A stretch of 64,000 nt of DNA from Escherichia phage rV5_ev147. The stretch lies in the sequence record LR597647; one strand, given 5' to 3'. The position numbers were made by a program, and so were the translations under genes. Shown one piece after another: positions 1-64,000 of the stretch. The notes under the pieces were generated by a model that ran no database searches, was not told where the DNA came from, and was given only the letters and a program-made list of their open reading frames with translations. Numbering within the stretch: the first letter of the stretch is position 1; the number at the start of each line of letters is the position of its first letter.

Positions 1-231
1 GTCGGACTGATAGCGTTGTGCCCAGATTGTCACACATCTGTGCATCCTGGGTTAGCAAATATCCGTGGAAAGTATGCTCAGGCAGTTAGTCAGTTGGCTA
101 AGGTGAATAAGATCACCAAGGGTATGGCAGAGGCGTATTACCGAGACTGCTTTGCAGAGTGGCGTGAGCTTAGTAAAGTTCCAGAATGGAAGACTGACTT
201 TTCGTGGATAGAGGGTTACCTTGATGGCTAA
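1..231 (+). CDS. hypothetical protein, possibly 5'-truncated by window edge (CPDCH Cys motif)
   Basis: ORF frame open to position 1; first ATG at 16. Confidence 0.3.
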   Translation, partial: VGLIALCPDCHTSVHPGLANIRGKYAQAVSQLAKVNKITKGMAEAYYRDCFAEWRELSKVPEWKTDFSWIEGYLDG

Positions 232-514
232 GAAACCTTTAAAAGAGAAATTTGATAAGACAGCTTTTGTATTCGATACACCTCTGGACGACATCATCAG
301 AGGTATGCAATCCTTGTATCGGAAGGCTGAATCTGAGCAGTTGTCTGAATCAGAACTTTACTGGCTTGGTTGGTGGGAGTTAAACCTGCCTAAAGCTGAA
401 AGTTCTTGTCTGAGAACTGTTAAAACGTGCGCCCAAGAAAACGCTGCACTTGGAATCTACCACAAAAGGAAAAGATCAACAAAAAGCTCTCCAAGAAAGA
501 CCAAAAAGTCTTGA
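221..514 (+). CDS. hypothetical protein with basic C-terminus
   Basis: ORF collinear with neighbours; Lys/Arg-rich tail. Confidence 0.35.
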   Translation: MMAKKPLKEKFDKTAFVFDTPLDDIIRGMQSLYRKAESEQLSESELYWLGWWELNLPKAESSCLRTVKTCAQENAALGIYHKRKRSTKSSPRKTKKS

Positions 515-540
515 CAAAAGTGTTATTAATCTGATATTAT
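511..540 (+). promoter_or_regulatory. sigma70-like promoter (TTGACA-18 bp-TATTAT)
   Basis: consensus -35 at 511-516, -10 at 535-540, RBS aggag before ATG 574. Confidence 0.5.
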
Positions 541-573
541 CGGTCAGATATCTATAAACTAGGAGAACTAGAT

Positions 574-882
574 ATGCTTAAAATTTTTATTGTTGAAGAT
601 AAAGATATTGTCCAGTTGTATGCAAACGAGAATCATAAAGGTATGATTCTGAAGAAGGCAAGCAACCTTCATGAAAACACAATTCAACCTGGCGATGTAA
701 TTAAGATCTGTGGTTATATGATATCAGACTCCTTGATGAAAATAACCCACCACTGGGGGTCTAATCCGTTCCTTTTTGAAAAGTATTGGGATGTTGAGTC
801 ACTTATTGCAGAGAGTGATGATGCATTCCATTACAGCATCCAACCATCTTGCAGAATAACTAACAGGAGGGTCTTTGAGTAG
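574..882 (+). CDS. hypothetical protein
   Basis: ORF with upstream promoter and RBS. Confidence 0.45.
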   Translation: MLKIFIVEDKDIVQLYANENHKGMILKKASNLHENTIQPGDVIKICGYMISDSLMKITHHWGSNPFLFEKYWDVESLIAESDDAFHYSIQPSCRITNRRVFE

Positions 883-2014
883 AGAATATCCACTTATTGA
901 GTCCATAGATTGTCTGGCTGATCTTCTTGAACCTGACGCTATAGTTTATTATGACTTCGATCAGGTTGCATATCAAGCTGCAGCAAGTTGTGAAAAAAGG
1001 ACAATTGAGGTAACACACAAAGCCTCCGGACGTAAGAAGATGTTTAAAACACGAACAGAGTTCTGGGGGCGGCAGAAGAACACCGTTGGTGGTTGGTTAA
1101 AAGCTGAGAATACCAACCGTGAAGCTGCATGTAAAAAGGCTGGCAAGGAGTTTATTCCGTGGACACGAGAAGATTTCGATGTCTTGGATATCCAAACCCC
1201 TGATCCTGTAGAGAACTGCTTGCACACAATTAAGTGTAAAGCTAATGCAGTCCTTAATTATCTCGGTATTCCGGAAGATCGGTGCGTGGGGGTACTTGGA
1301 GGCACAGGTAATTTCAGACTAGATCTTCCCATGCCGGAAAGATATAAAGCCAACCGTAACAATACTCTTCGACCACTGCTGCTTGGAGATGCAAGACAGT
1401 ATCTCCAAAAGCAGTATAATGCTCAAGTGATCAACGGTATCGAGGCTGACGACTGGTTAGCTATCCAGCAATTTGAAGGTTGGAACCACTACCAAAAAAC
1501 AGGTAAGTTCAACAAGTTTATTATCTCTATTGATAAGGACCAAAGAACACTACCGGGGCTTGTGTTCGATCCCATGCGAAACGATAAGGGAGATTTTGTA
1601 AGAGAAACCCCTATGCTGATCGATAACGGTATGGGGAACATCTTCATGAAGCCTAATGGAGAGGTTGGTGGTTACGGAATGCTGTTCTTCGGATACCAAA
1701 TGCTGTGTGGTGACTCTGCTGACAACATTAAGCCGTATCAAGGACTTATCGGTAAGGGTAAGTTCGGAGATGCCTCAGCATTCTACCTACTGTCTCAGTG
1801 CAGCACTCCAAAGGAGATGTGGGTGGCTATTATTGATCAGTACAAGAAGTGGTTCCCAAAAGGTGTTGTTAAGTATACTGACTTCAATGGTATTGATCGT
1901 AGAATTTCCGTAGGTCAGTGGATGAGTATAATTTTTGACTGTTTGTATATGAAGCGAACATTCAATGATCAAACAAAACTTGTTAACGTTCTTAGAAATG
2001 TTGGAGCAATTTGA
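875..2014 (+). CDS. 5'-3' exonuclease / flap endonuclease (FEN family)
   Basis: motifs GIEADDWLA and LCGDSADNIKPYQGLIGKGKF match the 5'-nuclease signature (EADD, GDxxDNIPG..GIG.KTA). Confidence 0.75.
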   Translation: MSREYPLIESIDCLADLLEPDAIVYYDFDQVAYQAAASCEKRTIEVTHKASGRKKMFKTRTEFWGRQKNTVGGWLKAENTNREAACKKAGKEFIPWTREDFDVLDIQTPDPVENCLHTIKCKANAVLNYLGIPEDRCVGVLGGTGNFRLDLPMPERYKANRNNTLRPLLLGDARQYLQKQYNAQVINGIEADDWLAIQQFEGWNHYQKTGKFNKFIISIDKDQRTLPGLVFDPMRNDKGDFVRETPMLIDNGMGNIFMKPNGEVGGYGMLFFGYQMLCGDSADNIKPYQGLIGKGKFGDASAFYLLSQCSTPKEMWVAIIDQYKKWFPKGVVKYTDFNGIDRRISVGQWMSIIFDCLYMKRTFNDQTKLVNVLRNVGAI

Positions 2015-2346
2015 TGACTAAAAATTCTGTAGATAACGCAATTATGGAAGCTGTTTTTGAGGATGATCACACAACAGGGACACTTAAAACAAAAAATACA
2101 TTCGTTGTTGCCACAGGTATGTGGCGGTTGTATGAAGATGACACCATTTCATACATCCTGTACACGGATGATTACGCAGATGACCGTGTATGGTCTGCTG
2201 TTTTAAAAGAGGATTGTGAGCTGATTGAGGGCGAGCGGTTATGCATGTTCACCAGTGTGGAAACAGATGTTAAGCTTTGCTCTCTCGTATTGTTCAAAGA
2301 TAAGGCTTATGCTCCTGATGAAGGAGAGGAGGATGAGGAAGCATGA
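2011..2346 (+). CDS. hypothetical acidic protein
   Basis: ORF, overlapping stop/start with neighbours. Confidence 0.4.
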   Translation: MMTKNSVDNAIMEAVFEDDHTTGTLKTKNTFVVATGMWRLYEDDTISYILYTDDYADDRVWSAVLKEDCELIEGERLCMFTSVETDVKLCSLVLFKDKAYAPDEGEEDEEA

Positions 2347-2972
2347 GAGAGCGTCTATTATCCATAGACCAGTCGTTGACACACACAGCTTGCGTTGTAT
2401 GGGACGATGGAAAGCCTGTTCATAAGGTTGTGTTACGAACTCAAAGCTCATCTGCAAAAGAGAAGAAACCAGGGACGGTTTCTTTTGCAACAGCTGCTGA
2501 GCGTATTGACTGGATCTGCAAACAGGTCAGATATTATATCCACACGCACGGCGTTGACACTGTAGTTATGGAAGGGCTTTCCTTTGGATCACGCGGGGAT
2601 GCCACACGTGAACTGGCTGGGTTGTTTTACGGTCTTGAAGTTATGCTTTGGGATGCCTTAGCTGATTGTGAAAATGACGGCCTGTTTAAGGTCCACACAG
2701 TGACACCAACAACTGCCAAAAAGTTTGCTCGTGGTCATCTTCCTGAGGAACTTGCTTTCGAGGAGAAGAAAAAGCTTGACAAAAAGACAGGTAAAGAGCA
2801 TACTGTGAAGAAACCTGTTACGATGGATAAAAAGTTGATGGTTAAGGCCTGCGAAGTATCTGAACCTGGGTTCCTAGATGGGATCAATTTGGTACAAGGT
2901 AAGGCCGATCTCGCAGATGCTTATTGGATAGGCAGGGCGCATCTGGAGGGATTATCGCAAAGCGTAAAATAA
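2343..2972 (+). CDS. RuvC-like Holliday junction resolvase (putative)
   Basis: IDQS...VVMEG...ATRELAGLFYGLEV pattern resembling RuvC catalytic D/E layout. Confidence 0.5.
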   Translation: MRERLLSIDQSLTHTACVVWDDGKPVHKVVLRTQSSSAKEKKPGTVSFATAAERIDWICKQVRYYIHTHGVDTVVMEGLSFGSRGDATRELAGLFYGLEVMLWDALADCENDGLFKVHTVTPTTAKKFARGHLPEELAFEEKKKLDKKTGKEHTVKKPVTMDKKLMVKACEVSEPGFLDGINLVQGKADLADAYWIGRAHLEGLSQSVK

Positions 2973-3529
2973 GAAAGAAAGCTGTCAAAGCCCCCGTTCA
3001 TAACGGGTGGTTAAAAGATTCTAAGGACATAGCCAACTTTCGAAAAGAATTGTCAGAGGAGCAGGATGGTCTTGATCCTATCTTGTGCGAGCCACTTCGT
3101 AAGCCTTGTTTGGATCATGACCATCTGACTGGTCGTTGCAGGGGTGTTTTGTCCCAATGCACTAATACCTTTGAGGGGTATGTGCTTAAATACTGGATGA
3201 AATACTGTAACGAGTATACAGATTGCAGTTTATCAGAGGCGTTGCGCCGGATGGCTGACTATTTGGAGAAAGACTACAGCGACTCCCCGCTCCACAAAAA
3301 CTACAGAGATGATATGACAAAGTTCTTGAGGAGATGCTCTAAAGCTACGATCATTGCACGAGCAGAATCAGATCTCAATCTTGTCATTAATCCGGAGTGC
3401 ACCAAGCATGAGGCTATTGAGTTCTACATGCAGGAGTTTATAAAGAAAACTGAGGAGAGAGATTTCTATGGGGATGAAAAAGGTATTCAATCCTTGCGAT
3501 TCAGTTCTGATCAGGATGAAATACCGTAA
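2924..3529 (+). CDS. endonuclease VII-like (HNH-type) recombination endonuclease
   Basis: CLDHDHLTGRCRGVLSQCTN matches T4 endo VII core (LDHDH..G..RG.LC..CN); start codon uncertain. Confidence 0.7.
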   Translation: MDRQGASGGIIAKRKIRKKAVKAPVHNGWLKDSKDIANFRKELSEEQDGLDPILCEPLRKPCLDHDHLTGRCRGVLSQCTNTFEGYVLKYWMKYCNEYTDCSLSEALRRMADYLEKDYSDSPLHKNYRDDMTKFLRRCSKATIIARAESDLNLVINPECTKHEAIEFYMQEFIKKTEERDFYGDEKGIQSLRFSSDQDEIP

Positions 3530-3689
3530 CTGGAAAGGTGTTGTTGCAGATCGCTGCGTTACTGAACCTAATTTATGGTTTGGCTCTACAGAGTATCATA
3601 AAGAAGAGCAGTGGTTGATGCGTGCCTTCGATGTAGACAAGGGCGAATATCGTGACTTCGCTTTAAAAGACATTCTTCAGTTTTACTAA
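3468..3689 (+). CDS. hypothetical protein
   Basis: ORF; start uncertain (overlap with upstream gene). Confidence 0.35.
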   Translation: MGMKKVFNPCDSVLIRMKYRNWKGVVADRCVTEPNLWFGSTEYHKEEQWLMRAFDVDKGEYRDFALKDILQFY

Positions 3690-3701
3690 GGAATCTTAAC
3701 G

Positions 3702-4685
3702 ATGATGACAAAGTTAACTCTTGAGCAAATTTTAACACTAAAGCAACAGGGATACACTAATAGACAAATTGCTCGTGAATTTTTAGGCCGTGAGTCACGT
3801 GAGAGCTGGATCCGACTACAGCTTAAACGTGCACAAGAGAATATGTCAGAGATTGTAGGAGAAGCAACGGAGCGCTTCCTTGAAGAGCACAAAGGTGCTA
3901 AAGTTTGGGTGTATGATACAGAGACATCTCCAACAAACGGCTGGTTCTTTGGGCACTATAAGACCAACATTCAAACCTGCGGTATTGAAATTATGCCCTA
4001 CATGCTAACTTTCGCAGGTAAGTGGTTAGACAGTCCTAGTGTGGTTGACTGCGCTCTTCCTGATTACAAAATGTGGGATGAGGATATTCACAATGATCTC
4101 GAATTGATTCAGGATTTGTGGTATTATCTGGATAAATGTGATGTCGCAGTAGCCCACAATTCAGGTTTTGACTGTGGGTGGGCCAACCAACGATTTGCAT
4201 TTCACGGATTGCCTCCAACAAGCCCCTACAAAGAGGTTGACACCCTTAAAATGATCAAGAAGGCATTCCGTTTGAATGCAAACACTTTGGAGTATGCATG
4301 CAAATACTTCCAACTTGCCCGACAGAAACTGATTGACCACACATTTGAAATGTGGATCAAGTGTGTTCACGGTGATCTTGAGGCGTTTAAACAGATGCGG
4401 GAGTACAATGTTGGCGATATCCTATCTCTGGAAGGCCTGTATTTGCTGGCTCGCCCGTTTGCTAAGCAGCACCCCAACATGTCATTGTACTACCAGGATG
4501 AGGAGCCAAAAGTTCGTTGCCCACGCTGTGGTGGAGAACACCTTCACGAGGAAGAAGCTTTGGCGTATACTCAACTGAGTGCATTTAAAACATACCGCTG
4601 CGAAGGTTGTGGATCTGTTGTTCGTGACCGTAACAACATCCGCACCAGAGAAGAAATGAAAAATACCCTGATTCAGATAATCTAA
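3702..4685 (+). CDS. DnaQ-like 3'-5' exonuclease with N-terminal HTH and C-terminal zinc ribbon
   Basis: Exo motifs VYDTETS and AHNSGFDCGW; HTH TNRQIAREF; CPRCGG...CEGCG. Confidence 0.65.
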   Translation: MMTKLTLEQILTLKQQGYTNRQIAREFLGRESRESWIRLQLKRAQENMSEIVGEATERFLEEHKGAKVWVYDTETSPTNGWFFGHYKTNIQTCGIEIMPYMLTFAGKWLDSPSVVDCALPDYKMWDEDIHNDLELIQDLWYYLDKCDVAVAHNSGFDCGWANQRFAFHGLPPTSPYKEVDTLKMIKKAFRLNANTLEYACKYFQLARQKLIDHTFEMWIKCVHGDLEAFKQMREYNVGDILSLEGLYLLARPFAKQHPNMSLYYQDEEPKVRCPRCGGEHLHEEEALAYTQLSAFKTYRCEGCGSVVRDRNNIRTREEMKNTLIQII

Positions 4686-4693
4686 CAATTATA

Positions 4694-4720
4694 GGGAGGC
4701 TTGCGCCTCCCTTTTCCTTT
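4694..4720 (+). terminator. rho-independent terminator
   Basis: hairpin GGGAGGC-ttgc-GCCTCCC followed by TTTTCCTTT. Confidence 0.6.
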
Positions 4721-4730
4721 TGGAGGCACT

Positions 4731-5549
4731 TTGAGCAAGAAAGAGTCCAACGACAAATACTACACAAACCCTGAGTATGCAGAATATCTTGTTGGTAAAG
4801 TAAAAGATAAGTATGGGAATTGTGCATACGTTGAGCCTTCTGCTGGAAGGGGTTCTTTTTCAAAACTATTTTCAGAGATACTGTCGTACGATTTAGTACC
4901 AGATCCTGAATTTGAAGGACCAACACCGTGCATTCAGGCAAACTTCTTGGAGGTGCATCCCAAGGCAGATGTCTTCATAGGTAACCCACCATTTGGCAAG
5001 AATTCATCCTTAGCTTGCAAATTCTTTAACCATTGTGCATCATTGCTAGAGCTTGGAGGGGCTATAGCCTTCATCTTGCCACGGACATTTGAAAAAATAT
5101 TTTTTGCAAACAAACTGGACATGTCGATGCACCTTGTCTACAGCGAAAGGTGCCCTAAGAATTCGTTTTTACTTAATGGCAAACCTTATGACGTGCCATG
5201 TGTTTTCCAAATTTGGGAGAAAAAGGCGTGCAATAGGGATCCTGTAGAGATTGGAGAGAATAAGTTATTTTCTTTTAGCACACCAGATGACTACGACTTC
5301 TGTGTAAGACGTGTTGGGTATAATGCTGGAAAAGTATTGGGGGATGATGACCCAAAATCTGAAGAATCAACATATTTCATAAAATCTTTAGTTAACGGTG
5401 TTGACAGAGTGTTTGCTGAATGCTATTCTTCTTTTCAAGAAGAAGCAGGTAAGACTGCTGGAATGAAGAGTATAGGTAAGAAAGAACTACAATACATTTT
5501 GGAGACCAGGTATGATCAAAAGCATAGACTTGACCAAAGAACTTACTGA
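4731..5549 (+). CDS. DNA N6-adenine methyltransferase (TTG start)
   Basis: AdoMet motif VEPSAGRGSF and catalytic IGNPPFG; GGAGG RBS 5 nt before TTG 4731. Confidence 0.7.
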   Translation: MSKKESNDKYYTNPEYAEYLVGKVKDKYGNCAYVEPSAGRGSFSKLFSEILSYDLVPDPEFEGPTPCIQANFLEVHPKADVFIGNPPFGKNSSLACKFFNHCASLLELGGAIAFILPRTFEKIFFANKLDMSMHLVYSERCPKNSFLLNGKPYDVPCVFQIWEKKACNRDPVEIGENKLFSFSTPDDYDFCVRRVGYNAGKVLGDDDPKSEESTYFIKSLVNGVDRVFAECYSSFQEEAGKTAGMKSIGKKELQYILETRYDQKHRLDQRTY

Positions 5550-5970
5550 TGCAAAAGCTTTTGGTGAGACAGCGGTACAAAGAGGACAGGCGATGGGACT
5601 GGCACTACCTTTCGTCTTAAAAGAGCACTTTACAGATTTTCAACTTATCAAAGGTGATAAGGGAATGCTTATCCTGGAGCATAAGTTGAGTAAGAAACGC
5701 TATAAAGTCGTTTTTAATTCTAAAGCTCCAACAAAACTGGGATTCAGAACTTACAATCTTAACCCATCCTACACTAAGGGTGTTGGAAGGGTAGAACAAC
5801 AGCATTTCAGTGCCAGAGCTTCTTTAGCCCCTTTGATGCTAAATTTCTCAGGGGTGGCTTTAGGATACCTTGATAAGAAAAGGGTTCTTCATGTTCGTTT
5901 CACAGACTTTGTAACGCTTTTAGCTAACAACGAGGTTGATGAGAAGGGACGTGTAAAAACAAACTTCTAA
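5512..5970 (+). CDS. hypothetical protein
   Basis: ORF collinear. Confidence 0.4.
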   Translation: MIKSIDLTKELTDAKAFGETAVQRGQAMGLALPFVLKEHFTDFQLIKGDKGMLILEHKLSKKRYKVVFNSKAPTKLGFRTYNLNPSYTKGVGRVEQQHFSARASLAPLMLNFSGVALGYLDKKRVLHVRFTDFVTLLANNEVDEKGRVKTNF

Positions 5971-5985
5971 TAACGCATAGTATGA

Positions 5986-6189
5986 TTGGAGACCGAAATG
6001 ACACTAGAGTTAACAATTCCAGACAGCTTTTCAGAAAACTTTATCCCAGAAATGATGAGTAAGATGCGATCATTGCTTGATCAGATTGAGGAGGTTGTTT
6101 GGGAAGACGATGCTGTAGTGGCTAACGAGCTGGTAGATAAGTGTAAAAGTATTATTGATGCAGTTGAAGAATACCACGGAGGTTTTTAA
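5986..6189 (+). CDS. hypothetical acidic protein
   Basis: ORF with RBS. Confidence 0.4.
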   Translation: METEMTLELTIPDSFSENFIPEMMSKMRSLLDQIEEVVWEDDAVVANELVDKCKSIIDAVEEYHGGF

Positions 6190-6803
6190 TGGATATTATT
6201 GTTCTTAACGCCCCACCCAGCAGTGGTAAGGATCACATTGCAGATCTCTTGTTGGAAGCTATTCCTAACTCACACCACCGTGAGGTTAAGGAAATGCTCT
6301 TCAGTGTGGCAATTAAGGCAGCTGGTGTAACTCCTCAACTCTGGAATGCACTTTATGACCGCCACTACAAAGAAGAGCCTTGCCCTTTCTTAATGATAGA
6401 CGGCAAGCATGTTTCTCCGCGAGAATGGATGATCCATTGTAGTGAAAATCTGATTAAACCTATCTTTGGTGAAGATGCTTTCGGTAAAGCCGCAGTCGCA
6501 TCTTTGAAGAAAGATTTCCCTGAAGGTAAAGGGGTTATTGTTTACTCCGATGGGGGATTCAAAGAGGAGCTGGCATGCCTTAGCGAGTACGCATACAGCA
6601 CAGGTGGAGATCTGTTGTTGTTCCGTATTCACCGTGTAGGATATGACTGGGGAAATGATTCCAGAACCTATCTAAGTCTGGAAAAGAACGGAATAAAAGG
6701 GGTTGAGTTTGATGTTGTAAACCCTGAAGGTGCACCTTGGGAGTGTGCATCGGAGATTGTGTGCAAGTATATTGATGCTAAAGAGGCCCAAGAAGAATGT
6801 TAA
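6189..6803 (+). CDS. deoxynucleoside monophosphate kinase-like P-loop protein
   Basis: N-terminal IIVLNAPPSSGKDHIADLL resembles phage dNMP kinase P-loop. Confidence 0.55.
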   Translation: MDIIVLNAPPSSGKDHIADLLLEAIPNSHHREVKEMLFSVAIKAAGVTPQLWNALYDRHYKEEPCPFLMIDGKHVSPREWMIHCSENLIKPIFGEDAFGKAAVASLKKDFPEGKGVIVYSDGGFKEELACLSEYAYSTGGDLLLFRIHRVGYDWGNDSRTYLSLEKNGIKGVEFDVVNPEGAPWECASEIVCKYIDAKEAQEEC

Positions 6804-7390
6804 TCGGAATTGATGTAGATCTGACACTGGTAGATTCAGGAACAGCATGGTGGGAGTGGTTGGAGCGTTTGTATGGTCCAGCCAGTAAGACAGTAGCTAA
6901 ACCTTCTAATGGGCTAATGTATTACGATCTGTCAAAGTATTGGCCTGATCGTCCCAAAGAAAACATCATAGGACCTTTTGATTTCTGGAGTGATCCGTTC
7001 CTCTACGACTTCCTTAAGCCTGAAGAGGGGGCTATTGAGGTTATGAAAGATTTGGTGGCTCGTGGTCACAAGCTTGCATTTATCTCGGTATGCAAGAAAG
7101 GTCACCTTGCATCTAAATCAAGGTTCTTAAAGCGTTGGACCAGTGATTTTATGGATCTGGACGATCACACCCAGGGCCACGGCTTCTACGCCACACATTT
7201 CAAAGGGAATGTGGCTGTAGATGTTATAATTGACGACAGGCATGAATACCTGAACCAATTCGCTTCACGACCTGAAGTTATTAAAATCCTAAAAGATACG
7301 CCTTATGAGCAATTCGAGGAGTTAAAGGTCAGTGTTGACTATACCGCTAATAGCTGGTATAAAATAGGAAAATTTTTAGAAGGTATTTGA
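6797..7390 (+). CDS. HAD-family 5'(3')-deoxyribonucleotidase
   Basis: N-terminal IGIDVDLTLVDS (DxD HAD motif I) and later VIIDD. Confidence 0.55.
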   Translation: MLIGIDVDLTLVDSGTAWWEWLERLYGPASKTVAKPSNGLMYYDLSKYWPDRPKENIIGPFDFWSDPFLYDFLKPEEGAIEVMKDLVARGHKLAFISVCKKGHLASKSRFLKRWTSDFMDLDDHTQGHGFYATHFKGNVAVDVIIDDRHEYLNQFASRPEVIKILKDTPYEQFEELKVSVDYTANSWYKIGKFLEGI

Positions 7391-7391
7391 A

Positions 7392-7592
7392 ATGGGCAGA
7401 TGTTCTAAAGGTGGCGATCCTGTAGTCAGATACGGTGACTGGCTAGAGGTGTATGATCTAGGAGGTAAGCTAGTGTATGCCTCTAGGATCACCCAAGATA
7501 TGTGCTCTGACATGTTCAACAGATACCTTGCATTTAAGGCCAACATAAACCCAGACGAAATTTCCAAAATTAAAACAAGGAGAGCTAAATAA
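7392..7592 (+). CDS. hypothetical protein
   Basis: ORF. Confidence 0.4.
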   Translation: MGRCSKGGDPVVRYGDWLEVYDLGGKLVYASRITQDMCSDMFNRYLAFKANINPDEISKIKTRRAK

Positions 7593-8575
7593 TGCTAAAA
7601 CTGTGCACTGCAAAGATTATTGCTGACAGCATTTCCGAGAAAGGTAAGCGTATCACCACTTTTGAACTAGAGTATCCTCGAATTATTCACTCAGAGCTTA
7701 TGACGCACCGAGTGTTCAGCCGAAACGCCATGTCTTCCCGTGCAGTACCTGTCGGCAAGATGCTGCAACAGATTGTGGAGAATCCGGCAATGCCAGTTCG
7801 CTTCGGTGTAAATAAGCGAGGAATGGAAGATGGTGGGGAACACGATCAAAAGATCCGTGTAGAGTACACTGACATGGAGCTAACTCCTGAAGAGTTTTGG
7901 AAAGAAGCTGCAAAAAACGCCGCTTGGCATGCAGAGAAGTTCGCCCTTGCTGGTTACCATAAGCAAGTATGTAACCGCTTAGTGGAGCCGTTCCAGCGCA
8001 TGAAAACAGTTGTAACAAGCACCGAGTGGAATAATTTTTTCCACCTCCGTTGCTGGCACGATGCGGATCCTACGATTCAGATGTTAGCTAATTGTATGTG
8101 GGAGGCTCTTGAGAATAGCACTCCTGAAATCCTTAAACCGGGTCAATGGCACACCCCATATGTAGAGCACGTTTATTTGGACGGAGAGTTTAACTACGCT
8201 GTACGTGACACAGAAGGAAAGCTCTGCATTCTCGATACTAAAGAAGCTCTGTCTATCAGTGCTAGTTGCTGTGCACAAGTATCTTATCGAAATATTGACA
8301 GCACGTTTGAAAAGGCAGATAGTGTGGCTAAAAAATTGATTGGTGGGGATCGTATTCATGCAAGCCCTTACGAGCACCAGGCAACACCTATGGATCACGA
8401 TAACGCAATGGAACGTTTAAACTACTACCTGTCTTCATGTGAAATCACACAAGACATCAGTACTTGGCAGGAAGGTGTAACCCATCAAGACCGTGATGGT
8501 AAATTCTGGTCTGCCAACTTTTGTGGGTGGGTTCAGCACAGACAACTGCTTAATAACCACTTCGTGAAAGGTTAA
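7592..8575 (+). CDS. thyX: flavin-dependent thymidylate synthase ThyX-like
   Basis: THR-x7-SSR resembles ThyX signature RHR-x7-SxR; sits in nucleotide metabolism module. Confidence 0.5.
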   Translation: MLKLCTAKIIADSISEKGKRITTFELEYPRIIHSELMTHRVFSRNAMSSRAVPVGKMLQQIVENPAMPVRFGVNKRGMEDGGEHDQKIRVEYTDMELTPEEFWKEAAKNAAWHAEKFALAGYHKQVCNRLVEPFQRMKTVVTSTEWNNFFHLRCWHDADPTIQMLANCMWEALENSTPEILKPGQWHTPYVEHVYLDGEFNYAVRDTEGKLCILDTKEALSISASCCAQVSYRNIDSTFEKADSVAKKLIGGDRIHASPYEHQATPMDHDNAMERLNYYLSSCEITQDISTWQEGVTHQDRDGKFWSANFCGWVQHRQLLNNHFVKG

Positions 8576-8604
8576 TCCTATCACAGCGATAGGTAACTTT
8601 TGTG

Positions 8605-8633
8605 TTGACTAATAGTATTAGATAATCTATAAT
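8605..8633 (+). promoter_or_regulatory. sigma70-like promoter (TTGACT-17-TATAAT)
   Basis: consensus hexamers, 17 bp spacer. Confidence 0.55.
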
Positions 8634-8634
8634 A

Positions 8635-9135
8635 ATGGCTCACTTTGTTGGTGAGCCAGAAATGGAGACAGATATGAGTAATGTTATGATTCCTAAAAAG
8701 ACATTTATTTCAGTTACTTTAGATTTTCTATCTACCGTCCCCGGGTTTAACGTTCGCACACGAAACGGTCTCCGAGCTGCACTCTTTGCCGTAGGGTTTG
8801 ATTTAAAAAGTATTGATGTTCTTCGTGGAAAAAACGTTCGATGCAAAAATAAGCCAACACATTATCGAAAGGCAGATGTATTTGCTGGTGTCATGCGTGC
8901 AGACTTTAGATACCCACAAATGTATAACGGTGTAGATATTTTAGATGTAGATAAAGCACCTGGTGAGGCAATGCTTGTTCAAGATCTCCCGTATGATATC
9001 CCTGTAGAGGATCGTGTTAATGTAAGAAAGTATACAAAACAATCTGAAAAGGCTGAAGATATTCATATTGTTGATGAACCTTTCAATTTTGAAGATCTGC
9101 ATCGCCTGGAAAAATTATTCGGTATTGAAAGCTAA
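8635..9135 (+). CDS. hypothetical protein (start uncertain)
   Basis: ORF; first ATG lies inside promoter footprint so true start probably downstream. Confidence 0.4.
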   Translation: MAHFVGEPEMETDMSNVMIPKKTFISVTLDFLSTVPGFNVRTRNGLRAALFAVGFDLKSIDVLRGKNVRCKNKPTHYRKADVFAGVMRADFRYPQMYNGVDILDVDKAPGEAMLVQDLPYDIPVEDRVNVRKYTKQSEKAEDIHIVDEPFNFEDLHRLEKLFGIES

Positions 9136-9145
9136 GGTGGTGAAG

Positions 9146-9376
9146 ATGAGTCATAACTCCAAGTGGAAGGATCTTGGTTTTGCAAGTCGGGCAGAGTATG
9201 TTGGTTGGCTTTGGTTCAATGGCCTGACAAACGATATTAAAATGTATGATGATGTCTATTATGACGAGTATACAGGTAAAATTATAAATATCTCTGTAGA
9301 AGAGGATACTTTTATCCAGCAAGATACTGATACCTGCCTTGATAAATACGTTAGTGAAGTGGAGGAAGCAAATTGA
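9146..9376 (+). CDS. hypothetical protein
   Basis: RBS aaggtggtgaag before ATG 9146. Confidence 0.4.
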   Translation: MSHNSKWKDLGFASRAEYVGWLWFNGLTNDIKMYDDVYYDEYTGKIINISVEEDTFIQQDTDTCLDKYVSEVEEAN

Positions 9377-11688
9377 TCACCAAGGTAATTAAAAGCAACG
9401 GATGTGAAGTGGCATTCGATCCAGAACGTTTAAATAAGGCAGCTATTTTCGGTGACGATGGTAACGGCAATTGGTCACATATTGCACTGGATGCCTACAA
9501 GCGGTTGTATGATGGATGTACAACCAAAGAAGTTAACCAAGCTATTATAGACTCTTGTGTTAGCCGTAAAGACGAAGCACATTCCCGTATGGCTGGTCGT
9601 GTTCTTATTGGTCAGATCTATAAAGAGGCTTTTGGAGGGTTTACAAAGATCCCTTCCTTACCATCATTTTACAATGACATGGTTGAGAAAGGTTATTGGG
9701 AGGATATGGGTTATAGCTTTACCGAGCTAAACACTTTAGACGCTGTTATTGACCACAGTAAAGATCTCGGTTATGGCTATGCAGTCCTTAAACAGTTTCG
9801 CGACAAATACGGGATCAAGGATACTCTTAAAGACACCTTGTTTGAATCTCCCCAGATGATGTTTATGGGGATAGCAATGGCTGTCATGAAGAATATGCCG
9901 AAAGAACGTCGTATCAACGATGTTGTAAAATTATACACTTATCTGTCCGACTTAAAGATCAATGCCCCAACACCGTACTTAAACGGGCTGCGCACAGGTA
10001 AGACAGGGTATGCATCTTGTTGTGTAATAAAAGCTGACGATACAGCAAAATCTATTGGTGTGGCACGTGAAGTTGCGTACACAATGACGGTTAACCAAGC
10101 AGGTATCGGCTACTACTTATCCTCAAGATCTGCAGGCGATGGTGTTCGTGGTAACACTATTAAACATATGGGTAAGATTCCATATTATCGAGGTATTGAT
10201 GCTGGGGTTAAGGAGAACAGACAACAATCACGTGGTGGTTCTGCAACAGTATCATTCCTTGCACTGGACCCGCAGATTGATGAGCTAATCCGTTTGAGAA
10301 ACCCTATGACTGTTGCTTCAAAAAGAATCAACACCATGGACTACTCCATCGGTATTAATAGGTCGTTTATCAACCGTGTGGCTAAGAATTTAGATTGGAT
10401 GCTTGTTTCTTATAAGCACGCGCCTCAACTGCATGAGGGTATCTTCACCATGTCTATGGAGGAGTTTGATGCAGAGGTTGATCGTATTGCTAAAGATGAC
10501 AGTATTCCTAAAACATGGATCCGAGCTAGAGATCTTGCTGTTGAACTGATCACGCAGCGCACTGAGGTGGGAAGGCTGTACGTATACTGGACAGATGAGA
10601 TGAATAGACATACACCTTTTAAAGATGTGATCTATTCAAGTAACCTGTGTGCAGAAATAGCCCTCCCGACAAAAGGCTATTCAGATATGCGTAATATCTT
10701 CAAGTACGATGCTGATGATGGAGAGGTTGCATTGTGCTTCCTGTCATCTCTTGTAGCTGGAAGGGTTACTCCAGAGGAGTATGAGGATGTTGCATACTAC
10801 ACGGTGCTTATGATTGACAATGTTATGGAAATCATGACATATCCGTATGAAAATATGGAAAGCACAGTTAAAAAACGCAGATCCATCGGGGTTGGCCTTA
10901 CCAATGTTGCACATTTTATTGCCAGCCACAAGGTTACTTACGGGTCTCCTGAAAGTAAACAGCTCGTTCACGATCTTGCAGAACTTCACAGCTACAGCTT
11001 GCATAAGGCAAGTTTACGGTTGGCAAAAGAGCGTGGTGTCTGCGAGTGGATGCATAAAACAAAATATCCAGAAGGTTGGTTACCAATCGACACCTATAAC
11101 AAAGAGGTCGATAGCGTGGTGAAAGATCCTTCTCTTAAACAGGATTGGGAAGGGTTACGTAAAGAAATCATTGAGAATGGTGGGCTACGTAATAGCGTTC
11201 TTGAAGCATATATGCCTAATGAAAGCTCTTCGCTGGCAACAAACACCACTAACGGGGTTTATCCTGTCCGTGAGCACATTATCTTTAAAAAGTCGCCACA
11301 AGGGCAGGTGCTGTTTATCGTTCCTGACTATGATGAGTTGAAAGAGTATTACACCTCGGCTTGGGACGTTGATACTAACGACATGATCGATATGTATGCC
11401 GTGATTCAAAAATTCACAGGTCAGGCAATCAGCGCGGATTTATACATAGACTACACCAAGTTGAAAGATGGTAAAATTTCAATGAAGGAGCAGTTAGGGT
11501 ACCTTATCCGTGCCACTAAATTCGGGATGAAGACATGGTATTATTTAAACTCTAGGGTTGGTGCTGGTGACTCCTTGGCAGAGGAACTTCATGCCAAGAA
11601 ACAGGCTGAAGATGAAACCAGAAAGAACTATCCTTTGATTGCAGATAGTTCAGTTGAAGATCCGTATTGCGAAAGCTGTGCACTATAA
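9373..11688 (+). CDS. nrdA: ribonucleotide reductase class Ia large subunit NrdA (TTG start)
   Basis: N-terminal ATP-cone, catalytic SNLCAEI motif, C-terminal CESC pair; GGAGG RBS. Confidence 0.9.
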   Translation: MITKVIKSNGCEVAFDPERLNKAAIFGDDGNGNWSHIALDAYKRLYDGCTTKEVNQAIIDSCVSRKDEAHSRMAGRVLIGQIYKEAFGGFTKIPSLPSFYNDMVEKGYWEDMGYSFTELNTLDAVIDHSKDLGYGYAVLKQFRDKYGIKDTLKDTLFESPQMMFMGIAMAVMKNMPKERRINDVVKLYTYLSDLKINAPTPYLNGLRTGKTGYASCCVIKADDTAKSIGVAREVAYTMTVNQAGIGYYLSSRSAGDGVRGNTIKHMGKIPYYRGIDAGVKENRQQSRGGSATVSFLALDPQIDELIRLRNPMTVASKRINTMDYSIGINRSFINRVAKNLDWMLVSYKHAPQLHEGIFTMSMEEFDAEVDRIAKDDSIPKTWIRARDLAVELITQRTEVGRLYVYWTDEMNRHTPFKDVIYSSNLCAEIALPTKGYSDMRNIFKYDADDGEVALCFLSSLVAGRVTPEEYEDVAYYTVLMIDNVMEIMTYPYENMESTVKKRRSIGVGLTNVAHFIASHKVTYGSPESKQLVHDLAELHSYSLHKASLRLAKERGVCEWMHKTKYPEGWLPIDTYNKEVDSVVKDPSLKQDWEGLRKEIIENGGLRNSVLEAYMPNESSSLATNTTNGVYPVREHIIFKKSPQGQVLFIVPDYDELKEYYTSAWDVDTNDMIDMYAVIQKFTGQAISADLYIDYTKLKDGKISMKEQLGYLIRATKFGMKTWYYLNSRVGAGDSLAEELHAKKQAEDETRKNYPLIADSSVEDPYCESCAL

Positions 11689-11695
11689 TTTTAAA

Positions 11696-11716
11696 GGGGC
11701 TTCGGCCCCATTTTAG
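11696..11716 (+). terminator. hairpin with T-run between nrdA and nrdB (attenuator/partial terminator)
   Basis: GGGGC-ttcg-GCCCC followed by ATTTTAG. Confidence 0.45.
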
Positions 11717-11726
11717 AGGTAGAATA

Positions 11727-12815
11727 ATGGCTGTATTTAATGCTGAGAACACCGCTCATAAAACTGGTGACTATCCGCTGTTTCTGGGACAGCAAATGGG
11801 TATGTACGACTCTATCAACAAAAAATATCCACAACTGTTTGAACTATACAAAAAACAAAAAGAGCAAGATTGGGCAGAGGATGAAGTGGATTTGTCGCAA
11901 TCTATTTCAGATTTTGTAACATGCTCAAAGTCAACTTATGACGTGATGGTGCAGACCTTGATGTGGCAATGGGAGGCTGATAGCGTTGCGGCAAGATCGA
12001 TCATCTGCCTCTTTTCACCATTCATCACTAATAGTGAGCTTTTCACTTTATTGATGAAACAGTCAGAGATTGAAGTTCTTCACGCACTAACTTACTCAGA
12101 GATTGTTAGACAATGCCTCCCCAATGCCCGTGAGATTATAGAAGAGATTCAGGAAAACCAAAACGTTCTGAGCAGATCCGGCGTTATTGTCAAATACATG
12201 CAAGAGCTTGAGGTTATTGGTGCAAAATACCGCCTGGATCCTTCTAGTGTTGAAGAAGATATTGTGCGGAAATGCATTCTTAGAGCGCTTTTTGCGCTTT
12301 TAGCTCTGGAAAGTATTGAGTTTATTGCAAGTTTTGCATGCACTTTCGCAGTAGCTGAACAGGGTATCTTTGTTCAGGTGGCGCAGCTTGTTCAAAAAAT
12401 CATGCTTGACGAAATGCTACATTCGAAAGGTGATTTTGCCATCATTGATATCTTGCTTAATGATCCCGCATGGGAGAAAAGCTTCCTTGAGATAAAGGGG
12501 GAGTTAAAAGAGATTCTTGATGAAGTACGAACCAAAGAGTACGGTTGGAGTGACTATATTTTCAGCGAAGGAAGAGCGATTATAGGTCTTAACTCACCGT
12601 TGCTTAAAGAGTGGGTTGACTATAACTGCTCACCGATTTATGATTACTACGACATCGACAAAGACTTTGTGCCGCCAACAAAGGACCCGCTACCGTTTAT
12701 GCAGGTGTGGATGAAACCTTCATTACAACAGACGGCGAACCAAGAAATGTCGAACACTGACTACCGCGTCAACACAACTGTTAACGACGCTGAAGAAGAA
12801 ATTTGGGAGTTTTAA
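11727..12815 (+). CDS. nrdB: ribonucleotide reductase small subunit NrdB
   Basis: di-iron ligand-like E/H motifs, position after nrdA. Confidence 0.8.
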   Translation: MAVFNAENTAHKTGDYPLFLGQQMGMYDSINKKYPQLFELYKKQKEQDWAEDEVDLSQSISDFVTCSKSTYDVMVQTLMWQWEADSVAARSIICLFSPFITNSELFTLLMKQSEIEVLHALTYSEIVRQCLPNAREIIEEIQENQNVLSRSGVIVKYMQELEVIGAKYRLDPSSVEEDIVRKCILRALFALLALESIEFIASFACTFAVAEQGIFVQVAQLVQKIMLDEMLHSKGDFAIIDILLNDPAWEKSFLEIKGELKEILDEVRTKEYGWSDYIFSEGRAIIGLNSPLLKEWVDYNCSPIYDYYDIDKDFVPPTKDPLPFMQVWMKPSLQQTANQEMSNTDYRVNTTVNDAEEEIWEF

Positions 12816-12818
12816 TAT

Positions 12819-13097
12819 ATGAGCTGCGAAAAATCTTTTTTCATCATCATTTACGGTAAGGATAACTGCCCACATTGTGTCAGAGCAAAAGAATTTGCAA
12901 TCAGCAAAGGTCTGCCTTTTGTATATAAGACACTTGGCGAGGGCTACACAAAAGAAGAGCTTATTGAGAAGTGCAGTCCAATTGTCCCCAGAACGTTGCC
13001 GCAGATCTTCTTAGAAAGCGATCTTGACAGTGTCCATATAGGCGGTGCCGACGATTTCATCTCTTTTGTTAAGAATGGTTTTGGAGAGAAAAAGTGA
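12819..13097 (+). CDS. glutaredoxin/NrdH-like redoxin
   Basis: CPHC active site in first 20 residues, 92 aa. Confidence 0.7.
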   Translation: MSCEKSFFIIIYGKDNCPHCVRAKEFAISKGLPFVYKTLGEGYTKEELIEKCSPIVPRTLPQIFLESDLDSVHIGGADDFISFVKNGFGEKK

Positions 13098-15217
13098 AAG
13101 TTGTAAAACGGGACGGTAGAGAAGAGTTCTATAACGGAATTAAGGTGATCAAGGCGGCAGAGTCCGCCTTACTTGAGTCTGGACATACTGAAGAAGAAGC
13201 TTACCGGATCGCCTGCGCGGTTAATGAAGTTGTTGCTAACAATCTACCAACCGACCAGTGCACGATCTCTGTAAAAAATATCCATATCCTTGTTGAAGAT
13301 GCTCTTATGGATATGGGTTTAAAATGTGCAGCCAGAGAATACATCCAGTATAGACAGACAAGAGATAATAACAGAGAGGCAGGTGGAAAACTGCTTGCAG
13401 ATATTAGTGGCTTCTTGGATCGAACTTGTGATGAATTTACAAAAGAAAACGCAAATAAGCCTACTAATCATGTACACACTCATCGCGACCTGCTTGCAGG
13501 TATTCTTAGCAAACACCTTGCATCAACACAGATCCTGCCAGACCGTGTCTCCGAAGAGCACAATAAAGGATTCATCCATGTGCATGATCTTGACTACTTG
13601 ATCAGTCCGTTAACAAACTGTTGTTTGGTAAATTATCCAGATATGTTGGAAAACGGATTCAACATTGGTAACGCCCATGTCAGTAAGCCGAAGTCAATAG
13701 GGGTTGCAACAACAATCCTTAGCCAAATCTCTAGTGCGGTAGCTAGTGCTCAATATGGTGGTCAGACTATGAGCCATATTGATCATTATCTGGCACAGTA
13801 TGCTGAAGCAACCTATGAGAAGAACCTTAAATTTTGCCAGGAACATTGGTTGCCGGATGCTGAAACTGTTGCAATGCAAATGACAGATAAAGACGTATTT
13901 GACAGCATGCAGACTTTGCTCTATCAAATCAACACGTTAACTTCTGTCAACGGGCAAACTCCATTCATCACATTGAGTTTAGGACTGGATACCTCGGTCT
14001 TTGGTAGAATGATTACCAAAAACTACCTGAAAGTCCACAAAATGGGTCTTGGTGAAGAACGTATCACACCTGTGTTCCCTAAAGTGCTGTTCTTCCTGGA
14101 AGAGGGTGTCAACATGAACCCTGGGGATCCTAACTATGATTTGAAACGATTAGCTCTGGAATGCTGTGCAGAACGTATCTATCCTGACTTCGTATCTGTA
14201 CCACTAAATAGAAAAGTGACAGGCTCGACAGATGGCAAAGTAACTAGCATGGGTTGCAGGAGTTTTCTTAGCAAATACAATGACTTGGAAACAGGCGAGG
14301 AGAAATACCTTGGCAGATTTAACTTAGGCGTTGTTAGCCTTAACCTGCCAATGATTGCGGCAAAAGCCAAGACGGAAGGTGTTGATTTCTTTGCAGTTCT
14401 TGACGAATACTTGGATCTTGCATACGAGGCTCACCTTGTAAGGGTTAATCGTCTAAAAGGAACAAAGGCAGGGCAGAACCCCATCATGTGGTGTGAAGGC
14501 GCTCTTGCTCGCCTGGATCCTGAAGAGAGTATTGATAAACTCTTCTATGACGGGTACGCTTCCATCAGTATTGGGTATATCGGTGTGTATGAAACCTGTC
14601 AGATTTTGGGCAGAGAGGGTGACAAGGCTTTAGCTCTTGGAATCCTTCAGCACATGAGAGATGCTTGTGAGCGATACAAGAAGGAAAGTAGACTAGCATT
14701 TAGCTTGTACGGCACTCCTTCTGAGAGTCTATGCTATAAAGCTGCAACCTGTCTGGATCGTGAATATCCGGAAGTGTTGAAGCACGAGCATGAATATCTC
14801 ACCAACAGTTTCCATCAGCCAGTATGGATAAATAGCTCTCCTTTTGATAAGTGGGAGTATGAGGAAGGTTTTGCTATGATCTCCTCTGGTGGCAACATCG
14901 GATACGTAGAAACACCTAACCTGAAAAACAACCTAGATGCTTTAGAGGCTCTTGTTGACTTCGGGTATAAACACATTATGTATTTTGGTATTAACCAACC
15001 TGTGGATAAATGTCTCAAGTGTGGTTTCTCTGGTGAGTTCAGTGCAACAGCTAAAGGCTTTGTATGCCCAGAGTGTGGAAACCATGAAGAGGGAACGATC
15101 AGTGTAATTCGACGTGTGTCTGGATACCTTTCCAGTCCTAACTCCCGTCCTTACAATAAAGGTAAGCAAGCGGAAGTTATCGAGCGAGTTAAGCACTACG
15201 GAAGTTGTGGTTGCTGA
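13094..15217 (+). CDS. nrdD: anaerobic ribonucleotide reductase NrdD (class III), GTG start
   Basis: ATP-cone VVKRDGREE, C-terminal CxxC...CxxC and glycyl-radical motif RVSGY. Confidence 0.85.
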   Translation: MKVVKRDGREEFYNGIKVIKAAESALLESGHTEEEAYRIACAVNEVVANNLPTDQCTISVKNIHILVEDALMDMGLKCAAREYIQYRQTRDNNREAGGKLLADISGFLDRTCDEFTKENANKPTNHVHTHRDLLAGILSKHLASTQILPDRVSEEHNKGFIHVHDLDYLISPLTNCCLVNYPDMLENGFNIGNAHVSKPKSIGVATTILSQISSAVASAQYGGQTMSHIDHYLAQYAEATYEKNLKFCQEHWLPDAETVAMQMTDKDVFDSMQTLLYQINTLTSVNGQTPFITLSLGLDTSVFGRMITKNYLKVHKMGLGEERITPVFPKVLFFLEEGVNMNPGDPNYDLKRLALECCAERIYPDFVSVPLNRKVTGSTDGKVTSMGCRSFLSKYNDLETGEEKYLGRFNLGVVSLNLPMIAAKAKTEGVDFFAVLDEYLDLAYEAHLVRVNRLKGTKAGQNPIMWCEGALARLDPEESIDKLFYDGYASISIGYIGVYETCQILGREGDKALALGILQHMRDACERYKKESRLAFSLYGTPSESLCYKAATCLDREYPEVLKHEHEYLTNSFHQPVWINSSPFDKWEYEEGFAMISSGGNIGYVETPNLKNNLDALEALVDFGYKHIMYFGINQPVDKCLKCGFSGEFSATAKGFVCPECGNHEEGTISVIRRVSGYLSSPNSRPYNKGKQAEVIERVKHYGSCGC

Positions 15218-15220
15218 TTC

Positions 15221-15251
15221 TTGACAAAAGCCACAAGGATGTGGCATATTA
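15221..15251 (+). promoter_or_regulatory. sigma70-like promoter with palindrome GCCACAAGGATGTGGC in spacer
   Basis: TTGACA at 15221; palindrome 15230-15245; -10-like ATATTA. Confidence 0.45.
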
Positions 15252-15280
15252 TTGACACACAGTGAGCTAGGAGGTGCAGT

Positions 15281-15397
15281 ATGTCATCAGGTATTTATAA
15301 AATTTGCAAGTGCGGCTGTAGTTGTAATCTTCGTTGGTGCAAGGCACTAGACGATTTTATTTGGCATTGCCCTAAATGTGATGCGGAGTATCTATGA
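15281..15397 (+). CDS. 38-aa Cys-rich zinc-ribbon-like micro-protein
   Basis: AGGAGG RBS; CKCGCSC...CPKC; ATGA overlap with nrdG start. Confidence 0.4.
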   Translation: MSSGIYKICKCGCSCNLRWCKALDDFIWHCPKCDAEYL

Positions 15398-15867
15398 ACA
15401 TTGCTGGATACACAGAAATATCTTACACCGAAGGACCAGGTATTAGAACTGCCTTGTGGGTATCTGGGTGCCCACACGCTTGCCCTGGTTGCTTTAATCA
15501 GGCATTTTGGTCAAAAGATAAGGGGAGGAAGTTCACTGAAGAAGACTTGCAAAAAATCTTGTCAGATTTAGATAACCCGTCTGTGTGCGGTATCTCTCTA
15601 CTGGGTGGAGAACCCTTAGCATACTATAATGAGCCAGATATTATTAGCCTGATGGAGAAAATTAAGGAAAAATTTGGTGACAAGAAAACTATTCTTGTAT
15701 ATACTGGGTTCACATTTGACCATATCTCTAGTGATGTTCTTAAACTGGCTGATATCATCATTGACGGTAAGTATGTAAAAGATTTACCAACCAAGAAACC
15801 GTTCCGAGGCAGTGATAACCAAAGAATGTTTAAAAAAGTATCAGGCGGTTGGGTTCAGGTAGACTAG
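15394..15867 (+). CDS. nrdG: anaerobic RNR activating enzyme NrdG (radical SAM)
   Basis: CPHACPGC radical-SAM cluster motif. Confidence 0.8.
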   Translation: MNIAGYTEISYTEGPGIRTALWVSGCPHACPGCFNQAFWSKDKGRKFTEEDLQKILSDLDNPSVCGISLLGGEPLAYYNEPDIISLMEKIKEKFGDKKTILVYTGFTFDHISSDVLKLADIIIDGKYVKDLPTKKPFRGSDNQRMFKKVSGGWVQVD

Positions 15868-15870
15868 TTG

Positions 15871-15900
15871 TTGACAAAGCTTTGTTGAGTTGGTTATAAT
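15871..15900 (+). promoter_or_regulatory. sigma70-like promoter (TTGACA-18-TATAAT)
   Basis: consensus hexamers. Confidence 0.55.
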
Positions 15901-15929
15901 TGCCGTAATGAAAGCAGAGGAGGTGCCAA

Positions 15930-16043
15930 ATGGCTAAAAAAGCCTTGAAGAAGGCGTACAAGAAAGAGATTGCGCTTGAGCTTAAGAAAAAACACAAGCG
16001 TGAAAAGAAACATCATGAAGATGAAGAGGGGGTGCAACAGTGA
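15930..16043 (+). CDS. 37-aa highly basic peptide
   Basis: strong RBS agaggaggt; Lys-rich; stop overlaps GTG start of next ORF. Confidence 0.35.
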   Translation: MAKKALKKAYKKEIALELKKKHKREKKHHEDEEGVQQ

Positions 16044-16390
16044 CACAAGAACGTATCGATTTGGCTAATAAGTTTGTAGATCTCATTTTGCCACGGTTAG
16101 TTACTCAACATGCAGATGCTATTTCTACTAATCTTGATGGCTTACGCCTAATGCTGAATCGCACAGATGACCCTCGTATTCGGGCTGATTTAGAAGCCTC
16201 TGCCAACAAACTGGAAAAGTTCTTGCAAGTAGACACGCAAGAAGCCTTGCACAAGATTATGGTGGAAGGTTTCTCTAAAGAATTTACCATTAAAGAGCTT
16301 AAGGAGCTGATCCACCAAGAAGAGATGAATATCCGAGTTCAGGCTGTTGCAAGCAGCATGGAAGCGGCTATTGAAAAACTGTTGCAGTAA
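16040..16390 (+). CDS. hypothetical protein
   Basis: ORF. Confidence 0.4.
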   Translation: MTQERIDLANKFVDLILPRLVTQHADAISTNLDGLRLMLNRTDDPRIRADLEASANKLEKFLQVDTQEALHKIMVEGFSKEFTIKELKELIHQEEMNIRVQAVASSMEAAIEKLLQ

Positions 16391-16428
16391 AAGTACTTGG
16401 CACATCTCAATCTGAAAGGAGTCCCAAC

Positions 16429-17217
16429 ATGGGTCGAGCTAAAGAAACAAAACGCATGCGTGATGAAGCTAGAGAGGCTCGCAAATCTGATCGCCTGCGT
16501 AAGGCTGCTGAGAAATTTGCTGACGAAAGAGAGCACACCGCTCCAGCTCTCCGACCAATGAATAAGAAGCAGCAAAAGTATCTTGATTATCTAGGGTCAC
16601 GTAAGATTATTATTGTAAACGGTGTGTTTGGATCCGGTAAGACATTCATGGCATCTGCATATGCAGGTGATCTTCTGCGTAAGAACGAGATTGATAAGAT
16701 TATTGTTGCACGTCCTTACGTTCAGACAGGAAAGACTTCAGGATTTAAACCTGGAAATGCAATGCAGAAACTGTGGCCCTATCTTCGAAGCATGATGGAC
16801 ACGATTTGTCGTCGTGTTGGCAAAGGTGCTTTTGCCGCAATGCTGGGAGACGGTCAGAACAGCCGTATCGAGATTTGTGAAGTTGAAAGCATTCGTGGTC
16901 GTAGTTTCGATGAGCGATGCTTTGTCCTGATTGACGAGGCACAGCAAACTAACCCTGAAGAAATGTTGTCAATTATCACAAGGATCTCTGATCAAGCCAC
17001 CCTTGTAATTATGGGTGATAATAGCCAACGTGACATCCCTGGTAAATCTGGCCTTGCATGGGTGACGGATTTCTTTACTCGTCATCCAGATCCTGAGGTT
17101 GGAATGATCAGCTTTGATAGTCCAGACGATGTCGTTCGTTCTGGGTTGGGTCGTCAGATCGCACTCAATCTTATTGAGGATCGTGCAAATCATATTTGGA
17201 CCCCTGTTTCCGAGTAA
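16429..17217 (+). CDS. phoH: PhoH-like ATPase
   Basis: Walker A GVFGSGKTF and PhoH-like IIVARPYVQTGK...GFKPG. Confidence 0.75.
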   Translation: MGRAKETKRMRDEAREARKSDRLRKAAEKFADEREHTAPALRPMNKKQQKYLDYLGSRKIIIVNGVFGSGKTFMASAYAGDLLRKNEIDKIIVARPYVQTGKTSGFKPGNAMQKLWPYLRSMMDTICRRVGKGAFAAMLGDGQNSRIEICEVESIRGRSFDERCFVLIDEAQQTNPEEMLSIITRISDQATLVIMGDNSQRDIPGKSGLAWVTDFFTRHPDPEVGMISFDSPDDVVRSGLGRQIALNLIEDRANHIWTPVSE

Positions 17218-17261
17218 TACAGAAGGGTGGTTATTCCACCCTTAAATATCTAAAACAGTTG

Positions 17262-17290
17262 TTGACAAATAGGTAAGCTTTAGATATTAT
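17262..17290 (+). promoter_or_regulatory. sigma70-like promoter (TTGACA-17-TATTAT)
   Basis: consensus hexamers; preceded by hairpin GGGTGG-ttatt-CCACCC. Confidence 0.55.
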
Positions 17291-17318
17291 TATCGGACAA
17301 AACAGAGAGAAGGACAGT

Positions 17319-17630
17319 ATGGCTACAATACAAGAGAAACTGAATAAAATATACTGCCTGTTTGTCTATAACGGCGAGACAATTTTGGCAAATAAGGGAT
17401 CCAAGAATGTGTGGACCAAGGACAGCGGTGGTAATATAATTAACTTAGCGTTGCTACGTGAGCGCCGACACAGATTCTTTATCGAGTCTCGAATTATTGA
17501 AAGCAGCACTTGCTACAGAACAGGCGATAAAGTAATTGTTGACAATGATACGTGGTATGTGGTAGACTGGCAATCATCGAGTTGTGATGCTTCTGACAAT
17601 CGTAAGTATTCCATAGTGATTGCTAAATAA
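17319..17630 (+). CDS. hypothetical protein
   Basis: ORF downstream of promoter. Confidence 0.45.
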   Translation: MATIQEKLNKIYCLFVYNGETILANKGSKNVWTKDSGGNIINLALLRERRHRFFIESRIIESSTCYRTGDKVIVDNDTWYVVDWQSSSCDASDNRKYSIVIAK

Positions 17631-17690
17631 AGGTAAATGTGAATCAGGTTTAAATAAATAGCTTTCAACTTCCAATATTAAGGATTTCTC

Positions 17691-18740
17691 ATGAATTTAA
17701 CACCTCGCAGAACCATGGTACACGGCATGAAAGAAAAACAGAACGGTTTCGAACCTATGAGTAATAAAATGTTTGGTATGCCGGGCGGTATCATGGAAAC
17801 ATACAGCTACCCAACACCTGTTGTTGACCACGTTCTTTATATCGACGATTTGGAAGACTTACAAGATCATATGTCTCGTCTGCAGACGATCCGTATGGCT
17901 CAGCCGGAAGAAAGCATTCGGGTGATCATCAATAGCCCTGGGGGTTGCGTGCACATTGCAATGGCTTATCTGCAGGCATTCCGAGAGTCTCAGGCAAGCG
18001 TTGTTGCACATGCTGAAGGGATGTGCTGCTCTGCTGGAACAATCTTATGGCTTGGTTGTAAAGAACGTACTGTGGCTCCGGACACAGAGTTTATGTTCCA
18101 CTACTATCAAGGTGGCACTTATGGTAACGGTGTGAACATGAATACTCAGGTCAGCTACTGGAAAAAACGTTTTGAACGCCTGATCGAAAAATACTACGGT
18201 GGGGTGCTGACAGAAGATGAGATCGCATCCATCACAGCTGGTGGCGAAGTGTGGTTGGACGGAGAAGAGCTGGCAGCACGCACTGGAGCTATTATTCTGG
18301 ATGAAGGCAACATACAACGCATCCAGAACGGACAAAAACCGAAAAAGCTTCTGGCAAAAGGTGATGAAGAAGGCGTGTTAGGTGAAGCAGGTCTTCCGGA
18401 GATTCACCAGTGCACATCTTTAGATGAGTTAGTTCATGCTGTTGAATCTGCAAAAGCGGGTGGTTCGAAAGGTGATGTTCACACTGTGTTCCTGAATCTG
18501 CAGATGGAAAGTGGCGAGACCGTCAGAATTGCCCTGAGTGAGATTACTTCAGAAGATCTGCAGAGATTCTCTGTCGTTGAACTTCAGGATATTCTGTCTC
18601 AATTGAAGACTACTCTGAACGGCGGTGAAGAGGTTAAGGTGAAAGATAAGACTCGCAAGCGTCTGGTGGACAATATTATTAAAACAGCAAAAGAGCTCAA
18701 TGAAAAAATCCTGGGTGCAGGAATTGTCGAAGAAGCTTAA
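17691..18740 (+). CDS. ClpP-like serine peptidase with C-terminal extension
   Basis: INSPGG and GMCCSAG motifs resembling ClpP/S49; 349 aa. Confidence 0.55.
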   Translation: MNLTPRRTMVHGMKEKQNGFEPMSNKMFGMPGGIMETYSYPTPVVDHVLYIDDLEDLQDHMSRLQTIRMAQPEESIRVIINSPGGCVHIAMAYLQAFRESQASVVAHAEGMCCSAGTILWLGCKERTVAPDTEFMFHYYQGGTYGNGVNMNTQVSYWKKRFERLIEKYYGGVLTEDEIASITAGGEVWLDGEELAARTGAIILDEGNIQRIQNGQKPKKLLAKGDEEGVLGEAGLPEIHQCTSLDELVHAVESAKAGGSKGDVHTVFLNLQMESGETVRIALSEITSEDLQRFSVVELQDILSQLKTTLNGGEEVKVKDKTRKRLVDNIIKTAKELNEKILGAGIVEEA

Positions 18741-18752
18741 ACATTAATTCTA

Positions 18753-18777
18753 AAGCCCTCTTCGGAGGGCTTTTATG
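18753..18777 (+). terminator. rho-independent terminator
   Basis: AAGCCCTC-ttcg-GAGGGCTT followed by TTTAT. Confidence 0.6.
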
Positions 18778-18791
18778 ATCTGGAGATTTGC

Positions 18792-19325
18792 ATGACTTGT
18801 GCTAGAAAACCTGATGAACAACGTAACGCCTACGATGAGTATGTGACACCGGAGTGGTGTGCAGAAGGGCTGTATGACCTTATTCCGTTCCCAGAAGACT
18901 GGACCTACTTAGAGCCTTGCAGGAATAGTGCCTCAGGTGTGTTCTACTCCCGTATGCCGTTAGGATCTGCATGGGGAGAAATACAAGAAGGTGTTGACTA
19001 TCTGAATACAGAATACAACCATGTTGACTGTATTATCACCAACCCACCATACAGCCTGGCTCGTGAGTTTGTAGACAAGGCGTTGAAAGATGCTGACGTA
19101 GTTATTATGCTTTTGCGTCTTAATTTTCTGGAAAGCAAAGCCAGATTTGAATGGTGGCTTGATAATGCACCTACTACTGTGATCACAATATCTAAGCGTC
19201 CATCATTTCAATCAAACGGCAGAACTGACGGGCAAGCATATGCATATTTTGTGTGGGATAAGAAAAACCGTTTAGACTTGCCGCCGTTTATGTGGTTGGC
19301 ACCCCCAGAGGTAGACCTGAAATGA
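18792..19325 (+). CDS. phage Dam-type DNA N6-adenine methyltransferase
   Basis: CIITNPPYS catalytic motif, about 170 aa. Confidence 0.75.
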   Translation: MTCARKPDEQRNAYDEYVTPEWCAEGLYDLIPFPEDWTYLEPCRNSASGVFYSRMPLGSAWGEIQEGVDYLNTEYNHVDCIITNPPYSLAREFVDKALKDADVVIMLLRLNFLESKARFEWWLDNAPTTVITISKRPSFQSNGRTDGQAYAYFVWDKKNRLDLPPFMWLAPPEVDLK

Positions 19326-19606
19326 AAATGAGTGCTAAGGACAAATTACACCAGCTAGCGCTAAAACGCCCTGTAACGCTCCCTGACGAGCTTAACTCCA
19401 TTTATGATGCGATTGTAGGGGAGATACAAAATAAAGCGTTAGCAGGCTTTCTGGGGTGCGGATTTTCGATAAATCTACCCTCGCATCTCTCAGATTACTT
19501 CCCGCACATTGTTGGAGATTTAAGGGCAGGAGGTCTGCAGGTAGATGTTGTTGGCATCTCCCCAGAGAAAAATAATACGGTTGCCTACTTGACAGTAACC
19601 TGGTAG
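19322..19606 (+). CDS. hypothetical protein
   Basis: ATGA overlap with upstream stop. Confidence 0.4.
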   Translation: MKMSAKDKLHQLALKRPVTLPDELNSIYDAIVGEIQNKALAGFLGCGFSINLPSHLSDYFPHIVGDLRAGGLQVDVVGISPEKNNTVAYLTVTW

Positions 19607-19642
19607 TTGTGTATTGTTGTTTTCAACAAGAGGGGGTCATTT

Positions 19643-19882
19643 ATGTACAAGTCATTTTCAATCTACTCAAGACAGGCGAAACACTGCACAGAGATCCTGA
19701 TCACTCAGAAAAAATCTGTGGAAGGTGAGTGGGAATATCACCATAAAATGTTGCGTCCAGACTGGGTTTTTGATAGACTTATTGCTATGATCCCTCTCGG
19801 AGAAGTATACCCTCTGACAGCCCATCGCGATGCTTGGGATTTAATTGATTACATAGATTCATTTAAGGAGCCTAGATTATGA
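19643..19882 (+). CDS. hypothetical protein
   Basis: RBS agggggt before ATG 19643; promoter-like TTGACA 19589. Confidence 0.4.
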   Translation: MYKSFSIYSRQAKHCTEILITQKKSVEGEWEYHHKMLRPDWVFDRLIAMIPLGEVYPLTAHRDAWDLIDYIDSFKEPRL

Positions 19883-20277
19883 AGATTGAGATTACTAAAG
19901 AAGGTAAGAAAGTGTCCGGCAACTATGCAACAGTAATTCGGGATTTAATGTTTGAAGCCACCAAGATCGGTACATCTAAAGTTGGTCAAACTGTTAGTGT
20001 GAAAAGTAATATCTCCACAGGAGAGAAGGTATTCATTGTGGTCAAAGGGCAGGATCCCGTGGAAGGAACAGTGGGCCGAGGTGGCTACCTGTGCATTTCT
20101 GAAGAGCCGCGTATGTTAGTGGCTGACGCTACTATGGGTGGGAAACGTGTGTGCGAGGCGGATGAGGTAATGATTATCCAACCTGTTGATCCAGATGACC
20201 CAGCAACTTGGGTGGTAGGAAATGAAATCTTCTCTTTAGAAGAGTTATCCTTCCCAGCACCGCGCTCTGTTCAGTAA
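19879..20277 (+). CDS. hypothetical protein (possible distant member of small-protein family 1)
   Basis: MKIEIT N-terminus. Confidence 0.4.
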   Translation: MKIEITKEGKKVSGNYATVIRDLMFEATKIGTSKVGQTVSVKSNISTGEKVFIVVKGQDPVEGTVGRGGYLCISEEPRMLVADATMGGKRVCEADEVMIIQPVDPDDPATWVVGNEIFSLEELSFPAPRSVQ

Positions 20278-20314
20278 TAATTTATCTTACCAGGGACGGT
20301 AGGTAGGAGGTAGC

Positions 20315-20548
20315 ATGAAAGTTAAATTTCTTACAGATTTAGGGTACCCTTCCTTGGTTGACTGTGTTGGTAAAATTGTGGAAGCAAAACGGCTATCTGC
20401 AAACGAGAATGTTGTCCTGGTTAAAGGGAAGGATTTACTAGCTGCAGGTGCAGAGTCTGGCAGGATCTCTCCTGATTATATGTATTACCTATCTTTAAGT
20501 AATCTGCCAGAGCGAGGCGGTAAAGGCCTTGAAGTTGTGGAGGAGTGA
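20315..20548 (+). CDS. small acidic protein, paralog family 1
   Basis: MKVKF..GKDLLAAGA..EVVEE. Confidence 0.5.
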   Translation: MKVKFLTDLGYPSLVDCVGKIVEAKRLSANENVVLVKGKDLLAAGAESGRISPDYMYYLSLSNLPERGGKGLEVVEE

Positions 20549-21078
20549 CAGGTATGCTTCTGATTAACTGGGAAGACCTCTATGGGGACAAAGACCCTGT
20601 TGCGTTTGTTGATCGTAGGTGGAGATACACTGAAGAACAACTGGCGGCAAAAAATTTAACTGCAAAACGCAGAAAGATCATCCAGTGCAAGTACAAATAC
20701 GCACAGTTTGCTGCAAAAGTGTCTCCACAAATCGAGAACTTTGTGCTTAAATTGTATGACGAGTACCTCAAATTCAAATTGGATTTTGTGCAGGTGTACC
20801 GTGCACAGGTACGACCAGATACCAACATATGTAGATGGAAGGTTGTTTGTGAAGGTAAAGATTTGCCGCTCAGCTTGACAATTGAGTGGCGTTATGGGTA
20901 TCATGAGTGTGGTCTGTATGATATTTGGGATGTCATTGTAGATCCTGCTAAGCATCTGAACACAGAGGAGCTGGAATATATCAATAAGGTTATTCTCGAT
21001 ATGTTTTTCAGCTACACACATGAAAACTCTGAGAAAGAACGGGATAATTTTCTTGACACCCTCAGCGACCATTTGTAG
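20545..21078 (+). CDS. hypothetical protein
   Basis: ORF. Confidence 0.45.
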   Translation: MTGMLLINWEDLYGDKDPVAFVDRRWRYTEEQLAAKNLTAKRRKIIQCKYKYAQFAAKVSPQIENFVLKLYDEYLKFKLDFVQVYRAQVRPDTNICRWKVVCEGKDLPLSLTIEWRYGYHECGLYDIWDVIVDPAKHLNTEELEYINKVILDMFFSYTHENSEKERDNFLDTLSDHL

Positions 21079-21108
21079 TATACAATTTAACCTACAAAGG
21101 GAGGACCA

Positions 21109-21336
21109 ATGAGTATAAATGTTGTGCTAATAGGTTACCTGGTAATGTCCGTTATAACAGCGGTATTCTTGACAGGTGTATGCATCGTGTCCAGACGAAG
21201 GGTGAAGTTTGATGATTTTATCACCATCATCACTGCTGCACCTTTTTGGCCTGTTGTTATCTTCATCGTAATAATGTGCCTAGTTGATTACTACAAGAAT
21301 ATCAGGAAGGAGAGTAGGGATGGAGACCGCACCTAA
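21109..21336 (+). CDS. small membrane protein
   Basis: two hydrophobic segments; RBS aagggagg. Confidence 0.45.
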   Translation: MSINVVLIGYLVMSVITAVFLTGVCIVSRRRVKFDDFITIITAAPFWPVVIFIVIMCLVDYYKNIRKESRDGDRT

Positions 21337-21472
21337 AACTATCTATACTGTTCTTAAAGAGATTGCGTTCTACGCAGATCTTAGCCAGGCACCTTTATGG
21401 GAAAAGAGCATGTATTTAAAATGGTGCGTTAATTTAGGGAGACCTTCCAGTGTTTCAAGCCATGTTTATTGA
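21320..21472 (+). CDS. hypothetical small protein
   Basis: RBS aggaaggag before ATG 21320. Confidence 0.3.
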   Translation: METAPKTIYTVLKEIAFYADLSQAPLWEKSMYLKWCVNLGRPSSVSSHVY

Positions 21473-21555
21473 GATGCTATCTGGGATATTGTTACTGGTA
21501 GCCATCTTAGGTGGTGCAGTTCTGATGTATAACTATCTTGAAAAAGGAGACAGCA

Positions 21556-21741
21556 ATGGTAAAAAATAAATCTTTAGAGCAGGCTGAAAACCTTCTCCAC
21601 GAGCTGGTAAAGGAGTGGAAAGTTGAATACTCAGATTTTAATGCACGAGAGGGTGAAGATTATTGGCCTACGGAGCGCTCAGAGGGCGAATGGTATCAAG
21701 ATTTTATAGAGTGGTTATATCAGACGTGCGATGAGGGGTGA
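21556..21741 (+). CDS. hypothetical acidic protein
   Basis: RBS aaaggaga before ATG 21556. Confidence 0.4.
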   Translation: MVKNKSLEQAENLLHELVKEWKVEYSDFNAREGEDYWPTERSEGEWYQDFIEWLYQTCDEG

Positions 21742-22208
21742 CGATGTTTGTTAAATATGTAAAAACGTGCCTCAACAGTCTTGGCAGAGAGCATTGGTAC
21801 ACCTTGCTTGAAAAAGGGGAAATTTTAACAAAATCTGGAAAGATAACTTTGATACCTCTTGATAGTAAAGGTAAAGACCCGTCACGACTTGTTATAGATG
21901 ATTACGTTACAGGTGTGACGTTCGAGGTCTCTGTGGAGAGGTTAATACGCAGAGCTGGCGGCCCTTATGACCGAAGAGAGTATGTTTTCGATTCCGTTAC
22001 AGAGATGGGGGAGCATCCGTCTTTAATGTTCAGGATGGTAATCAGAGATATGAGGTCATCTATAGATAGGATCGTAAAGGACATTAAGGAACCTTTTAGA
22101 GTAAAAGTTAAGAAGTTTTTCGATTCTAAGATTAACATACTCGCCGTTGCACTAGGTGTAGTTCAACTTCTGTTAATTTTGCACTATTTTGAACTACTAT
22201 TTAAGTAG
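21738..22208 (+). CDS. hypothetical protein with C-terminal hydrophobic anchor
   Basis: ORF; C-terminal ILAVALGVVQLLLIL. Confidence 0.45.
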   Translation: MTMFVKYVKTCLNSLGREHWYTLLEKGEILTKSGKITLIPLDSKGKDPSRLVIDDYVTGVTFEVSVERLIRRAGGPYDRREYVFDSVTEMGEHPSLMFRMVIRDMRSSIDRIVKDIKEPFRVKVKKFFDSKINILAVALGVVQLLLILHYFELLFK

Positions 22209-22270
22209 TAGTTGAGATATGGCACAAAGGATGTGCCATAGTGAAATAAACTAAGAAAGAGGTAGAGAGA

Positions 22271-22618
22271 ATGCCAAAGATTAAAACGTTATTACTGTGG
22301 GTAGCTGTTTTAGCTTTTATAGGGTACTGGACTTGGGAAACTGAATTAAAAGATATCGGATATACCAGTCTTGAGAGCAAGGCGTGCATTGGCATAACCG
22401 ATGCGTTCAGGCAAAATGCTATGGATCACGAATGTGTTGATGCAGATATAGATGAGAAACTGTCTAAGGACAAAGATTTTTACCATGGGCATGCTTTACT
22501 TGATAGTGGTGACACTGTAGAGTTCTGGTCGTGGTTTCGTGAAGATGGAACAATAAAAACAGCAGTAAAGATCTCTAACAAAGAGTTAATGCTGTTGCAG
22601 CAAAAGGAGGCTCAATGA
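22271..22618 (+). CDS. hypothetical protein with N-terminal TM/signal segment
   Basis: RBS agaggtagagag; TLLLWVAVLAFIGYWTW. Confidence 0.45.
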   Translation: MPKIKTLLLWVAVLAFIGYWTWETELKDIGYTSLESKACIGITDAFRQNAMDHECVDADIDEKLSKDKDFYHGHALLDSGDTVEFWSWFREDGTIKTAVKISNKELMLLQQKEAQ

Positions 22619-22902
22619 TCTGGATATCCTATGCTGATGGCACCATGCTGTATACTGCAGGTACCAGATATGAAGTTCAGGAGAACGATAAAAAATTTAT
22701 CGTAAAAACATTTGACAAGGACGACAACCTTTTGCTAGAATTGACTTACAAAGTTGGAGAGGTATCCAATATCCAGTTGGATTGTGGTCATAAAGATAAT
22801 CCACTCAAAAAACCTGGAGTAGGTAAGGCTTCAGAAGAACGTCTGTCTCGTATTGCAGAAAGCGTTTCTCCCCAAAAATCTAAGAAGAGGACTAGAAAAT
22901 GA
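22615..22902 (+). CDS. hypothetical protein
   Basis: overlapping stop/start. Confidence 0.45.
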   Translation: MIWISYADGTMLYTAGTRYEVQENDKKFIVKTFDKDDNLLLELTYKVGEVSNIQLDCGHKDNPLKKPGVGKASEERLSRIAESVSPQKSKKRTRK

Positions 22903-23093
22903 AAAACTTACGTTTTAACACTTATTACTACAACACATTGAATGATTTGTATTATATTGTTCGAAGTAAAAGTCCTGAAACAGTCCTATTCTGCCGCGAA
23001 CCTTTCAAAGGGGAGGAAGTAGAGTCTGAGATGAATGTTAGCCAGATCACCTCTTTGTTGCTCTCAGGCGCAATGGAAGAAGCAATATTCTAA
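22899..23093 (+). CDS. hypothetical protein
   Basis: ORF. Confidence 0.4.
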   Translation: MKNLRFNTYYYNTLNDLYYIVRSKSPETVLFCREPFKGEEVESEMNVSQITSLLLSGAMEEAIF

Positions 23094-23111
23094 ACCAGGC
23101 AGGAGGGTTTT

Positions 23112-23300
23112 ATGAAGCACTATTGCCTGTCTGGTAGAATGGGTGCAGATTGTGATTGGGTTTTCTTAAAACTTGTCAGCATTCGAGAGTTCATCCCAGA
23201 GGAAGAGCAAGAAAGCGAGCTGATGTCATGGATCAACCATTACGGTAACACTTTTCGGCATGTTAAGGTAGAAGAGTTGCCAAGCGAGGCTGAATTATGA
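23112..23300 (+). CDS. hypothetical protein
   Basis: RBS aggagggt. Confidence 0.4.
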   Translation: MKHYCLSGRMGADCDWVFLKLVSIREFIPEEEQESELMSWINHYGNTFRHVKVEELPSEAEL

Positions 23301-23593
23301 AACTTTTTGAGTGGTTTAAAAAGTTTAAATATAAAGCTGTAGCCATCGTGCCGTGGTCCATTCAGTGGGTTGATGAAGGTGGTCTACCGATACCTGGTGA
23401 CAAAGATACTGGGTACTGGATTATGATGGAGAACGGGTTTGGAAAGCGAAAGTATACGTGCACAAACTCTACTCGATCTGCACTTAATAGAGTGCCTGGT
23501 TACAAACTTATGGTTGTGTGGAAAATGTCAGGCGTGCCTCCAGCCAATGCTCAATTTCTTACTGACAATCCGACCACGGTAGAGGGAGATTGA
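23297..23593 (+). CDS. hypothetical protein
   Basis: ORF. Confidence 0.45.
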   Translation: MKLFEWFKKFKYKAVAIVPWSIQWVDEGGLPIPGDKDTGYWIMMENGFGKRKYTCTNSTRSALNRVPGYKLMVVWKMSGVPPANAQFLTDNPTTVEGD

Positions 23594-23877
23594 TAATGAA
23601 AAAGATTAACAGTAGTGAAGTAGAGTTTAAACTTGTCGGAAAAGGCACTTACTGGGAAGTTCGTCAAAAGGTATATTTGTTCGGTCTTATTCCCTACTGG
23701 TCTAAATTCTACTGGGGAGCTAACGAGTTGGGAAGATACGCCACCAAATCAATGGCACTTATTGGTATAGCAGAGTACATTGCAGCCCGAGACAGGGTTG
23801 GAACCACTTATTACTACACTGCTGACGATATTCGTAACAGTGTTTACGTCCCACAACCACCTGATGGAGACCGTTGA
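23590..23877 (+). CDS. hypothetical protein
   Basis: ORF. Confidence 0.45.
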   Translation: MIMKKINSSEVEFKLVGKGTYWEVRQKVYLFGLIPYWSKFYWGANELGRYATKSMALIGIAEYIAARDRVGTTYYYTADDIRNSVYVPQPPDGDR

Positions 23878-24101
23878 TGAAAGTTAAAGTTTTAGATTCA
23901 AGCTTCTATATTGGTCAGGAGCCTTTAGTAGGAAAAGTGTTTACTGCTGTCCCTAACGAAGATTACCCTGACCTTTTAAAAATAAAAGGAGCAGATCTTA
24001 TTGCCGCTGGTGCATCTCAGGAATGCTTTGACAGTCAGTGGACCTATAACTTTGCCCTAGGTGAGGATGTAGAGGTAGTGGAGGACGATCATGAAGGTTA
24101 A
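23874..24101 (+). CDS. small acidic protein, paralog family 1
   Basis: MKVKVL..GADLIAAGA..EVVEDD. Confidence 0.5.
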   Translation: MMKVKVLDSSFYIGQEPLVGKVFTAVPNEDYPDLLKIKGADLIAAGASQECFDSQWTYNFALGEDVEVVEDDHEG

Positions 24102-24345
24102 AATTCTTGATTCTAACGTCTACTTGGGACAATCCTTCCTGAATGGAAAGGTCGTTCCTGCGGTATACTTTGAAGGGTTGCCGTGGGATGATCCTGTGCG
24201 GCAACATCACAGTTATGTAGGCCACAACGTGGTGTTTATCTTGGGATCAGACCTGATCACCGCTGGTGCACCTGAATATTATTTCGGGGAAGAGTCCTAT
24301 TATGCCTTTGGGGCAGGGTCAGATGCAGATATTGTAGAACTGTGA
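24091..24345 (+). CDS. small acidic protein, paralog family 1
   Basis: MKVKIL..GSDLITAGA..IVEL. Confidence 0.5.
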   Translation: MKVKILDSNVYLGQSFLNGKVVPAVYFEGLPWDDPVRQHHSYVGHNVVFILGSDLITAGAPEYYFGEESYYAFGAGSDADIVEL

Positions 24346-24357
24346 TGGGTAACCGTT

Positions 24358-24756
24358 GTGAAAAATAAACTATTCAAAGTTACAATGAAAATTCGCGGAG
24401 CTTGGAGCGTAAAGCAAGGGCGTATCCCAGAATTTGAGAAAGACTTCTACGTAGTCTCCACCTCGGAGGAGGCTGCATGCTGGCAGGCTGGCTATGCCTA
24501 TGCAAGAACCTGGTACGAAGGATACCAGACCGGGGGATATGACGGAGAAATTATCAGCAGGGGTGTGGAAGAAATTAATGTGTTGACAAGTGAAAAAGTT
24601 TTTGTTATAGTGCATCCAGATTCCAGAGTGAAGCATTACTGGAACGCCAGAACAAAAACTTGGACACCGTTTGCAGATTCTGCTACGCCACTTTTAAACC
24701 AGAAAGCTCTTGACTCTGCCCCAAGTTATGGGATTGTTGAAGAAAAGCTAAACTGA
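24358..24756 (+). CDS. hypothetical protein, paralog family 2 (start uncertain)
   Basis: C-terminal HPDSRVKHYWNARTKTWTP shared with ORF 26562-26957. Confidence 0.45.
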   Translation: MKNKLFKVTMKIRGAWSVKQGRIPEFEKDFYVVSTSEEAACWQAGYAYARTWYEGYQTGGYDGEIISRGVEEINVLTSEKVFVIVHPDSRVKHYWNARTKTWTPFADSATPLLNQKALDSAPSYGIVEEKLN

Positions 24757-24773
24757 AACAGTGAGGTACTAAC

Positions 24774-25064
24774 ATGATGGATTTAGTTCTGGACACGGAT
24801 AACACCGGAGAGTTTAAAAAGGATGGTGTAACAAGCGTTGACCAATCCTTCCCTGCCAAGATTGACTCAAAATGGACCTACAAGTTTGATGGAGAGATCT
24901 TCGCAAATGATGAGAAGGTTGTAGATGCTGCAGCCATTTTGAACGCTCTAGGGTACGACCCTGTGAATTCTTTGATCAAGGATCCTGTTGAGTTTGCAGA
25001 GTATGTTCGAAAAATGGCAGATCTTGCTGTGGATATTTTAAAAACTATCGACGACAAGCTGTAA
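24774..25064 (+). CDS. hypothetical acidic protein
   Basis: RBS gtgaggt. Confidence 0.45.
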   Translation: MMDLVLDTDNTGEFKKDGVTSVDQSFPAKIDSKWTYKFDGEIFANDEKVVDAAAILNALGYDPVNSLIKDPVEFAEYVRKMADLAVDILKTIDDKL

Positions 25065-25070
25065 AAACTG

Positions 25071-25099
25071 TTGACACAACGCTTCAGATTTAGTATCAT
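25071..25099 (+). promoter_or_regulatory. sigma70-like promoter (TTGACA-17-TATCAT) followed by leader hairpin
   Basis: hexamers plus hairpin AGAGGG-tttggtt-CCCTCT at 25110-25135. Confidence 0.5.
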
Positions 25100-25146
25100 T
25101 GTTTTAAAAGAGGGTTTGGTTCCCTCTTCTTTAAAAGGAACACGTT

Positions 25147-25464
25147 ATGCAAATTGAAATCACTGGCAACGTAGAAATCACTGAAGGTATGGTGTCTTTC
25201 ATTTCCCACAAAATGTCTAAGCTGGAGCGTTTGCACCCATCTGCCAACTATGCACGTGTGAGTGTAAAAGTTGAAAATGATCACCAGGAAGTTATGGCGT
25301 TCATTTTTGACAATTCTGGAAAAGAAGTTATTGCCAAGGCTAAAGGCAGTGATGCTTACGAGGCAACTGACCGTATGGTAGATGTTGCAGCACGTCAGCT
25401 GGCTAAATGCGGTGGAAAGAAAGGTAAGGGGAAAGGCAAAGTAAAGATTGACTTTGGAGAATGA
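25147..25464 (+). CDS. hpf: ribosome hibernation promoting factor / RaiA (YfiA) family homolog
   Basis: MQIEITGNVEITEGM...KLERL...VSVKVEN...G.DAYEA.DRMVDVAARQLAK follows E. coli HPF (MQLNITGNNVEITEAL...) along its length. Confidence 0.8.
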   Translation: MQIEITGNVEITEGMVSFISHKMSKLERLHPSANYARVSVKVENDHQEVMAFIFDNSGKEVIAKAKGSDAYEATDRMVDVAARQLAKCGGKKGKGKGKVKIDFGE

Positions 25465-25601
25465 GGTGCTACAATGGGTGTGATTGAGAAATTAGTCCCA
25501 AATGTAGAGATTGCATGCTTTGAAATTATGTTTGCAATCGCAGTTGTAGTTAATGTGTTAGGTTACGGCTATTAATATCAAATAATTGAGGAGACCTCTA
25601 A

Positions 25602-25871
25602 ATGAAAATTAAATTATTCAAAACTGAGCTGGCAGACAAAAATTGTGGTCTGGTTGAAGGCATGATTGTTGAAGCACAACCAGTGGACTATATGAAGGTG
25701 GTTCGTGATGCCCTGGGTGAAGGTTTTGATCTGATGGAGCCAGCCCTGCGGGAAGATGTTATCGAGATGGCTAAAAAGCACACACCTGAAGGTTTGGTGG
25801 TGTTTATTGCACCGGGTAACGGAGAAGAGTTGATTGTAACTCCTGATGTGTATGAGATTGTAGAGGAATAA
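25602..25871 (+). CDS. small acidic protein, paralog family 1
   Basis: MKIKLF..C-terminal YEIVEE. Confidence 0.5.
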   Translation: MKIKLFKTELADKNCGLVEGMIVEAQPVDYMKVVRDALGEGFDLMEPALREDVIEMAKKHTPEGLVVFIAPGNGEELIVTPDVYEIVEE

Positions 25872-25961
25872 TCCTGCTTGGATTAGCATACTTCCTCGAT
25901 AAGGAAGGTTTGTAATTATTTGTGGGAAAGGAATCCCATCTCTTACCAGAGGTGATACTAT

Positions 25962-26225
25962 ATGATTGTTTATTTTAAAACTTCAGGTGGATACCCTGAT
26001 TCTCAAAGCTTGATCGGAAAAACGTGCACAGCATACTCACCTCTTGATGAGGAGGTAAGCGATATTCTACGAAATATGTATCGGATTGATCCCCAAGAAG
26101 CTTTTGATCAAAACCTTGTATTTGTCAAGGGCTCAGACATGAAGTCTTTGGGAGCATTCCCTGAAGCAGATGATGATGCCGTTTATTCGTTCATGACCCC
26201 TTTTGAAGCTATGGTTGTTGGGTGA
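25962..26225 (+). CDS. small acidic protein, paralog family 1 (divergent)
   Basis: VFVKGSDMKSLGA segment. Confidence 0.45.
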   Translation: MIVYFKTSGGYPDSQSLIGKTCTAYSPLDEEVSDILRNMYRIDPQEAFDQNLVFVKGSDMKSLGAFPEADDDAVYSFMTPFEAMVVG

Positions 26226-26229
26226 TAAT

Positions 26230-26562
26230 ATGAAAGTACGCTTTATTGGTGAAACAATTCCTGTGCATCTCAGGTCGCCTGAAGATTCTGCGGATCTTGC
26301 ATCTCAGAAGGCGAGAGGTTATGATAAGAAAGTAATCTCAACCGATGTAGAACTTGAGGCTACTAGTCTACCTGACCCTGCTGCATTCTTTAATCATTAT
26401 GGATACTATTTCAGCAATCTGATGAATATCGGTGAGCTTGTGTTTATTAGTGGTGGAGAAATTGTTAGCAAGCTTGGCGGCGATCCGGATATCTTTCATG
26501 AAACCTGTCCTTTTGCATTTGTGGTAGGTTCAGATGTGGAAGTTATTGAGGAGGTGCGGTAA
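26230..26562 (+). CDS. small acidic protein, paralog family 1
   Basis: MKVRF..VVGSDVEVIEE. Confidence 0.45.
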   Translation: MKVRFIGETIPVHLRSPEDSADLASQKARGYDKKVISTDVELEATSLPDPAAFFNHYGYYFSNLMNIGELVFISGGEIVSKLGGDPDIFHETCPFAFVVGSDVEVIEEVR

Positions 26563-26957
26563 TGGTAAGCCTATACCGTGTTGAGTATAGCTCAGATACT
26601 GTATACAACGTAAGAAGCAAAGATCGCAGCGACAGAGTGCAAGAAATGTATGTTCTTGCCGACAGTCCGTTATCTGCAGCGTTCAAGGCAGGGGCTCTTG
26701 CATCTCGTTGGAAATTTGAAGGTGGATCTTTCTATGAAGAAACCCTTGAAGATTCTGTTGTTATTTCTTCTGTAGAGGTTTCAGATGACTACGAAGGGAA
26801 AAAGTTCGTAATGCGGCACCCACACAGCAACATTGCGTACTACTGGGATGTTCTGAACAACGAGTGGACCCCAGATCTTCAGAAGGCTACTGTGCTAACA
26901 CCGTTTTTGGCAGATAAGTTCCCACCAGAAGGTAATTTATCCGCACTGTTTCAGTAA
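26562..26957 (+). CDS. hypothetical protein, paralog family 2
   Basis: HPHSNIAYYWDVLNNEWTP shared with 24358-24756. Confidence 0.45.
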   Translation: MVSLYRVEYSSDTVYNVRSKDRSDRVQEMYVLADSPLSAAFKAGALASRWKFEGGSFYEETLEDSVVISSVEVSDDYEGKKFVMRHPHSNIAYYWDVLNNEWTPDLQKATVLTPFLADKFPPEGNLSALFQ

Positions 26958-26974
26958 TTTTCTTGCACACAGGT

Positions 26975-27004
26975 GTTGACAACGCCAACCCTGTGTGAAA
27001 TAAT
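26975..27004 (+). promoter_or_regulatory. promoter (TTGACA-18-AATAAT) bracketed by 8-bp inverted repeat CACACAGG/CCTGTGTG
   Basis: IR at 26967-26974 and 26990-26997 flanks the -35. Confidence 0.45.
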
Positions 27005-27033
27005 ACCTTCATCTTAACAAGACAGGGGACCGA

Positions 27034-27294
27034 TTGATGAAGATTAAATTGAAAAACCTTGAAACGGCAGAGATTCAGGACGGTGTTGATTTCCGTTCTA
27101 AAGATGGTGACATCTTAGAGGTAAATATTCCAACCTACGAGCTGATTAAAGGTTTTGGCAACGTTCCGGAAGAGGATATTACAGAAATTCTTATGATGTT
27201 GATTCTTGACGGAACTGTGTTTGTAGGTGAAGGTGAGAACGCTATTGCAATCCCAGGCCATTTTTATGAAGTAGTTGACGAAGAGGTGCTGTAA
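27034..27294 (+). CDS. small acidic protein, paralog family 1
   Basis: MKIKLKN..YEVVDEEVL. Confidence 0.5.
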   Translation: MMKIKLKNLETAEIQDGVDFRSKDGDILEVNIPTYELIKGFGNVPEEDITEILMMLILDGTVFVGEGENAIAIPGHFYEVVDEEVL

Positions 27295-27645
27295 ATGAAA
27301 GTAGAAATTACCGGTTTTGATGTGAATGTGGTTCCGGAAGATATTTTAGCTAAACTTCCAGAAGGTTTTGGTAACGGCGTTGTGGTGGATGCTGTTCCTC
27401 CTACCAAAGACATTCTGCTGCAGTATGGTGTAGCAGAGGAAGATGTCGATAAAGTTCTTACAATGATGGCAATCGATCGTGTTGTCGTTGTTAAAGGTCT
27501 CGATAATTTTGAGAGTGATCCCCTGATTATTCGTGGAGATGACTACAAAATCATCGATAATGAAGGCCAAGAGTTCTATGAACCTTGTGCAGAAGATATT
27601 CTTAACTTATTACTGGAAGCAGGTACCGAAGAGGAGGACGAATAA
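27295..27645 (+). CDS. small acidic protein, paralog family 1
   Basis: MKVEITG, very acidic C-terminus. Confidence 0.5.
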   Translation: MKVEITGFDVNVVPEDILAKLPEGFGNGVVVDAVPPTKDILLQYGVAEEDVDKVLTMMAIDRVVVVKGLDNFESDPLIIRGDDYKIIDNEGQEFYEPCAEDILNLLLEAGTEEEDE

Positions 27646-27974
27646 TGAAGATTGACCCGTTACTGAAGGCTCGTGCAGAAAAAGCGTACACCATTAAGTT
27701 GACCAACTTGGTTCCTACTTGTCATCCGGATGTAGGTTGGCCCGAAGGTTTGGTGGAGGGAACTGTAACAGCTGCATACCTTCCTAACATCAAATACCTC
27801 ATGGAAATCTTGGAGCTGGATGAGGAAACGGCAGAAGAGTTCCAGTTGGACATGAAACAAAGTGGGACTCTGGTTATTCACGGGTGGTACAATACTAAAG
27901 ATGCAGAAGACCCTCTGGTAACTTCTAATCTGGCATATGAAATCTTAGGGCCTTTGAACCTGGAGGAAGACTAA
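27645..27974 (+). CDS. hypothetical acidic protein
   Basis: ATGA overlap. Confidence 0.45.
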   Translation: MKIDPLLKARAEKAYTIKLTNLVPTCHPDVGWPEGLVEGTVTAAYLPNIKYLMEILELDEETAEEFQLDMKQSGTLVIHGWYNTKDAEDPLVTSNLAYEILGPLNLEED

Positions 27975-28261
27975 TGAAAGATCTGGTTAAGATTAAGATT
28001 AAAGATACCAATGGAGAACTCAGCCATTTTGGAATTAATGATGGTGACGAGCTGATCGCACACCTGCCTACCAAGGAGGTTGTAAGCAAAGCAGTTGCCG
28101 GAGAAGAAGCTGCAATGCAGGCTGCAGGTGTGGATGAAAACTATGTAGCTATGTGCATGTGCCGAGATCAGGTTGTTCTGTATAAAGCGTATCGACCAAA
28201 CGGAGCCACGGAGTGGCTTGTATTCCGACCCGAAGGATATGAAATCTTAGAGGCACTATGA
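27974..28261 (+). CDS. hypothetical protein
   Basis: ATGA overlap. Confidence 0.45.
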   Translation: MKDLVKIKIKDTNGELSHFGINDGDELIAHLPTKEVVSKAVAGEEAAMQAAGVDENYVAMCMCRDQVVLYKAYRPNGATEWLVFRPEGYEILEAL

Positions 28262-28350
28262 TAAATCTTGCCAAGGTTGCAACGGCACTGTTAATTATTT
28301 GCTGGTCAGTAACCTTAACACTGTGTCTTGTATTTCAGTGAGGTGCTTGT

Positions 28351-28614
28351 ATGAACATCCTGATGTGGGTTATAGCAGTGGCGTTTGTTGCATGTTTTTG
28401 CTGCTGGGTTGCGGTGAGGATTTCTGTAGCTACCCTTCGGAAGTTGGGGTTCTCAGAATGGGATATTAATATCCTTTCTTTTCGCAATGAAACAATCTCA
28501 GCCGCCCTGCTTTGTAAGAAATTTAAGTGGGAACCTTGTGAGGTCATGAGCTATCTAAGAACAGGCGATATCCCTGAAAGATTTAAAAAAGTTCTTGACG
28601 GCAAGGATAAATGA
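28351..28614 (+). CDS. small membrane protein
   Basis: N-terminal TM ILMWVIAVAFVACFCCWVAV. Confidence 0.45.
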   Translation: MNILMWVIAVAFVACFCCWVAVRISVATLRKLGFSEWDINILSFRNETISAALLCKKFKWEPCEVMSYLRTGDIPERFKKVLDGKDK

Positions 28615-28769
28615 CAGTATAGTGACTAACAAGAGGTGAGGGGTGACTGATTTTACTGAAGCTTTAATGATGGCCTTGTCTGTTTTAGCGCTATCGGTGT
28701 GTTTTGGGGCGTTATTCACATCTCTGGTTAAAGTTTTACATACAGTATTATTACCCAAGGAGCGCAGTA

Positions 28770-29021
28770 ATGACGAAGATTGACTTGAATGCTGGTGATC
28801 ATGTTGTTGTCAAATGCGTTGGAGATTATCTTGGATTCACAATCGGCAATACTTACGAGGCGGTAGTGGCGAAGGTTTATCATGATAAAGTCCTCAGTCT
28901 TGTATTTGACTGTGATGATGACGGAGATGACCGTTACGTCTGTGAGGTGCTGGCTCGTGACGATAGTGAAGACCAGAAATTCCTGGTTATTGAACTGAAC
29001 GGTATTTTTGTAGAACGTTAA
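28770..29021 (+). CDS. hypothetical protein
   Basis: RBS aaggagcg before ATG 28770. Confidence 0.45.
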   Translation: MTKIDLNAGDHVVVKCVGDYLGFTIGNTYEAVVAKVYHDKVLSLVFDCDDDGDDRYVCEVLARDDSEDQKFLVIELNGIFVER

Positions 29022-29049
29022 TTTAAAACAACATAAGGAGACTCTTACT

Positions 29050-29355
29050 ATGGCTAAATCTAAAGTTGAACTGTTCACCTCTCTTCCTTCTGACACTGCA
29101 GAACGTGATCGCCTTCGCAAAACAATTGAAGAACTGGTGGAACTCCAGCTTCAGATTAAAGATTTGAAAGATGCCATCAAGGATATCATTCTTGTTGAGA
29201 AGCAGGATCATCTGTATTCTCCTAAATTCATCAAATCTTTGGTGGCTACAGAGTTTGATATCCGCTACGAAGCTGAAAAACGTCGCGCTAAGATTGAAGA
29301 AGAGGTTGAGCACATGTCTGAGGCAGACATTCTGTTCAAACGCTCTGTAGAATAA
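29050..29355 (+). CDS. hypothetical coiled-coil protein
   Basis: RBS aaggagac. Confidence 0.45.
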   Translation: MAKSKVELFTSLPSDTAERDRLRKTIEELVELQLQIKDLKDAIKDIILVEKQDHLYSPKFIKSLVATEFDIRYEAEKRRAKIEEEVEHMSEADILFKRSVE

Positions 29356-29362
29356 TATGGCA

Positions 29363-29390
29363 GAGGGGCTACGGCCCCTCTTTCACTATT
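29363..29390 (+). terminator. rho-independent terminator
   Basis: AGAGGGGC-tacg-GCCCCTCT plus T-rich tail. Confidence 0.55.
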
Positions 29391-29407
29391 TGCAAAAGGA
29401 ACCAGCT

Positions 29408-29734
29408 ATGAGAATGCCAATCACTGTGAAAGAGCTAAATGAACGTGATGCAGGTGGTCTATGGCCTGCACGAAAAATCCGCTACGTCTATATGAAAGAG
29501 AATCTTGAACATCTTGATCAACAGATCAAGGTCGGTGATATTTTCGAGGTCTTCTATTCCAATCGTCGCAACTGGGAAACCATTCAGCCTTCTGGTTTTG
29601 TTCTTGCCAAACTTGACACTGGAGAAGTGATTATTCCTGGGTTGGATATTGTCTTCAAAATTATCCAGGAGTGGGATCCGGATAAGATTAGATATGAAGA
29701 GTTATTCGGTGAAGGTATTATCAAACCTGTGTGA
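29408..29734 (+). CDS. hypothetical protein
   Basis: RBS aaaggaac before ATG 29408. Confidence 0.45.
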   Translation: MRMPITVKELNERDAGGLWPARKIRYVYMKENLEHLDQQIKVGDIFEVFYSNRRNWETIQPSGFVLAKLDTGEVIIPGLDIVFKIIQEWDPDKIRYEELFGEGIIKPV

Positions 29735-30042
29735 GGTGGATTATGTCTACAAAGGCGGCTAAATACTCCTATATGCCATCAACCTCTGCAGAGGTAGACT
29801 TTAGTTTCGATGTGTTTCCACTGTTTGAGGTGGTTCTGGCATACCCAACAATACTATCTACTCCTGAATCACTTGTACCTGTTAAGTTGCAGAACGCTAT
29901 GCATTCCATGCACTACAACAACAAATGTAGGCACAGATGGTGTCAGGACGAGGAAAAAGATTTGGATAGTTTGAGAGATTTTGACAGTCACCTTTTGACA
30001 CCTTTCAGCTACTCCAACCTTGATAAGCCCTCGTGGGTATAG
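29731..30042 (+). CDS. hypothetical protein
   Basis: ORF. Confidence 0.4.
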   Translation: MRWIMSTKAAKYSYMPSTSAEVDFSFDVFPLFEVVLAYPTILSTPESLVPVKLQNAMHSMHYNNKCRHRWCQDEEKDLDSLRDFDSHLLTPFSYSNLDKPSWV

Positions 30043-30066
30043 CAAAATATCAAATTTAAGACACCT

Positions 30067-30095
30067 AGGACGCTCTGTGGCGTCCTTTTCTTTAT
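30067..30095 (+). terminator. rho-independent terminator
   Basis: AGGACGC-tctgtg-GCGTCCT followed by TTTTCTTTAT. Confidence 0.6.
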
Positions 30096-30255
30096 CTGGT
30101 GCACGATTGCATACCTTGGGTAGTTAATCTCATTACAGAGCGTTTAAGAGCTCCCTACAAACAACTCCATATTTCGAGCGTAGCGAGAACGCACGTCCGT
30201 TTTGACCCAAATCACCATACGCTCGGATTTTAACCAAACCCTCGCGGCGTTTCTG

Positions 30256-30284
30256 TTGACACATTACCGATCCAGTGATAGTAT
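30256..30284 (+). promoter_or_regulatory. sigma70-like promoter (TTGACA-17-TAGTAT)
   Basis: consensus hexamers. Confidence 0.5.
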
Positions 30285-30304
30285 CCACACATAGTTTGTA
30301 GAAT

Positions 30305-30406
30305 ATGGAGTACACAATGAGAACATTGTCCGAAGTTTTAGTGGTGATCCTGATGATCATTACGTCCATAGCGGCTGTTGCCGGAATACTCACGGGTGGA
30401 ACATGA
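30305..30406 (+). CDS. small hydrophobic peptide (29-33 aa)
   Basis: downstream of promoter; single TM-like segment; ATGA overlap with next ORF. Confidence 0.3.
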   Translation: MEYTMRTLSEVLVVILMIITSIAAVAGILTGGT

Positions 30407-30615
30407 TCAACACACATGCATCTGAAGAGACATCCGAAGGAGTGACCATCTGTCCCTTGGCCGAGCCGGGGAAAGAGGAAAACTTCGATTCTGAAGATTC
30501 TCCATCTCCGTCCCAGGTAGACCCTGAGGCTGATGACCTGACGTGGGAGGACATCGTAGACATCTGGTTCTCTATTATGCCTGAGCACGAAGAGTTCAGA
30601 GGTGGTAGACTATGA
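30403..30615 (+). CDS. hypothetical acidic protein
   Basis: ORF collinear with plus-strand arm. Confidence 0.4.
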   Translation: MINTHASEETSEGVTICPLAEPGKEENFDSEDSPSPSQVDPEADDLTWEDIVDIWFSIMPEHEEFRGGRL

Positions 30616-30736
30616 AGCACCGAGCCCACACCGGTTCCTCATGCTAAAGCATGGCCTGAAGAGGCAAACGTGTATAATTCCTGTGCATTAGAACGTATAA
30701 AACCCTGTTCACACTTTCATTCCCAGAGGAGATTTT

Positions 30737-30952
30737 ATGAAGATAGAGATATTTGGTGGAGCTGACAACACTCGTGGCCTGATTTACCTTGAATTCGATG
30801 AATCATACCTGCCAGAGGTGTTAAATATAGACTCTGTTGCTGAGGCTTTGGGAGTAAACCCTAAAGAACTCCACTCTTGTGCTGAGATCGATGGTTGGGA
30901 AGAGACCATGAACATTGATTTCAGTGAAGTAGAGGATGAACCGCTGGACTGA
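30737..30952 (+). CDS. small acidic protein (family 1-like)
   Basis: RBS agaggag; MKIEIFGG, acidic C-terminus. Confidence 0.45.
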   Translation: MKIEIFGGADNTRGLIYLEFDESYLPEVLNIDSVAEALGVNPKELHSCAEIDGWEETMNIDFSEVEDEPLD

Positions 30953-32423
30953 CACACAATTAGCTGCCCGGCTAAAGTGCTGGAAGCACCTATAACACAT
31001 CTTTCAACTAAATTTCCTACCACCACAATCACTTACCTCCCACACATGACTGTTTGCTTGTTTAGTGAGCAGTCATGCCTTGACATTCTTGCCTATCCTG
31101 ATAAAATTAAGTTCTTCTCTTTTCTTTTACCGAGTAATTCGGGTTTTCTGTTCTCTTCGGTTTGAAGGGGTATAGAGATACACCTGAGTGAACAGGGTGA
31201 ACAACCGAACCATTAGCTATGGCATTAGCATGGCGAAGCGGACGGGTGACGAAAGAGGGGCCGGAGGACACCAGTCACTGCCATATGATATATGGGTGAT
31301 AACCTGAAGAGTCTGAATAAGTGTTTAAGTACCAGTCAGAGGAAAAGGTGAATGGTAGCCGAAGGGGGGGAGGGGGGTTTCTTGTATCTTTAATTTGTAT
31401 ATTATGTATACACTTGTAAACCAATCTAATCTGAATCTGTTTACCACACAAAGCGGATAGAGACAAATATTGCCTATTAAACTTGAATTATTTATAGAAA
31501 ATACCACAACACCCCTTAAGTCTTTGATTTTACACACAAATCCTACAGATATTCAACCTCCATATTTAACATACTTGTAACATATTCCATACTCTACCTG
31601 TCTGATCAATTTCCCCAACTACATTCTCATATTTTCCCTGTCTGTACTACCCCTGCCCCGCCGGGAGTCCCGTCATATCTGGCTTTCCAGCAAATATCAC
31701 ACCCACAAATATCATTGCCTGAAGAGGGTTTCATCCCATAATACCTGCCTTACCTGAAGAGCGCTTCATACACCACGTAAATTTTTTAATTGACCTCCCC
31801 CTGCCCCGCCGGAGAGGTTGGCTTTTCCCACACAGACCTGAAGAGTCAGCCAGAAATATCTGAATAGGCCCAATTCTACCACGATTTTGACCTGACCTAC
31901 AGGGAGGCCCGAAGGGTCTAGCTTTCAGCTAGAGTCCTTGCAGGACCTACAGGAGCGCTGCCAGGCGGACGGAATGGGAATACTTCTCATTCTTATAACA
32001 ATTCTCAAATATCGAGGCAGTGAGAGAAATTAATAGGCCAGGCCGTTCACACAGTGGCACAACATTTGCAACCTATTTTGTGTGGATGAATGAGAATACC
32101 TATCATTGTGAGAACTGTTATCATTACGGGCAATTTAACATAATACCCATTATGCGCACCACTGGCGATACATACAAGGATTGATAACATGAGTTACAGT
32201 TTACGCATATAACAATCATATTTCTTACTATTTGTGTGGGATATAGTTAGCAGCCAATAGATTAGATATTGACCTGCGGACTTCCAACCGTCTAGACGTC
32301 TAAACGCCCACACAACAAGGATTATACATACATTACTGAATGTAAACAGGACCGCAAAAATGCTACCATACCAGTTTGTAAATTTTTCATGCAGCACTTG
32401 ACAAAGAGGAGGAAAACTTGTCT

Positions 32424-32475
32424 GACATAATGGTGACATAACTGACACGATTGACATAATTGACATGCCTGACTG
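32424..32475. repeat. iteron array: 5-6 direct copies of TGACA(T/C) at 9-11 bp spacing
   Basis: copies at 32424, 32435, 32444, 32452, 32461, 32470. Confidence 0.5.
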
Positions 32476-32520
32476 TTCACGCTCTCATTATTCCCGCCCT
32501 TACTATTCACGCCCTTTACT

Positions 32521-32610
32521 GCTTACATTCTTGATAGTCTACATGCTTAATGGTTTACATGACTAATAGTTTACATAGCTAACTGTTTACGCATAAACTG
32601 TTTACACAGA
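32521..32610. repeat. iteron array: about 6 copies of (G)TTTAC(A/G) at 15-16 bp spacing
   Basis: copies near 32523, 32540, 32555, 32570, 32586, 32601. Confidence 0.5.
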
Positions 32611-32618
32611 TATGATAA

Positions 32619-32910
32619 GCCATGCCATTCGTTTGCATGATAACAATAACGATCAACAACAATAAAGACTGAAATGATAACGTTGTTGATTTGACTGACT
32701 AACAATTAACAGGCTAATAATCTATGACATAATATAAAAGCAGGGCAACTATTAGCAGATCTATAGTTGCCTTGCTTGTTATGTCATGATTAACTAAATA
32801 CAAGGCAACTATGATCTGATTAATAGTTTGCAGACAAACTATCACGGGGGTGATGGTTACTGCTTTTATATTATGTCGCGACTCCGTCGCGCCATGCCAT
32901 TCGTTTGCAT
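32619..32910. repeat. 252-bp palindrome-rich segment flanked by perfect 20-bp direct repeats GCCATGCCATTCGTTTGCAT
   Basis: DR at 32619-32638 and 32891-32910; nested inverted repeats inside. Confidence 0.5.
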
Positions 32911-33571
32911 AGTTGCCTTATTGTTACAGATAAAATAATTGTATTGTTAATTATTTCTTATCTTTCTATTAGTCATCTAATGATTCCAGTTAGTATAGTA
33001 ACGTACAGTAAACATTAGACGACTAAAGATTTCTCTGATTATGATAACTTGCCGTGACAATTTCAGACTGTTTACGAAAAATGTTGACACCTGAGCTGAT
33101 TTATGTTATGCAATTTAAACGAATAATTATTTTATGCAGGTATTGACTATTCTGTTATTCTATGGTCGGAATAAATACTTAGCAGGCTATAGAATGGTGA
33201 GCGTACGTAAATTCTGAGATCTGTCGGCTATAGTTATACTCGATTTTTCACGTAGAACACGCTTTTTGGTTTGTGTAAGTGTATGACTTATAAAGATTTT
33301 TAGTTGTTGACAAGATATTGAAGATGTGCATCAGGTTAAATTTTGTGCAATAGCTGCATTACGTGCAATTTTGGAAGGAAAACGGGTAAAAATAGCACCG
33401 CTACCACACAATGAAAGGTTATGCAATAGTTATTTTACATGTATATTTGTACAGTGTGTGGGATTGATGGCTCGTCAATTATTCCACTTGCCAGGTAGGG
33501 CCGTTTATGGTAGGGAGGAAGAGCAGACAAAAAGAAAGGGACCTAAGCCCCTTGATAATTCAGTTAAAAAA

Positions 33572-33991
33572 TTATAATGATTCGTATATTTCAAAAATCC
33601 GATTTGCCAGGTCGTTACGGTACCGGAATTTTTCATCACGTTTGATCATAAGATCTTTATAGCCGTACTCTTTAAGCACTTCATTAACTTTATGGCGGCA
33701 CACCTTCATATTATCCTGAGCGTCACCAATAAACCTGTTGCTATGGTGCATGGCTTTAATTTCTTCTTCCAGGACCAGGGCAACTATGCGGACCGGATCA
33801 AGCTGATAGGCGGTAACATCCATGCGGCATTGTAAACGGCTTTTTACGTCTGCCACCGGATATACTGCAACCTCTTCCCCGTCAACATTGACAATAATTA
33901 GTTTACCATCGATTTCGAATCCTTTCGCCGCCGGACCGTGACAAAAAGCGTTATCAAAGCTATATGCCGGATTATTAGATTTAATGTTCAT
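33572..33991 (-). CDS. hypothetical protein
   Basis: first gene of minus-strand arm. Confidence 0.45.
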   Translation of the reverse strand: MNIKSNNPAYSFDNAFCHGPAAKGFEIDGKLIIVNVDGEEVAVYPVADVKSRLQCRMDVTAYQLDPVRIVALVLEEEIKAMHHSNRFIGDAQDNMKVCRHKVNEVLKEYGYKDLMIKRDEKFRYRNDLANRIFEIYESL

Positions 33992-34134
33992 GGTGTTTTT
34001 ACCTCTTAGTTAATTTTCTTACAACTTCCCTTCAAAAAAGAATATAGCAAAACTGCCGATCCCTGTCAACCAGGGATAGCATAATTTTTATGTGATCAAG
34101 GGGCTTTAAGCCCCTGACCGTGCACCTTGTTGTA

Positions 34135-34398
34135 TTATTTGTTGCTCATCCAGTTTTCCCAAGCTGCCTGATAATCTGCCTCACTACGGCGGATCTCTTC
34201 TTGCTCTTCAAGTCGGATCTCTTCTTCCAGGTACCCCAAGATGTCAGCCTTTTTGGTCTGGCGTAGCATCCAGTCATCTTTTTTGCGAGTGAAGATCTTA
34301 TAAGCTTTCTCGCAAACCTCTTTTTTGCTACCTTTCTGGACTTCAAGAACACGATAAGCCATATATTGAACTAATTTGAGCTGATCAAGGCGTTTCAT
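34135..34398 (-). CDS. hypothetical protein
   Basis: RBS aaagaggaaaaac. Confidence 0.45.
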   Translation of the reverse strand: MKRLDQLKLVQYMAYRVLEVQKGSKKEVCEKAYKIFTRKKDDWMLRQTKKADILGYLEEEIRLEEQEEIRRSEADYQAAWENWMSNK

Positions 34399-34460
34399 GA
34401 TGTTTTTCCTCTTTATGTGGTTTTTGTTTAGTGGGCCTTTTGGCCCGTGTCATTATCTTA

Positions 34461-34733
34461 TTACTTACGGCGGCAGAATTCAAGCGTTTTTAATTGATAA
34501 TCTTCCTCAGCCTGGAGTACAACCGCCTCGATCATTTCGTTGGCATTGTTGAAGCCATATCCTTTAGCGAATTCATCCGCACCACCTTCGTGATCATGTT
34601 CTGCGTTCATCGCTTCCACGAAATGGAATTCAAGATTATTGAGATAAGGGCTTGATGTTCCGTCCTCTTTTTCGATGAGATCCCAAATAGCATTGAAACG
34701 TGATTCAACTTCTTGGTTAATCCAGCTTAACAT
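34461..34733 (-). CDS. hypothetical acidic protein
   Basis: RBS agaggaaa before ATG at 34733. Confidence 0.45.
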   Translation of the reverse strand: MLSWINQEVESRFNAIWDLIEKEDGTSSPYLNNLEFHFVEAMNAEHDHEGGADEFAKGYGFNNANEMIEAVVLQAEEDYQLKTLEFCRRK

Positions 34734-34945
34734 GGCGTTTTCCTCTCTTCCGGTTGTTGTGTGGGCGCTTTTGCCCCCTTCGAGATAAATGCTACCCCAC
34801 CACCTGGCAGATGTCAACGGTTTTTATAGTTTTTATATAGCAGGCACACCCGGTGATTGTCTCCCCCCGTCGCCAGGTGCCTGCCGTGAAACAAGTATAA
34901 CAAAAAACAGGACCATTGCAAGCCCTGTTTTGTAGTTTATAAGGA

Positions 34946-35137
34946 TTATATTTTTTCGCCTATGTAGTCCGGTCGGTTTTTCTCTGTCATGCGCTTTAGC
35001 AATTCTTGCATGTTACTTATGGCTTGTAGTGTATCCCCTTCCAGGCTTGAATCGACATAATCAGGATCGTCTATGACCTTTCTATGATTATGATAACGCA
35101 GTACCGCCAATACCTTTCTAACTTGTTCGATATTCAT
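34946..35137 (-). CDS. hypothetical protein
   Basis: ORF. Confidence 0.4.
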   Translation of the reverse strand: MNIEQVRKVLAVLRYHNHRKVIDDPDYVDSSLEGDTLQAISNMQELLKRMTEKNRPDYIGEKI

Positions 35138-35286
35138 TTTTACCGCTCTTTAAAACAAGGTGCCAACCGTTTCCAATAGATCACTGACTACCAGGACAAT
35201 ACCGATCAGTACATACCTAACCATAAGGAGAAAGAGCGCCAGCGATCCCGCCACAATCCCCAAGGTGATGATTATCTTTCTCATGG

Positions 35287-35571
35287 TTAACGGTTTACGT
35301 AAGTTTTCCCGTTTACGGTGATGGGCAGATCCTCCAGGTCTGGATCTTCCTTAAGGTCGCGAGCAAGTTCACCGCACCGGACACCCTCGAATCCGTAGTA
35401 CTCTGTCGTGCCGTCCTTAAAAGTTTTAGCGGCAAGGCATAAGCGATAAGTAACCCCGATTCGATTGACGGCATGAATATCCGTTAGATTAACCTCTTTT
35501 GCCAGCTCTTTAGCCATTACAGGCGCATTAAGTCCAACAACCAGGGCAACCACTGCGATCATCTTTTTCAT
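35287..35571 (-). CDS. secreted/periplasmic small protein with signal peptide
   Basis: N-terminal MKKMIAVVALVVGLNAPVMA. Confidence 0.5.
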   Translation of the reverse strand: MKKMIAVVALVVGLNAPVMAKELAKEVNLTDIHAVNRIGVTYRLCLAAKTFKDGTTEYYGFEGVRCGELARDLKEDPDLEDLPITVNGKTYVNR

Positions 35572-35662
35572 TGTGTCTATCCTCTTTCTGCTACGTTTAA
35601 GGCGGCGGTAACCGCCTGTTTATGCTTTGTTGGTTAATTTTCGGGTATCGGTATAAATTAAA

Positions 35663-35878
35663 CTATGCTGTACGCTCAACTATAACAACGGTTTGAGGGA
35701 TCTCACCTTCCACCACTATCAAGGCCTTTTTCTGCGTGATGGATATCTTTGCCCGTTGCAGCGTGGCGGTGAAGTCTTTCATTTCGTCACGTGGTGTTTT
35801 AGTGCAATACCAGATCTCAGGCTTGCCGATCTGTAAGTTGCGTAAAAATTCCGTTTTGCCTGTTTTGTTAGTGATCAT
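35663..35878 (-). CDS. hypothetical protein
   Basis: RBS gaggt. Confidence 0.45.
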   Translation of the reverse strand: MITNKTGKTEFLRNLQIGKPEIWYCTKTPRDEMKDFTATLQRAKISITQKKALIVVEGEIPQTVVIVERTA

Positions 35879-35887
35879 TTGCCAACC

Positions 35888-35992
35888 TCACCCGATACCG
35901 TTGGAAGACAAGATCACATTAGCCATGGTTGCAATCAGGCCAATACCCAGGGCAATAACCAGGATCACCGCATCAATTAATTTCTGTTTCAT
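35888..35992 (-). CDS. 34-aa hydrophobic peptide
   Basis: RBS gaggaaaac; single TM segment. Confidence 0.35.
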   Translation of the reverse strand: MKQKLIDAVILVIALGIGLIATMANVILSSNGIG

Positions 35993-36333
35993 TTTGTTTT
36001 CCTCTTCTTGTTCCAGGTGGCGGACCATTCCACCGCCTTATGTATTATGCTTTGTAAGATGGTTGTTTGTTTTCAAACTATTTTAACGATAATCATCGTA
36101 CGCTTTATTAACCTGGCGAATATAACATTCAAAAGCCAGATCAATAGATTTATATTCACGGATATACTCACCATAGGAAACCACATACATTTCTATAGCT
36201 TCCTCATATGCGAGGAGAATAGAATCCAAGCCTACGATCTCAGTCTTTGCAATAATAGCCATGATTTTTATCCTCTTTGTGGTTGGTGGGGCTTGCCCCT
36301 TTGATTTATATACTACAGTCTTATATGGTCATG

Positions 36334-36567
36334 TCAACTATTTTCAAAAAATTTTTCTGCTGTGATATTTTTCCCGGTAGGGTTCGCTACTTTCAAAATT
36401 TTATCATGCACTGGACGCCCAAAAGAATAAGCGCCGTACACAGTACACCAATAATCGCCGTCAGGCTGTACTATTACCGCCGCATAGGGTACGCCTTTTT
36501 CGTTTTTGCTGACAAAATAGATCACGTTGCCATTAATAGCCTCGGCGCGTTTAATTTGTTCCATCAT
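36334..36567 (-). CDS. hypothetical protein
   Basis: RBS aagagagg; GC hairpin upstream. Confidence 0.45.
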   Translation of the reverse strand: MMEQIKRAEAINGNVIYFVSKNEKGVPYAAVIVQPDGDYWCTVYGAYSFGRPVHDKILKVANPTGKNITAEKFFENS

Positions 36568-36622
36568 GATGATTTGCCTCTCTTTATTTTCATAATTGGG
36601 GGCCTTTTCGGCCCCGCCAGGT

Positions 36623-36907
36623 TTATTTGTTGATAGCGTGCAGCGGGAAAGGTACGCCAGGTTGATAGATAACTTTTACAACCTCATCAGGGCAAAAGAA
36701 ATTACAAAATTCACCCTGATAAGCCTCATCCTCTTTTAATTCTTCATCAACATACTGGAAAAAGTAGTCAATGCTTGGATAATCCTGACCGGGATTATAT
36801 TCAACCATGGTTAATAACAATTCTTGATCATTCCGTATGATATGCATACCAGCTTTTAAGTATTTGGCTTCCATTTCTACTACATCGCCAACGGTAACAA
36901 TAGCCAT
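36623..36907 (-). CDS. hypothetical acidic protein
   Basis: RBS aggagtt. Confidence 0.45.
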   Translation of the reverse strand: MAIVTVGDVVEMEAKYLKAGMHIIRNDQELLLTMVEYNPGQDYPSIDYFFQYVDEELKEDEAYQGEFCNFFCPDEVVKVIYQPGVPFPLHAINK

Positions 36908-37114
36908 GGTTTTAACTCCTATCTATCCGGTTAATGATTGGAGGCCTCACCGCCCCCCCGACACCCTTTATTATCCATATTGTAGGACTTGATGCAAGTA
37001 CTTCTTTAAAAATTTTTTAAGCGCCTTGGGGGCCGCTGTAACGCCAAAATAATAAAGGCTATGCAACCGCATAGCCTTTATGTGATTATATCGCTGCAGG
37101 CCCTGCCAGGGGCC

Positions 37115-37465
37115 TTATTTTGCATTCTTTCCTATATTGCCGCTACGGTACCAGCGTTTACGGTGAAAATGGTAATAATCACCATCGGCATTAAACATCA
37201 GATGATTTTCAATAACCAGCTTACGAAGGTGGGCCGGATCTTGTTCCATTCTTGCCAGATTCTGGCGGCTGTTACGTAAGCGGATAAATTCCATATTCAG
37301 GCCGTTGATTGCAGCATGGATGTCAAAGTAACCACCTTTGAGACGTTCACGCATGGAGTTAAGCTCAACACAATATACAGATTTCTCACAAATCAAGGTA
37401 TTAGCCAGGGCGCGGACCTGGGCAAGGGGGTTAAGCTCATTAAGGTAATATAGTTTTACTTTCAT
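37115..37465 (-). CDS. hypothetical protein
   Basis: ORF. Confidence 0.45.
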   Translation of the reverse strand: MKVKLYYLNELNPLAQVRALANTLICEKSVYCVELNSMRERLKGGYFDIHAAINGLNMEFIRLRNSRQNLARMEQDPAHLRKLVIENHLMFNADGDYYHFHRKRWYRSGNIGKNAK

Positions 37466-37482
37466 AAAATCACCTGCTGAAA

Positions 37483-37788
37483 TTAGTTTGAGAAAACATC
37501 GTTCACAATAGCGATCACAATGCCGCCCACCTTGTCACGGTCAACAATGCACAAATCACCATAGATCATGTGGTAGTCTGGATGATCTTTCACGGAATAA
37601 TCAATGAGTGTTTTCTTGTCATCCAGCTTACTAACTTCCATTCTCATAACGATATGAGAATCATCAAAGGCATTATTCCGAAAAGTCATAACCTGACCGC
37701 CAGGGCACCCGGTGATTTCCACCTCCACGCCGTCTACGATCTGACCATCAAAGAAATAAAGATTATTAGCCTGGATAAACATGATCAT
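37483..37788 (-). CDS. hypothetical protein
   Basis: RBS aaaggag before ATG at 37788. Confidence 0.45.
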   Translation of the reverse strand: MIMFIQANNLYFFDGQIVDGVEVEITGCPGGQVMTFRNNAFDDSHIVMRMEVSKLDDKKTLIDYSVKDHPDYHMIYGDLCIVDRDKVGGIVIAIVNDVFSN

Positions 37789-37826
37789 TACTCCTTTTTG
37801 CACTGATTATTTTAACAGGGTTTAAA

Positions 37827-37870
37827 TTTACTTTATTGATGGCCCTGGAGTCAAGGCCATCTAAAAATAA
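37827..37870 (-). promoter_or_regulatory. conserved 44-bp element, copy 1 (palindrome GATGGCC-n10-GGCCATC with embedded TTGACT)
   Basis: identical to copies at 41566 and 42187; lies between stop of upstream gene and RBS of next. Confidence 0.5.
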
Positions 37871-37873
37871 ATT

Positions 37874-38074
37874 TTACAGGCCTACAATCTCTTTAATTCG
37901 TTTTACTGCTGCCTCAGCGCCTTGAGGGTAAAAATTATGGTAACCAATCACGCGAGTGATACTAATCGCCGTTTGATGATCTTCATAATCACCTTTAAAG
38001 ATTTCTTGACCGTCAATCAGCACGGCAATTTTTTCTTCTTTTTTGAAGTTAATAACGCGGATATTGTTGCTCAT
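37874..38074 (-). CDS. hypothetical protein
   Basis: RBS aaaggagaaac; 5' UTR hairpin GGGGAG-aca-CTCCCC. Confidence 0.45.
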   Translation of the reverse strand: MSNNIRVINFKKEEKIAVLIDGQEIFKGDYEDHQTAISITRVIGYHNFYPQGAEAAVKRIKEIVGL

Positions 38075-38169
38075 TTTGTTTCTCCTTTTGGAACTTTGTC
38101 TATGCGGTGGGGAGTGTCTCCCCGTTGATTGTTATTATCCATATTCTGGATCGGATTGCAACACTCAGG

Positions 38170-38210
38170 GAGAAAAAAATTTGAAAAGTTAGGCCCCAGG
38201 GATCGGGGCC
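38170..38210 (-). terminator. rho-independent terminator (minus strand)
   Basis: GGCCCC-gatccct-GGGGCC followed by T-runs. Confidence 0.55.
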
Positions 38211-38553
38211 GTTATCAATTACTTACAGCGATAAAATACATCCCTACGCCTAACAATATTTCAAGGGCGATGATCTCAAGCCATACCATAACACGGCGCG
38301 CCTTATCGGTGCGGGGCTTATCCTTGGGTGTCATCGTCTCCCCCTTTCCTCCTGTTAGCAGTGACGTGGTTTGCAATGGCCCCCAGGAGTATTATCACCA
38401 CGCACATTACAAGAAAAATTATCTCTGTCGTTGTTCGATCCATTGTTATAAAATTCCTTAAGATCAGGCCTGAAAATAAAGCTTTCGTTATTGAATCCAT
38501 CCCGCCAGGCGGCTGGCTTCAAATCTTCACTAAAGGGGTTAATTAACGTGGCA

Positions 38554-38925
38554 TTATTTAAACGGCTGGTCCACATATTTTCTATTCCTCTCAAATAGGC
38601 GATCCGCCTCAGTTAAACAAATCTCATGGGCGTGATCTCTGGTTTTAGCTTCATCGAAAACCTGTTGTGCAAGGCTGCAACGTAGGGAGACTGGAAGATC
38701 GCTGTAGTAGGCGTTGACAAATGTTTGAGCGTCGTACAGGTCTGAAAATACTTTACCCTTTCTATTATTCCCCTTGTCAACAATTGCAAGGATAACAAGT
38801 ACAATAGTTGCAACCACCCCCAGGAAAATAGATATAATAAACCATAAAAAAGCGGATCTACCCATCTTGCCAGCGATCCAGGCGTTGAACAAGGCAACTA
38901 CTACAGCCAAAATAATAAATTCCAT
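38554..38925 (-). CDS. membrane protein
   Basis: RBS aagagg before ATG at 38925; two TM segments. Confidence 0.45.
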   Translation of the reverse strand: MEFIILAVVVALFNAWIAGKMGRSAFLWFIISIFLGVVATIVLVILAIVDKGNNRKGKVFSDLYDAQTFVNAYYSDLPVSLRCSLAQQVFDEAKTRDHAHEICLTEADRLFERNRKYVDQPFK

Positions 38926-38989
38926 TCTATGTACCTCTTTTGCAGTTCTGTTTAACAATAAGGCGGCAAATATGCCGCCTGTTACCTGA

Positions 38990-39370
38990 TTAAAAAATAT
39001 CGCCGTAAATCTTTCCGCTTTCTGCCCACACCACCACGCGGGGCATGTTATCCCATACATCTTGTTTCAGATTTAACGCGTGCAATTCTTCGGTGGTGCT
39101 CATACCGGGCACGGGCTGATTGTATACTGCAAAACGACCGCCTGCATAATCATAGGCCAGAGTTAAATCACACTGGATCATCTTTTTGATCATGGCGTTA
39201 AGCATAGCGTTAGCCGCGTACTGGTCACGTTTTAAAGGCAACTCTTTGATTAGTTTGCGATAGTTTTCGATATGGTCGCACACTGTTTCACGTGGAAGAT
39301 CTTTCATATCTTCACGGAATGTAACCAGGTTAAACATAACGGTGTCAATAGCTTTAGTAGTGTTTTTCAT
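38990..39370 (-). CDS. hypothetical protein
   Basis: RBS aaagaggaaaac. Confidence 0.45.
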   Translation of the reverse strand: MKNTTKAIDTVMFNLVTFREDMKDLPRETVCDHIENYRKLIKELPLKRDQYAANAMLNAMIKKMIQCDLTLAYDYAGGRFAVYNQPVPGMSTTEELHALNLKQDVWDNMPRVVVWAESGKIYGDIF

Positions 39371-39460
39371 GATGTTTTCCTCTTTGTTTTGTGGGGGGCA
39401 AGTCATCTCGCCCCTTGAGTTTTTAATATAGCAGGTTTTTAGATTATTGCAACACTTTAT

Positions 39461-40084
39461 TTATGAAAAACTCATCTCCCCATATTCATCCACATCAAAC
39501 CGCCAATCATTGGCTTCAATAAGGCCGATCAGGTTTTCGGTAGTAAACTGTTCAAGATAGGCCTCCTCCAGGTCTACGTAAACCTTGCGGGATAGCTCCC
39601 GTACCGTCTCGGTGATCAGCTCTTCCAGCTCTTCAACTTTGTCCTCTTGCTTGGTGGTCAGGTCTAGCCAATTAGTATCGATGCACCCTCCTATTGTGTT
39701 TTCGTGATGATAATGGCTAAACGGGATACGTTCAACACTGGCTGATAACTCGCCATCGTGCATTGTGCCGAACAAGTGACGAATTGATCGGAACTTGGTC
39801 AGGGCCTTTACTTTACGCAAGAATTTTTCTAAATCCACGTTTTCAGCACTGATTGACGCGCCATCGCCTTGACACCAAAAGCCGGACCAACGTACTTCGG
39901 TATCTTCAAGGCCGTACTCTGGAAAGACATATTCTTTATAGTGTTCAATTACACTTTCTGCAAAAAAATTATCCCCGCTGTGTTCTTCTCTTTCGCGGAC
40001 CATTTCAATAGCTTTTTCTTTTTGTTCGTCGGTCAGCACGTCGAAAGATAAATTGTAACCTGTGGTAATGTTAACGGTGGTCAT
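39461..40084 (-). CDS. hypothetical acidic protein
   Basis: promoter, hairpin and RBS upstream. Confidence 0.45.
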   Translation of the reverse strand: MTTVNITTGYNLSFDVLTDEQKEKAIEMVREREEHSGDNFFAESVIEHYKEYVFPEYGLEDTEVRWSGFWCQGDGASISAENVDLEKFLRKVKALTKFRSIRHLFGTMHDGELSASVERIPFSHYHHENTIGGCIDTNWLDLTTKQEDKVEELEELITETVRELSRKVYVDLEEAYLEQFTTENLIGLIEANDWRFDVDEYGEMSFS

Positions 40085-40141
40085 GATATTTTCTCCTATT
40101 TTCTTTGTTAGTGGCGGGAAGTTTTCCCGCCTGTGTGTTTA

Positions 40142-40169
40142 AGTATACTTATCGAGATTTACTTGTCAA
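40142..40169 (-). promoter_or_regulatory. sigma70-consensus promoter (TTGACA-16-TATACT) with downstream 5' UTR hairpin
   Basis: hexamers at 40164-40169 and 40142-40147 (minus); hairpin GGCGGGAA-gttt-TCCCGCC at 40113-40131. Confidence 0.6.
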
Positions 40170-40419
40170 CACTATTTTTTAAATTATTGTGGCGTAAAAT
40201 GTTCAAGATCTCTTCAACGTCATCAACACGGCGGCAATTTTTAAACGCTACCAGTTGCCCCAGTATTTTAATCACTGGACGGCCTTGCCAGTGCCCTTGG
40301 AGAAAGCGAGCTTTAACTTTATCGGTGGAACTATCACGCCACCAAATGGCCTTGTTGTTGCAGTAGTAAAAATTATTCAGGACAACATCAACTTTATCAA
40401 AATTTTTTAATTTACGCAT
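40159..40419 (-). CDS. hypothetical basic protein
   Basis: ORF. Confidence 0.4.
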   Translation of the reverse strand: MRKLKNFDKVDVVLNNFYYCNNKAIWWRDSSTDKVKARFLQGHWQGRPVIKILGQLVAFKNCRRVDDVEEILNILRHNNLKNSVDK

Positions 40420-40451
40420 GGCGTTTACTCCTTTCTCTCTTTGATGTGGTT

Positions 40452-40479
40452 AGTATAGCTAACCTGTTTAAGATGTCAA
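40452..40479 (-). promoter_or_regulatory. sigma70-consensus promoter (TTGACA-16-TATACT)
   Basis: hexamers; RBS aaaggag before ATG 40419. Confidence 0.55.
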
Positions 40480-40621
40480 GCTTTAAATAAAATCACTGTC
40501 AATGATATTTTTAACGCCATAAAACGGCCCTAAGCGATGTTTTCAGGTTAAAGGGGGGGCGATTGCATAGGTGGGGCCTTTTTGGCGCTTACAGGGCCAA
40601 CCGGGGGCGCTATTCGTAGGA

Positions 40622-40659
40622 TAGAAATAAAAAGCCCCGCACAATGGCGGGGCGTTGGT
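40622..40659 (-). terminator. rho-independent terminator (minus strand)
   Basis: CGCCCCGC-cattgt-GCGGGGC followed by TTTTTATTT. Confidence 0.6.
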
Positions 40660-40661
40660 TG

Positions 40662-40859
40662 TTATTTGCCTTTGTGGCGGTATCGTTCCGCCTGTCGTTC
40701 ACGTTCCAAAAGCAGGCCCGGTAATTTGCGATCATAATGATTCCGCCAGATCTTCCCAAATCTTTTTGGCTTATTCAGTTTATTGTTGCGCTGGCGGCGT
40801 TCCGGCAGCTCTTCGGAAGCATGAGATCGCTTTACAATCTTCTCAAAATTAATCTTCAT
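40662..40859 (-). CDS. hypothetical basic protein
   Basis: RBS aggggggaa before ATG at 40859. Confidence 0.4.
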   Translation of the reverse strand: MKINFEKIVKRSHASEELPERRQRNNKLNKPKRFGKIWRNHYDRKLPGLLLERERQAERYRHKGK

Positions 40860-40913
40860 ATATTCCCCCCTTGCTAACTTCAATATTGGCCTGAATAGCC
40901 CGGATACGGCGCT

Positions 40914-41201
40914 TTATAACTTCCTGATCTGTGTGATCGTATCCCAAAAGTCTACGATTTTTGCGCCTCCAGCCTTTAGGCGGTATAGTGTTTCTTGCAT
41001 CTTGTAAGCCGGGATCGGTCGCGGTGTTACCTGGTCGCCCTTCTCATTCTTGTACTTGATAATATAGTCTTCATTGTCGTTGAATACCCAAAACGGGTAT
41101 TCTGTAAGGGCGTTGCTATCTTTTTCGTTTTTAGATTGGATCTTGTTTACAATTAAAGCCGTAGCAATAGCGCCAATAATAAAACTTGCCCCGCTGATCA
41201 T
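40914..41201 (-). CDS. small protein with N-terminal TM segment
   Basis: RBS aaaggagaaag before ATG at 41201. Confidence 0.45.
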   Translation of the reverse strand: MISGASFIIGAIATALIVNKIQSKNEKDSNALTEYPFWVFNDNEDYIIKYKNEKGDQVTPRPIPAYKMQETLYRLKAGGAKIVDFWDTITQIRKL

Positions 41202-41276
41202 GTACTTTCTCCTTTCATTGTATTGATAAACTATCTTTATAGATGGCCCTGCTACCAGGACCACCGAAAAAACAGC

Positions 41277-41522
41277 TTATTTGACGATACCGACAAAACA
41301 GATCCCGCCTTCCCCTATATAGGCAATATCGGTAATTTTATAATTTGTCAAGATCCGCGTGTTCAGATCATTAATAAAATCGGTCATCGCGTTGGTGTAG
41401 TTGTCTTCCGTGTCTAAGGCATAATCCCAGGTGTACACCTTTTTACGTCCGAAGCCTTTTACCATGATACGGGCGCTTTTGGTGTTGGTAGGGGCATAAT
41501 ATTTGGTGATTAGTGCTGCCAT
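41277..41522 (-). CDS. hypothetical protein
   Basis: RBS aggagtt; copy 2 of 44-bp element upstream. Confidence 0.45.
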   Translation of the reverse strand: MAALITKYYAPTNTKSARIMVKGFGRKKVYTWDYALDTEDNYTNAMTDFINDLNTRILTNYKITDIAYIGEGGICFVGIVK

Positions 41523-41565
41523 GGTTTTAACTCCTATGCATTAGTTCAGTGTTAACAGTATAAAG

Positions 41566-41609
41566 TTTACTTTATTGATGGCCCTGGAGTCAAGGCCATC
41601 TAAAAATAA
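41566..41609 (-). promoter_or_regulatory. conserved 44-bp element, copy 2
   Basis: TTGACT-18-TAAACT reading on minus strand, palindrome GATGGCC/GGCCATC. Confidence 0.5.
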
Positions 41610-41611
41610 TC

Positions 41612-41953
41612 TTACTCGTTTTCTTCCAGTTCTGCAAGCTCTTCTTTTGCTTCTTCTAACTCTGTCTGTAATTCCTGGTATTCTTCATCGTCCTCAATAT
41701 CCAGGCTGTCGATGTAGTCGCTAAATCCGCAGCGGTAAGCGATAGGATCTAGCTCCTTGAGGATACGCGACGGAAGAAAAGAAATGTTTCCGATCATAAT
41801 TTCGCCGTAGATCTCGTCTAACCATTCATCATAGTTTTCGTCGTACTTGTCCTCGTCGATTTCAAAGTTATCGATCTTGTTCTCAAGGTCTGCGATCTGT
41901 TTTTTCAGTGCGGCGATCTGAATAGCTTTTTCTGCGGCGGTCATAGTAGTCAT
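41612..41953 (-). CDS. acidic coiled-coil protein
   Basis: RBS aaaggagaaaac; promoter and hairpin upstream. Confidence 0.45.
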   Translation of the reverse strand: MTTMTAAEKAIQIAALKKQIADLENKIDNFEIDEDKYDENYDEWLDEIYGEIMIGNISFLPSRILKELDPIAYRCGFSDYIDSLDIEDDEEYQELQTELEEAKEELAELEENE

Positions 41954-42004
41954 GGTGTTTTCTCCTTTTGTGTGCTCTGGGAAGTTTTCCCGTTTACGTG
42001 TTTA

Positions 42005-42032
42005 AGTATATCAATCTAAGTTAGCTTGTCAA
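42005..42032 (-). promoter_or_regulatory. sigma70-consensus promoter (TTGACA-16-TATACT)
   Basis: hexamers; hairpin GGGAA-gtt-TTCCC downstream. Confidence 0.6.
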
Positions 42033-42152
42033 TTAAAAATTTAAGAAAAATTTTGCAAAACTGTTAGCGCTACTCATTAACATTTGCGCCAGGATGTAAC
42101 CGACAACGCAGGCGATAATAGTTACCTTTGTGTATTGGCGTGTAGTGCTCAT
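42024..42152 (-). CDS. 42-aa membrane peptide
   Basis: downstream of 44-bp element copy 3; hydrophobic core. Confidence 0.3.
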
Positions 42153-42186
42153 CTTAAAGCCCCCTTTTTCGCTTAGCTGAGATTAA

Positions 42187-42230
42187 TTTACTTTATTGAT
42201 GGCCCTGGAGTCAAGGCCATCTAAAAATAA
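42187..42230 (-). promoter_or_regulatory. conserved 44-bp element, copy 3
   Basis: same 44-mer. Confidence 0.5.
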
Positions 42231-42232
42231 AT

Positions 42233-42637
42233 TTAGTAAGTTTTAAGTACTTTACCGTCTAACCTGTCAAGCTGGATCTCAATAGCTGCAGAGAATCTAT
42301 TGTACACCACATCGCCCATAGAATCCAACCAGTCTATGACATTATACACTTGCTCTTTGTTCTTGCAGGTCCGGATCCGTTTCATGATGTAAGCCGGATC
42401 AATATTGGTACTCTCGTTGGTGCTCCCCTGTACCTGGTTTGCCGTATTAGTTACATCTTTAATGGCCTTTACCACCACCTGGAATGGCTTTAAGGTGCCT
42501 TTTGCGTTCATCTCACGCGCTTTTGCGGCGCGGTTGTTATATGTTACACAACGGCGGCAAATGTTGATCAAATGCATGTCAATAATTTTTTCATCGTTTG
42601 CCAGTTCATTCATGATGCGGCGTACGTTCTTATTCAT
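42233..42637 (-). CDS. hypothetical protein
   Basis: promoter, hairpin and RBS upstream. Confidence 0.45.
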   Translation of the reverse strand: MNKNVRRIMNELANDEKIIDMHLINICRRCVTYNNRAAKAREMNAKGTLKPFQVVVKAIKDVTNTANQVQGSTNESTNIDPAYIMKRIRTCKNKEQVYNVIDWLDSMGDVVYNRFSAAIEIQLDRLDGKVLKTY

Positions 42638-42685
42638 GATCTTTTTCCTTTGTGTTGGCGGGAAACATTCCCGCCTTTTGTGACT

Positions 42686-42714
42686 AGTTTACTTGAATTT
42701 TGCAGCGTGTCAAC
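42686..42714 (-). promoter_or_regulatory. sigma70-like promoter (TTGACA-17-TAAACT) with 5' UTR hairpin
   Basis: hairpin GGCGGGAA-tgtt-TCCCGCC at 42653-42675. Confidence 0.6.
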
Positions 42715-42719
42715 AATTT

Positions 42720-43118
42720 TTATTCGTGGGCGCATGTTACAATGTGCTTTTTATAGCCAAGGTGGTTAGCAAGTGCCGACAAAAACTCTTCTTCATAGAT
42801 CCAGCCGTTGGCAGTGATCCCCATAGCATTTAATGCGCTCTCAAGTGCTGCATTAGCTTTATCGTAACCGTGACCGCTCGCCTTCCCGCCAGTATAACCG
42901 TACTTATTGTTCTTGTTGTCGTGAATCCAAAAAACGCAGTATTGAGTGTTCCCGCTGGCGGCGGCATAATACCGGATCTCAGCTACTTCGTGCAAATTAT
43001 TGTCATCGTCCAGGCCAACCAGATTATAAGCCTTGTAGAATCCACGATCACGGCGGCAGTTCTTGACATCAGAAAAAGAAAAGTCCGCATTATCAAAGTT
43101 AAAGGTAGTGGTTTTCAT
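42720..43118 (-). CDS. hypothetical protein
   Basis: RBS aagaggat. Confidence 0.45.
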   Translation of the reverse strand: MKTTTFNFDNADFSFSDVKNCRRDRGFYKAYNLVGLDDDNNLHEVAEIRYYAAASGNTQYCVFWIHDNKNNKYGYTGGKASGHGYDKANAALESALNAMGITANGWIYEEEFLSALANHLGYKKHIVTCAHE

Positions 43119-43182
43119 GATTTTATCCTCTTAGTGTCTTTTGTGCTTTTAGTGTATTTGGTGTCGGACTATATGTCAATAC

Positions 43183-43380
43183 CTATTTTTTATTAAACCA
43201 GTGGTTGATCTGGCCTTTTGTCAGGGCGCAACGATTAAGCTGTTGCCGGGTATAGCTCTGACCGCGACGGAATTTATAAAGGCCTTGCCCGTTGTTGATG
43301 GTTACGTCCGCCTGGCAAACCATTTGATCGGTGACGGCCTGGCGAGTGTTGCGACGTACTTTAATTCCGTAGGCGTTCAT
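43183..43380 (-). CDS. hypothetical basic protein
   Basis: RBS agagagg. Confidence 0.4.
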   Translation of the reverse strand: MNAYGIKVRRNTRQAVTDQMVCQADVTINNGQGLYKFRRGQSYTRQQLNRCALTKGQINHWFNKK

Positions 43381-43468
43381 GATTTTTATCCTCTCTGTTA
43401 ATTAGTGTGGTGTTGTTCACCTTGCGAGGATAAGAATAACAGAACTATCCGAGCTGTCAACCATTGGT

Positions 43469-43639
43469 TAGAATTTTTTTGGTAAGAATTCTCCAGCCGC
43501 CGCCCCTGCCAGGTTAACCATCATTTTTTCGTACTCTTCTTTATGTTCCAACGCTCCCGCCATAGCCTTTTCAACCAGGGCGATAGCCTCAGCGTCATTA
43601 ATAGCTACATTTTCCAGGGGGATCATATTACCTTTCATT
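43469..43639 (-). CDS. 56-aa hypothetical protein
   Basis: strong RBS gaggagg 7 nt before ATG. Confidence 0.4.
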
Positions 43640-44165
43640 TTTGTACCTCCTCTTCAATTGTTACCTATCCTATAGCATAGGCCCACCAGGTTTGCAAGCC
43701 TTCATTCTCTCCTACCTGGTCAGTTAGGTCCTGCCAGGCTGGCCCCGCCAGGTTGCAGCGGTCAGCGCATCAGGTTAGAAAAATTTTTTTGAAAAGTGTT
43801 GACAGCGGCCCCGCCAGGTGGCACAATATACCTATCGAAAGGACGGCAGGCACCGGTGACGGGGAGACAACCACCGGGGATGGGCGCTGCATAAAATGAG
43901 AACGGTTATCATTATCGTCTAAAAATTTATGCAAAAACTTCTTGCTTTCTTTGTCCTGTGTGTTACTATAATAACAAGCCGGGGCAGTAGGGGCCGGGAG
44001 ACAATCACCGGGGGTGCCCGTTATTCTGCAAACGAGAATGATTATCATTCAAAATTCTAAATGAGAACTTTTCTCATTTCATAAATTTAGTTAGCATGCT
44101 AATTACCTACCGTGACAATTCTATATAAAATAATACCTCCTAAAATATTTCCATATACAAATTTT

Positions 44166-44365
44166 AAAAATCCATTTCCGAAAACGAAAAATCGCTTTCG
44201 TTCCCAAAAATTTTAGACCTGGTGCTGGACCAATTTCAAGAAAATCCGATTCAGAAAACGAAAAACAGATCGAGTACTGAGAAGTTTATCGAGAAAAATT
44301 TTCAGAAAATTCAATCTTTGAAACGAAAAACAGATCGAGTACCTAGAAAGCTGCACCGCAATTTC
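44166..44365. repeat. three degenerate tandem repeats of about 65 bp (AAAAT-C-ATT...GAAAACGAAAAA...ATTTCAAG)
   Basis: units starting near 44166, 44232, 44296; GAAAACGAAAAACAGATCGAGTAC duplicated. Confidence 0.45.
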
Positions 44366-44654
44366 AAGATGGTGGTTAGATTATTACCATAAAAGGTCAA
44401 GGGTGAGTGGGAAAGTTCTGGTAGAGGGGTGTGAGCATACGCGGAAAATCTAGAATGGTAGTCCGGAATATGGTGCAAACGATAGGATGAGTGGTTCAGC
44501 TCGTCGTGCCTACTCTGAAAAAATCCATTTTAGTTTTCGATCCATTTTCTGATTTTCTAACAATTTTAAAATATCTGGCCGGGTGAAATATCAAAAGGAG
44601 GAAATCCATTTTAGAAATCCTCCTTATACTTGATATGTCAGAAATTTTCAAGTA

Positions 44655-44984
44655 TCAGCTATCTTTGTTTTTAGGTTTATACATGCGGAGAGGTATAGTC
44701 TTTGTAACATTCCATTTACTCAACCCTTCCCAGCTCCAGTTGTGGGCATGGTATCCGGTTATGCATGCACTGCTGGAGTGATCGTAAGCATAAGAGAACG
44801 CTAAGCGCACCAGGTGAGGCCAGTCTTTCCACGGTTGTGGTCCGTAAGCTTTTCTCCAACACCGACACAAACTAAATGTCTCAAGAATAGGCAGGATAAC
44901 AAATCCATACACCGCCACCAGAATAGCCAGCGCAATGATTGTCAGGAATACATACCCTGCAGTTGAAACGATGATCTCTGTCAT
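44655..44984 (-). CDS. membrane protein
   Basis: N-terminal TM VFLTIIALAILVAVYGFVILPIL. Confidence 0.45.
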   Translation of the reverse strand: MTEIIVSTAGYVFLTIIALAILVAVYGFVILPILETFSLCRCWRKAYGPQPWKDWPHLVRLAFSYAYDHSSSACITGYHAHNWSWEGLSKWNVTKTIPLRMYKPKNKDS

Positions 44985-45184
44985 TTGTCGTCCCCTTTCT
45001 TACGGATATAGATGTGAGAGCCTGCCTGTATATAAATTTCTCGACCATCTTCTGCAAAGATATGAAATACACGATCACCTTCATACTCGATACGTGATAT
45101 CTTCATAATGGTCTTTCCACCTGGGATGCGGATCTCGTCCCCCACAGCGATGTTCCATGCAGATTTAAGCTTAAACATCTGCAC
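44981..45184 (-). CDS. hypothetical protein
   Basis: ATGA overlap. Confidence 0.4.
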   Translation of the reverse strand: MQMFKLKSAWNIAVGDEIRIPGGKTIMKISRIEYEGDRVFHIFAEDGREIYIQAGSHIYIRKKGDDK

Positions 45185-45416
45185 CCTCCTTTGGGAACTT
45201 AAACTCTGGCATAGCCATATACGCTACAACAGGGTTGTGATCAAAGTAGAACTGACCGTTAATTATCCCGGTTTTGTCCACATAGTTACCAGATCCTGCA
45301 AGAACAACCTCGCAAGCTCCGAAATCCACATTGCCATCCTCATCAGCCATGGCTACGATATACTTTCCAAGAGGCATGTTTTTAACGCCGTCTACAAATG
45401 TCCACCCTTTGTTCAT
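45171..45416 (-). CDS. hypothetical protein
   Basis: ORF. Confidence 0.45.
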   Translation of the reverse strand: MNKGWTFVDGVKNMPLGKYIVAMADEDGNVDFGACEVVLAGSGNYVDKTGIINGQFYFDHNPVVAYMAMPEFKFPKEGADV

Positions 45417-45436
45417 ACTTTATCTCCTGCATTCTC

Positions 45437-45769
45437 TTAAGGTAACCAGTAAACAATCTCGCCTTTCAGCTTCATGTCGTTTCCAACATAAATTTGCCAG
45501 CCATCCATCTTAGCAGCTGCAGGCCCAAAGTCATCCGCACCCCTTACCTCTTTCCAGGTCCCGTAGTCAGGTTGCCAGATGTAAAATCCACCTTCTTTGT
45601 CCCATGCTCCATACACTACGTTTAACAAGTTTCCCATTGCAACAATAGTGGGCCGTGGGAACAATGCATCTACAGATGCGCCACAATATCTGGTATCTTT
45701 TAAATTGCACTCCCAAAAGATGTCTGCCAGTGTGGCGGCGATAGCTTTACGTCTTTCTAATGTTACCAT
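45437..45769 (-). CDS. hypothetical protein
   Basis: ORF. Confidence 0.45.
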   Translation of the reverse strand: MVTLERRKAIAATLADIFWECNLKDTRYCGASVDALFPRPTIVAMGNLLNVVYGAWDKEGGFYIWQPDYGTWKEVRGADDFGPAAAKMDGWQIYVGNDMKLKGEIVYWLP

Positions 45770-45776
45770 ATCATAC

Positions 45777-45968
45777 TCACTTGTTGTTAATAAGTTCTAA
45801 AACTTTCTGTCTTACCTTATCAATATCTGTTGATTCAAAAACTGTACGATATCCCCAACTTTGCCCATAAGAATGGCTGCAATCACCATAACACCATTGC
45901 TCAATTTGATAGTATTCAAGGAACGGGTGCTGTCTAACTATGATACCGTCCCGGTTAAAAATTACCAT
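45777..45968 (-). CDS. hypothetical protein
   Basis: ORF. Confidence 0.4.
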   Translation of the reverse strand: MVIFNRDGIIVRQHPFLEYYQIEQWCYGDCSHSYGQSWGYRTVFESTDIDKVRQKVLELINNK

Positions 45969-46031
45969 AATACATCACTCTCTGTTAGTTTATGCGTATA
46001 TTATACACTGCAGTTTTCAGATGTCAACCTC

Positions 46032-46226
46032 TTACAGATTGCTCCAGTACAATCGGCATTTACATTTTGGGCAATGAGGTTCTTTTATGTAATAACCGTC
46101 AGTCTTTGGAACACTTTTTGGTGCAGTTTTAATATTGTACCTGGTAAAACATCGGAAGCAGGTTACCTCTCCAATCTGTTGATCGTTGATCCACTCGCCA
46201 GAGTAAAGTTCTTTCTTGTTCCTCAT
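46032..46226 (-). CDS. small zinc-ribbon protein
   Basis: CFRC...CPKCKC. Confidence 0.4.
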   Translation of the reverse strand: MRNKKELYSGEWINDQQIGEVTCFRCFTRYNIKTAPKSVPKTDGYYIKEPHCPKCKCRLYWSNL

Positions 46227-46462
46227 AAGCCCTCCTCAGTCCTCCAGAACAAATACCAACTCTCCGGTAAATGTTTTTGCAAAGTAATAGCCTGAACATT
46301 CATCACTTTTGTACAGCCACCACGTGTCCCAGTCAGGAAGTCGTACAAGGATATGCTAGGCCCATCTATTACTGGGTATTCTTCAAACGGCCCTTGATTA
46401 TCCGATTGCGTGGACACACATATGCAGGTTTTCATGCCAGAATCTCCAGCCAGAAAGCGCAC
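46223..46462 (-). CDS. hypothetical protein
   Basis: ATGA overlap. Confidence 0.4.
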   Translation of the reverse strand: MRFLAGDSGMKTCICVSTQSDNQGPFEEYPVIDGPSISLYDFLTGTRGGCTKVMNVQAITLQKHLPESWYLFWRTEEGL

Positions 46463-46656
46463 GGGAACACTTTGATGATTGAATCTTTACCCGGTTCGGC
46501 AGTTCTTTTTCCGTAGGGTAGGTAGAAATACCCTCCTGCAGATTCGAACACAGCCCCTTCGGTTGTATCTATCACAGCTAGAATTAAGATTTTAGTCTCC
46601 ACAGTGCTCTCCTCTCTTAGTTGTTGTGGAAACTATATCACCTCAGAAGATGGTCG

Positions 46657-47214
46657 TCAACACTTTTTGTACTCTACTACAACCACATCAATATCTGTGG
46701 TTGCAAGATTAATTACATCTTCTACATGTTCCCACTTTAGACCGCCAATACCGCATCCGATTTTAGGAATGTAGAACGGCAATGACACACCTTTGAATAC
46801 CTCGTTGACTCGCTCAAAACCTTTCATGATTGAGAAGTATTCAGCATTGGGCCCTGGGTAGAACTGGGTATACAGGTTGATTCCATATACGACCCTGTTC
46901 TTGGCAAAATGCTCCCAACAAGAAAACATACCCAGCTTGTCTAGATTCCCATAAGCAGTCTCTTTGTCGGCTGCCAGTGCTTGAGGGAACTCACGGGCAA
47001 TATCTTTCGCTATGCCTGCACCCATTGTGTGAAAGCAGTTACAACCGTGGATCATGTGGCCTGACCCTTTCTTGAAAATGGAGATTAGATCTCCCTTTAC
47101 AGTATCAATAATCACGGTATTCCAGCTCCTCTTCTGCAATTTCCAAAAACTCATCCCAACCCTGTGGCATATTTGAGTTGCCGAAGTGGCTTTCGTAGTA
47201 GAGATTTTTACCAC
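46657..47214 (-). CDS. macro-domain protein, TARG1/OARD1- and DarG-like (ADP-ribose processing)
   Basis: KGDLISIF...IHGCNCFHTMGAGIAKDI and IPKIGCGIGGLKWEHVEDVI parallel TARG1 (GDLF..HCISEDCRMGAGIA / MPRIGCGLDRLQWENV); start uncertain. Confidence 0.7.
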   Translation of the reverse strand: MVKISTTKATSATQICHRVGMSFWKLQKRSWNTVIIDTVKGDLISIFKKGSGHMIHGCNCFHTMGAGIAKDIAREFPQALAADKETAYGNLDKLGMFSCWEHFAKNRVVYGINLYTQFYPGPNAEYFSIMKGFERVNEVFKGVSLPFYIPKIGCGIGGLKWEHVEDVINLATTDIDVVVVEYKKC

Positions 47215-47530
47215 TTGGAAGGTAGAAATCTGTTACCTCATAGAATCCACAATCGTCGCACTCACCTTCTTCAAACTTGGCCTCAACCTTAATACCGAGG
47301 AAGGTGAAAAGTTTATGGATATCTTCAGTTTCGAACTCCCAGTGAATGTTGTTTTCCGCATCGGTGTAGAACTGGATCAGCAGACCATTGTCCAGTTTAC
47401 CAAAATACTCTGTGAAGTAACTTCCTTCCCAGAAATCTTTATGACAAATAATATCCATGCGTTTGCCCATAATAATGGTGTGAGCGTTTTGGGCATCGTC
47501 ACGAATCAGTTTTGGCATTTCATAGATCAT
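47105..47530 (-). CDS. hypothetical acidic protein
   Basis: ORF; 3' end overlaps macro ORF. Confidence 0.4.
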   Translation of the reverse strand: MIYEMPKLIRDDAQNAHTIIMGKRMDIICHKDFWEGSYFTEYFGKLDNGLLIQFYTDAENNIHWEFETEDIHKLFTFLGIKVEAKFEEGECDDCGFYEVTDFYLPSGKNLYYESHFGNSNMPQGWDEFLEIAEEELEYRDY

Positions 47531-47598
47531 CTTAGTTCTCCGGGTTCAACAGGTGGTGGTGCTACAGGAAGATCATAAAACATGGCTATCACAGTCTC

Positions 47599-47796
47599 TT
47601 ACACAGGAATTGCTTCAAATAGACCGTTATCTATACCGTCCTTCAGATAGAGATTATATTCTATGTCGGTATCTGTATAAAGGGCAGCATCCAGCATTCT
47701 ATCTGTGAGTCCATCCATCGGGTGGAGAAACCACCACCCACGCCAGTCAAAGTAACAGCCTGGTGCATCTTCTCTTACACGGATTCGATAAATCAT
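47599..47796 (-). CDS. hypothetical protein
   Basis: ORF. Confidence 0.4.
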   Translation of the reverse strand: MIYRIRVREDAPGCYFDWRGWWFLHPMDGLTDRMLDAALYTDTDIEYNLYLKDGIDNGLFEAIPV

Positions 47797-47892
47797 GGGC
47801 AGTGGCCTCCTGTTAGTTATACATCCCAGTTTTCTTCGTTCATCACGTCCTCCCGTTCTATGAAGTTATAATTGCACACCTTTCAACTTGTG

Positions 47893-48309
47893 TCAACAGA
47901 AAACTTCAACAAATTCTTCCACAGTTTTAATGTCGTGGGAAAAAGGTTTACGGCTATAACGGGCAATAGCACTATCAACCACCGCCCGGTACTCCAAATC
48001 TTCAGAATATTTCATGAAGCATTGCAGCGTCTCTGGGCAGATAGCTAAATAGCTCCACCACCCCTCTTCAGATTGGTAGTCGAATCCCATACTCTCCAAC
48101 CATGAAGCATATACGCCTGCACCTTCAAGCCAGTGAGTATTTTCATCCAGAAACTTGTTAATAGACATGTGAGCTTCTAAGCATTTATCCAGCTCTTTTC
48201 CGTTAACCAGCCATGCACTGACTGTGGCGCATCCGAGGTCTACAGATTGAGTTGACAGGTTGTATTGGTCATAGTTCTCAGGTTTAACAATGATATCTTC
48301 TAATGTCAT
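47893..48309 (-). CDS. hypothetical acidic protein
   Basis: ORF. Confidence 0.45.
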   Translation of the reverse strand: MTLEDIIVKPENYDQYNLSTQSVDLGCATVSAWLVNGKELDKCLEAHMSINKFLDENTHWLEGAGVYASWLESMGFDYQSEEGWWSYLAICPETLQCFMKYSEDLEYRAVVDSAIARYSRKPFSHDIKTVEEFVEVFC

Positions 48310-48371
48310 TTTTCAGATCTCCTTATACAAAAATGCCCCACCCTTTCGGGCAGGGCTATGTTAACTAGATG

Positions 48372-49598
48372 TTAGAATGGGATGTCATCATCAAAGGCGT
48401 ACTGTGCTGGATTCTGATCCATCGGGTCATCTTCCTCGTCATTTACAGGAGGAGCGTCTACAGTGTTTTGCTGTGGAGCTGCTTCCTGTTTGGCAGCTTG
48501 AGGTTCTTGATGGTCAGTGGACTCAGCACCGTTCTTGATCCAATCGTACAACGGCTCAGCCAGATTAGTCAAGACATCTTTTGCTTCTGCAGTAATTGCC
48601 GCTGCAAAATCATCAACTTTCGTTTTCTTGTCAATACGGCGACAAGCGTTCAACACCGCATTACCGACACTGGCACCTACTTCATCTTCAGTTCGGTTGG
48701 TGGCTTGAGCATACTCTTTCTTAAGCTCAATGGTGACTACGTGCAGTGTTTTAGCCACGCTTAGTGGGTCATCCACTTTAAACCCGCGATCCAGGATGAT
48801 CTGCAAAGCATTGATGCTATGCCCCGTCTCTACACCAATAGGGTCGTAAGAGGATTTACGCTTGCCACCAGAGCCTTGAGTGCCGTTCTCTGCCTTAGGT
48901 GGATAGGCTTTGAAACCACTGATAATGTTTCCGGTGTCTTTGTCAACAATGGCTGCAACACGACCACCTACTACCAGGTCTTTAAGCTGCTCATCAGTGA
49001 CAACCATAGCACCTTCGCCAATCTTGTGGTCATTAACAGTAACCACGTTGCCAACAATCTGAGTCACATCACCATAGATGCGTAAAACGTCCTGATTGGC
49101 ATTCTGCTGAGGTTTCTGCTTCTGGCCTTGTGATTGTGCACCTTGTTGCTGTTTTTGCTGTTGAGTCGCTGCTGGGGCCTCTCCTGCACCCAGCTTAACC
49201 ATTTTAGCCAGTGATCCTTTATAATAGGTCTTACCGTTATGCTCGTTTGCCTTCAAAGGGATATTTACGATCCATCCCGGCGTTACGGTTTCCCACTTGT
49301 CATCAATTTTAACAGAGACAGAGTCTTGATGACCAGGTTTAAGCAGCTTATCACCCATACTGATCCAAACTTCTTCACCACCTTGAAGCAGGTTATCAGA
49401 GGAATCCAGTTCAGAAATCAGTAAAGAGATGGTGTGGCTGGATTCAATTTTCTTACCTTGCCACACAGTGGTTTTAATACCTGTTGTAGGATCAGCACCT
49501 TTGATAGGTTTGATGCTGACACGTTTAATCATGCCGTGAGCCAGTAAAACAGTTTCACGCGGATTCATCGGGTTAGCAAATTGTTGAATAACGCTCAT
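48372..49598 (-). CDS. ssDNA-binding protein-like, with E. coli SSB-type C-terminal tail
   Basis: C-terminus ...YAFDDDIPF (E. coli SSB ends ...MDFDDDIPF); Q/G-rich low-complexity linker; next to replication genes. Confidence 0.55.
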   Translation of the reverse strand: MSVIQQFANPMNPRETVLLAHGMIKRVSIKPIKGADPTTGIKTTVWQGKKIESSHTISLLISELDSSDNLLQGGEEVWISMGDKLLKPGHQDSVSVKIDDKWETVTPGWIVNIPLKANEHNGKTYYKGSLAKMVKLGAGEAPAATQQQKQQQGAQSQGQKQKPQQNANQDVLRIYGDVTQIVGNVVTVNDHKIGEGAMVVTDEQLKDLVVGGRVAAIVDKDTGNIISGFKAYPPKAENGTQGSGGKRKSSYDPIGVETGHSINALQIILDRGFKVDDPLSVAKTLHVVTIELKKEYAQATNRTEDEVGASVGNAVLNACRRIDKKTKVDDFAAAITAEAKDVLTNLAEPLYDWIKNGAESTDHQEPQAAKQEAAPQQNTVDAPPVNDEEDDPMDQNPAQYAFDDDIPF

Positions 49599-49963
49599 TA
49601 TTTGTCTCCTTGTTCTTCGTTAGTGTTTGCCGTGTGTGCAAACCCTGCTTGAATTAATTTGTCCTGAACTTGAGCCAGCAGGCCCATTGCAAAACTTGTG
49701 GTCCCAGAGAGGGCCATCAGCATATCTCGTTGTTGAGCTACCCAACCTAAGGCATAGTCCAAACGACGATATTTTTCTTCTTCACGCAAAGCTTGGAATA
49801 ATTGTTCAGCCTCTGGCTGTTGTGTGAGCTCCTGAAGTCTTCCCATGAAAGAAGAAAGCACTAGCAGAAGAGACACTTGATCTTTACTTAACCCTAAGAA
49901 AAATTCTTGAGGTTGTTCTTGCTCGTTCATCGCAACCGACGCTTGATCGTTCATTTGTTCCAT
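49598..49963 (-). CDS. hypothetical protein
   Basis: ATGA overlap with SSB-like gene. Confidence 0.45.
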   Translation of the reverse strand: MEQMNDQASVAMNEQEQPQEFFLGLSKDQVSLLLVLSSFMGRLQELTQQPEAEQLFQALREEEKYRRLDYALGWVAQQRDMLMALSGTTSFAMGLLAQVQDKLIQAGFAHTANTNEEQGDK

Positions 49964-50046
49964 TATGGAATCTCCGATTTTATTTGAACAACATAGAAGG
50001 AGACACTATTTTAGCATCCCCTTCTGTAAATTACAATAGGTATTTG

Positions 50047-50292
50047 TTAGCCAATCACTTCGAAAGTTCCCCAATTCCCGTCCAGCAGGCAGGTGATCGG
50101 ATCTCCATCGTCGTCAAAGATTTCAAAGTTTTCAGCATCCAGGATGTGGCCCTCGAACACAATACTCTCGTCGCCACCACCAGAAATAACAGCGTATTCC
50201 TTACCTTGAGTCAAGTTTTGACACCCTTTGCCACCAAAACCTACTTCCACACAACGTACTTTCTGTCCTGCGCGAGCAACTACTTCAGCCAT
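50047..50292 (-). CDS. hypothetical acidic protein
   Basis: RBS aggagac. Confidence 0.4.
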   Translation of the reverse strand: MAEVVARAGQKVRCVEVGFGGKGCQNLTQGKEYAVISGGGDESIVFEGHILDAENFEIFDDDGDPITCLLDGNWGTFEVIG

Positions 50293-50309
50293 CTTAAGGT
50301 CTCCTGATA

Positions 50310-50630
50310 TTAATCGTCAAGTTCAAAATAGATTTTAACAGCTTCATCAAAGATTGGAATCCCGATGTTGTTGATAAGCTGCCAAACTACCATATCTTTA
50401 CCTGGATCTGGGAGAATGTCAACCTTTCTCCATGCGCTGTATATCCAGTTCGGACCACCTTCTGCACTAACTGGCAGATTTTCACCAGCTTCCTGTAGAT
50501 ACTTATACAGCAAAAGATATTCTGGATACTCTAGAACACTGTCCTCTGTAGTATATAGCAGTTCACGGTATACTTTTAAAAACCCTGCGGGGGTGATGTT
50601 TTCAGTCTTCATTTGCTGCTTCTCCTGCAT
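50310..50630 (-). CDS. hypothetical protein
   Basis: ORF. Confidence 0.45.
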   Translation of the reverse strand: MQEKQQMKTENITPAGFLKVYRELLYTTEDSVLEYPEYLLLYKYLQEAGENLPVSAEGGPNWIYSAWRKVDILPDPGKDMVVWQLINNIGIPIFDEAVKIYFELDD

Positions 50631-50994
50631 TCATCAGATCTGCCATAGCGTCACCAACGAAGAGGACAACCACATCGTTGACAGCGTCAGCATCATCTTT
50701 GTTGACGTTGCTGAATTTAGGACACACAGCAATGATCATATAGACACCGTTGCCCACCTGAACTGTCCGTGTGGTGCACATCATGGCGGTATTTGTGCCT
50801 TCTTTGAAGGCGAAGCCTTGAAGACGCTCCTCTAGAGTGTTACCGGTAGATTTCAGAAGCGCCAGCTCGTCCAAGGCATAGATGATATCTCCGGAAGTTA
50901 GTGTTGCCTTTCCATCAGACACCATAATCACTCCATCAGCACCGTCAAGCTTAGAGGCTTCAAAGATATCAATATCCCAAATATTTTTCATCAC
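50602..50994 (-). CDS. hypothetical protein
   Basis: ORF. Confidence 0.45.
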   Translation of the reverse strand: MMKNIWDIDIFEASKLDGADGVIMVSDGKATLTSGDIIYALDELALLKSTGNTLEERLQGFAFKEGTNTAMMCTTRTVQVGNGVYMIIAVCPKFSNVNKDDADAVNDVVVLFVGDAMADLMNAGEAANED

Positions 50995-51263
50995 GCTTCC
51001 TCGTCGTCTAAGTAATCATCAAGAGAGGTGAAGATTTCACCGAAGTATTCTAAGATTTCTAGCTCACGTGTGGTGCAGCAAACATAATCTCCTTGGTCGT
51101 CCTTAATAGTGGCCTCTTTACCCAGAATATCTACTTCAAGTTCATCGTTCAACAGGACGGCCCCTGTGTAAACTTTGTCAGCTGTGCAGTCCCGAAAAGC
51201 AGAGTCCTTCTCCAGATAGTCTGGCTTAACCTTGGCTTTAATTCGTTGATATTGTTTGGTCAT
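50991..51263 (-). CDS. small protein, paralog family 3
   Basis: DSAFRDCT and KDDQGDYVCCT shared with 51327-51581; RBS aagggg. Confidence 0.45.
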   Translation of the reverse strand: MTKQYQRIKAKVKPDYLEKDSAFRDCTADKVYTGAVLLNDELEVDILGKEATIKDDQGDYVCCTTRELEILEYFGEIFTSLDDYLDDEEA

Positions 51264-51326
51264 TGCTGTGGTCCCCTTTCGTTTTGATAGGGCCATTATA
51301 GTAGGCCCTATCACTGTTGTCAAGTA

Positions 51327-51581
51327 TTAATGTTCAGGTTTTACAAAAACTACTTCATTAACAGTGCACCAGACAGAGTCTCCTTCATCATCTTTAAAGG
51401 TAAGGCACTGTGCTGAGTTTTCCAGCTCATCGATCTCTTCTTGTGATAAAGGGGCCCCTTCTTCCAGGAGGGCTTTTACCAGAGGGTTCTCACAAAACTC
51501 TGCTTCATAAATTGCACCGACTGTGCAATCTTTAAAAGCTCGGTCATTTGCAACGCATTCTGACTTCAAAGTAATTTTCAT
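51327..51581 (-). CDS. small protein, paralog family 3
   Basis: DRAFKDCT and KDDEGDSVWCT. Confidence 0.45.
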   Translation of the reverse strand: MKITLKSECVANDRAFKDCTVGAIYEAEFCENPLVKALLEEGAPLSQEEIDELENSAQCLTFKDDEGDSVWCTVNEVVFVKPEH

Positions 51582-51657
51582 CTTAGCAGTCTCCTTAGTT
51601 ATTTAAAAATCAACGCTCTGTTTGTGTAAAGCATCTTATATCTAATCTTACTTCTTG

Positions 51658-52056
51658 TCAATGACTATTTTCAATCAGCCACACAGGGTCGAGGTAAATT
51701 TGTTGGCGTGTTGCCCAATGACAAACTTCATTGTACATCTGAACCTCTTTGTCCGTCAGTTCACGAATAGGCTCATCTATACCCCCATTTTTGTGGTAAT
51801 CCCAGTCGGCATCGATTTCCCACAGCCATGACTTGTTGTCACCACGCTTACGCACACAGAAGTCACCAGGACGGCCTGCCAGTGCATTTAAGAACTCGTT
51901 CTCCGCTCGCTCCTGAAGAATACTAAGGAGCAAAACGTTGGAGCATGACCGTAAAATATGCTTCAGCTCACAATCATCAATCTCAACTTCAATACGTTGT
52001 TTGACTGTGTGGGTACCTTTTACTAACATACTACCTCCTCTAAACGAACTCTGCAA
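51658..52056 (-). CDS. hypothetical protein
   Basis: ORF. Confidence 0.45.
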   Translation of the reverse strand: MQSSFRGGSMLVKGTHTVKQRIEVEIDDCELKHILRSCSNVLLLSILQERAENEFLNALAGRPGDFCVRKRGDNKSWLWEIDADWDYHKNGGIDEPIRELTDKEVQMYNEVCHWATRQQIYLDPVWLIENSH

Positions 52057-52234
52057 GAGTTGTGTTGTTCACTGCACCGCAGTAAATGGAGTATCCCAGC
52101 CCATTAGAGTGCAGAAACCACGGCGTGCCGAAATTATCTTTCACGTAGACATCACCGTTGTTTGTAAAGGGCCAATATTCTTCCCCAAGGGTAAAATACC
52201 TATTCATACCTTCAGCAAGATACTTTACTTTCAT
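52040..52234 (-). CDS. small protein, paralog family 4
   Basis: VKDNFGTPWFLHSNG aligns with 52231-52458 and 52455-52862. Confidence 0.45.
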   Translation of the reverse strand: MKVKYLAEGMNRYFTLGEEYWPFTNNGDVYVKDNFGTPWFLHSNGLGYSIYCGAVNNTTLAEFV

Positions 52235-52458
52235 AGGTCCTCTTCAACAACTACAAACTTGGCAAGCAAAGTGGTTCCGTAGATATGATACTCGCCGTTT
52301 GCCAGATGGGAGATAAACCAGGCAACCCCTTCCTCGTCTTTAATCATTTTATTTGCACGAGCTTTATCGTAATAAACCTCGTAGGTCTTTCCTTCTTTAA
52401 AGAATGACAGGTCTGTCATCTTTTCTTCTACAAAAGTAGCTTTAACCAAAGTTGTCAT
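52231..52458 (-). CDS. small protein, paralog family 4
   Basis: IKDEEGVAWFISHLANG. Confidence 0.45.
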   Translation of the reverse strand: MTTLVKATFVEEKMTDLSFFKEGKTYEVYYDKARANKMIKDEEGVAWFISHLANGEYHIYGTTLLAKFVVVEEDL

Positions 52459-52862
52459 TGATCGGTCTCCTTCTTGTTAAGTCTGAATACTGCAATAATA
52501 GCATTCCCAAGGTGCAGTGTCAAATCATTTCCAAGATACCACAGCATCCCACGGTCATCTTTAATGAAAGGGTAGCAATTTGGTGCCTTCTCTTTAATGA
52601 AAGGGTGACAATCTGGTGCCTTCCAGACATTGTACACTTTCCCAACCTGAAAGAAATCAGGCCCTGTCGGGATTTTGGTGCCTGGCCACACTTGAGATAC
52701 CTGAACACACTCCACCTGCATAATAACAGGGATAGTCATGGATGTAAATGTTTTTGTTGGCTCTACTACCATAAAAGTCTCCTCTTTGCTCAACAACACT
52801 TCCATGTGTTGATAGTTTACATTAGTGACAATCACCCCAATTACGACCACACAAGTATTCAC
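52455..52862 (-). CDS. small protein, paralog family 4 (with internal 11-aa duplication)
   Basis: IKDDRGMLWYLGNDL; KAPDCHPFIKE/KAPNCYPFIKD tandem. Confidence 0.45.
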   Translation of the reverse strand: MNTCVVVIGVIVTNVNYQHMEVLLSKEETFMVVEPTKTFTSMTIPVIMQVECVQVSQVWPGTKIPTGPDFFQVGKVYNVWKAPDCHPFIKEKAPNCYPFIKDDRGMLWYLGNDLTLHLGNAIIAVFRLNKKETDQ

Positions 52863-55599
52863 CTGTGATCTGGAACGGGACTCCCATCATTTTAGAAGCT
52901 TGCCAGAAGCAATGCACCACCATTTCACCCACAGGGCTCCAGATAAGTTCAAGCTTCCCGTCATCGTTCAGGATAGGATCGTACACCGTGTTTCCGTCTC
53001 TGTCAACCACTTCGTTTCCGTTCTCATCCTTGCGTGCCTTTTTGTACTTATGACCGTCAAACACATGAAGTTTGGCTTCCTGCTCTGCCTTAAATGCTTC
53101 CAATTCTTCAATTGTGTCGAAGGTGTACACAGTCTTATACTTAGGCGTGTCAGGGACTTGAAGTTGGTACTCATCATGGTAATAAATAATACGACGAACA
53201 CCTTCATCGTACCACCCACGCTTCACCATTTGGTGGTGCATGAGTATCCCAACTAAGTCACACAACGATGCACCGCCATTTTGTTGGTATGCATTGAGTA
53301 AAGAGTGTTTAGATCGAGTCCAGATAGCATGACCATCAAAAGAGTAGATAAACTTCTTACCCGTTGCTTCCCAGAATTTCTCCAGATCTTCTTTACGCCC
53401 CTTAAGACCCGGGTTGGCATCCCAGAGTGCATCGATTACCCTTTGTCCCAACTCTGGAGAGATATCCAGCATATCTGCAACTTTATCTTTTTGTGCCCCG
53501 TACATAACCCCATACGTGATAGGTTTACCGTCGTTACGAGATACCTCTCTGCCTGCTACTTTTGTATATGCCTCGGCGTTGTTTTGGTGTGCGTCTCCGT
53601 TACTTACAACATCATAATACAAGCCGTTGTCGAACTCAAAGGCACCCCAAGCCCCGATAAGCTGCTCTAAGTTGGACCCGTCAATACCGATCTCAAAGTA
53701 TCCCGGAGGAACACCCCACAGACTACGCATCTCTTTACCCATAACCACTTTAGGAGATGGTTTAGGCATGTTCGCACAAATACTGTGTTTCTGTCGGGAA
53801 GTGTTTGTTAACCCAGAACTTTTAGCAGGAAGCTTATGGTCAATCTTCAAACGTGGGTGATTAAGAAGACCAGTATCAACCTTATCCTCCTTGATTGGAT
53901 CAAGTACCGATCTGCGGTTTCGCAATGATAACCACAAGACGATATCTTTAGCCATCTCTCCGTTCAATTTTTCAAGATTAGGGCATAGGTGTCCAAACGT
54001 ATCTTTCAGTTGCGGAGAAGTAATAAGTGCCCTAGCTTTTCTACGTATTTTCCCGAATACTTCCTTTTTAATCCTTTCGGAGTTAGGAAAGCTTCGGAAC
54101 TTGTGCACGGTTGTCTGGAACTTAGCATCAGTTTTGTTCCAGAAGTTGATAATCAGGTCACAATACTCTGACTCTAAAAGCTCGTCCATATATGCATATA
54201 CTCGTGCATCAACATCTGCATCAGGTAGAGCTTTCTTCTTGCTGTCTTTAGTTACATCCTTAGTTCTCCACATTGTCGGAAGCCAACCAGCACTGATCAG
54301 GTATCGCTTAATGTCGTCCTGGTTGCTGATTTTCATAGGTATCTTGCAGTCCGGCATTCGCTTCTGCTGTAGATCACTTATTGCCTGATCCATTAGCTCT
54401 TTAGGTAAAGGTTGTGGTGTGGAGGTGCCCTTAATATAGCCTCTCAAGAAATCAGCCATCTTATCGGGGTCTTTGCAGCCCATCTCTTCACACCATTTTA
54501 TCCCCATCTTACTGACATCTCCTGTAGAGGTAAATGCTCGCTTAGGCGGGGCTTTGAACTCTAAAGCGCTCATATCTACAGGATAGCCAAGCTTATCTTT
54601 TAACCATTTCCAACCATTATTGGAGATTGTCCCATCTTGGTTAAACGGCTTTTCAGGGAACTTGGGCCGCTGAGACATTGACAGCTCTTTTAAAGGTAGT
54701 TGCGGTTCAACACGATCAGCGATTTCTTTCATCCACGCATCGCAACGGTCACGTAAAGCAATAGCCCCATCTATGTCAAAATACACACCCTGACGGGCCT
54801 GCAGCTCCATCAGGAAGTGCTGCAGCATGCCTCGGCGTAATGCGTTCTTCCAGGTGATCTTCTTGAACCCTTTCGGCTTCTCTTTGGCAGGATCGTACAT
54901 AAAGTTCTGCATGTCAGATTTGCCGTAGAATACACCTTTTGATTCCGCTACCAGCTCTTTCCAGAGCAGCTCCTGGATGATAACGTCCTCGAATACACGA
55001 TCCACATACTTCCACAACGGAAGATCGCGCCAGTCATCAATTTGAACTTTCTGGTTACCAAGGGCGTAGCCCCATGCCATAAGGCCGTGAGGACCGACAG
55101 GCTGCATTTTCTTAGTAACCGGGTTGAATACAGAGTCCGGACAACCTTTTGGTAAAGGGCGATCAGGCCATAAGATTCGGCTCATCGCCAACGTATCAAA
55201 CAGGTTGACCTGGTGGTCGTTGATAGTCCCCATGCATTTAGGATCACGGAACATATCAAAATGAATACCGGATAATCTTTCCATCAGCATAAAGTCATAA
55301 CTGTAGCAGTTATGGCAGTTCAAAGCTGTTGGTGACCAGTCGGAATTGCCTGTAAGCCAACCTTCTAACTCCGAAAAATCTGCTATGCGAACTTCAAAAT
55401 CTTTATAAAGAGTTTTCTTTGCCAGAATAAAGTTCTTAGCCTTCTCTATATCCTCCTCGGAGTAGTGTGTGCGGTCATTTAGAGGAAGGAACAGCATAAA
55501 ACGGTTCTTATTCAGCTCTTTAAACAGGCCGCAGTGATAATAAAGATCTGGGTCTTCCAGCAAACCGGATGACTCAAAATCGAAAGACCACATGCTCAT
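52822..55599 (-). CDS. DNA polymerase, family A, with N-terminal 3'-5' exonuclease
   Basis: Exo I FDFESSG; motif B-like KPITYGVMYGAQ; motif C YYHDEYQLQV. Confidence 0.85.
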   Translation of the reverse strand: MSMWSFDFESSGLLEDPDLYYHCGLFKELNKNRFMLFLPLNDRTHYSEEDIEKAKNFILAKKTLYKDFEVRIADFSELEGWLTGNSDWSPTALNCHNCYSYDFMLMERLSGIHFDMFRDPKCMGTINDHQVNLFDTLAMSRILWPDRPLPKGCPDSVFNPVTKKMQPVGPHGLMAWGYALGNQKVQIDDWRDLPLWKYVDRVFEDVIIQELLWKELVAESKGVFYGKSDMQNFMYDPAKEKPKGFKKITWKNALRRGMLQHFLMELQARQGVYFDIDGAIALRDRCDAWMKEIADRVEPQLPLKELSMSQRPKFPEKPFNQDGTISNNGWKWLKDKLGYPVDMSALEFKAPPKRAFTSTGDVSKMGIKWCEEMGCKDPDKMADFLRGYIKGTSTPQPLPKELMDQAISDLQQKRMPDCKIPMKISNQDDIKRYLISAGWLPTMWRTKDVTKDSKKKALPDADVDARVYAYMDELLESEYCDLIINFWNKTDAKFQTTVHKFRSFPNSERIKKEVFGKIRRKARALITSPQLKDTFGHLCPNLEKLNGEMAKDIVLWLSLRNRRSVLDPIKEDKVDTGLLNHPRLKIDHKLPAKSSGLTNTSRQKHSICANMPKPSPKVVMGKEMRSLWGVPPGYFEIGIDGSNLEQLIGAWGAFEFDNGLYYDVVSNGDAHQNNAEAYTKVAGREVSRNDGKPITYGVMYGAQKDKVADMLDISPELGQRVIDALWDANPGLKGRKEDLEKFWEATGKKFIYSFDGHAIWTRSKHSLLNAYQQNGGASLCDLVGILMHHQMVKRGWYDEGVRRIIYYHDEYQLQVPDTPKYKTVYTFDTIEELEAFKAEQEAKLHVFDGHKYKKARKDENGNEVVDRDGNTVYDPILNDDGKLELIWSPVGEMVVHCFWQASKMMGVPFQITGEYLCGRNWGDCH

Positions 55600-55657
55600 A
55601 TACAGTTCTCCTTAAAGGGGAGGCGGTTGTACTACCCCTCCCACTCTTTGTTAAACA

Positions 55658-57736
55658 TTAAAAAGGTGTTTCATCATCCTCAAAACCAGGAACATGGTCA
55701 GAGGACGGATCATCGTACTGGAGTTCTTCCTGCGTGTCAACAGGCTTAACAGTAGGAGTTACAACCTTATCAGCCACAACCTTGCCCATAGGTGTTTCTA
55801 CAACTGCATGCTCCTGATCCTCAAACATAGCCTGAGGTCTCCAAACAACCTCCCCACCTTCTCCATCTGTAAACATTTGCATTTCTTTGTCCCAGTACCA
55901 ATTACTGGCATCATGGAACTTACCTGTGTGCGGGTCCATAACCAAAGTGTCAGCAATACCTAGAGTTTTTGCTGGACGGTTTTTAAGACCTACCAGACGG
56001 ACACGTCCACGAGAACGATCCACCATTTCTTCGGCCTCGACACCTATGACTACCCAACTCAACTGTTCAAGCCCCGCCGATCCTCGCAAATTCTCTTTTC
56101 GCACAGGATACCAGAAAGGTAACGGGTTACCATCCTTGTCCTTAGGAGGCACAATCTCTGTACGTTTGAGGTGAGCGATCACCAAGATAAACACGTTAAA
56201 CTGCTTACAAAACGCAGCCAGCTGAGTCATAGCCATGTCCAGTTCTTTTCGCTCATCCTTAACATTAAGCCCTGAAATTACCATGGACAGGTGATCCAGC
56301 ACAATATAACGGCAATGGTACAGGCAAACCATTTGCTTAAGCTTGGTAATCAACTCATCCACCGGAATAGACCCGAAATGTTTGAACACCTTGATTTTTC
56401 CAGCTTTTGCCCATGATTGGTGAATCTCTGCGTGTTCTTGATCAGTTAAAAACTGGCTAGGATCTTCAACAAACTCTTTAACATCAAACCCTAACTGGTT
56501 TGCATACAAGGAGTTAATTGCTTCCTCTGGGTCCTCCTCAAGATGGATCATACATAGACGATCATCCTCTTCATAGTCATCAGCCTTCGGGCATGTCGGG
56601 TCCATTAGGTATCTTGCAATACAGTGTTCCAGTTTTTTAGCTACGGTTGTTTTACCGCCACCTGATGGACCTGTAAGCATTACGAGTGTCCCTTTGTGCA
56701 AGCCTTTTAGCATTTTTTGCAGTTTTGGGAACTCTGCGCTGATATCTACCCCGTTGGAAGTCTTTTTCCGCAAAGACTCGATAGAGAAGTCTTCTAAATC
56801 CGACACCGCATCAGGCACATATTTAACAGGATGCCGGAACATGTTGACAATATCTTCCAGCTTTTTAGCCTTCAGCATGTCTCGGATATCTTTTACACCG
56901 TCAGGGTCGTTTACTTCACCAGGGTATTCTACGTGGTAAACGTTATCAGCCATCAAAAATGCTGCGATATTGTGCGTGGCCTCAACACCTTTAATGACGT
57001 GTTTTTGCTTCTCTACCTCGTTAGCTGCATCGTTATCCATTGCCAGCACAACTGTTCCATAGCTACGGATAAACTTCTCATTGTTTGCAAAAGTATCTAC
57101 TGCGTTTGCACATCCACAGTTAATTCCAACAAAAGGCAGGCAGGGTTTTCCTGCCAGATCACCACCGTTGATAACTGCATCGATCCCGTCCTGGACCTCT
57201 TTAGCCCACTGCTTCACCTTTGCCGGGGCTTTAGCGTTGGTGAGAATCCCTTTTACTTGTATCTGATATGCAGCCTGCCATGCTGCAATAACATCACCTT
57301 CCCCCTCACAAACGTTAATTTGCTTACGGTTGTTGGAAGATGCACACAGCTTTTGCCCAAACATCTGAGAGTTAGCCTTTACTATGCCAACAACTGAGAA
57401 ATGGCCCCTTTGCTCTTTAGGAATCGTCCAGTCACGCTTTTTGAAACCGGACAGATTTCCGTAGCGGTCGTAATATGGGAAATATGTTGCAGTGACTGTC
57501 ACACCGTCTTCTTGTGACAATGCTGATCGCACACCAAAATATTGTGCAGCCATCAGACCGATATTTTGTTGTGGGACAGGGACAATTTTAGTATTTTCTA
57601 AAACAGTCTCTACAGTTTCAACTTCTTTTTCATCACGATAGTCTCGTTTCACACTTCCCCCACTTTTATACTTAGTTGCTTTCGGGTTTGGCTCACCGAA
57701 ACGGTTGTATGCAGATGCCATAAATTTACTTCCCAT
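55658..57736 (-). CDS. DNA primase-helicase (TOPRIM plus DnaB-like ATPase, T7 gp4-type)
   Basis: TOPRIM VVLAMDNDAANE; Walker A GPSGGGKTT; helicase motif VIAHLKR. Confidence 0.75.
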   Translation of the reverse strand: MGSKFMASAYNRFGEPNPKATKYKSGGSVKRDYRDEKEVETVETVLENTKIVPVPQQNIGLMAAQYFGVRSALSQEDGVTVTATYFPYYDRYGNLSGFKKRDWTIPKEQRGHFSVVGIVKANSQMFGQKLCASSNNRKQINVCEGEGDVIAAWQAAYQIQVKGILTNAKAPAKVKQWAKEVQDGIDAVINGGDLAGKPCLPFVGINCGCANAVDTFANNEKFIRSYGTVVLAMDNDAANEVEKQKHVIKGVEATHNIAAFLMADNVYHVEYPGEVNDPDGVKDIRDMLKAKKLEDIVNMFRHPVKYVPDAVSDLEDFSIESLRKKTSNGVDISAEFPKLQKMLKGLHKGTLVMLTGPSGGGKTTVAKKLEHCIARYLMDPTCPKADDYEEDDRLCMIHLEEDPEEAINSLYANQLGFDVKEFVEDPSQFLTDQEHAEIHQSWAKAGKIKVFKHFGSIPVDELITKLKQMVCLYHCRYIVLDHLSMVISGLNVKDERKELDMAMTQLAAFCKQFNVFILVIAHLKRTEIVPPKDKDGNPLPFWYPVRKENLRGSAGLEQLSWVVIGVEAEEMVDRSRGRVRLVGLKNRPAKTLGIADTLVMDPHTGKFHDASNWYWDKEMQMFTDGEGGEVVWRPQAMFEDQEHAVVETPMGKVVADKVVTPTVKPVDTQEELQYDDPSSDHVPGFEDDETPF

Positions 57737-58520
57737 TAATTCTGCTCCTTACTACAGGCTCGTTTGCCAGGAATACGGCTTTTGCCCAGCCACGTGGTGT
57801 GAGGCTTCGAATCATCTTCGTTCTTGCACTCTTTCCACCCAGCTTGGCGTGTTGCATGGAATACCCGCTAACCACGTCAACTATTTGCGGGACAGGTTTT
57901 GTGGCTGGGATTATAAATCCATTACCTATCCAGCCGCAAGTTATTTTTGGATAGGCATCACGTGGAGCTATAAATTCAGGAAACCATGGGTTTACATCAT
58001 CTTCCGGTAAATACCCGCCATAATCCGAAGGGTGAAAACGGTAATCAGGTTTGCGCCACAGTGTGGACATAACACCCACAGGATTCTCTACATGCCACGG
58101 GCAATCGTAAATCTCTCCCAGCTCTTCCGCAACCCGAGCATCCTTTACAGCATTAATTTGGATCATGGGGTCCTTAGCCAGCTTTTTCTTAAAATGTGCA
58201 GCACCTGATACCGCTAAATGCGTGCACGGAGGAAATGCAAGAATAAAATCTGGAGCCGGATACATGCAAAAAGTTTCCTGAGGGAACCACGGGTCAATCC
58301 AATAGTCCACATAGTGAATGTTGGGATGATCGGTGATCACCTCTGCATAACTGCCGTGATCAGCGCCTTCTGCATTAAAGCACAGGCACAGGTACCCAGC
58401 TTTTGCCCAGTCAATGACTGCACCACCAGACCCGTCAAATAGACTCCACACAACACCTTTGTGGTAGTGTTCTTTGTAGATAAATTTCAATTTGCTGTCT
58501 CCTAATGCAAAAAGCCCCAC
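57726..58520 (-). CDS. DNA cytosine-5 methyltransferase (compact)
   Basis: motif I LFDGSGG, motif IV FPPCTHLAVSG (PC dyad), motif VI HVENPVG. Confidence 0.65.
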   Translation of the reverse strand: MGLFALGDSKLKFIYKEHYHKGVVWSLFDGSGGAVIDWAKAGYLCLCFNAEGADHGSYAEVITDHPNIHYVDYWIDPWFPQETFCMYPAPDFILAFPPCTHLAVSGAAHFKKKLAKDPMIQINAVKDARVAEELGEIYDCPWHVENPVGVMSTLWRKPDYRFHPSDYGGYLPEDDVNPWFPEFIAPRDAYPKITCGWIGNGFIIPATKPVPQIVDVVSGYSMQHAKLGGKSARTKMIRSLTPRGWAKAVFLANEPVVRSRINGK

Positions 58521-58541
58521 CCTTTCGGGCAGGGCCTAGTG

Positions 58542-59024
58542 TTAAACCCGGATACCTATTGTATACTCGGTGGATACCAATGTCAAATCTAAATTTAAAA
58601 TTTCTTGCATCTCATAATATGCGTCCAGGGTTAGATACATTTCCCCATCCTTTTCTGCATACTTGTCCAAGTGCTTAAGGCATTTCGGATAACTATCGAG
58701 TGCAGCTTTCAGACACTCAAATTCTGTGCTGTTAATGAATCCTTCCATCTTAGCTACCCGTTCTGGAGTAACGATAGCACTGTAGTGAGATTTAGCTTCC
58801 TGAATGCAATGGGTCCAAGCATCAACTTTCTCTTCGAAAAGCCCGAAGAACTTCTTTTTGGTGAGCTTCAGATTCTTTAAGTGCTTAAGCACTCGGTTGC
58901 CGATCACAGCCACATCACGAAACTTAAGGATCACTTTGTCGATATCCTCGCGGCCTATTTTCACAAAGCAAGCCTCGCACATTTCAGGAGTGGCATAGCC
59001 TACTTTCCACATAAAATCTGACAT
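58542..59024 (-). CDS. hypothetical protein
   Basis: ORF. Confidence 0.45.
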   Translation of the reverse strand: MSDFMWKVGYATPEMCEACFVKIGREDIDKVILKFRDVAVIGNRVLKHLKNLKLTKKKFFGLFEEKVDAWTHCIQEAKSHYSAIVTPERVAKMEGFINSTEFECLKAALDSYPKCLKHLDKYAEKDGEMYLTLDAYYEMQEILNLDLTLVSTEYTIGIRV

Positions 59025-59036
59025 AACACCCTCTCC

Positions 59037-59432
59037 TTATTCCTGAAAAGCAACGATATCATATGAACTTGCAGATGATCCTGGTGAAGAATGACTCCAG
59101 TCTAGGTCATCAGAGTAGTCAGCGTACTGTGCACCACTACGTAGTTTGTATTTTACCCACTTACCTGGTGCAGGGTTTTCACCACCTTCCCATACTTCCC
59201 AGCCTTCTGGCAGGCCGTCCTGGGGGTAGTCATCCACCTCACTAATAATCTTAGGGTTTGGCACCAAGATCCCTGCAGGCTCTTCCTTCCTGATAAGTGT
59301 CCACACAGTGTAGGTGTCTGAGCAGGCGCATGATAGCAAAGTATATCCACTATTCAGAACTTCTGCAAGCTCTTTCTCAGCATCTTCCAACTTGGTTAAG
59401 TGGTATTGGACAATCTTCACATCTGTAATCAT
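59037..59432 (-). CDS. hypothetical protein
   Basis: ORF. Confidence 0.45.
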   Translation of the reverse strand: MITDVKIVQYHLTKLEDAEKELAEVLNSGYTLLSCACSDTYTVWTLIRKEEPAGILVPNPKIISEVDDYPQDGLPEGWEVWEGGENPAPGKWVKYKLRSGAQYADYSDDLDWSHSSPGSSASSYDIVAFQE

Positions 59433-59737
59433 CAGAAACCTCCCACTTCTTCGGCAAATGCAGCTGCTGTCGTCGCTGCATCAAGATAGGACTCTAGTTC
59501 ACGGGCTGCACGTTTGTAAATTGAGTGGCGCATATCGTTTGGCAGTTTGTGGAAGTCCACCTCTTCACCGTTGTGGTAAACATGCACATCAGTGATCTGT
59601 CTAAATCCATAATAGTCAACATCAGAATCACGACACTCTGGGTCTGGCAACTGGACAACTGCCTGAGCTTCCACAGTGAACATATCGTCAAGTTCAAAAT
59701 CGATTTCAAAAGTGTATGGTTTATAACGTTTCATCAT
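59432..59737 (-). CDS. hypothetical acidic protein
   Basis: ORF; start shifted to internal ATG to avoid overlap. Confidence 0.4.
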   Translation of the reverse strand: MMKRYKPYTFEIDFELDDMFTVEAQAVVQLPDPECRDSDVDYYGFRQITDVHVYHNGEEVDFHKLPNDMRHSIYKRAARELESYLDAATTAAAFAEEVGGF

Positions 59738-59750
59738 TTGATTGTACTCT

Positions 59751-61076
59751 TTATTGATCAGACTTATCTTTCGCAACTAAGGCCGGGGCAAGTTTGTAAT
59801 AACGGAAGCCACCACCACCTTGCCAGTTTACAGACTTAGAAATACCCCCTTGATCTTCGCCATCGATCACTTTTTCCAAGCGCGGAATAATATGGGTATG
59901 ACAATGATCACCTAGCTCGATTGAGATCCAGCGTCTTTTCATCTTATGAGCTACAGCAGCAGTAGTTCCCGAACCACCGAATGAATCCAATACCAAATCG
60001 CCTTCTCGCGTGCACATTTCGAAAATCCGCTTCAAAAGCGCTTCTGGTTTTTTCCCATTTTTGAAACTAACGCCGCCTTCATTTGCTATTCCATTCCAAC
60101 TAATGTCTGTCCAAACATCAGTTATTAGTTCCGCAGGTTGCATCTCACCGTCAATTTCCAAAAGCCTATTGGAGTAAAAGACCATTTGCCTACCATTTGC
60201 GATATAAAATCCTTCAACATCCTCATTTGGATGTACATAAACCTTATCCCTATCTTTCTTTGACTTCTCGATAGTTTCTTTTCTCTTTATTTTAGCACCA
60301 CCACCAATTGCAACAGATTGAAATACACGTTCTGCATTATCAATTGCGAATTGTGCTAATTCATCATCGAATGTATCAGGCAGTTTTTTCTTGGCTTCTT
60401 TTGCATCTTTATAGCCATTGGCCTTTGCAAACGCATCGGCAATACCGCACCACGTCCAATTTTTATAATGGTCATCCGGGTTTAATAGGTATTTGTTATA
60501 TCCTGTATCATACCCTTTAGGTATATAGATTTTGTTAAGCGGTTTCTGGGTGCGATCTTTTGCATATACAAGCAAAAAGTTTGCTGTGGAGAAAACTGTG
60601 GCTCCTGTTGCCTTAAATCCCGAAGGGGAATTTGTGGTCATCGATATAGTATTTAACTGATTTGCACGACCAAAAATCTCGTCCATCAAAACTTTTAAAT
60701 ACGCCATTTCGCAATCATCTAAGTGAACGAATATTACCCCATCATCACTTAGAAGATTACGAATTATTTCTAACCTATCCCTCATTAAGCCCAGCCAAAT
60801 GGAATGCTCCAGGCTATCATCGTAATGCTCAAAAGCCCTCCCGGTATTGAATGGTGGGTCTATGTAAACACACTTCACTTTGCCTGCATACTCTTGCTCT
60901 AGCGCCTTCAATGCTAATAAGTTATCTCCAAAAATCAGTTTATTATCAAAAATATCGTTTTCGGTCACTTTCTGGCTGTGGTAAGATTTGCTAGAATCTT
61001 CTAACAAAATGTGTGGCTCTAACTTTTTGCGCTCGTTTTTACCTATCCAGGTAAGTTCTAATTTGGTTTTGCTCAT
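59751..61076 (-). CDS. DNA methyltransferase, N6-adenine/N4-cytosine (beta class)
   Basis: catalytic VYIDPPFNTG then AdoMet motif DLVLDSFGGSGTTA (IV before I). Confidence 0.8.
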   Translation of the reverse strand: MSKTKLELTWIGKNERKKLEPHILLEDSSKSYHSQKVTENDIFDNKLIFGDNLLALKALEQEYAGKVKCVYIDPPFNTGRAFEHYDDSLEHSIWLGLMRDRLEIIRNLLSDDGVIFVHLDDCEMAYLKVLMDEIFGRANQLNTISMTTNSPSGFKATGATVFSTANFLLVYAKDRTQKPLNKIYIPKGYDTGYNKYLLNPDDHYKNWTWCGIADAFAKANGYKDAKEAKKKLPDTFDDELAQFAIDNAERVFQSVAIGGGAKIKRKETIEKSKKDRDKVYVHPNEDVEGFYIANGRQMVFYSNRLLEIDGEMQPAELITDVWTDISWNGIANEGGVSFKNGKKPEALLKRIFEMCTREGDLVLDSFGGSGTTAAVAHKMKRRWISIELGDHCHTHIIPRLEKVIDGEDQGGISKSVNWQGGGGFRYYKLAPALVAKDKSDQ

Positions 61077-61137
61077 CGTTTGGTGCTCTCCTTAGTTTTT
61101 TGTGGGGAGGAGGCCTCCCCTTTATACTCACATCTTA

Positions 61138-61479
61138 CTACTCAAGGTCTTCAGAGTCAAGCTCAAAAAGAATCAAACTGTGCATGCCTGCAGATAGATT
61201 AACACACCCTGCAACAATAAGGGTCTGATAGTAAGGTTCAGCACCCTCAATGTCTTCGTTAAAATCCACAACAAGGTAGTCACCTTTGTTAAAGGTGTAT
61301 TTGTCCGATGTAAACGCAAAACCTGCCCAGTCCCCTACTGCAGGGTCTTTATCAGTCACCTTTGTTAACAGTAGATCTTTTTCACGGGATCTTTTAGTAA
61401 AATCGTGAATCACAACATCCTTCTCTTCAGGAGTTGGATTGCCACACACGTAGTTAACTATATTTCTCCACAAACTCAT
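61138..61479 (-). CDS. hypothetical protein
   Basis: ATGA overlap with helicase gene. Confidence 0.45.
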   Translation of the reverse strand: MSLWRNIVNYVCGNPTPEEKDVVIHDFTKRSREKDLLLTKVTDKDPAVGDWAGFAFTSDKYTFNKGDYLVVDFNEDIEGAEPYYQTLIVAGCVNLSAGMHSLILFELDSEDLE

Positions 61480-62846
61480 ACGTCCCCCTCTTCGGCTCTG
61501 GTTTCAAAATCTTTCCTGACAATTTTGTCTAAGTCAGGGAATGTTGTATTGTAAAACTCTACGACTCGCGGGTCAACAATAATGTCAACTTCTCTTAGTG
61601 GACGCAACAAGTTTATTCCTTGTATTGTCTTAACCCGACTCAAAGCAACATACGTCATCCCAGGAGAGAAAGCTCCGTTCTTTCCAAGGTCCAGGTTGTA
61701 ACAATCTAGCGTAAGTCCTTGACTTTTATGAGATGTTACGGCATACCCAGATTTCAGAGGAAGTTGCCTGTATGACCCAATCACTACCCTCTCTATAAAC
61801 TTCTCCATCTTCCTTTCTGCAATGTTGTATCTCTGAGATGGCTTATACTCGTTATTTTCCCACAACCTCTGCTCTATGTCAACCTGTGTTCCATCTTCAA
61901 GCTCTACCACCACCGCCTTGTTCTTAAATTTAACAATTGTGGCACGTGTTCCGTTAACATAATAAGGTACTTTGTGCGTCGGGTCAACATCGTTGGCGGT
62001 TATCATAACTTTCATGCCAATTTTCAACTTCATCTCCTGCTCAACTGGCAGGGTGGAGGGAAACTTACCCTTCATTTCACCAGTGTATACCTTCTCTGGG
62101 GCGTTGATGGCATCATAGAACCTTCTGTTCACTTCCTCTGCTTGTTTGTTGGTGGCGCAAATTGTGAGAGCGTCTGTTGGTACACCGCCTTTGTAACAGC
62201 GAGCATTAAGTTCTGCTACAACCTCTTTTATGCGACGACCCTCACGAACACAGTTGAGCATTGTGGCAAATCGAATAGACTCCTGTCGGAACTGGTCTAT
62301 TAGGGCTATGTTGTGAAGGTCCAGCTCTTTCCAAGATTCGGTATAGCAACATAGGTCTGTGTGGTAGAAGTTGAAGTAGGCCTCCTTCTCCATAGAAGAG
62401 ACAACAGGAGGTGCCTGGTAAAAATCGCCAAACAATATGACCTGTATGCCTCCGAAAGGTTTGTCATTTTTTCGAAGGAAGCGGAGTTTCCTATCCATCT
62501 CTATAAACTTATCAGCACGGATCATAGAGATTTCATCGATAATTAGGATGGTAAATGCCTTGCTTTTCAAAGGCTTTGCTGTTTTTGCCCTTATTGCAGT
62601 CCAGTCAGACTCCATGCTCACACCTGCTGCAAGATCGAAGGTTCGGTGTGCTGTTGCTCCATTAACGTTTAAAGCGGCTACCCCTGTCGGGGCAACCGTT
62701 ATGCAAGAGTCTCCATACATTGACTGGATCATGTTGATGAGGTACGTCTTCCCACAACCTGCGGGTCCTGAAACGAAGACATTCTCCCCACTCATGATTG
62801 CAACAAGGGCAGCATCTGTGCCTACATCATACTGCCCTTTTTCCAT
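61476..62846 (-). CDS. SF1 helicase, Dda/RecD-like
   Basis: Walker A GPAGCGKTY, Walker B LIIDEISM, motif VTSHKSQGLTLD. Confidence 0.8.
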   Translation of the reverse strand: MEKGQYDVGTDAALVAIMSGENVFVSGPAGCGKTYLINMIQSMYGDSCITVAPTGVAALNVNGATAHRTFDLAAGVSMESDWTAIRAKTAKPLKSKAFTILIIDEISMIRADKFIEMDRKLRFLRKNDKPFGGIQVILFGDFYQAPPVVSSMEKEAYFNFYHTDLCCYTESWKELDLHNIALIDQFRQESIRFATMLNCVREGRRIKEVVAELNARCYKGGVPTDALTICATNKQAEEVNRRFYDAINAPEKVYTGEMKGKFPSTLPVEQEMKLKIGMKVMITANDVDPTHKVPYYVNGTRATIVKFKNKAVVVELEDGTQVDIEQRLWENNEYKPSQRYNIAERKMEKFIERVVIGSYRQLPLKSGYAVTSHKSQGLTLDCYNLDLGKNGAFSPGMTYVALSRVKTIQGINLLRPLREVDIIVDPRVVEFYNTTFPDLDKIVRKDFETRAEEGDV

Positions 62847-64000
62847 TACGCCTCCTCGTAAAGAATGTCGATAGTGTTACCGTCTCGGTCAACCACGTAT
62901 TCAATCGGGTCTCCGTCCTTGCGTGCTTCCGGAGCTACCACAATCTCATAGCGGCATGCACGGCACTTAGCGCTATTGTGTTGGTATGGCACACTAACCA
63001 CATCTGCAGGGTCAACCATGACAGTCATTACAGTGCCGTAGCTCTTTGCATACTCCTTGCTGGCGCAGTGTAAGCCATAGGAGCACGCAGCTTCAGGATC
63101 ATCCTCTACAAAGTTACGAGGCATGGATACAAAAGCACCCTGGTATTGTGGAACTTTACCACTGTGCCAATCCACCCACTTGCTGCCGTTAAACTGAACC
63201 CCTTTGTAGCAAATGATTCGACCATCTTCTGCAATCTGGATATCGTTGGCCTGCATAAAATCGTAGAGCATGTTTACAGATTTTGCAGAAGGATTGCGTA
63301 GCAGGCGAACGAGGAATTTCACATAGCGGTCATCCAGTGTTCCGTCTGCATAGTCTTTCTCAATTTTCTTTGCAATGGTGGATCGCATCTCTACACCGTA
63401 GTAGTAGAGCTTACCATCTTTCATGATCAGGTTGTCTGCAAGTGTGGTGAACTCATTCTTGCGTTCCAGCCAGACAAGGATTTCACCAATTGCCTCATCA
63501 TATTCCTGAACAGAGATATGGTCGAAGACTTTCTGGTAAACTTCCTCACTTTCGCTGCGGCGAATTTCAAAAATGCCTTCGTTGCAGGTGATCTGGAGGA
63601 GTTCCCCACAAATAACTACTAAAGGCTCGATGCTTCGAGTCTGTTGCTGAGACACACTGCTCACCACCTCCAGCACCGGGTCTTTGACTTCTACTAAAGG
63701 TTCTTCTGACTTGATTGCCACCCCAGTGAACCCCACACCGTGAACAACACACAGTGGGTATACCACGCCCCAACGTTTAACGGAACCTTCGCCTAAGTCT
63801 AAGATCATGGCGTACTTACCATTATCTTCCAGCCCATATCGAAATAGACGGGCCTCTTCACGGGTTTCAAAATCCTCACGGGTGTAGCAGACGCTGTCAC
63901 GGTCAGGATCGAACAACTCTGGGGCACCAACTGCCAGTGTCCAGGTTGTGTCGCCTTTCTCAATGGCACATGTGAAACCCTTCTTCTCAAGTTCTGCACG
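62846..64000 (-). CDS. hypothetical protein, 5'-partial (frame open to window edge); KxDG-containing, possible ligase-like nucleotidyltransferase
   Basis: frame stays open upstream of 63916 to 64000; IMKDGKLYYYG and GSKWVDW loosely resemble RNA ligase motifs. Confidence 0.35.
   Translation of the reverse strand, partial: RAELEKKGFTCAIEKGDTTWTLAVGAPELFDPDRDSVCYTREDFETREEARLFRYGLEDNGKYAMILDLGEGSVKRWGVVYPLCVVHGVGFTGVAIKSEEPLVEVKDPVLEVVSSVSQQQTRSIEPLVVICGELLQITCNEGIFEIRRSESEEVYQKVFDHISVQEYDEAIGEILVWLERKNEFTTLADNLIMKDGKLYYYGVEMRSTIAKKIEKDYADGTLDDRYVKFLVRLLRNPSAKSVNMLYDFMQANDIQIAEDGRIICYKGVQFNGSKWVDWHSGKVPQYQGAFVSMPRNFVEDDPEAACSYGLHCASKEYAKSYGTVMTVMVDPADVVSVPYQHNSAKCRACRYEIVVAPEARKDGDPIEYVVDRDGNTIDILYEEA

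Follow-up and report, generated by a model that had tools for sequence, protein, structure and literature searches.

Tandem paralogous small genes behind the DNA polymerase gene of an rV5-like coliphage, one family with a predicted Gp54-like barrel

Background

Escherichia phage Bas11 (JohannLBurckhardt) can do without its small protein Gp54 (PDB 9AXB; Pfam PF25180, "Phage antiviral trigger protein Gp54"). Gp54 makes physical contact with the sensor domain of CapRelSJ46, a toxin-antitoxin defence protein, and activates it through the pseudo-zinc-finger antitoxin domain of CapRelSJ46. In 2024 the fold of Gp54 was reported to be very rare. The Gp54 changes G24D and W43* are CapRel escape mutations, while close Gp54 homologs with three substitutions fail to activate CapRel (PMC11578894). 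Activation of CapRel is thus not a family-wide property. For the gene arrangement, the background is broader: large lytic phages commonly carry small accessory genes in tandem families.

Here we analyse five small genes, called A to E, that closely follow the DNA polymerase gene in an rV5-like phage of E. coli. The window, that is, the whole stretch of DNA that was analysed, comprises 64,000 nt of Escherichia phage rV5_ev147 (LR597647). It corresponds to the right-hand end of a Vequintavirus (rV5-like) phage and is near-identical to rV5_ev156. The paralogs go unmentioned in the rV5 genome paper, and nothing bearing on them came from the literature on what small genes of Vequintavirus do or from a study of phage gene essentiality by transposon mutagenesis.

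Results

Genes and expression signals of the locus

The order at the locus is helicase/primase, polymerase, E-D-C, g51658, B, A, three small genes, g49598 and a 408-aa protein (Table 1). The C-terminus of the 408-aa protein is DDDIPF, as in E. coli SSB, and the annotation of phage JLBYU08 calls it a putative SSB. The accessory gene stretch lies between the DNA polymerase gene and the SSB-like gene of rV5-like phages, and GC content is uniform across the region. Gene order is conserved in about 115 Vequintavirus records holding all five genes, and synteny is kept in all six phages compared, which cover three Vequintavirus lineages.

Table 1. Features of the accessory stretch, with positions counted in the window
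Feature	Coordinates	Strand	Description
Gene E	52455..52772	-	105 aa; next gene behind that of the DNA polymerase; C/D/E family; N-terminal extension of ~20 aa relative to D; PHROG 12922; CDS annotated in rV5_ev156
33-bp tandem duplication in E	52558..52623	.	in-frame; APDCHPFIKEK / APNCYPFIKDD
Gene D	52231..52458	-	75 aa; central C/D/E member; predicted six-stranded small beta-barrel
Gene C	52040..52234	-	64 aa; third C/D/E member; PHROG 12802
Promoter upstream of B	51633..51661	-	sigma-70-type, TTGACA-17-TAAGAT; scan 10/12
Gene B	51327..51581	-	84 aa, pI 4.2; A/B family; tentatively SH3-like barrel, two-helix insert
Promoter upstream of A	51295..51323	-	perfect consensus sigma-70, TTGACA-17-TATAAT; scan 12/12
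Gene A	50991..51263	-	90 aa, pI 4.2; A/B family; PHROG 11936
Gene g50047	50047..50292	-	81 aa; perhaps distantly related to both families

All five genes are under purifying selection, with dN/dS of 0.01-0.30 at dS up to 0.79. The value for E is 0.01 (against FV3 and S127), as constrained as the polymerase; it is 0.10-0.12 for C, about 0.12 for D and 0.11-0.30 for A. In some isolates B carries a frameshift or a truncation. An earlier sequence-only reading of this DNA had put the 5' end of E at 52862, which was wrong. The reading frame does extend to a GTG there, but the extra stretch runs 41 nt into the 3' end of the polymerase gene, whose stop lies at 52822; the ATG at 52772 is preceded by a conserved GAGGAG ribosome-binding site, and the PHROG profile of E's family begins at this Met. 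E is therefore the 105-aa gene of Table 1. The start of A at 51263 was correctly placed by the same reading: an AAGGGG ribosome-binding site precedes this ATG, and the longer start annotated in rV5_ev156 falls within the -10 box of a conserved promoter. That promoter is conserved in six phages, with a single T->C in the -10 box of HMD-6, and it occupies a 63-nt spacer between A and B. In the promoter of B neither hexamer changes across six phages, although the spacer does. For the other three genes, stop and start codons overlap as ATGA at E-D and at D-C, which makes it probable that the three are translated together from the polymerase operon; a promoter-like site at 52523-52495, inside the 3' end of E, may contribute additionally to their expression. 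The five are real, expressed-looking protein genes.

The tandem duplication inside E (TRF: period 33, 2 copies, 90% match) doubles, in the alignment with D, the loop and the strand bearing the IKDD motif of the family. It is missing in FV3, LL12, JLBYU08, HMD-6 and S127. Among the matches listed (78 of 102), only rV5_ev156, ev158, ev168, slur12, slur16 and APECc02 cover the site in a single 116-nt match, while the remaining ones span 83 nt. We thus rejected the view of a strain-specific duplication; it is a minority allele common to six phages among the matches listed.

Two families of adjacent paralogs

The sequence-only reading had grouped A with B, and C with D and E, on short shared motifs, and both groups are borne out. 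A carries DSAFRDCT and IKDDQGDYVCCT, and B carries DRAFKDCT and FKDDEGDSVWCT; the core of the other family reads VKDNFGTPWFL in C, IKDEEGVAWFI in D and IKDDRGMLWYL in E. Significance was assessed by Smith-Waterman alignment with 500 composition-preserving shuffles for the 45 gene pairs among ten neighbouring genes. A-B scores 91 (z 14.9, Gumbel p 3e-9), D-E has z 9.0 (p 5e-6) and C-D has z 6.5 (p 1.3e-4). None of the 500 shuffles reached any of these three scores, and all three are significant after correction for 45 pairs. Direct similarity of C and E is weak (z 2.6), and their link runs via D and via isim_172, a fourth family member with z 8.3 to C and 9.4 to D. Profile-profile comparison of ortholog alignments (hhalign) gives 2.4e-7 for A-B, 3.4e-5 for C-D and 1.7e-5 for D-E, while all other pairs among nine neighbouring genes have P >= 0.0037. 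When the family HMMs were run against 1215 stop-to-stop ORFs, only the proposed partners were found (A to B 1.4e-7, B to A 1.4e-6, C to D 4.8e-4, E to D 3.1e-4). The A/B pair and the C/D/E chain are thus statistically robust sets of paralogs, adjacent and on the same strand.

Could the similarity be due to chance or composition, or the ORFs not be genes at all? Short proteins and short motifs would suit such a reading, as would the lack of significance of C-E taken by itself. Against it stand the shuffles, the agreement of HMM and hhalign, a dN/dS far below 1 with many synonymous changes, the conserved ribosome-binding sites and promoters, and the confident fold of D described below. These tests refute it, and we give it practically no credence.

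How old are the duplications? The paralogs are only about 30-38% identical in protein, and at the DNA level there is no similarity between them beyond a 22-nt motif patch. This indicates that the duplications are ancient rather than ongoing, with the copies fixed across the approximately 115 Vequintavirus records that hold them. Given adjacent paralogs on the same strand and the overlapping codons at E-D and D-C, duplication in place is the most economical origin.

The sequence-only reading had also seen, together with a plus-strand array, repeated local duplication as a general feature of this genome. All-vs-all BLASTP of the 129 window proteins does find two further local families on the plus strand, one of 20315/23877/24091 with weaker links to 25962 and 26230, the other of 24385/26562. 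However, only about 12 of the 129 genes belong to families and the duplications are ancient, so the generalisation holds only in part.

Relatives and distribution

Searches for homologues of D and B in 5.8 billion proteins, and by tblastn against phages, returned nothing but near-identical Vequintavirus orthologs, and the alignments available for folding were therefore shallow. The C/D/E profile had only 9 matches among 1.84 billion representatives. Three of these are not single-domain relatives: a 1008-aa and a 452-aa protein, each matched in several short stretches, and P0051, a DUF3310 fusion. The domains of P0051 match D as strongly as D's own paralogs do (z 9.8 and 8.5; HMM 4e-8). Apart from them, no closer relative was found in the window, the loci of four other genera, a whole Certrevirus genome and the 1.84 billion representatives. 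A profile match to 3v9f, a hybrid two-component sensor kinase/response regulator, had a full-sequence E of 0.0057 but a best single-stretch independent E of only 0.12, and was rejected as a convergent hairpin motif, D-x-x-G-x-x-W-f.

Neither family was detected in the slot that follows the related polymerase of Seunavirus 4MG, Mydovirus Mydo, Certrevirus DU_PP_IV and ICP1, and the whole genome of DU_PP_IV contains no significant member of either. Certrevirus p206, at z 6.5 to C, and gp50 of Bas10, at z 5.2 to D, count as weak post-hoc candidates only. Other Vequintaviruses have the fourth C/D/E-type gene, isim_172, at a distant locus (the nrd locus); it is absent here. C/D/E and A/B are accessory rather than core genes.

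An alternative to duplication in place is that the copies were acquired separately by recombination from other phages and became neighbours secondarily. The mosaic nature of phage accessory regions would allow this, related domains do occur elsewhere (isim_172, the P0051 domains, the weak p206 and gp50 candidates), and A and B each have their own promoter, as independent gene cassettes would. Yet the nearest detectable relatives of each family are its own neighbours, with almost nothing beyond Vequintavirus found by the profile; the copies are adjacent on one strand, E, D and C even overlapping, and base composition does not change across the region. We regard separate acquisition as highly improbable.

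Do A/B, C/D/E and g50047 form one superfamily? Between the two families hhalign gives P 0.05, by which a relation is not demonstrated. For g50047 it gives P 0.007 against A/B and 0.008 against C/D/E, which fail multiple testing. g50047 shares C..T..G..Y and DDxGD...C with A and B, but its z to B is only 3.1; its z of 4.2 to the D-like domains of P0051 also fails multiple testing. Weak PHROG matches are shared as well, in that PHROG 4927, that of g50047, is matched by P0051, and PHROG 10169 by both g50047 and D. These signals are suggestive of a superfamily but non-significant after multiple testing. The KDD-x-G motif common to both families may reflect a tight beta-hairpin turn rather than kinship.

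Predicted folds

Structure prediction, proposed earlier as a way to see whether the families share a fold, gave a confident answer for D and a tentative one for B. With AF2 weights and no templates, D is predicted with pLDDT 89.7 as a six-stranded beta-barrel of about 65-75 residues with a long beta1-beta2 loop (E2-10 / long loop / E25-31 / E36-40 / E46-48 / E57-60 / E64-73), a barrel that C and E should share by homology. The predicted barrel agrees with the 9AXB crystal structure of Gp54, a six-stranded small beta-barrel with a prominent beta1-beta2 loop. The entry was released in 2024, presumably after the training of the AF2 weights. In a Foldseek search of BFVD, numerous Drexlerviridae proteins match the D-type fold at TM 0.7-0.8, including four from phage NBD2; the Gp54-like fold is recurrent in small coliphage proteins, with several per genome among these matches.

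By sequence, neither HMM, hhalign nor PHROG comparison linked C/D/E to the Gp54 family. The PF25180 HMM (gathering score 27 bits) gave no match at E <= 10 for C, D, a 94-aa E, P0046 or P0050, compared with 116 bits for Bas11 Gp54, and hhalign of C/D/E against the Gp54 family gave E 0.49. Common ancestry with Gp54 is thus not established.

A and B are probably SH3-like barrels, and very acidic. The model of B is of moderate quality, with pLDDT <= 61 in four of five models. Its structural matches include KOW domains of Spt5, retroviral integrase C-terminal domains, PAZ and the N-terminal domain of Hpy99I. A common fold class does not establish homology of A/B and C/D/E.

Discussion

What do these genes do? 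Pfam, NCBIfam, PHROG and PDB sequence searches gave no informative functional name, and each gene belongs to its own function-unknown PHROG. Most likely they encode acidic, non-enzymatic, protein-binding accessory proteins for host takeover or counter-defence. Old tandem duplications within the accessory stretch would have produced the five genes, with E, D and C co-translated from the polymerase operon and A and B each transcribed from its own sigma-70 promoter. Their products would be binding modules that dock onto host proteins, being components of host takeover or defence; after duplication the copies would have diverged towards different partners, each being kept by purifying selection. 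Many phage inhibitor proteins are acidic, as are A, B, C and D (pI 5.0 for C and D) and Gp54 (pI 5.2). We consider this whole explanation on balance probable.

Another role may be sought in replication, where small barrels would bind the phage polymerase, helicase-primase, SSB or DNA, with copies for different replication steps. The genes do sit within the replication module, the SH3-like matches of B include nucleic-acid- or polymerase-associated domains, and E is conserved like the polymerase. A core replisome partner, however, would be expected to co-vary with the polymerase, and the presence of unrelated small genes in the same slot of 4MG, Mydo, DU_PP_IV and ICP1 counts against it. The acidity (net charge -12 for A and B) does not favour binding to DNA, Gp54 as the closest structural relative is dispensable, and B is broken in some isolates. 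We therefore think a replisome role unlikely.

Alternatively, C, D and E might assemble into one hetero-oligomeric complex, in which duplication made pseudo-symmetric partners. The overlapping codons and the 10-nt gap between the C/D/E block and the next gene imply that translation is coupled and expression matched, and the three genes are kept together in every Vequintavirus examined. But tight packing is the norm in phage operons and non-specific, E evolves under a much lower dN/dS than C and D, and the fourth member stands alone at a distant locus in other phages; a complex seems to us a fairly poor prospect.

Two observations weigh against host-protein binders. The dN/dS values indicate constraint, whereas an active arms race should leave positive selection, and the triggering of one defence protein says little about the normal role of Gp54. 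A bolder form of the binder explanation, which we offer as speculation with a small chance of being right, is that C/D/E and isim_172 form a diversified battery of Gp54-type barrels, inhibiting or recognised by zinc-finger-like sensors of CapRel-type or other immunity proteins. Paralog divergence and the strand-duplication allele of E would then be traces of a strategy of immune evasion or decoys, and barrels of the Gp54 type a widespread, unrecognised immune-interface class of coliphages.

The analysis gives a structural handle on five "hypothetical" genes in the approximately 115 sequenced rV5-like records that hold them, and some rV5-like phages are candidates for therapy or biocontrol. Triggering or blocking of CapRel-like or other defences, and distinct partners for each paralog, are testable now.

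Comparison with known systems

Nothing is overturned and no new kind of system is revealed by the locus. In the two plus-strand families the genes are likewise short, close together (some adjacent), on one strand and of low but significant identity, though unrelated in sequence to A/B or C/D/E. Compared with the SH3-like small beta-barrels, i.e. eukaryotic SH3, KOW, the integrase C-terminal domain and the B. subtilis prophage protein YorP (2HEQ), B differs by a two-helix insert (residues 33-56), which A does not have, and by the lack of both the proline-peptide-binding signature residues and sequence similarity. P0051 (DUF3310, PF11753) has two tandem N-terminal domains of ~65 aa, with W-x-E-G-K-E-Y ... 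I-E-D-D-x-G-T-x-W, that are clearly related to D; there the domain occurs in two copies fused to DUF3310 in one polypeptide, while C/D/E are separate genes.

Gp54 differs from C/D/E in its PHROG (7421 versus 12623/12802/12922) and its source, a Drexlerviridae siphovirus rather than a 136-kb myovirus; no paralogs are reported for it, while C/D/E form three tandem copies with a fourth elsewhere in relatives, and E in rV5_ev147 has an N-terminal extension and a duplicated strand. Like C/D/E it is small (64-75 aa), acidic, single-domain and encoded among small accessory genes. It has the same six strands and long beta1-beta2 loop as the predicted D, and in the hhalign alignment F20-x-x-G23 and G44-x-x-W47 of D align with its F21-x-x-G24 and G40-x-x-W43. 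The predicted Gp54 fold is thus extended to a second family of phages, which has it in several copies, and together with the many BFVD matches this suggests that small accessory proteins of coliphages commonly adopt it. The five genes are an ordinary kind of phage accessory-gene expansion.

Paralogy of the small genes

Five small minus-strand genes, the pair A/B and the triplet C/D/E, lie directly 3' of a family-A DNA polymerase gene (see table). The sequence-only reading had proposed them as two sets of tandem paralogs on the strength of shared motifs, and both motif sets are present. Are these likenesses better than chance? Smith-Waterman scores for pairs among ten neighbouring genes were judged against composition-preserving shuffles. 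The pairs A-B (z 14.9, p 3e-9), D-E (z 9.0, p 5e-6) and C-D (z 6.5, p 1.3e-4) exceeded the shuffled controls, while all remaining pairs stayed at z <= 3.1. Comparison of ortholog alignments from six phages by hhalign gave 2.4e-7 for A-B, 3.4e-5 for C-D and 1.7e-5 for D-E, and per-gene HMMs run against 1215 stop-to-stop ORFs recovered only these partners. The paralogy is thus confirmed. Direct similarity between C and E is weak; the two are connected through D and through a fourth member, isim_172, in the related phage isim.

Local duplication as an interpretation is also supported, with the qualifications that the duplications are ancient and that sequence support for kinship between the two families is not significant (hhalign P 0.05). 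The neighbouring gene g50047 gave P of about 0.007 against either family, which is not significant either. The 'K-D-D-x-G' element common to both may be a mere tight hairpin turn. On the plus strand, BLASTP within the window found other paralog groups between 20315 and 26562 (23877/24091, 1e-12; 20315/23877, 8e-6; 24385/26562, 1e-6), with weaker links from the 20315/23877/24091 group to 25962 and 26230; these groups have no sequence relationship to A/B or C/D/E.

Coordinates of the features discussed (window positions unless another record is named) and their properties
Feature	Position	Strand	Properties
Gene A	50991-51263	minus	dN/dS 0.11; 0.30 vs JLBYU08
Gene B	51327-51581	minus	dN/dS 0.06-0.13
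Gene C	52040-52234	minus	dN/dS 0.10-0.12
Gene D	52231-52458	minus	dN/dS 0.12-0.14
Gene E	52455-52772	minus	dN/dS 0.01, as low as polymerase
Promoter of A			TTGACA-17-TATAAT, perfect; conserved in six phages; -10 holds upstream ATG of some records
Promoter of B			TTGACA-17-TAAGAT; hexamers invariant, spacer variable
Promoter-like site in 3' end of E	52495-52523	minus	TTGACA-17-TATTAT, 11/12, extended -10 TG
33-bp tandem duplication in E	52558-52623		in frame; doubles APDC[H/Y]PFIK[EK/DD]
DNA polymerase gene	52822-55599	minus	uninterrupted
408-aa protein	48372-49598	minus	Gln-rich linker; C-terminus ...YAFDDDIPF
Frameshifted gene	40848-41201	minus	one T fewer at 40944 (...CGTATC[T]CCAAAAG...)
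nrdD	13094-15217
nrdG	15394-15867
isim_172	L016:21874-22110 (MN850597.1 121873-122109)	plus	78 aa; between nrdD and nrdG
DU_PP_IV p206	L019:14797-15018	minus	73 aa; adjoins glutaredoxin and nrdB
Bas10 gp50	L014:12665-13030	minus	121 aa; seven genes from Gp54 homolog
B of JLBYU08	L011:3912-4133		73 aa; frameshifted at 5' end, unrelated N-terminus

Gene layout and boundaries

The window is the final 64 kb of the genome of Escherichia phage rV5_ev156 (LR694165.1), save for one nucleotide: the T missing at 40944 shifts the frame of a 117-aa gene annotated there, and is either a true variant or a sequencing difference. Positions 50000-54000 are 100% identical to that phage; with nearly all of 118 phage records, every one rV5-type, the identity is 90-99%. 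These records are Vequintavirus wherever a taxonomy line is present, and 16 bear Campylobacter phage names. The order of transcription is helicase/primase, polymerase, E, D, C, g51658, B, A, g50602, g50310, g50047, g49598 and a 408-aa protein. The last, whose ...DDDIPF end matches the tip through which E. coli SSB contacts other proteins, is annotated as putative SSB in JLBYU08 and had no match in Pfam or NCBIfam; it is likely the phage SSB, marking the end of the small-gene stretch.

In FV3 and isim an insertion of HNH homing-endonuclease or intron-like type splits the polymerase gene near its 3' end. The gene is also split in HMD-6 and JLBYU08, where no endonuclease is annotated, and annotated as intron-interrupted in LL12; in FFH2 and WalterGehring its alignment is likewise broken into pieces, and the annotation beneath the match shows an HNH or homing endonuclease. 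The insertion is a presence/absence polymorphism directly upstream of E.

The start proposed earlier for E, a GTG at 52862, sits 41 nt within the polymerase gene and has to be replaced by the ATG at 52772, which is preceded by a conserved GAGGAG and is the start both of the 94-position PHROG profile and of the rV5_ev156 annotation. The start of A at 51263 stands, the alternative upstream ATG lying in the promoter -10 hexamer. ATGA overlaps join E to D and D to C, and a gap of 10 nt separates C from g51658. The promoter-like site in E, about 40 nt upstream of the D start, may serve D and C as an internal promoter; both its hexamers are kept in FV3, LL12 and JLBYU08, although other parts of E have diverged at synonymous positions.

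The tandem duplication in E carries the conserved IKDD motif of the family. About 3-6 nt separate the two copies, and neither is the same as the single-copy allele. Of 102 matching records 78 were listed; within these, the resulting 105-aa allele is confined to rV5_ev156, ev158, ev168, slur12, slur16 and APECc02, the others having the 94-aa form.

Conservation and age

LL12, FV3, HMD-6, S127 BCL3, JLBYU08 and isim have the same genes in the same order, and the 115 phage records in which tblastn found D and B are all rV5-type. By Nei-Gojobori estimates against FV3 and S127, synonymous changes in A-E are many and non-synonymous ones few; every paralog copy is retained under constraint. Protein identity between paralogs is about 30-38%, and at the DNA level they are alike only in a 22-nt patch covering the KDD-GD motif. 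Hence the duplications are much older than the radiation of the genus. Besides the frameshifted B of JLBYU08, several other assemblies, vB_Eco_Alma among them, have truncated forms of 46-76 aa (P0037-P0044), which suggests either that some lineages can do without B or that there are homopolymer sequencing errors.

Relatives outside the locus

Searches of the corresponding position in Seunavirus 4MG, Mydovirus Mydo, Certrevirus DU_PP_IV and Vibrio phage ICP1, whose polymerases are 50-66% identical, detected neither family, and neither was detected across the entire DU_PP_IV genome. The C/D/E profile matched nine proteins among 1.84 billion cluster representatives, including slightly more divergent orthologs of C and D (P0050, P0046) and P0051, a metagenomic protein of 204 aa. 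P0051 has two tandem D-like barrel domains, to which g50047 scores a non-significant z 4.2, and a C-terminal DUF3310 (PF11753, 4e-21), a family widespread in phages with the PHROG label 'nucleotide kinase'. The small barrel therefore also serves as a repeated N-terminal module.

A clear sequence relative is isim_172 (z 9.4 to D, 8.3 to C), also matched by the D model in Foldseek; its annotation as 'putative minor capsid protein' is probably wrong. With isim_172 as query, tblastn found no match in the window, including between nrdD and nrdG, so the C/D/E family has a dispersed, variably present fourth member. DU_PP_IV p206 (z 6.5 to C) and Bas10 gp50 (z 5.2 to D) are weak post-hoc candidates for distant relatives; HMM searches gave E 0.85 and 0.21, neither of them significant.

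Proposed role

The best-supported reading is that A-E are non-enzymatic, acidic, protein-binding accessory proteins; small accessory genes in tandem families are commonplace in large phages. E, D and C would be made from the polymerase operon and B and A from their own sigma-70 promoters, the genes having presumably multiplied through old tandem duplication and specialised later. What might they bind? Their location, together with nucleic-acid-associated SH3-like matches, suggests replisome accessory factors, the main rival; however, the families are not conserved along with the polymerase across genera, and their charge is negative (A and B are very acidic, with pI 4.2 and net charge about -12). 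Translational coupling suggests that C, D and E could form a hetero-complex. We favour a role in host takeover or counter-defence, because the Bas11 protein Gp54 is a precedent for direct binding to an immunity protein, the families are confined to one genus, with other small genes in the sister-genus slot, the proteins are acidic, B is occasionally lost or frameshifted, and isim_172 is present or absent. Purifying selection in all copies, with E constrained like the polymerase, counts against an active arms race.

Predicted folds and comparison with Gp54

Both families are predicted to fall in the small SH3-like barrel class, A/B tentatively. The AlphaFold2 model of D, from an alignment of 17 orthologs with C and E, consists of six strands, the first two joined by a long loop (pLDDT 89.7, pTM 0.78). 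For B the AlphaFold model is of moderate quality (pLDDT 74.6, pTM 0.55; one of five models reasonable), with a five-strand core and two helices (residues 33-56) in the segment missing from A. Neither the paralogy nor the fold assignment appears in the rV5 genome paper or in other literature found. In BFVD, Foldseek matched the D model at TM 0.7-0.8 to many uncharacterised small proteins from Drexlerviridae and other phages of enterobacteria, a single genome often encoding several; matches also occur in Cronobacter phage CR9.

Gp54 (structure 9AXB; Zhang et al., Nature 2024, PMC11578894) is a non-essential protein of 66 aa whose function is not known, and it triggers CapRelSJ46 by binding its pseudo-zinc-finger antitoxin domain (PMC11578894). 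Its homolog in Bas10 is Gp57 (MZ501077). Pfam PF25180 ('Phage antiviral trigger protein Gp54') is present in all Gp54 family members from the protein database, whereas C, D and E have no match to it; the C/D/E and Gp54 profiles do not match in hhalign (E 0.49), and their PHROGs differ. In this low-scoring alignment F20-x-x-G23 and G44-x-x-W47 of D fall on F21-x-x-G24 and G40-x-x-W43 of Gp54, and the pI of C and D (5.0) is close to that of Gp54 (5.2). The link, as modelled, is structural only, and through 9AXB the predicted C/D/E fold now has a solved representative.
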